A stretch of DNA of 25,528 bases from a bacterium. GTDB taxonomy: Bacteria > Patescibacteriota > Minisyncoccia > Moranbacterales > DUUL01. The notes beneath the pieces are model-generated. The model searched no databases and had not been told where the DNA came from. It saw only the letters and a list, made by a program, of their open reading frames with translations. The translations under genes were made by a program, and so were the position numbers. Shown here piece by piece: positions 1 to 25,528 of the stretch (the first letter of the stretch is position 1; each line of letters opens with the position of its first letter). Location: positions 1 to 25,528 of the forward strand of contig DAOWHU010000054.1 of assembly GCA_030641245.1 (NCBI GenBank), read 5' to 3'.

Positions 1-28
1 ATGTTTGATGGATGGGACAATTTTGCAT
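1..28 (-). CDS. 5' end of a CDS running off the window (MQNCPIHQT...)
   Basis: ATG at 28-26 with GGAGA at 40-36, 7 nt upstream; only 9 codons visible. Confidence 0.35.
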
Positions 29-149
29 AATATGCTCTCCTTTTTTTATGAAACTTTAATCGAATCAGAAATTTATGAAAAAACACCAACTTTGTCTAAT
101 AAGACCAGTGAGATAGTTTGCCAAGAAAAAAAGGTCTTGTCAAATGAAG

Positions 150-296
150 GAGAGGAAATCGAAGGGTCAAGTCGCTAAATTCAAACGGCGCCAGCGGATT
201 GTTTTCGTTAAGCGCTTCCTCCCCGGACTCGGCGCACTTTCTTTGGTTGCTCGCCAGCTCTCAACATAGCGCCTCCGTCTAGTTCGATTCTCTCTC
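150..296. ncRNA. Structured ~145-nt element, copy 1 (unknown family)
   Basis: Shares invariant blocks with 1449-1591 (GAAGGGTCAAGTCGCTAAA, CGTTAAGCGCT, TCCCCGGACTCGGC, TTGCTCGCCAGCTC, TCCGTCTAGTTCGATTCTCTC); imperfect terminal inverted repeats. Confidence 0.6.
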
Positions 297-309
297 AACC
301 TTGTGAAAG

Positions 310-350
310 ATAAAGCGAAACCACCTCCGATGGAGGTGGTTTCGCTTTAT
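310..350. repeat. Perfect 19-bp hairpin adjoining the att-like core
   Basis: ATAAAGCGAAACCACCTCC-GAT-GGAGGTGGTTTCGCTTTAT; positional counterpart of 1607-1646. Confidence 0.8.
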
Positions 351-428
351 TTGCACGGAGTCGTGAAGGACGTTAGAACTTTTTTTGAGAAGAACGGTGA
401 GGATATTAAGATTCCGGATTTAAATTAA
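351..428 (+). pseudogene. Possible orphan C-terminal tail of a site-specific recombinase (LHGVVKDVRTFFEKNGEDIKIPDLN*)
   Basis: Open frame starting at the repeat core; the same frame at the tRNA junction reads LHGWRESN; resemblance to recombinase tails is recalled, not searched. Confidence 0.3.
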
Positions 429-456
429 AAAATACGACATTGATAATATCCACAAT

Positions 457-1329
457 TTAATTATCATTATGACTCATTTTGGTAATCCCATTGTTATAAT
501 AAGACAAATTTTCACTTTCTAATAATCTTTTAATGCTCTTCCCTTTACTAATTTTCTCTTTTTTTAATATCTGTTTTTTTGCTTCAGGCTCGTGATGCGT
601 TAAAAGTCCCATTTCAGGCCAATACATATTTCTAACCCAATTCCCTTTTTCGTTTATATGACTATGGACAGGCTCTCTTTCTTTTAACGTTAACATTTTT
701 TTAATAGCAATTTTTCTGGCGATACCATCAATTTTCTCCATTCTACTAATCGACTCCAAATATCTTGCGAGTAATAATTTTTCCAACATTACATTTCCAG
801 CTTTTTGATAAGCAAATAGATCTTTGTATTTTTTTTGAAACTTTTTATAATCAATAGGAAACATTTTATATTTTGTTGCCCATTTTAAATCAATAACAAA
901 AAAATCCACTGCAATTCCAATATCAGCAATATTACTTCTATCGGGAAGACCCCAGGAACAAGTAGCTAAATGCAATTTATCGTCTTTCATTTTTTGAATC
1001 ACATTTTCAATATATTTTGGTTTTATTAGCCAAGTATCTGAAGCTAAAACAACCACATATTTGATTTCTTTATGTTTTTTTTGAAAATTTTTAATTCCTG
1101 TTTCTATTAAATCTGAGGCTCCTTGAAAATGCCAACTATTTTCCATCACAACTAAGTCATTTTCTAAGTATTTCTCCGGATACCATTTTTTATTACCATT
1201 AAAAGAATGGACTATTTTTACATCCTCAAAAAATTTAGACTTTCCCCAAACATTTCTGATAATATCCATATTTATCTTGGCATCGTCAGTTCTATTGTAT
1301 GTATAAATTAAAACTCCGATATTTTTCAT
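457..1329 (-). CDS. Putative glycosyltransferase (GT-A fold-like), 290 aa
   Basis: N-terminal IGVLIYTYNR strand and a VVVLASDTW DxD-like segment; long, very AT-rich ORF. Confidence 0.45.
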   Translation of the reverse strand: MKNIGVLIYTYNRTDDAKINMDIIRNVWGKSKFFEDVKIVHSFNGNKKWYPEKYLENDLVVMENSWHFQGASDLIETGIKNFQKKHKEIKYVVVLASDTWLIKPKYIENVIQKMKDDKLHLATCSWGLPDRSNIADIGIAVDFFVIDLKWATKYKMFPIDYKKFQKKYKDLFAYQKAGNVMLEKLLLARYLESISRMEKIDGIARKIAIKKMLTLKEREPVHSHINEKGNWVRNMYWPEMGLLTHHEPEAKKQILKKEKISKGKSIKRLLESENLSYYNNGITKMSHNDN

Positions 1330-1394
1330 AAATTTAATAAATTTTTATAAATACATTTTAACAACAAATCTTTGAACATCCAAATATCAGAACC

Positions 1395-1423
1395 AAAAAA
1401 ATAGCTCTGAGAGCTACTTTTTT
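1395..1423. terminator. Bidirectional intrinsic terminator-like hairpin
   Basis: A-tract, TAGCTC-TGA-GAGCTA, T-tract; lies downstream of tRNA-Trp on the minus strand. Confidence 0.6.
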
Positions 1424-1438
1424 AGTTAGATTCTACGA

Positions 1439-1460
1439 TGCACGGGTGGAGAGAATCGAA
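1439..1460 (-). repeat. 22-bp duplication of the tRNA-Trp 3' end
   Basis: TGCACGGGTGGAGAGAATCGAA identical at 1439-1460 and 1648-1669. Confidence 0.9.
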
Positions 1461-1591
1461 GGGTCAAGTCGCTAAACTCGTGCATCGCTTTCAGCTCGCA
1501 CTCGTTAAGCGCTTTCTCCCCGGACTCGGCAGACTATCTATAATTGCTCGCCAGCTCGCAATGGACTGCTTCCGTCTAGTTCGATTCTCTC
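1449..1591. ncRNA. Structured ~145-nt element, copy 2
   Basis: Perfect 12-bp terminal inverted repeat GAGAGAATCGAA/TTCGATTCTCTC; homologous to 150-296. Confidence 0.6.
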
Positions 1592-1606
1592 AACCTCGAG
1601 CAAAAG

Positions 1607-1646
1607 ATAAAACAAAACCGCCTCTTTCGGAACGGTTTTGTTTTAT
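1607..1646. repeat. 14-bp hairpin directly 3' of tRNA-Trp
   Basis: ATAAAACAAAACCG...CGGTTTTGTTTTAT. Confidence 0.75.
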
Positions 1647-1649
1647 TTG

Positions 1650-1720
1650 CACGGGTGGAGAGAATCGAACTCCCGTTATTGGTTTTGGAGACCAACGTAT
1701 TACCACTATACGACACCCGC
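1650..1720 (-). tRNA. trnW: tRNA-Trp (CCA)
   Basis: Cloverleaf: acceptor GCGGGTG/CACCCGT, D arm GTAT/ATAC, anticodon arm TTGGT-CTCCAAA-ACCAA, T arm GGGAG-TTCGATT-CTCTC, discriminator G; 3' CCA not encoded. Confidence 0.95.
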
Positions 1721-1738
1721 AGGGCTAACACTAATTTG

Positions 1739-1875
1739 CAATAAACCAATTTTCAATTTACAATTAGTTTTCAATAAATTAGTTTTCAAACTTAGGCAAG
1801 CAAAGCTTGCCTTCATTGTAACTTTTTAAATTGGAAATTGATTGTAAATTGGTTTATTGAAAATTGTAAATTTTA
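1739..1875. repeat. AT-rich heptad-like repeats in inverted arrangement around AGGCAAGC-AAA-GCTTGCCT
   Basis: CAATAAACCAATT (1739-1751) is the reverse complement of 1847-1859; central hairpin at 1794-1812. Confidence 0.7.
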
Positions 1876-1932
1876 TACCCTTAAATCATCGCACAAACAA
1901 AAATAATAAAATATATTTTGATATTTGCAAAA

Positions 1933-2361
1933 TTAACCTTCAATTTTGATTCCCATCGACCTCGCTGTTCCAGCAATAATTTTACTGGCTGCTTCAATAT
2001 CATGGGCGTTTAAATCTTCCATTTTTTTCTCAGCGATTTCTTGAACTTGTTTTTTAGTAACTGTCCCAACCTTATCGGTCAGAGGATTTCCGGCTCCCTT
2101 TTTAACTCCAGCTGCTTTTTTCAAAAGTTCAGAAGCAGGAGTGGTTTTTAATTTAAGACTAAAACTTCGATCTTCGTAAACACTAATTTCTACTGGGACC
2201 AAGTCGCCTTGTATGTCCTTAGTATCGTTGTTAAATTGAGTACAAAAATCTTGAATGTTAAGACCGTGTTGTCCTAAAGCTGGACCAACTGGAGGCGCAG
2301 GATTAGCTTGACCAGCCCTAATTTGTAATTTGATAACTGTAGTCGCTTTTTTGTCTGACAT
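1933..2361 (-). CDS. rplK: 50S ribosomal protein L11
   Basis: [23 protein letters not shown] and IAGTARSMG signatures. Confidence 0.98.
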
Positions 2362-2386
2362 CTTGTTAAATTAATTTTAAATTTTG

Positions 2387-2402
2387 TCCGCCAGCTGGCG
2401 GA
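2387..2402. repeat. Perfect 16-bp palindrome TCCGCCAGCTGGCGGA
   Basis: Direct reading; variants at 24816-24830 and 25393-25409. Confidence 0.8.
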
Positions 2403-2519
2403 TTGATTCAATTTTGAATGATTTAATGTTTAATTTTAATTTCCACTTCAGGCAAATAATTTAAAATAATCAATTTTTTTCGTTTAGGATATAGCCTCGG
2501 ATGGAACTCTTTGAAATAT

Positions 2520-2643
2520 TTGGAATTTATTGGTTTGAGCGCAATCCGAGAAGAATCCGAGCACTGAATGAGATGAACTTAATGGTTCATCGAACGAATG
2601 GCGAAGGATTCGACGAAGGAGTGTGCCAAACCAGAAATTCCAA
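2520..2643. repeat. Long imperfect hairpin element A, abutting the nusG stop codon
   Basis: Outer stem TGGAATTT-TGGTTTG/CAAACCA-GAAATTCCA; inner stem GATGAAC-TTAATG-GTTCATC; homologous to 3524-3660. Confidence 0.75.
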
Positions 2644-3189
2644 CTAGATTTTTTTTATTTGGAGAAAATCAAGCTCTACAGGGGTTTCCCTCCCAAAAAT
2701 ATTCACCAAAACACTTACCTTCCCTCTATCGATATCCATTCCTTCGACCTTACTTTCATAACCTTTGAAAGGACCGTCAATAATCTTAATAATTTCACCT
2801 AATTCAAAATCAATATTATATTTAGGTTCATCTTTTTTACTTCGCTTTTCAATAACTCCCATTTCCTCTGGGTCAACTGGGGTCGGAGTAGTTCCAAGCC
2901 CAATAAAACCAGTCACATTGGGAGTATTCCGAACAACATACCAAGACTCATCAGTCACTTCCATTTCCACCAAAACGTAGCCGGGGAAAACTTTTTCTTC
3001 AATCGTGCAACGTTTCCCATTCTTAATCTTAATCTTCTTTTCCTTGGGAACTAGCACCTTAAAAATTTTATCCCGCATGTTCATAGACTCGATTCGTTGC
3101 TCCAAATTTCGAGCAACATTGTCCTCGTATCCGCTGTAAGTGTGAAGTACGTACCAAGCCTTGCCAAGATTTTGAACTTGCTTTGCCAT
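2644..3189 (-). CDS. nusG: Transcription termination/antitermination factor NusG
   Basis: WYVLHTYSGYE, FPGYVLVEM, VRNTPNVTGF and KOW/FGRETPVEL motifs. Confidence 0.98.
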   Translation of the reverse strand: MAKQVQNLGKAWYVLHTYSGYEDNVARNLEQRIESMNMRDKIFKVLVPKEKKIKIKNGKRCTIEEKVFPGYVLVEMEVTDESWYVVRNTPNVTGFIGLGTTPTPVDPEEMGVIEKRSKKDEPKYNIDFELGEIIKIIDGPFKGYESKVEGMDIDRGKVSVLVNIFGRETPVELDFLQIKKI

Positions 3190-3324
3190 GAATTTTAGTT
3201 TATAAAGTTAAAAAGTTTGCCCTATTAAATAAGCTACGCCTAATTTTAAATAAAATTTAAAATTATTTAACTGGGTAAATAAAGTTGGAAAGTTGGAGCT
3301 TGAGAACAGTCCCATTAACTTTCG

Positions 3325-3507
3325 CTAGACAATGAATTGTCCAACTCCGTTCGAAAAAAGTAAATCCAGAACACCGAGGAATAGGGCTACCGCAAGACTT
3401 ACGCCAATTACAATTCCGGTATATTTAACAGTTTGTTCTCTGCTAAGCCAACTTACCTTTTTAAGTTCCTCTTGGGCTTCTTTGATAAAGGTTATAATTT
3501 TTTTCAT
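3325..3507 (-). CDS. secE: Preprotein translocase subunit SecE
   Basis: ELKKVSW motif followed by one TM helix; directly upstream of nusG. Confidence 0.95.
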   Translation of the reverse strand: MKKIITFIKEAQEELKKVSWLSREQTVKYTGIVIGVSLAVALFLGVLDLLFSNGVGQFIV

Positions 3508-3523
3508 TAAACTTCTTGTTTAA

Positions 3524-3660
3524 AAATTGCTTGTTTTAGTGCAGTTCGACCTGCCTGCCGGCAGGCGGGGGAAAGTCCGAGCACCGAGCGAAGCGTATTT
3601 AATGATACGACGAACGAAGAGCGGAGGACTCGACAAAGAAATGCGCCAAACATGCAATTT
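3524..3660. repeat. Long imperfect hairpin element B with a nested 20-bp palindrome
   Basis: Homologous to 2520-2643; CCTGCCTGCCGGCAGGCGGG inserted at 3550-3569. Confidence 0.75.
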
Positions 3661-3793
3661 ATTGTATTTAAAAACAGCCTTTCGGCTCTTTATTACTGTG
3701 TCCATTATACAACTAGATTGATTAGTTGTCAAATCTACAAAACAAAAACAAAAAATAAGGCTGTTTATGGAGTTGTTTGTAGAGTTGTTTTGA

Positions 3794-4621
3794 CTATTCT
3801 AGATCACTAGTTATCCCATAAAAATGAACATGGTTGTCGGAATTGAAGATGTTGGTTTCGGGTTTGATTTCCACCTTAACGACGCTAGACATATTATAGT
3901 CGGATGGAAAAGGGATGTTGAAATCTCGTTGTTCTTTAGAACGAACAGTGTTAGCAACTTGAGAATTAGTAGCCAAAAGCTGACCCTGACTATCTCTGAG
4001 AACAACTTTGATTTTAATAATTTCACAATCGATTGGACTTTCATTCACCAAAGTTCCGGTAACTCGATAAAATCCACTAGGATCCTGACGAAAAGAATTG
4101 GTGAATTCAGTTAGAATAACTTCGAGTTTAGGGTTCTGTTGTTGGCTGGTAAACTTTTTCCAAATTATCTCACCCATCTCGATTTCAATTTTAGCGGGAC
4201 TTTCAGGAACTTCGATTTCTTGAACAAGCAAGTATTTCTCTTCTTGAGGTAAAATAAAGTCTTTGAGCCAAGCAGTTTCCTTAATTATTTGACCGACCTG
4301 ATCAAAATATTTTAATTTGTAACGAAGAGTCGAGGCGCCGAAAAGACTATTTGGATTTTTGATTGTAACCACTGTATCAAATTTATTGGTAGCAGTATCG
4401 ACCCATTCAATCTTCTCGATAATAAAATCTTCAATTTCATGAGTTTCATCACAAGGCGCACAAGGACCACCGCAGTCTATATTCTCTTCAAGTTGATTTT
4501 TGATACCATCTTGACAAGTGGCCTTAGGTTTAATAAGAGAGTAAAAACTATAAGCAATGGCAAAAAATAGAACTATGTAAATAAAGCCTATCATGTTTCT
4601 TCTAAGGGATCTTTTCTCCAT
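3794..4621 (-). CDS. Membrane-anchored hypothetical protein with a Cys-rich CxDG...DCGGPCxPC motif, ~275 aa
   Basis: ATG at 4621 precedes a TM helix (preferred over the TTG at 4672); CQDGIKNQLEENIDCGGPCAPC followed by beta-rich domains. Confidence 0.7.
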   Translation of the reverse strand: MEKRSLRRNMIGFIYIVLFFAIAYSFYSLIKPKATCQDGIKNQLEENIDCGGPCAPCDETHEIEDFIIEKIEWVDTATNKFDTVVTIKNPNSLFGASTLRYKLKYFDQVGQIIKETAWLKDFILPQEEKYLLVQEIEVPESPAKIEIEMGEIIWKKFTSQQQNPKLEVILTEFTNSFRQDPSGFYRVTGTLVNESPIDCEIIKIKVVLRDSQGQLLATNSQVANTVRSKEQRDFNIPFPSDYNMSSVVKVEIKPETNIFNSDNHVHFYGITSDLE

Positions 4622-4731
4622 TGAATTTATTGTTTTATTTAAGTTTTCAAAGCTAAGTGAATGATAACGCAAATTGGAAATTTTTTCAAATTAGCAACCG
4701 CAATTCGCAAAATAAAGAATAAGGATAGGGC

Positions 4732-5583
4732 CTATAAGTCTTCCATCATTGGCTCGTCTTCAATGAATTCAGCGAGTAGACCAAGTTTTTCAAAATAATC
4801 GACCATCGATATGCAGGCAAATTTTTCGGTAGAATAATGAGTTCCTCCTAGAATATTTATTTTATGCTTTTCGGCAAATTCGTGCGCTTTTTCGGAATGA
4901 TCATTTTTCAAAGTAACACCAGTCGCAAGAGTGTTTATTCCGGCTTTAGAAATTTCTTCTAGTATTTCAATATCATTCCCACCACCCGCAACCACGGCTA
5001 CAGTTTCATTCTTAATTTTATCATCACCATAGTTATATAGACTGACTTCGTGACCAACTGCTTCTTGAAAAGTTTTTTTTAGATTTTGAATAGTCGCCGA
5101 AGTAGTTTTTCCGAACACTCCTGCTAGAGCACCAAAATAAGGGGCGAAAGATTTTTTAGGTTTAATGTCCAAGGCTTTTGCCAAAGCTACGCTCGTAGAA
5201 TATTCGCCAAAATTATCTAAAGGTGTATGGAGATTGTAAATAGAGATTCGGTGATCTTTAAATTTTTGTAATAATTTTCTGTCCATTGGTTGGAAAATTT
5301 CTGGGGCTTTTCTAATATCCCAGATCGCAGGATGATGAACAAAAAGCATCGTGTCTTGAGCTCTGTCGTCTAGAATTTTTTGCATAATTTTCTTCGACGG
5401 GAAAACAGCTGTATAGACTTTGGTTATTTCGATTGCAAAATCACAAACTAAGCCCATCGATCTTTTCTTAAAATTTCCACTGAAAAAATCGGCGCTGAAA
5501 TCCATATGCCGAGCCCAGTCGTCGCTCAGTTTAGGAGTGATAAAATCTTTTTCAAGCTGTTGGTATAATTTGGCGGATTTCAT
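4732..5583 (-). CDS. Nif3/YbgI-family dinuclear metal-binding protein
   Basis: FVHHP, HTPLD and GTHYSTE metal-ligand motifs in the family order. Confidence 0.85.
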   Translation of the reverse strand: MKSAKLYQQLEKDFITPKLSDDWARHMDFSADFFSGNFKKRSMGLVCDFAIEITKVYTAVFPSKKIMQKILDDRAQDTMLFVHHPAIWDIRKAPEIFQPMDRKLLQKFKDHRISIYNLHTPLDNFGEYSTSVALAKALDIKPKKSFAPYFGALAGVFGKTTSATIQNLKKTFQEAVGHEVSLYNYGDDKIKNETVAVVAGGGNDIEILEEISKAGINTLATGVTLKNDHSEKAHEFAEKHKINILGGTHYSTEKFACISMVDYFEKLGLLAEFIEDEPMMEDL

Positions 5584-5649
5584 AATGAAATTAAATGAGT
5601 TGGTTATTTTGGATTTATAATACCATAATTGAAAAATACTCCATAGAGT

Positions 5650-5674
5650 AAAGGGAATCCTGAGATTCCCTTTG
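5650..5674. terminator. Terminator-like hairpin
   Basis: AAAGGGAATC-CTGA-GATTCCCTTT just after the stop at 5698. Confidence 0.55.
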
Positions 5675-5697
5675 TAGATTGCGTTATTAACGACTTT

Positions 5698-6084
5698 TTA
5701 TTCAGAAGATCCTCCATACCCAATGAGCGTTTCGTGGTTATGATCATACTCAGTTGGAATTAAGCTTGCGGGATAAATCCGGAAAGTCGATTCCTGCATG
5801 GTTGAGTCTGTGTAATAGAAACCGCCATTCTGTTCAAGCGCGGAAAAATGGCCAATATCATGAATTTCAAAAGTATGGAATTCACGCTTTTCCCATTCTG
5901 ACTGGCCTTCTTTTCTGGTAATATTCGCTCCCAGTTTAACTTGAGTTCCTTCTCCATGAAAAGCAATTTCTTCAATCCATCCAAGACAAACCGTTCTGTT
6001 AATTTGATCAAAAATAACGAGCAATCCGTCCTTTGTTTCATCCAAAAATTTAGAATGAAAAACTTTTTTTGCAGAATACAACAT
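5698..6084 (-). CDS. Hypothetical protein, ~128 aa
   Basis: GAAGGAG RBS before ATG at 6084; no family recognised. Confidence 0.65.
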   Translation of the reverse strand: MLYSAKKVFHSKFLDETKDGLLVIFDQINRTVCLGWIEEIAFHGEGTQVKLGANITRKEGQSEWEKREFHTFEIHDIGHFSALEQNGGFYYTDSTMQESTFRIYPASLIPTEYDHNHETLIGYGGSSE

Positions 6085-6203
6085 CGCTTTCTCCTTCCTT
6101 TTGATTATTGTTTTAGGCACTATCATAGATATTTATACAATTTTTCATAATAGCTTTATTTCAAAAATTGTAAAGAGCTTGTCCTATTTCATGTTTTTTC
6201 AAA

Positions 6204-6227
6204 CTAAAAAACCGCTTGAAGCGGTTT
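6204..6227 (-). terminator. Terminator after 5S rRNA
   Basis: AAACCGCT-TCA-AGCGGTTT followed by a T tract on the minus strand. Confidence 0.7.
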
Positions 6228-6243
6228 CAAAATTTAAATCCAT

Positions 6244-6359
6244 AGTTCTTGGCATCGACCTACTCTCACCGGTAAAGGCTACCATCGGCGCAAACAGTCT
6301 TAACTGCTGAGTTCGAGATGGGATCAGGTGTTACCCCGTCGCTATAAACACCAAGAACT
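6244..6359 (-). rRNA. rrf: 5S rRNA
   Basis: CACCTGATCCCATCTCGAACTCAGCAGTTAAG and GAGAGTAGGTCGATGCC; closing helix TAGTTCTTGG/CCAAGAACTA; ends approximate. Confidence 0.95.
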
Positions 6360-6427
6360 ATAGATTCAAAAAAGCTAAATTGTAGATGTACATAAATTGA
6401 TTATGGAGAAACTCGAAAATTTGTCTC

Positions 6428-6532
6428 CTAAAAAGCTTTGATAACTGGAGCGGAAAATAGTAATACAAATGCACAAAAAAGCATTACTCCAAATATCATC
6501 AAAAACAATTGGAAAGTATCGTTTTTTATCAT
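6428..6532 (-). CDS. Possible 34-aa single-TM peptide in the 23S-5S spacer
   Basis: MIKNDTFQLFLMIFGVMLFCAFVLLFSAPVIKAF; no clear RBS. Confidence 0.25.
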   Translation of the reverse strand: MIKNDTFQLFLMIFGVMLFCAFVLLFSAPVIKAF

Positions 6533-7402
6533 AGTTTCAAAAATTAAAGACACAACACAACCTTTTTTAGTTGAAATAACTAAATTGGGTTTGATTAATA
6601 GATATTTTTTATTCTTGTAATACAACTTGAGTTTAAACTTTTTCAGATCTTGAATCAAGGGCACTTCGCCTATTCAAATCAATCACTGTTATTTGTCAGT
6701 CGTAATCTCCTTAATAATCATGTTGTTAACGTGAAACACGTCACAGGATGACTATTAAAGAGAAAAAGTGGGTACTCCTAAATTTATTAGTATTCCTCGG
6801 CTGAATGTATTACTACACTTACACCTAGAACCTATCGACCTGGTAGTCTACCAGGAAATTTTGTTCCGATAAATCGAAACGGTTGTCTTATCTTGGAGTG
6901 GGCTTCCCGCTTAGATGCTTTCAGCAGTTATCCCGAACCAATATAGCTACCCAGCAATGCACTTGGCAGTGACAGCTGGTACACCAGAGATTAGCTCTTT
7001 CCGGTCCTCTCGTACTAGGAAAGAATCTCCTCAAACAACAACGCCTACGGCAGATAGAGACCAACCTGTCTTACGACGGTTTGAACCCAGCTCGCGTACC
7101 TCTTTAAATGGCGAACAGCCATACCCTTGGGGCCTTCTTCAGTCCCAGGATGAGATGAGCCGACATCGAGGTGCCAAACAGCGCCGTCTATATGAACTAT
7201 TGGGCGCTATTAGCCTGTTATCCCCGGGGTAACTTTTATCTGCTGATCTTCCGCGCATCTATATGCCACGGTCGGTTCACTAAATCCTGCTTTCGCAACT
7301 GCTCGACTGATAGGTCTCGCAGTAAATTTGGCTTATGGTTTTGTCCTATCACTCCGATTTCCATCCGGAGCTAGCCAAACTTTATGAGCGCCTCCGTTAC
7401 AC

Positions 7403-7434
<32 letters not shown>

Positions 7435-7450
7435 ACCAGGCACTGTTCCC

Positions 7451-7650
7451 GGTCTGGTATTTGGACTTTTCGCTTTGAGCTTGAAGTTGAATAAACAACT
7501 TTTTAGAATTAGATCATGCAGACAATTAGAAACATTTTGAGAAATCGTCAAAAAACAATTCCGTCAAAAATTGTGAAAACTTACTAAAGTTAATCTTAAT
7601 CTAATTATCTGCTTTTCTAATTTTACATTGAAAAGTACAAATAACAGACC
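7451..7650 (-). other. ~180-nt insertion extending 23S helix 79 (E. coli ~2210)
   Basis: 20-bp stem 7451-7470/7631-7650 (2 mismatches) encloses 160 AT-rich nt where E. coli has a short hairpin. Confidence 0.85.
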
Positions 7651-7922
7651 AGGGTTAGCATTCAAAATCACACAGAGTGGTATTTCACTGATGACTCCAT
7701 CCCGACCGAAATCAGGACTTCAAAGTCTCCCACCTATTCTCAGCAGTATAATATCAAACGCAATGCCAAGCTGTAGTAAAGCTCCACGGGGTCTTTTCGT
7801 CTTGCCGTAGGTAGAGGGCATCTTTACCCCCATTGCAATTTCACCGGGTCCTTCGTTGAGACAGTTGTCCAGTCGTTACGCCTTTCATGCGGGTCGGAAA
7901 TTACCCGACAAGGAATTTCGCT

Positions 7923-8296
7923 CTGACATGTTATCTTTACGTCGCCGTAAAGCACGGACTATAACTTATCACTTAATTCTAGTGACTTCAGCGTTTAGTC
8001 TCTGAGGATTCCAAGAGCTTTATCAATCGTTCTTGATCTTTCCTGCTGATATTCTGGCAGTTTTTACAAACTACACTGGAAACATTTTCACTGGATATAA
8101 AAATATCCGAGTAGTTCCAGATTCTCCAGATTTTCCAGCATATGGCTGAATGTTTTTGGACATTATGTTAATTCTACATAATAAGCAACTACTTTTACCT
8201 CTCAACTTTTCAACTTTATTTTAACTTCAAATATACTCGACTACACTTGCCCATAATCGTTCCAGTCCTTGAAACTATCTCTAAGAGACAGCCTCA
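7923..8296 (-). ncRNA. Group I intron at 23S position 1931, 374 nt, no endonuclease ORF
   Basis: Splits CTAAGGT|AGCGAAATTCC; exon ends in U and intron ends in G; P ATGCTGGAAA, Q ATCAGCAGG, R CAGAGACTA, S TTATAGTCC; P3 TTCAGC/GCTGAA; P9 with GCGA tetraloop; guide GCTGTCT pairs with both exons. Confidence 0.92.
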
Positions 8297-9117
8297 ACCT
8301 TAGAACGATTATAGTTATCGCTGACGTTCACTGGCGCTTCGGAGATTGGCTTGCACCGCTCTCGTTAACGTTCCAGCACTGGTCAGGCGTCAATCCCTAT
8401 ACTTCCTCTTGCGAGTTAGCAGAGACCTGTGTTTTTGATAAACAGTCGCCAGACATCTTTAGCTGCGGCCAACCCTATAAATAGGATCGGCAGACCTTAT
8501 CCCGAAGTTACGGTCGCTGTTTTGCCGAGTTCCTTAACGAAGGTTCTCCCGTTCACCTTAGGCTACTCGCCTTGTCTACCTGTGTTGGTTTTAGTACGGA
8601 TGCTATATTACTAATTTTAGAAGCTTTTCCTGGCACTCTGCTCGCCTTTCTTCTCCTGACAAAGTCAGAATTCGAGTTAATTCTTGGAATATTGCTAGAC
8701 GGATTTACCTATCTAACTTCCTCAAATTACCTACCGGAATCCAATAACCGGCAAAGATTACTAAAATGCGTCACTCCATCAAATAATATAGTAGTGCAGG
8801 AATATTAACCTGCTATCCATCGACTACCCTCGACCTAAATCGAGACTCGCCTTAGGACCGACTAACCCTAGGATGATTATCATAGCCCAGGAAACCTTAG
8901 ACTTTCGGTGTACGGGGATTTAACCCGTATTGCGGTTACTCATACCAACATTCTCACTTCTATCCGCTCCACTCAAGCTCACGCTAAAAGCTTCACTGCA
9001 AATAGAACGCTTCCCTACCACCCAACGCAAAAAGCGCTGAATTCGCATCTTCGGTATTATGCTTAGCCCCGGTACATCTTCGACGCAAAACCACTGAACT
9101 AGTGAGCTGTTACGCTT

Positions 9118-9152
<35 letters not shown>

Positions 9153-9997
9153 AGTTGTCAAAGTAATTTCACCTTCTTTTCCACTTAGCATAAATTTAGG
9201 GACCTTAGATTGCGATCTGGGCTGTTTCCCTTTTGAGCCTGGATCTTAGAACCCAGGTTCTGACTGTTGGGGTCAATCAATAAGTATTCGGAGTTTGGTT
9301 GAGTGATCTAGGCATAGCCCGATACACTCATTCAGTAGCTCTACCCCTTATTGATAATTGGAACTGAGGTAAATCAGTCCCTTCCCAACGCTAGCCCAAG
9401 AGCTATTTCGGGAAGAACCAGCTATCGCCGGACTCGATTGGAATTTCTCCTCTATGCACAAATCATCCCCGCGCATTAAACGACGCGTGGGTGCGGGCCT
9501 CCTCTCAATGTTACTTGAGATTCACCCTGTTCATGCATGGCTCGTCCGGATTCGGGTCTAATTCATAAGACTTACGGCGGTTAAACCTCGCTTTCACTAC
9601 GCTTATTTCACAAAGTGACTTAAGCTAGCCATATAAATTAACTCGTTGGTTCGTTCTGCAAAAAGCACGCAGTCATCCACCCGAAGGCAGACTCCTACTC
9701 TTTGTAAGCACATGATTTCAGGATCTATTTCACTCCCCTTTCGGGGTTCTTTTCACCTTTCCTTCACAGTACTAGTACGCTATCGATCTGAAACAATATT
9801 TAGCCTTGGAAGATAGTGCTCCCGGATTCAAACGGGGTTTCACCGGCCCCGCCCTACTTGAGAACAACTGCAATGAAGATTTATTTTTTTCGCTTACGGG
9901 ACTATTACCCTCTATGGTCTCTCTTTCCAAAGATATTCTGCTAAAAATAAATTTTGTAACTTCACATTAATTAAATAATCACAATTGCCTCGCAACC

Positions 9998-10240
9998 CCA
10001 TAAACTGAATAGTGCACCGGATCCTAAGATTCTAGGATCCGGACAAGCACTCGAAACATCACACAGACCAAGCTCCTTTAAAAGGAAGCGGTCCTAGGTT
10101 TTCACCGATATAAAATCGGGAGGATTTAAACACACGCAAGAAATCTTCAATCAAACTTTAAAACCGAGGTGGTGGTTGTGTTTCTGATTAAAACTCACGG
10201 GTTATAATAGTGATGTTTTTTTGCACTATTCAGTTTATGG
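9998..10240 (-). other. ~220-nt insertion extending 23S helix 15 (E. coli ~270)
   Basis: Perfect 19-bp stem 9998-10016/10222-10240 encloses 205 nt of small hairpins. Confidence 0.85.
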
Positions 10241-10668
10241 TTTAGGCTACTCCCCGTTCGCTCGCCGCTACTTAGGGAATCTTGGAAACTATTAAAAATA
10301 GTTTCACTGTGTTAATTTTTTTTCCTTCGGGTACTAAGATGTTTCAGTTCCCCGAGTTTGCCCCCACTCATGTCTCACTATTTTCGACATTAGTCGAACT
10401 CAGTGAGACACGAACGAGTAACAGAGGTCTACTCTGTTGCGTTTCCGCATTCGGAAATTCCCGGATCAAAGGTTGTTTATCACCTCCCCGAGACTTATCG
10501 CAGATTACTACGTCCTTCGTCGCTTGTTTCAGTCAAGGCATCCATCATGTGCCTTAGTTGAGCACCGCACTTTTGACTGACAAATAACAAAGATCGAAAG
10601 ATCCATCGTTATCCATGCCAAAAGCTTATACTCTAATTATATTACAATTTTTTTTACCTACATCTATA

Positions 10669-10829
10669 GGGACTGTTCCTAAACATCATTCCGTTGCGAA
10701 ATTTGTTAGTTTTGTAATAAATTCTTAAACAATTTTTGAAGCACTAACGATAGCTAATGTGATAAAATTTTTTAATAATTTAGCCAAAACTGGAAAATTA
10801 CAGCAGGAATAATGATTAGGAACAGTCCC
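10669..10829. repeat. Imperfect 24-bp inverted repeats enclosing 113 AT-rich nt
   Basis: GGGACTGTTCCTAAACATCATTCC (10669-10692) vs GGAATAATGATTAGGAACAGTCCC (10806-10829). Confidence 0.7.
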
Positions 10830-11158
10830 CTGTTATGATAAAACTATTAGAATCCTCTCCCTTAACAGTTTCATATTTTTCAAAGTCACCTCTATCTAAT
10901 TCTGATAAAAGTCCGATAAAAAAATTCTAAAATCCTTCATATCGAACTTCCGTCAACCGCCTTTTCAAAATTCGCCTCTTCAACGAACTCTTTCAGAGCA
11001 AACAAAAAAACCGCCAGAGCGATTTCACAAATCTTTCTAATTTGTAAAACCTATTTTTTCTTCAATTTTAGCTCGTTGTTTGCGGTTATCATTAATCGTC
11101 TTAAATTTTAAACAAAATAAAATTCCCCTCTTTCGTCCCTCTAAATTCAACTCTAATA

Positions 11159-11186
11159 AATATAACAGAGAGAGAAATGTTGTCAA
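11159..11186 (-). promoter_or_regulatory. Candidate sigma70 promoter pointing toward the 23S gene
   Basis: TTGACA-16 nt-TATATT. Confidence 0.45.
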
Positions 11187-11369
11187 GAGAATGCCTTGGG
11201 CAGTATAGAGTATTTAGTATCCAGTATCTAACATACAGCTTAACCAATTTTGAATTTTGAATCAATTTTCCTGTCAAAGGCGAACGCAACAATAACTTAA
11301 TTTTCCAATTTCAAAACCTCCAACCTGGGCGAGCTCCGCTCGCCCCCCCCTTCATTTCCCTCTCCAAAC

Positions 11370-11400
11370 AAAAAAGGCATCGTCAATTCCGACCGATGCC
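11370..11400 (-). terminator. Intrinsic terminator after the 11418-12043 gene pair
   Basis: GGCATCG-11 nt-CGATGCC followed by TTTTTT on the minus strand. Confidence 0.7.
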
Positions 11401-11417
11401 CCCCCCTTATCCTTTTT

Positions 11418-11741
11418 TTAAATATCATTATTTATCCAACGTTGCTCACGAAAATTCCAAAACCAAACAAAGCTCGGTTTCTCTAAAGAAATTTCCGGGA
11501 AAAATTTCATATGAAGATCTTTCGGAAAGCTTTGCCTATTTAAAATCCGAGTTCCAGAATCAAGATCGACCCAATTAACTGGACAATTATTTGGGAAAGC
11601 AACGAAAAGAACCAAAGCAAAAATTTCGTTTAAAAATATGAATATCTCCACCCGATAGCCATAACCAATAAAATTCTCTTCAATTACTTTTTGTAATTCC
11701 TTGCGAGAAAAAATTAGATTGCCTGAATCATACATCTTCAT
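11418..11741 (-). CDS. Hypothetical protein, 107 aa
   Basis: AAAGGAG RBS; follows the previous ORF closely. Confidence 0.65.
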   Translation of the reverse strand: MKMYDSGNLIFSRKELQKVIEENFIGYGYRVEIFIFLNEIFALVLFVAFPNNCPVNWVDLDSGTRILNRQSFPKDLHMKFFPEISLEKPSFVWFWNFREQRWINNDI

Positions 11742-11752
11742 TTCTCTCCTTT

Positions 11753-12043
11753 CTACTCAACCAACGAGCAGATGTCCTTAGAAAACTCAACATATTTTTT
11801 GCCAAATAATTTTTCCCCCCAATAATCAGCGGCCGCTTTCTTGTTTTTTGTCCTTAAGGCTATAATGATATTCTCTGTTAAGACAATCCATCCTGAATGA
11901 GTCACGCTAGCCGGATTTTGACCATGTTCTTCCTTGTCTGCCAAGAGAATTTCACAACCAACCAAAGACTCCAGCATATCTTCAGGCTCAAATTTATTCA
12001 TCGGCGCCTGATCAATAACAATTTTTTTTCTTGGTTTGCCCAT
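11753..12043 (-). CDS. Hypothetical protein, 96 aa
   Basis: GGGGAGG RBS before ATG. Confidence 0.7.
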   Translation of the reverse strand: MGKPRKKIVIDQAPMNKFEPEDMLESLVGCEILLADKEEHGQNPASVTHSGWIVLTENIIIALRTKNKKAAADYWGEKLFGKKYVEFSKDICSLVE

Positions 12044-12155
12044 TTTGATTTCCTCCCCTAAAAATTAATTTGTAAAAACTGTTTCAAAACAATCTTATTT
12101 GTCAAATTGCTAAGATTCCATCCTACCCCATCCTCCACCAAAAAGCAAGAAAATT

Positions 12156-12200
12156 CCACAGAAAAAGAACCTTTTGCCGATTTAGACTAAGGTCCTTTTT
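12156..12200 (-). terminator. Terminator-like hairpin with a conserved 15-nt loop, copy 1
   Basis: Near-identical to 13984-14029; follows the stop at 12223. Confidence 0.6.
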
Positions 12201-12222
12201 TTACTCAAAATACATTTGTAAG

Positions 12223-12450
12223 TTATTGTGAAAATTTCAACGGCCCCTTGTTATACCACAAACCAAACCAAACAATACAAAAAATGGACACTCCGGTAAT
12301 AATCGCTGAAATTGCTGGAGCTAAAAATCCGTTTGGGTCTAATCCTATTTTAGAAAAAACTAACAGCAAGATAAAATAAGCAATAAACCCGCCCAAACCC
12401 GCTAAACATAATCTTACCCAATAATTTAATAAAAGAACTTTAATTTTCAC
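12223..12450 (-). CDS. Small two-TM membrane protein, 75 aa
   Basis: GTG start with AGGGGG RBS; two hydrophobic helices. Confidence 0.7.
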   Translation of the reverse strand: MKIKVLLLNYWVRLCLAGLGGFIAYFILLLVFSKIGLDPNGFLAPAISAIITGVSIFCIVWFGLWYNKGPLKFSQ

Positions 12451-12494
12451 GACGCACCCCCTACTGTTATATTTTCAAAATAATTTCTTCTTAT

Positions 12495-13163
12495 TTATAT
12501 TCTAATCTTTTTCGTTCCATTCTTCAACCGAAACCCCATAATCCCCTTATTCCTCTCTCCCGGATATCCCCAAGCTTTTTCAAAAACCTCAAACGAAACT
12601 TTTCGATCCTCTATCCCAGGAAAACCACCCGGATCATTGATAATAAAATTCTCATCGTCCCAACCTTTCACCACCACAAAATGCCCAGCATAGCCCTCTC
12701 TCTTATTCAAAATCATTGAATTAACTTGAACCATAATAATATACCCGTCCTCCATCAAATCAAAAATCTCTTCTTTCTCCGGAATTCTTTTTTGAATCTT
12801 GATTTTCTCTAAAAACTTTTTCGACTGCTCTCGTCCTTGTTCAATATCAGCTTTAATATCCGTTTTTCCCGCCGCCTCTCGTCCATACATTTCCGCCAAA
12901 TATTCTTTTCCTTTTTTTATAAATTTTTGATAATCAAAAACTTCCACATTAACCGCCTCAAATCCATTTTCTTGAAACCAAATTATCGCCCCCATTGACC
13001 ACGTCCACAAACCTTCTTTTTTCTCGCTAATTTTATTCAACTCTTCCCATAGAAATTCTCTCTCGGGAACAAAGTATTTCAAAATCATCTTCAAGCAAGC
13101 TTGAAAACAATGCGTCCCCTCCTTCGTATTCGAATAAAATGGCAATCCTTTTATATTTTTCAT
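12495..13163 (-). CDS. Peptidase C39-like (papain-fold) protein
   Basis: HCFQACLKM, GHFVVVKG and INDPG give the C39 Cys/His/Asp order. Confidence 0.75.
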   Translation of the reverse strand: MKNIKGLPFYSNTKEGTHCFQACLKMILKYFVPEREFLWEELNKISEKKEGLWTWSMGAIIWFQENGFEAVNVEVFDYQKFIKKGKEYLAEMYGREAAGKTDIKADIEQGREQSKKFLEKIKIQKRIPEKEEIFDLMEDGYIIMVQVNSMILNKREGYAGHFVVVKGWDDENFIINDPGGFPGIEDRKVSFEVFEKAWGYPGERNKGIMGFRLKNGTKKIRI

Positions 13164-13219
13164 ACCCCCATCCTACCACAATCCTAAAAAACCAAAAATA
13201 AAAACTGGCTGGCCGATGG

Positions 13220-13276
13220 ATTGAAAATTAAATCATTGTAAATTGATTGAAAATTGTAAATTGAAAATTGAAAATT
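13220..13276. repeat. TTGAAAA/TTGTAAA heptad tandem repeats
   Basis: Direct reading; the same unit occurs at 1836-1872 and 23686-23726. Confidence 0.75.
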
Positions 13277-13307
13277 CTTCAAGAAGGAATCTCCTTGAAG
13301 TATTCCC

Positions 13308-13336
13308 TTGCCAAATCCCCCAACATCCTCTACTAT
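13308..13336 (+). promoter_or_regulatory. Sigma70-like promoter of orphan unit 1
   Basis: TTGCCA-17 nt-TACTAT, then a leader shared with 14136-14171 and an AAAGGAG RBS. Confidence 0.6.
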
Positions 13337-13388
13337 AAAACCTTCACAAAGAAGCAACTTTAAAACTTATCGAAAGGAGAACCTTATT

Positions 13389-13859
13389 ATGAAAGCAACC
13401 GACGAAGTTTGGATAACGATAGCAGGCTCACTCAAAAGAACCACGAACACAGACAAAAGCATTGAGGCAATCTTAACCTTCTTCAAAGGAGCTGGCATAA
13501 CAAACCAAACTCTTCACGACTTAAATAAAGCCGATAACAAAAAGCCTGGACTCATTAAAAGAATGTTTAAAACCACTGGCAAAAAAAGACCTCGCCAAAC
13601 AACATGGAGCTGCAACGGAATTATTAAAATACCTGCTCTGCTTTACAACGATGAATTACTCAACGCTGGACCTGAAACTTTCAAGATTATTAAATACCTC
13701 GGTAAAACCCTTACGTGCGGTGAAAATGAAATCGCCTTTATAGCTCAATCCACTGCCCGAAAACACTCTTTAACAGTCCAGTGTCTAAAAACTCCCGAGG
13801 GATTAGAAATACACGGTTTCAAAAAACACATCCCCCGCCCCGAACTTGAAGAGTACTAA
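13389..13859 (+). CDS. Hypothetical protein, 156 aa
   Basis: ATG at 13389 with AAAGGAG RBS; the TTG at 13308 in the ORF track coincides with the -35 box. Confidence 0.7.
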   Translation: MKATDEVWITIAGSLKRTTNTDKSIEAILTFFKGAGITNQTLHDLNKADNKKPGLIKRMFKTTGKKRPRQTTWSCNGIIKIPALLYNDELLNAGPETFKIIKYLGKTLTCGENEIAFIAQSTARKHSLTVQCLKTPEGLEIHGFKKHIPRPELEEY

Positions 13860-13881
13860 CCACCCTCCTCCTAAAACAATT

Positions 13882-13916
13882 AAAAGCCCTGCGCAAACAA
13901 ACTTGCCAGGGCTTTT
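13882..13916. terminator. AAAAGCCCTG-N15-CAGGGCTTTT hairpin
   Basis: Same stem at 15305-15340; variant at 19927-19960. Confidence 0.7.
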
Positions 13917-13983
13917 ATCCTTCCCAAAATTATCTTTCCCTTGCCCCCCAAAAAAAACCCTGGGGCAAGTTCCGCTTGCCCCT

Positions 13984-14029
13984 CCACAAAAAAAGAACCT
14001 TTCGTCGATTTAGACTAAGATTCTTTTTT
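13984..14029 (-). repeat. Hairpin with a conserved 15-nt loop, copy 2
   Basis: Loop TCGTCGATTTAGACT vs TTGCCGATTTAGACT in copy 1. Confidence 0.7.
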
Positions 14030-14113
14030 CTGCCCTAAAAAATTAATGTGCTTTTTCTACTAACAAAAAGAAACAGAGTTCCCCTTCAAAAATTTCTTAA
14101 AACGCCTATTCTC

Positions 14114-14141
14114 TTGCTTTTTCTCTCATTTGTTTTACTAT
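14114..14141 (+). promoter_or_regulatory. Sigma70-like promoter of orphan unit 2
   Basis: TTGCTT-16 nt-TACTAT; leader homologous to unit 1; AAGGAGG RBS. Confidence 0.55.
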
Positions 14142-14194
14142 AAAACCCTCAAAAGAAGTACCTCGAAAACTAACAATACGAGAAGGAGGTCGTT

Positions 14195-15025
14195 ATGTCA
14201 GAAAAATTTTTAGGGCTCCAATTTTTGGAGAAATTAACCAATTATGACAGACAAAACCATGAGACAATATTACTAGAAAAGCATTTCCCAAAAATTGCCG
14301 ATCCTTTCGAAAACTTCCTGCAATTTTTACAAATATTAAAAACTACTTCAAAAAACTGTCATTCAAAAAACCGCCCCACAGAAACAGAAATTATTGCCTA
14401 CGTTTTAGAAGACGCCGTCGGGAGATCAAATGAAATCTGGTTCTGGCATCATAAATATTGTTCTTTTTGCAGAACTATCTATTCACTCTACCAATCTCTA
14501 ATAAGAGACCTTTGGAAAGCTCTCGGCAGTCGTCACCAGGAAATCTCGGTCAACATTATTCTAGCTTACCTCCAAAACGACCCTCCTGAAGAAATCGCCA
14601 AAAAATTCAAAGGATTCTCCAACCACGACAAAAAGTCTAAAACAGTCCCTCTCTACAAAATCCCAACTCTAAAAGGAATTCTGGTCGTAAAACAGTTGAA
14701 CGAAGAAACTGGAGATACCGAAAGATATCGATACGGCTTAGTCCGAAAAAGTGTTAGCGCTGGAAAGGGCACTATTTGCAAAATGTACCCCGAAAATAAG
14801 ACAGACCTTGAATTTCGCATTGAGTTCACCGACGAACACGATCAATTTTATTTTAAACGATTGGACTCTTTCGAAATCAATGGCGGACTCCATTTTTATT
14901 TTGGCCCAAAAAATCAACTAATTGAAGTTAAACAAGGCAACGGATTATTTGCCCAACACACCCTAGCCCATAATCCAGATTTAAACCCCGGCTGGGAAGC
15001 TATATTCTGTGGAATAATAAACTAA
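14195..15025 (+). CDS. Hypothetical protein, 276 aa, with an HxxxCxxC (zf-HC2/ZAS-like) motif
   Basis: AAGGAGG RBS; EIIAYV...H85-x3-C89-x2-C92. Confidence 0.7.
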   Translation: MSEKFLGLQFLEKLTNYDRQNHETILLEKHFPKIADPFENFLQFLQILKTTSKNCHSKNRPTETEIIAYVLEDAVGRSNEIWFWHHKYCSFCRTIYSLYQSLIRDLWKALGSRHQEISVNIILAYLQNDPPEEIAKKFKGFSNHDKKSKTVPLYKIPTLKGILVVKQLNEETGDTERYRYGLVRKSVSAGKGTICKMYPENKTDLEFRIEFTDEHDQFYFKRLDSFEINGGLHFYFGPKNQLIEVKQGNGLFAQHTLAHNPDLNPGWEAIFCGIIN

Positions 15026-15037
15026 AAGGAGACTATC

Positions 15038-15286
15038 ATGACATCCGCAAAAAAAGAACTGACCGTTGAGAAAATTCGCCCAGGTGGTCAAATCGTCACT
15101 ATGCACGGCACCACTTTAAAAATTACTGAAATAATCGAAGATATTCCAAGTAAAATTAAAGTTATTGTCGAAGACATCCACACACACAAACCTGACCCCA
15201 AAAACCTTATTTTCTTCAAAACTCCCCTCGGAAGAATCAAGCTAACAGGATGTAGGAAATACATCCCCAAACCCGAAGAGGAGTAG
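15038..15286 (+). CDS. Hypothetical protein, 82 aa; C-terminus resembles 13389-13859
   Basis: AAAGGAG RBS right after the previous stop. Confidence 0.7.
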   Translation: MTSAKKELTVEKIRPGGQIVTMHGTTLKITEIIEDIPSKIKVIVEDIHTHKPDPKNLIFFKTPLGRIKLTGCRKYIPKPEEE

Positions 15287-15304
15287 AAAAATGTTTCATA
15301 AATA

Positions 15305-15378
15305 AAAAGCCCTGCACGAACAACTATTCCCAGGGCTTTTAACCTACCAAAAAAAGCCTCTCTTAAAGAGGCTTTTTT
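15305..15378. terminator. Two adjacent terminator-like hairpins between convergent genes
   Basis: AAAAGCCCTG-N16-CAGGGCTTTT and AAAAAAGCCTCT-CTTAA-AGAGGCTTTTTT. Confidence 0.7.
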
Positions 15379-15426
15379 ATTGTTCACCTGCTTGCCTGCC
15401 GATAGGCGGGCCGTCAGGTAGATTAT

Positions 15427-15825
15427 CTATCGATTCATTCCTCCGCCGTCTCTCATTCCCATTCCTTTTTCATGCCCTGCTCCCATTCTTTCGCCACCAC
15501 CAGTTCGAAGTCCAAGCTCAGCTCGAATAACATTAGCTCCTTCTACATCGCCAGCTAGACCTAATCGATGAGCTTCAGCAAATTGAGCAAAGTTATCTTC
15601 ATTAACTACATCCGTAACTCTACCTTTGCCACTCATCAAATCTTTCCAAGTGTTGTAATCATTTTCCGCGAAAGCCTCAGTCATTGACTGATGTCTTTCT
15701 TCGGAATAGTTAGGACCTTTTTGAGAATAATCACCTTGGTAGGCACTCGCTGTAAAACCAGCACCCCCTCAAACCAAAACACTCAACAACAACATCCCCG
15801 ATCGCCTCGGATGTAAGGTTTTCAT
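15427..15825 (-). pseudogene. Secreted-type protein interrupted by an in-frame TGA in its signal peptide
   Basis: ATG at 15825 is in frame with 15427-15684; reads MKTLHPRRSGMLLLSVLV*GGAGFTASAYQGDYSQKGPNYSEERHQSMTEAFAENDY; TGA at 15771-15769. Confidence 0.6.
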
Positions 15826-16041
15826 TTACTTAATTTTAATTGTTATATTTCTTTTTTCACTCAAATAAAACTGTTTTAAAACATTTTTCATCGTCGACAC
15901 TCTCTATTACGCCCCCCTCCAAAAAAATTTGCACTAAATCCCCCTCCCGGAGATCGGATCTCCGGAAACCCCAAACCTCACCAAAAAACAGCTTCAAGAT
16001 CAACCTTGAAGCTGTCGTAAATTTTCAACAAATCACATCTA

Positions 16042-16632
16042 TTAAAAACTGAGCACTGAAAGCAACCAGTTCAAAATATTTTTTCTTTCAGCTACAACTC
16101 TCCCCTCATCATCAAGTGTTACTTCAGACTCAATTTCTACTGGAATAAGGAAAAAAAGTTTCTCCCCTTTTCTAACAATAGCTTTATCACCATCAATCTC
16201 CACTACACTATCAAACGTAGATATTGACTTTGTCGATAACACCGATTTTTCGGAAGCCTCAGCTTCACTTACTGTAGACTTTTCAGAAACCTCACTCTTT
16301 GATGCTGAAGAATCTTCGCCATTTTCACTATCTTCACTTTTCTCGTTATTCCACAAACGTTTAATGAAACTGGAAGATGCTTCAGATGCGACACTTGCTT
16401 CCGATTTTTCGCTATCTACAGACTCCTCCGAATTCTCTGAATCTTCATCGTCTTCTGATTTTTCTGAATCTTCACTATCTTCGGATTTCTCTGAATCAGA
16501 ATCTTCGCTTTCCTCAGAAGCTATTGCCACATCAACAGACTTATCAACAACTATATTAACCATTAAAGCCAAAACCATCACTCCTATTAAAACAAATAAA
16601 AACTTTTCTGTTTTCGATTTCGCAATAGACAT
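16042..16632 (-). CDS. Membrane-anchored Ser/Glu/Asp-rich low-complexity protein, 196 aa
   Basis: N-terminal TM helix, SED/SEK tripeptide repeats, C-terminal KLFFLIPV...LLSVLSF domain. Confidence 0.75.
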   Translation of the reverse strand: MSIAKSKTEKFLFVLIGVMVLALMVNIVVDKSVDVAIASEESEDSDSEKSEDSEDSEKSEDDEDSENSEESVDSEKSEASVASEASSSFIKRLWNNEKSEDSENGEDSSASKSEVSEKSTVSEAEASEKSVLSTKSISTFDSVVEIDGDKAIVRKGEKLFFLIPVEIESEVTLDDEGRVVAERKNILNWLLSVLSF

Positions 16633-16675
16633 ATTTTTTTATTATTTTTTATATTGCAACAATACGCAAATGATA

Positions 16676-17347
16676 CTAATTTTTTCTCTTATCGTCAAGA
16701 CAATGCCTCTGAATATTCGCATACCCTAGAAGCCCTAAAGCCAAAACTTCCAAGACTTCCTCGGTCAATCTAGATAAATGAACAATGGCTGAATTACAAG
16801 AAGCCTCCAAACAAAAAACAAAGCTTGGATTCTTCTGCATAAATCCATCCACAAGATCCAAAGAAATAGCTATTCCTAAAATTAAAAAGGCTATTACTAT
16901 CGGCTTTTTATTTCTATTCAAAGTATCTTTCCAAAGAAGATAAAGAAAAGCGCCCAAAGAAAAAATTAAAAGAGGAAAATAGATAATAACCCAGGTATAG
17001 GTTGGAAAAAAATTAAAAATAGTTGTATTATCTACAAAAAAACCACTTAAACGCTCGTGAAAATATATCGCATCATCCATACTAAAAAAGAAAAAAATAA
17101 CCGCTAAAAAATACCAAATTTTTTCTTTTGATTCAAGATAAACGCTAAAACAAGAAAGGGCAATAAAAAACATCGCCAGCGAGCTGATCCAAGTAAGCGG
17201 AGTCTGCTCTCGAGTAGCCAAAAATATATCACTCAAAATAGTTCCTGGATAATAAAAGAAAGTCAACAAATCAACGACCACCAAAAGTATTACCAACAAA
17301 AAACCCATCCTGTATAACCTCCGTATAAAATAAGGCGAAAAATGCAT
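16676..17347 (-). CDS. Multi-pass membrane protein, 223 aa
   Basis: About six hydrophobic helices; MDDAIYFHE and EEVLE polar motifs. Confidence 0.75.
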   Translation of the reverse strand: MHFSPYFIRRLYRMGFLLVILLVVVDLLTFFYYPGTILSDIFLATREQTPLTWISSLAMFFIALSCFSVYLESKEKIWYFLAVIFFFFSMDDAIYFHERLSGFFVDNTTIFNFFPTYTWVIIYFPLLIFSLGAFLYLLWKDTLNRNKKPIVIAFLILGIAISLDLVDGFMQKNPSFVFCLEASCNSAIVHLSRLTEEVLEVLALGLLGYANIQRHCLDDKRKN

Positions 17348-17587
17348 ATTCTATCATTTAATATAATTTATTCTTCGCTGAAATATTAACATATTTTTTA
17401 CAAAAACTCGAACTCCTGATTTTCCTTGGTTTAACCAAGAGAAATTATGAAAAAAAATTGAATTTACTGTGTCCACAAAAAACAACCAAAAAATAAAAAG
17501 ATAGGCCAATTCGACCCCATCCTCTTATAATCTGAAACTCTTCCTGAGAACTTTTCATTTTTTGAATAAACCTTTCCTCACAAATTC

Positions 17588-17770
17588 CTACAAAGCTTTT
17601 TCTCCTTCTTCATTGCCGTCATCCAAGCAATGACCATCACTTTCGAAAGCTCGTCCATCTTGCAAGCAAACCAGAATTTTTTCACCATTAGACAAAATTA
17701 CTCTAACAACAGCTCCTTTGTAAATCTCCAGCTTGACCCCTTTAAGATCTTCTTTCATAAGCATAAGCAT
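17588..17770 (-). CDS. Hypothetical protein, ~60 aa
   Basis: AAAGGAG RBS points to the ATG at 17770. Confidence 0.5.
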   Translation of the reverse strand: MLMLMKEDLKGVKLEIYKGAVVRVILSNGEKILVCLQDGRAFESDGHCLDDGNEEGEKAL

Positions 17771-17886
17771 ACCGACTCTCCTTTTCAACAAAAATTATTA
17801 TTTCATTATCTTAAATCACTTAAATAGATTACTTACTATATCCCCAATCCAAATAAAAATCAACTCTCCTTAAAAGAATTTTTTAT

Positions 17887-17928
17887 ACTAAATACTAAAT
17901 ACAATATACTATATACTATATACTAATT
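17887..17928. repeat. TACTAAA/TACTATA heptad tandem repeat
   Basis: Six imperfect 7-mers. Confidence 0.7.
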
Positions 17929-18020
17929 GCCGTGCTATCCTACCTAATCAAGATCTTTGACAAAACCATACGTAAGAAGATTTATAAACTTTTAATTGAA
18001 AAATTTGAAAAGGAGGCACC

Positions 18021-19895
18021 ATGGAAACTCAGCCCGAACAACCGAAACAACCAAAAGACGACCTAGGCTTACCTTTTTCTCCTGAAAAAATGGAAGTTGC
18101 CGCTGTTTTTTTTGAAAGCTTGGCTAAAACCATCCGCTCTCTCAAAGTTTTACTAAATTCAGCTCCCGTTACGGCCACCCCAATAAACAACGATCCTATT
18201 TCTAAGCTCGTTCCAGAATCAGAAACCGTCGTTAGACCCAAAGCAGAAGCCGAAAAAAAAGCTTCGGAGTCAACCTCACCCATAGAACCTGAACCAGTCC
18301 TGGGAATCCCCGAAGACCAAATTGATTTTACTGATCGAATTGAGACAATCACAAGGATCGAAGAAGATTCTGAATTAGGCAAATATTTGACCTCTTTTAT
18401 GGAAAAACTCTTTATCGATTGGATACCAGTCTATGCAAAAAAAACCAGAAGGATAGCCAATCTAAGCAAATGGCATCAAGCTTTTAATCTTTCTAACAAC
18501 TATTCAATTCTCCTTTGGAAAGGTCAGGGATCAATTAAAAGCACCGAGAAAATCATCCTAAGCCACTTTGGCTTAAAATTAAATGAGGCTCTCAATATTG
18601 GAAAAGCATTCCAAAAAGACAAAGCTTCAATTCTCGGCAACAGAGTCGCTAATCCTAAAATCACAAAAGCTTTATCAAAAGTCAAAAACCTCAGAGGAAA
18701 CTTGATTTTGGCCAGAGCGTTTCTGGCCTTTCTGAGAAGTCAAACCCCGAAAAAAGGGAAAATAGCTTTTTGCTATAATCTCGGTTTTCACAGCTCTATT
18801 TTTTATCAATTCACAGTTGTCCCTCTTCCAAAACACGCCAGTTTTGCAACAATAAAAGCTGCCCGAGTAGCCTTGATGCTTGGATATTCTCTAGAACAAG
18901 CCATCGAAAAAGGCCTCAAAATAACCGGCGAAAAACTGGGAAATGAAGATGAACCAGCAGATGGTTCTTCCGGTAATGATGACAGCCCAAAAAGTAACGA
19001 TCCTAATATTATTCTTTTCGATAACCCGGAAAAAGTAGAGTGTTTAATCGCCTTCCTAAAAAATAATCTAGCGCAATTTGCTGAAAATCAGACGGGAGAA
19101 TCCCCTGAAACTATTAAACTCGAATGGTTAAAAGAAATTGAGCTTAATCCAAATGACTGGGAAGTTTTTCTAAAAGAAAAATCTTTGAAAATAAAAAAAA
19201 TCAAAGGTTTGATTGAAACCATAGGCATTCTCCAGGACAATGATTTGACTCTTGAAGCTGCTGTTCAGACTGGCAAAAAAATTCTGAAAAACAAGGGCTC
19301 GTCTGATGATAAAACTGAAAAAGAACCTTTCCGACTCGATGATGAAGAACTAAGTTCTGAAGAACAACTTCATTTCACCAATTTTCTAAAAAACTTTTGG
19401 GATCAGTGGGGAAAAAACAAACAAGGAAAAAGTGAGAAACCCTTCTTCAAAGAATTTAAAATTAAAAAAAGTCGGTTCGAAAACATTTGCGCCCAAAGAG
19501 ATCCTATCACTGTTGGCCAAGCAACTGCCTTACTTCATAAAATTAATCCCAAACTCACTCTTGAACAAGTTCTCAATTTTAAATTCTCCAAAGAAGATTC
19601 TCCCGAACCCACTGTTAATCAATCACTGACCGACCTTCTAAGCTTAGAAGAGCAAAAACAGTTCACCGCCTATCTCAATTTCAACAAAAAAGCATGGAGG
19701 CCTGAGCCCGAACATTCCAAAGGAGTAACGTTCTTTAGCGTTCACGGCATCAACAAAGCCCGGTTTGAACAAGCTAAAATTAGAGCAAACAGAGATTGCG
19801 CAACTAATCTAGCTCACAAAATAGAAGGAGCCTCCTTAGAACAAGCCTTGCGAGATGGAGAGGAAGAATTAAAAAATCCACTAACTTCCGCTTAA
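18021..19895 (+). CDS. Hypothetical protein, 624 aa, with five internal repeat modules
   Basis: AAAGGAGG RBS; recurring FxxFL...L(S/T)LEQA pattern. Confidence 0.8.
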   Translation: METQPEQPKQPKDDLGLPFSPEKMEVAAVFFESLAKTIRSLKVLLNSAPVTATPINNDPISKLVPESETVVRPKAEAEKKASESTSPIEPEPVLGIPEDQIDFTDRIETITRIEEDSELGKYLTSFMEKLFIDWIPVYAKKTRRIANLSKWHQAFNLSNNYSILLWKGQGSIKSTEKIILSHFGLKLNEALNIGKAFQKDKASILGNRVANPKITKALSKVKNLRGNLILARAFLAFLRSQTPKKGKIAFCYNLGFHSSIFYQFTVVPLPKHASFATIKAARVALMLGYSLEQAIEKGLKITGEKLGNEDEPADGSSGNDDSPKSNDPNIILFDNPEKVECLIAFLKNNLAQFAENQTGESPETIKLEWLKEIELNPNDWEVFLKEKSLKIKKIKGLIETIGILQDNDLTLEAAVQTGKKILKNKGSSDDKTEKEPFRLDDEELSSEEQLHFTNFLKNFWDQWGKNKQGKSEKPFFKEFKIKKSRFENICAQRDPITVGQATALLHKINPKLTLEQVLNFKFSKEDSPEPTVNQSLTDLLSLEEQKQFTAYLNFNKKAWRPEPEHSKGVTFFSVHGINKARFEQAKIRANRDCATNLAHKIEGASLEQALRDGEEELKNPLTSA

Positions 19896-19926
19896 CCTCG
19901 ACCCAAACAAACCACCAAACATTTTT

Positions 19927-19960
19927 AAAGACCCTGAACGTAATTACATCCAGGGTCTTT
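19927..19960. terminator. AAAGACCCTG-N14-CAGGGTCTTT hairpin
   Basis: After the stop at 19895; compensatory variant of the 13882 stem. Confidence 0.7.
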
Positions 19961-19994
19961 AGTTTTTTTCAATAATCATCTTGCTCTTCCTTTC

Positions 19995-20314
19995 TCAAAT
20001 CTCCGCTCCAGCCAAATTTTTATCTGACAGAACACTCTGCATTGCCGCTATTGCTTCCACCGATTTCCTGTATTGTCGCAACAAAGTCTTCAGTGGTCTC
20101 CCGCCCGCTAACAGTGGTTGCTCCTGATTAATCAAACGCAAAAAAGACTCTAGACTTTTTTCATCTGAAACTCTAAACTCCATCTGCTCAACATTGATCT
20201 CAACAATATCAACGACATCGTTGTACTGAAGAACTTACCCCAAGATCTTCTAACTGACCTTCTACCAATCGCAAACCCCACCACCCCAGTTATAATAATC
20301 CAAAGAATATTCAT
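19995..20314 (-). pseudogene. Probable single-TM protein gene split by a 1-nt frameshift
   Basis: MNILWIIITGVVGFAIGRRSVRRSWGK from ATG 20314 joins VLQYNDVVDIVEINVEQMEFRVS... in another frame; span is 320 nt. Confidence 0.45.
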
Positions 20315-20383
20315 AACAATAACTAACTTAGTAACTAAAATTTCTCTAGCGAGCGGAGGAACGAAATTTTCCGCTCCCCCCCA

Positions 20384-20644
20384 TCAAACCTTTTTCTCTC
20401 TAAATTTCAAGGAAAGAAAAGTCCCGACTACCCAGATCATACCAACAACAAGAAGAAACTGCCAAAAATATTTTCTTGCAAAAATTAAAATTTGAAGAAT
20501 ACTTTTCACAAAAATTATTGCTACTCCCAAAGCAACGGTCATTAGATTGATATTATAAAAAAACACCAATCCAACAATCAAAATTATTGTGATTATCACC
20601 CAATAAGTAAACTCCCCTCCCGTAACTTTTTTTTTCTTTCTCAC
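20384..20644 (-). CDS. Small membrane protein, 86 aa
   Basis: GTG start with GGAGG RBS; three hydrophobic segments. Confidence 0.7.
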   Translation of the reverse strand: MRKKKKVTGGEFTYWVIITIILIVGLVFFYNINLMTVALGVAIIFVKSILQILIFARKYFWQFLLVVGMIWVVGTFLSLKFREKKV

Positions 20645-20758
20645 AGGCCTCCCCCCTTCTTCTTGAAAAAATTAAACGCTCACTAGAAAAATTTTAAAGA
20701 ACTTTTCTACCACCTTATACTAAATACTATTTTATTGCTAATTGCTAATTGTTAATTG

Positions 20759-21712
20759 TTAAACCCCAATCACCTGATGAACCAACTTCTCATCTTTCAA
20801 AAATCTTTCAATCGAACTAAGAGCCTCTTCATACATTCTATTCATAGAATCATCTGCGTAAAAAGCCACGTGCGGAGTAATAATTACATTGGACATTTCC
20901 AAAAGTTCTTTGTTGTCGTTAATGTTCTTCTCGTGCTCCAAAACATCCAAAACAGCATAAGCGATTTTTTCCGATTTCAAACCTTTCACTAAATCAGGAG
21001 TTTTAACCACTCCTCCTCTAGAAGTATTGATAATCACCACTCCTTTCTTCATTTTATCAATTACCTTGTTACTGACTAAATGATGAGTCTCTGGCAACAA
21101 TGGACAATGTAGAGAAATTATATCGGATTTTTGCCAAATCTCATCTTGTTTAACATATTCAAAATGATTTTCCCGTGCCAAATCTTCATCGGGAAAAGGG
21201 TCATAAGCCACCACATCCATCAAAAATCCCAGGCTAGCCATCCGAGCCACATTTCTACCAATTTTGCCCGTTCCAATAATCCCCAATGTTTTACCCTTCA
21301 GAGCGATTCCCCTCAATCCCTGAAATTCAAACTTATGCTCTTTTTCTACTCGCTCTTCTCCTTCCGAAATTCGACGAATTCCCGACAGTAACAAAGCAAA
21401 AACATGTTCCGCAATTACATGCGAGCCATAATCTGGGACATTGCAAATGATTAGACCTTTTTCTTTAGCAGCTTTTAAATCAATATGATCATAACCAACG
21501 CTCCGAGTAACAATCAATTTTAATTTTGGTAAACTCTTAATAACTTTCTGAGAAATCTGAGAATAAATAAAAACACACAAAATCTCCGTATCTTGACATT
21601 TCTCAATAATTTCATCCTCAGGCAAGACCCCCGAAAGAATCTTAGCCTTTGAAAAAACTTTTTGAACTTTATTCTTATCCTCGTCCTCAACCTCTAAAAA
21701 TGTAATTTTCAT
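20759..21712 (-). CDS. D-isomer-specific 2-hydroxyacid dehydrogenase (D-lactate dehydrogenase-like)
   Basis: GTGKIG Rossmann motif, LHCPL, INTSRG, LDVLEHE, ITPHVAF; substrate not determinable from sequence. Confidence 0.92.
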   Translation of the reverse strand: MKITFLEVEDEDKNKVQKVFSKAKILSGVLPEDEIIEKCQDTEILCVFIYSQISQKVIKSLPKLKLIVTRSVGYDHIDLKAAKEKGLIICNVPDYGSHVIAEHVFALLLSGIRRISEGEERVEKEHKFEFQGLRGIALKGKTLGIIGTGKIGRNVARMASLGFLMDVVAYDPFPDEDLARENHFEYVKQDEIWQKSDIISLHCPLLPETHHLVSNKVIDKMKKGVVIINTSRGGVVKTPDLVKGLKSEKIAYAVLDVLEHEKNINDNKELLEMSNVIITPHVAFYADDSMNRMYEEALSSIERFLKDEKLVHQVIGV

Positions 21713-21851
21713 GATCTTAGTCTATAAAGTTAAAAAGTTTACCCTGCAGGGGTTCCATTGTTAATTGTTCATTGTTCATTGCTATTTCTTCCCCGCCCGT
21801 CGTAACCCTGCCTACCGACCGGCAGATTCAGCGAAGACAGGCTAATTGCTA

Positions 21852-22139
21852 TTAATCAGCTTTTCTTTTTAAAATTTCTTTTACAGCATAATATTCTTCT
21901 AATTCACCAAATATTTGCTTGGCGAACTTATCATAATCTTCCAGACTTATTTTTTTTTCAAGCCAATTGAATTTTCTTTCAATTCTTTGTTTTATCAAAT
22001 CACTTTCTTCTTCGGTAAGTTCTAAATCTTTACCCTCTAAATAACCCTCTCTTTTCAGTTTCTCCTCTCTTTCATTCAAATACGCTTCTCTCTTCAATGT
22101 TTCTTCGCTTTTATTGTCCACATCAAAATTTTCCATCAT
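21852..22139 (-). CDS. Hypothetical charged protein, 95 aa
   Basis: Intact ORF with coding-like composition. Confidence 0.55.
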   Translation of the reverse strand: MMENFDVDNKSEETLKREAYLNEREEKLKREGYLEGKDLELTEEESDLIKQRIERKFNWLEKKISLEDYDKFAKQIFGELEEYYAVKEILKRKAD

Positions 22140-22275
22140 CTACTTTTGTTTTAAAAATTAATTTGTGATTTAAATTTGATTTGTCCCAAAGGGACTCTAT
22201 TTCTAATTGTTCCTTGTTCATTGTTCATTGTTGATAGTCTCGGTGTTCGTTGAACACCGAGATCTATTTAATCGC

Positions 22276-22524
22276 CTAACTGGCAATCAAGCTTCTTTCT
22301 GTGAGATTTTTAAAAGCGTTTAAAATCCCCATTTCGTCCTTCCAAAAAAAGGTTCGTTCAAAGTCTTCAGCCGTTTCTTTTGACAAATGGAACTCATCAA
22401 AAGTTACCCCCTCACCAGCTACAAAATTTTTTAACAAATCATCGAAAACCGCTTTCCCCATATTAGGAAATTTTAAAAAAAACTTTTTTCGAAGATCTTC
22501 TCCCCAGTCAATTCTATTTTCCAT
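22276..22524 (-). CDS. Hypothetical protein, 82 aa
   Basis: GGGAGG RBS before ATG. Confidence 0.6.
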   Translation of the reverse strand: MENRIDWGEDLRKKFFLKFPNMGKAVFDDLLKNFVAGEGVTFDEFHLSKETAEDFERTFFWKDEMGILNAFKNLTERSLIAS

Positions 22525-22671
22525 CTTCTTAACCCTCCCGTTTTAAGAACATTATTAACCTTTCTCCCTGCTCCCATGATACACCAGCCTCTTCTTAAAA
22601 TCAAACCCTTCTTAGTTAATTTCTAATTTTCAATTTCTAATTTCTAAACAATTTTATAATACTTTAATTCC

Positions 22672-22743
22672 TTAATTACGCAAGCTCCGCTTGCGTTCAT
22701 TTAAACATTTCAAAATTTAATCACCTGCCGGCCGGTAGGCGGG
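22672..22743. repeat. 52-nt repeat (GCAAGC-TCC-GCTTGC core) plus a 20-bp palindrome
   Basis: 22672-22723 matches 23634-23685 at 45/52; CCTGCCGGCCGGTAGGCGGG at 22724-22743. Confidence 0.8.
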
Positions 22744-22906
22744 TTACAAATTATAAATTTATTTTACTCTATACCAAATACTTTTTTTCTGCTTTAATTA
22801 AAGCGTATGTTCTTTGAGATTGGTGGTCTCAGACTCGGACCAACAGCGGTCCAAAATTTTCATATTTTATTTCTTCTAACTTATTTCAAGCCCAGGAGGA
22901 TTTTGA

Positions 22907-23383
22907 ATGAAAAAACTCTACTTGGCGCTTACTTGCGCCTTAATTACGGCATTTTCCCTAGCCACATCCTCGATGGCCATGGAAGCTCCACGGTCTAACC
23001 TTTACCTGTTTGCCCCTGGTGGGACTACGAATCCCGCTCTCCAGGTTATTATGCATTCAAACAATATACTGATAGTGACGACAGAAAAAAATTTCCGGCC
23101 CTTTATCCTGGTCGAGAATAACGGGGGATTGGGAACTACCACAGTATTTTTAGGTTGTGCTGTTGCTTCCTGGAGCCCCCATTTTGATTTGCAGAAAGCG
23201 AACTTGGTTCCTGACGGAAGTTTCACCCCGAATATGATAACTGCTTATATCGGTACCGACGATCTTGCCGCTAGCAACTGGTTAGCGACGATAAATTGGA
23301 CAGGAGGATCGGCATCAAAATTCTCGTTTTTAGTCGCTCCATCCATTGAGAATACTGCTTCGGCTGCAGATAATTCCGCCTGA
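22907..23383 (+). CDS. Secreted hypothetical protein, 158 aa
   Basis: CAGGAGG RBS; MKKLYLALTCALITAFSLATSSMA signal peptide. Confidence 0.75.
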   Translation: MKKLYLALTCALITAFSLATSSMAMEAPRSNLYLFAPGGTTNPALQVIMHSNNILIVTTEKNFRPFILVENNGGLGTTTVFLGCAVASWSPHFDLQKANLVPDGSFTPNMITAYIGTDDLAASNWLATINWTGGSASKFSFLVAPSIENTASAADNSA

Positions 23384-23551
23384 CATATCAGTCTACGGAA
23401 TATCGAGAAGTCACACCCTAAAAACCACCATTAAAAAACGACCACCAATCTCGTTTTTAGAACCCCAAAGAAATCCCCGGAGATCAGAAATCTTTTCCCC
23501 GGGGATTTTCACGTCTAAAAACAAAACTAATTTTGAATTTCTAATTTTGAA

Positions 23552-23728
23552 CCCGCCTACCAGCCGGCAGGTTTTGATTCAATTTTTTACCCTGTTTGAT
23601 AACCTATCTACACAGGGTGACTTACCTAATTCTTTAATTACGCAAGCAAAGCTTGCGTCCATTCAAACATTCCAAAATTTAGTCATTGAAAATTGATTGA
23701 AAATTGTAAATTGGTTTATTGTAAATTT
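23552..23728. repeat. 20-bp palindrome, 52-nt repeat and heptad repeats
   Basis: CCCGCCTACCAGCCGGCAGG at 23552-23571; 52-nt copy at 23634-23685; TTGAAAA/TTGTAAA units to 23726. Confidence 0.8.
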
Positions 23729-25346
23729 AGCTAGCTTTCTCTAGCGTTGTGATTTCTCTCCAAACCCTCTGCCCCCTCCTCCCATAAACAATCGTCCCTC
23801 TATCCGTCGACTCCACTCCTTTTAAATCACCAGGAATTTGACTAACAATTTTAAACCCCTCAATTTTAGGATTCATAAAACTATTTTTAGCCCCTCGAAG
23901 AACTGGCCAAACCATAACCACCCTTCCTCCCGGTTTCAAAATTTTTCTGAACTCTCTAATCGCTCCCGTATATAAAACCTCTAAATCTTTTTTAACTTTT
24001 TCAATATTACCAGCCTTTTTTTGTGGTCCCAAATAAGGCTCGGTCACAATCACATCCACCGATCCTTCTTTAATAATTCCCGCCAACTTAACGGCATTCC
24101 CCACTCTCACTTCAAATGAATTTTTTTTCGATAAATTAAACCTTTCCTGAACCCATTCTAAATTTTTTCGAGTATTTTTAACCGCCTTTTCCGAAACATC
24201 TACTCCAATCACATCCTGAACTCCTAACAACATCGCCTCCATCAAGATCGTTCCTGATCCACAAAATGGGTCCAGTAAAACTTGATCAGTAGGTGACTGT
24301 TTCGTATTATCCTTTTGCAATGACAAATCAGAATTTTGAGATAAATTTTTCACTCCAGCGGAGTCTCCTTGAGAAATAATTTTTGAAGCCCTGGCTTCAG
24401 CTAAGGTAATAAAATTTTTGGAAGATTTAGCCGAAATTATAGCTTTGTCATAAGAAGGATAATCCGGAATAGTCACCCTCCCCTGCAAACCAATATTCAA
24501 CATCATTTGAGCCAACTTTGGCGGAATCATTCCTGACTGACTATCTCGAGCTGGTCGATTATAGTCTCGAAAAGAAAGTTCCTCAAAATCCTGAACAGCC
24601 TTGGTAATTCCCAAATATTTCTTGCCTTGCCCGGTCACCACTATAAATTCTTGCCCTCGATCAATCATCTTATTTTTGGCCACTACTACACTAGAAAGAT
24701 TGTTGCCCTTGCTAGTTATCCACCGACACGAAATTTCTCGAGCCTTTAATTCTCGTTTAATATCCATCGCCAATTTCTTCAGATTAAACTCTTCGCCATG
24801 ACTGTTTTTGCTGTATCCGCCTCTGGAGGAGGATTCTCCATAAAAAGAAAACCCAAACTTATATTTCCCCTCGAACTTCTCCGGCAAATACTTCTCCACC
24901 GCCCCCAACAACTCCTCAGAGTTCTTTCTTGGCTCCGCAGGGATCTTATTGCCCATTGCCTGCCCTTTCGAGTCTTTACCGAAAGAAAAGTTTTGAGGTT
25001 TATGATTTTTTTCTTTAATTGAAGTTTGAACTTTTGAATTTTGTAATTTATTTGCTCGCCTCGGTGTAGCTTTAGCGAGACGGGTTATTTGTAATTTATT
25101 ATTTGTAATTTCATTGCTAATTGCCTGCCTCGGCGTAGCTTCAGCAGAGACGGGTTCCTTGATCATTGCCAACTTAACCGTTCCTCCCAATTTCTTAATC
25201 ACTTTCTGCTCATCAATCTTTTTTTCAAATTCCACCCTAAAAACCTCCTTGTTGATCAAAGAGTATTTTTTCGGTTGAAATTTATTCAATATCTCCGCCA
25301 CCGATAAAGCCGGATTATTTCCTAATATAAAAAAGTATGAAAACAT
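23727..25346 (-). CDS. Trm11-like (tRNA m2G10-type) SAM-dependent methyltransferase with low-complexity insertions
   Basis: YFFILGNNPALSVAE N-terminus, GMIPPKLAQMM, LLDPFCGSGT, IVTEPYLGP; ATG at 25346 preferred over GTG at 25361. Confidence 0.8.
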   Translation of the reverse strand: MFSYFFILGNNPALSVAEILNKFQPKKYSLINKEVFRVEFEKKIDEQKVIKKLGGTVKLAMIKEPVSAEATPRQAISNEITNNKLQITRLAKATPRRANKLQNSKVQTSIKEKNHKPQNFSFGKDSKGQAMGNKIPAEPRKNSEELLGAVEKYLPEKFEGKYKFGFSFYGESSSRGGYSKNSHGEEFNLKKLAMDIKRELKAREISCRWITSKGNNLSSVVVAKNKMIDRGQEFIVVTGQGKKYLGITKAVQDFEELSFRDYNRPARDSQSGMIPPKLAQMMLNIGLQGRVTIPDYPSYDKAIISAKSSKNFITLAEARASKIISQGDSAGVKNLSQNSDLSLQKDNTKQSPTDQVLLDPFCGSGTILMEAMLLGVQDVIGVDVSEKAVKNTRKNLEWVQERFNLSKKNSFEVRVGNAVKLAGIIKEGSVDVIVTEPYLGPQKKAGNIEKVKKDLEVLYTGAIREFRKILKPGGRVVMVWPVLRGAKNSFMNPKIEGFKIVSQIPGDLKGVESTDRGTIVYGRRGQRVWREITTLEKAS

Positions 25347-25442
25347 TTTATGCTTAGTCACTTAACTGATTAATTTATTTTCCCTATAAGGATCCGCCGA
25401 AGAGGCGGGTTTGAATTTTATTATTTGTAATTTGTTTTGACA

Positions 25443-25528
25443 TTATAATTTTGACATTTGTAATTTATCTGCTCGCCTCGGCGTAGCTTCAGCAGAGACG
25501 GGTTCCTTGATCATTGCCAACTTAACCG
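25443..25528 (-). pseudogene. Truncated duplicate of the 5' part of the methyltransferase gene
   Basis: 25475-25528 is identical to 25127-25180 (54 bp); the frame stops at TAA 25445-25443; runs off the window. Confidence 0.6.

Follow-up and report, generated by a model that had tools for sequence, protein, structure and literature searches.

Folded repeats behind tRNA genes of a Moranbacterales bacterium as candidate gene-less insertion cassettes

Genomic islands and prophages that integrate at the T-loop sublocation of tRNA genes take the stretch from the T loop to the 3' end of the gene as their target; the tRNA stays intact through the tail copy that they supply, and the displaced tail remains behind as a direct repeat. 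Integron attC sites and the attP(+) site of CTX phage are recombination sites that act as folded single strands; their structure is conserved more than their sequence, they are strand-specific, and the stem of the attP(+) hairpin mimics the duplex target site. Small, non-coding, strand-specific and hairpin-rich repeats are also known as derivatives of IS200/IS605 elements (PATEs and REPs) and as the omega-RNA of TnpB, and bacterial MITEs such as Correia, ERIC, RUP and BOX are dispersed intergenic repeats of ~150 nt with terminal inverted repeats and a long hairpin, located near terminators. The repeats described here, from a Moranbacterales bacterium (Patescibacteriota), share features with each of these systems. 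We read them as a non-autonomous insertion cassette without genes, which docks at tRNA genes on the stretch between T loop and 3' end and whose fold acts in single-stranded form, a reading to which we give about an even chance.

The window analysed is a stretch of 25,528 nt (assembly GCA_030641245.1, contig DAOWHU010000054.1). A first-pass annotation of its sequence had noticed two copies of an element, at 150-296 and 1449-1591, beside a tRNA-Trp gene. Alignment of 100-380 with 1400-1680 gave an ungapped match through the element, in which three variable segments of equal length and preserved pairing are set between identical blocks. The compensatory pairs claimed by that annotation, namely GTGC/GCAC versus AAAC/GTTT, GCT/AGC versus CGC/GCG, GGCAG/CTGCT versus GGCGC/GCGCC and TTGC/GCAA versus GTTG/CAAC, were all recovered in the alignment, and the terminal inverted repeats that had struck it as T-arm-like, GAGAGAATCGAA / TTCGATTCTCTC, are indeed the T loop and T-stem 3' strand of the adjacent tRNA-Trp. 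A protein-coding reading of copy 2, which is overlapped by a 96-aa ORF at 1438-1728 on the plus strand, was rejected: the same frame has a stop in copy 1, and the variable segments differ by base-pair compensation, not synonymously.

On the tRNA strand, the unit is composed of the tRNA tail (S), a terminator hairpin (T1), the reverse complement of the tail (A'), a core of ~120 nt and a direct copy of the tail (A''), often followed by a second terminator. For copy 2, all on the minus strand of the window, the docking gene is tRNA-Trp (CCA) at 1649-1720 (ARAGORN; Rfam RF00005, 65.8 bits), whose last 22 nt, from the T loop to the 3' end, are the repeated tail S. T1 follows at 1607-1646 as a palindromic spacer with a bidirectional intrinsic terminator hairpin (terminator scan, 16-bp stem and T run), and an equivalent hairpin lies between tRNA and element in the other copies inspected. 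A' occupies 1579-1602, an inverted copy of the tail 51 nt past the tRNA; its part at 1579-1591 is exact for the T loop and T-stem 3' strand, the remainder at 1592-1602 complements the acceptor strand in decayed form, and on the tRNA-sense strand A' provides the 5' strand of the closing helix, P1. The conserved core at 1461-1578 is a three-way junction, as given by RNAalifold, the covariance model R1 and pair counts. The 3' strand of P1 is A'' at 1439-1460, which repeats the tRNA-Trp tail directly and with 0 mismatches over 22 nt (from the T loop to the 3' end, plus CA), and a second terminator hairpin at 1391-1427, again from the terminator scan, closes the unit. Copy 1 has the same parts on the same strand: a T1 hairpin at 312-347 (terminator scan, stem at 321-333), A' at 282-296 as the P1 5' strand (arm comparison), a core at 164-281 (148 bits) that aligns with that of copy 2 and, at 149-163, A'' as the P1 3' strand, a decayed tail resembling that of tRNA-Trp. 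Between the two copies lies a 290-aa ORF (457-1329, minus strand), a cargo gene with no Pfam or PADLOC match.

Both copies noticed at first are thus real, but they are not a lone pair: BLAST, nhmmer and the R1 covariance model run with Infernal revealed a dispersed family of at least 14 full and ~4 partial copies in this genome (G000; 816 kb, 76% complete, 108 contigs). Many of them lie at contig ends, as expected because repeats break assemblies. A covariance model built from the copies, as the first-pass annotation had proposed, showed that the family is also present in relatives and metagenomes. R1 found 25 copies in 7 of 40 related genomes, which comprise all four other genomes of the genus that were searched and three other genera of the family, none in 16 genomes from other families of the order, and 34 further copies on metagenome contigs. 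Genomes that carry the element have between 1 and 16 copies. A loose pattern scan of the genome contig collection returned mostly chance matches, the only real one being the contig of genome G008 itself.

Linkage to tRNA genes, another check proposed at the outset, holds in the genome, its relatives and the metagenomes (16, 25 and 34 copies, respectively): nearly every copy shares its strand with a tRNA gene and lies 13-60 nt downstream of it. Among the 33 tRNA genes that ARAGORN predicts in this genome, 11 or 12 are followed by a family copy at that distance and on that strand. The arms match each host tRNA and therefore differ from copy to copy; A' is an exact complement of the tRNA tail over up to 25 nt and A'' an exact repeat of the target over up to 55-67 nt. 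A' and A'' pair as P1, which has a minimum of 7-8 uninterrupted base pairs in those full-length copies that were folded, and close the core into its three-way junction. The core itself consists of a 5' hairpin domain with the conserved loop GAGCNNGCGAG, a junction with CCGAGTCC/GGGGAG and, on the 3' side, a long hairpin whose internal loop, CTTAAYGA / TTTAGYGA, is conserved. The inserts are ~200 nt long and without an ORF, and most copies, such as those of the Lys-Val-Arg tRNA cluster, come without any cargo.

Pairing in the core is far beyond chance. Over 41 aligned copies, 96.9% of the cells form standard pairs, compared with 78.1% in shuffles (none of 500 shuffles was as good), sliding the partners by 1-3 columns lowers pairing to 25-41%, and 27 of the 33 pairs show changes on both sides. 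The selection for shape suggested by the first two copies is therefore borne out, by the pair counts and by RNAalifold alike. The strand is a different matter: the earlier proposal was that the plus strand folds, antisense to the tRNA, whereas the G-U bias and RNAalifold favour the minus strand of the window. On the tRNA-sense strand, G-U outnumbers A-C by 84:21 over the consensus pairs of this genome and its relatives and by 55:9 in the metagenome copies, and RNAalifold gives -33.6 kcal/mol for this strand versus -24.6 kcal/mol for the other. The G-T wobble on which attention had first fallen (GGCAG/CTGCT) is the minority state of one pair. The folding strand is thus that of the tRNA. G-T pairs are tolerated in single-stranded DNA too, so the G-U bias fits RNA and DNA alike. 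Conserved loops with covarying stems are also the signature of functional RNA.

An RNA reading would make the copies non-coding RNA genes that sit behind tRNAs, are transcribed by read-through from the tRNA promoter and give rise to new copies by duplication. P1 would then mimic the acceptor/T-stem minihelix, RNase P, 3' trimming and CCA addition would release an RNA of ~150-165 nt, and the conserved loops would bind a protein or act on tRNA metabolism. The covarying stems with their conserved loops and the G-U bias on the tRNA-sense strand are what such genes would show; moreover, the unit ends in tail, trailer and terminator exactly as a pre-tRNA 3' end does, and a full-length A' equals the acceptor 5' strand plus the T-stem 5' strand of its host tRNA (contig C53). 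Transcription is harder to accommodate, since the tRNA is separated from the element by a terminator hairpin that has a T run, and no promoter-like site comes after this hairpin. The scan placed terminators on both sides of the element and no promoter was found between T1 and the element, which together argue against an ordinary independent RNA gene. Nor do all copies keep the minihelix: many have lost the acceptor part of P1 or show it in decayed form, and A'' of the copy behind tRNA-Val has only 7 nt. The occupancy of orthologous sites, described next, adds two further points against RNA genes, namely copies that are gained and lost between species of one genus and unrelated cores with the same flanking design. 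A further point is the spread in copy number, from 1 to 16 per genome. Altogether, we consider it rather unlikely that the family consists of RNA genes.

Orthologous tRNA loci differ between species of the genus in whether and how they are filled. Behind tRNA-Trp, G000 has the two copies with the ORF between them, G001 a short and different core, G008 a third core that is unrelated yet has the same A'/A'' design, and G003 and G004 are empty, with tRNA and terminator only. In the Lys(CTT)-Val(TAC)-Arg(TCG) cluster, the Lys-to-Val spacer measures 221 nt in G000, 97 nt in G001 and 39 nt in G011, and the Val-to-Arg spacer 202, 10 and 22 nt, respectively. Copies have thus been gained and lost at both loci, and as the empty sites of this cluster do not have even the terminator, the insert brings its own T1. 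Other cores with the same design are found at tRNA-Ser(TGA), where a 70-nt core is accompanied by an inverted tail of 21/21 nt, and at tRNA-Arg(TCG). One copy in G013 is flanked by a perfect 67/67-nt duplication that begins at the T loop and takes in the tRNA end, the trailer and the entire terminator, and by its sequence this reads as a recent insertion; other copies have duplications of 58-76 nt with a few mismatches. A' of the same G013 copy matches the target by only ~70%, which means that A' and the duplication need not arise in one event. Sites that are filled, empty or occupied by other cores, together with the 67-nt duplication, indicate that the element behaves as mobile DNA, although neither circles formed by excision nor intermediates of transposition were observed. 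A tie to tRNA-targeting mobile DNA, presumed from the first two copies, is hence supported by the position behind tRNAs, by the tRNA-matched arms and by presence and absence at orthologous sites.

The cores do not follow the identity of their tRNAs. In the tree of cores there is no clustering by tRNA, and Gly(GCC)-linked copies from four genomes are scattered. Three copies in G013, behind Ser, Gln and Tyr tRNAs, are mutual nearest relatives; aligned with one another, they have the core in common but different arms of 9-10 nt, each matching its own host tRNA. Clustering of cores within a genome could reflect gene conversion instead of recent movement.

The first-pass annotation had recognised no family, and the comparison with Rfam agrees with it in that no catalogued family matches. 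Rfam 15 at gathering thresholds yields only tRNA, 5S and 23S rRNA, and a search of window positions 1-2000 with E values up to 10 gives nothing over the core and weak matches on the terminator hairpins. The whole unit had no BLAST match in collections of phages and plasmids, and the literature searched held no description of this architecture. As in tRNA-integrating islands, the target runs from the T loop to the 3' end, the tRNA stays intact and the direct repeat is present, with 22/22 nt at tRNA-Trp and up to 67/67 nt in G013. In contrast to islands, the element is ~200 nt long and protein-less, so that no integrase or recombinase lies inside the ORF-free insert; it has an extra inverted tail and a covarying folded core, its duplication extends through the terminator, and no recombinase consistently co-occurs with it.

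Recombinase islands do use these sites. Contig C2 of this genome encodes a 538-aa large serine recombinase with Resolvase, Recombinase and Zn-ribbon domains; the final 14 codons of its gene correspond to the tRNA-Asp tail read in antisense. Large serine recombinase genes of more than 10 relatives likewise end inside the antisense of a tRNA tail, which indicates that recombinase islands cross over at the same T-loop site. A cassette moved by these enzymes would share their crossover site, as is seen for C2 and the relatives, and would be accompanied by the enzyme wherever the cassette occurs, at least where copies are young. No PF07508 recombinase turned up, however, in G002, which has 7 copies and is 95% complete, in G009, or in G013 with its 3 young copies; these genomes are 91-96% complete. 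Large serine recombinases are the leading candidate for the helper of the element, as a lead and not as a result.

The same observations bear on an account in which the copies are scars of islands, with a large serine or a tyrosine recombinase, that inserted into the tRNA gene and later departed, the core being the arm region of an attachment site. A direct repeat that starts at the T loop and ends with the tRNA is what classically marks islands integrated into tRNA genes, the site is one that recombinase islands use here, copies that lack a tRNA adjoin a conserved tail-like remnant and cargo genes, and a DRT2 defence gene of the reverse transcriptase type lies 255 nt beyond the copy on C53. 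Yet most copies have no cargo and their whole insert is ~200 nt, and double-stranded attachment arms would show neither compensatory changes nor a strand-specific G-U bias. Nor does any island at the loci examined carry the core beside its recombinase; the cargo stretches examined (the window, contig C23 of G008, metagenome locus L280 and the C53 region) hold no recombinase at all. Scars of departed islands are, in our view, a quite improbable origin for the family.

The folded core also resembles attC and CTX attP(+) in form. Like these, it is an imperfect hairpin structure in the range of ~60-150 nt with conserved structure and variable stems, P1 reproduces the duplex of the tRNA tail, and, as with attC, gene cassettes lie between copies (the 290-aa ORF of the window, C23 of G008 and L280). 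Unlike attC, it comes without integron integrase, attI platform or R/L box pattern, and its stem follows the host tRNA. Neither IntI nor an attI-anchored array was found. The only intact tyrosine recombinase found in this genome is a Xer-type enzyme that adjoins lepA and whose TIGR02249 score of 225 bits falls short of the cut-off of 265; an integron reading was rejected on this ground.

Resemblance to IS200/IS605 derivatives and to omega-RNA lies in the small, non-coding, strand-specific and hairpin-rich character of the repeats and, for omega-RNA, in a structured scaffold of ~120-150 nt that abuts a flank-specific, guide-like segment. No TnpB was found in the genus. The Y1 transposase (Y1_Tnp) does not track the element, being missing from G000, G001, G002 and G013 yet occurring in many genomes that lack the element. 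Given this lack of co-occurrence, TnpB and IS200/IS605 enzymes were dismissed as helpers. IS200/IS605 elements are not known to duplicate their target or to contain a long inverted copy of it. MITEs share the dispersed intergenic repeats of ~150 nt, the terminal inverted repeats, the long hairpin and the proximity to terminators. They differ in that the terminal inverted repeats are here derived from the target and tRNA-specific instead of element-specific, insertion is restricted to tRNA tails, and the duplication is 58-76 nt compared with 2-10 bp; element-specific inverted repeats with a short fixed duplication, as expected of MITEs, were not observed.

Reverse transcription, tRNA-primed or by snap-back, was set aside as a mechanism. 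The genome encodes two reverse transcriptases, DRT2 and a retron-type enzyme, but RVT_1 is absent from 6 of 8 element-bearing genomes. The repeats are without CCA; they follow gene and trailer sequence, unlike the primer-binding-site complement including CCA that a tRNA-primed retroelement would have.

No helper gene tracks the element, as would be the case if the units were a by-product of template switching during replication, a process with no need of an enzyme of its own. Switch points would be provided by the terminator hairpin and by the T loop, which is palindromic and universally conserved (GGTTCGAATCC), giving rise to the series of tail, inverted tail and tail and copying the sequence between T-loop motifs across tRNA loci. 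The stretch from S through T1 to A' is, in this genome, a near-perfect palindrome of up to ~45 nt per arm with the terminator loop at its centre (contigs C87 and C53), the duplication invariably extends from the T loop to the end of the terminator, and several unrelated cores share a common design, all of which would be natural for such a process. It leaves unexplained the conserved loops and compensatory changes over more than 70 copies, and also that the inverted tail occurs in this genome only together with the core. As the sole source of these units, template switching appears very unlikely to us.

For the insertion cassette that we favour, movement would proceed via a single-stranded form, either lagging-strand DNA or a read-through transcript. 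The folded core would be what the insertion machinery recognises, the join would be made at the palindromic T-loop hexamer TTCGAA, and DNA synthesis would copy the arms anew from the new target or correct them by it. A' cannot be rewritten by conservative recombination, and no conservative recombinase model explains where a tRNA-specific A' comes from. Target-templated DNA synthesis or palindrome correction across T1 could rewrite it, the latter being a known template-switch process. More broadly, and only tentatively, the family may represent an undescribed mode of DNA mobility in which a folded single-stranded core docks on essential tRNA genes and has its arms rewritten for each target as a self-updating address label, the same docking sites serving to string accessory and defence genes into recombinase-less arrays in Patescibacteria; we hold this wider proposal to be possible but doubtful.

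Patescibacteria have tiny genomes with few recognisable mobile elements, yet about one-third of the tRNA genes of this genome carry the cassette. If the arms are templated by the target, essential genes could be targeted harmlessly without any element-encoded protein, and this would help to explain the build-up of accessory and defence genes behind tRNAs, here DRT2 and orphan ORFs. The covarying core, captured as a covariance model, offers a handle for finding the helper and for telling single-stranded DNA from RNA.

A subset of copies, comprising copy 1 of the window and copies in G003, G004 and G008, has no upstream tRNA; beyond T1 they have a short coding-like remnant (..DVRTFFE.N..) instead. 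In the window it lies at 351-428 on the plus strand (..HGVVKDVRTFFEKN..) and contains the T-loop-like GTTAGAAC, and beside the copy 1 terminator it occupies the place of an antisense tRNA. The ..DVRTFF.. tail was not found inside longer proteins: a 25-aa query was too short, a 42-aa query gave no match, and weak matches inside large ORFs look like chance. The remnant may be a stranded recombinase tail or an attP-like site. Accessory genes are located between or after copies on C23 of G008 and at L280. The remnant recurs in relatives, with an identical peptide in G004 and G032 and variants in G008, G003 and on contig C83 of G000; its codons GTT CGA/AGA ACT contain the T-loop-like palindrome, and between genomes it varies synonymously (AGA/CGA).

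The layout of the family-1 cassette, the gene-less folded element found behind tRNA genes, is shared by at least three further core families, in which a tail is likewise followed by a terminator, an inverted tail, a core and a second tail. Sites of these other families lie on contig C95 (positions 2024-2180) of G000, the source genome of the window, at tRNA-Arg(TCG) in both G000 and the related genome G001, and at tRNA-Trp in G008, another related genome. One of them carries a 70-nt core ('GGGAGCGAGAG...') and has the GAGCNAGCGAGC loop in common with family 1.

Other kinds of element also make use of tRNA genes in G000. Downstream of tRNA-Glu(CTC) on contig C29 we observed a ~300-bp insert, which houses an 85-aa GIY-YIG nuclease ORF on the minus strand (C29:2866-3123, or 217-474 of the extracted locus L329; Pfam, 1.3e-13). 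The insert is bordered by a 51-nt direct repeat that matches exactly and covers the 3' half of tRNA-Glu(CTC), anticodon stem through 3' end. This insert is a small tRNA-gene-using element distinct from the family-1 cassette. On contig C2, a large serine recombinase (C2:1749-3365, locus L328) has its C-terminus encoded by the 3' end of tRNA-Asp, read in antisense, and the same layout recurs in more than 10 related genomes, where the C-termini read ..RDSNPR...

Two more tail-like remnants, of the form ..WRD(R/K)LNDVRTFFME.., were located on the plus strand of G000 contig C83, near 6560 and 8004. Both come after terminator hairpins, and neither has a family-1 core next to it. Upstream of the remnant near 8004 there are tandem GC-rich repeats of ~30 nt each.

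Reverse transcriptases are encoded near two of the G000 cassettes. On contig C53, the minus-strand gene for a 438-aa DRT2 (UG2) defence reverse transcriptase (L058:1219-2535; PADLOC, 1.6e-127) is convergent with tRNA-Ser(GCT) and lies 255 nt past the cassette. On contig C59, a retron-type reverse transcriptase (L057:1238-2374, minus strand) adjoins an SNase-domain protein (L057:337-1152, plus strand); tRNA-Gln(CTG), with its cassette, follows ~1.6 kb downstream.

Within the window itself, an AT-rich palindromic repeat lies between tRNA-Trp and rplK (1733-1872). It has dozens of matches, in either orientation, in all four of the other genomes of the genus, and is a repeat family of its own. The 23S rRNA gene (6768-10567) measures 3800 nt against a model of 2925 nt, and therefore contains ~900 nt of insertions.
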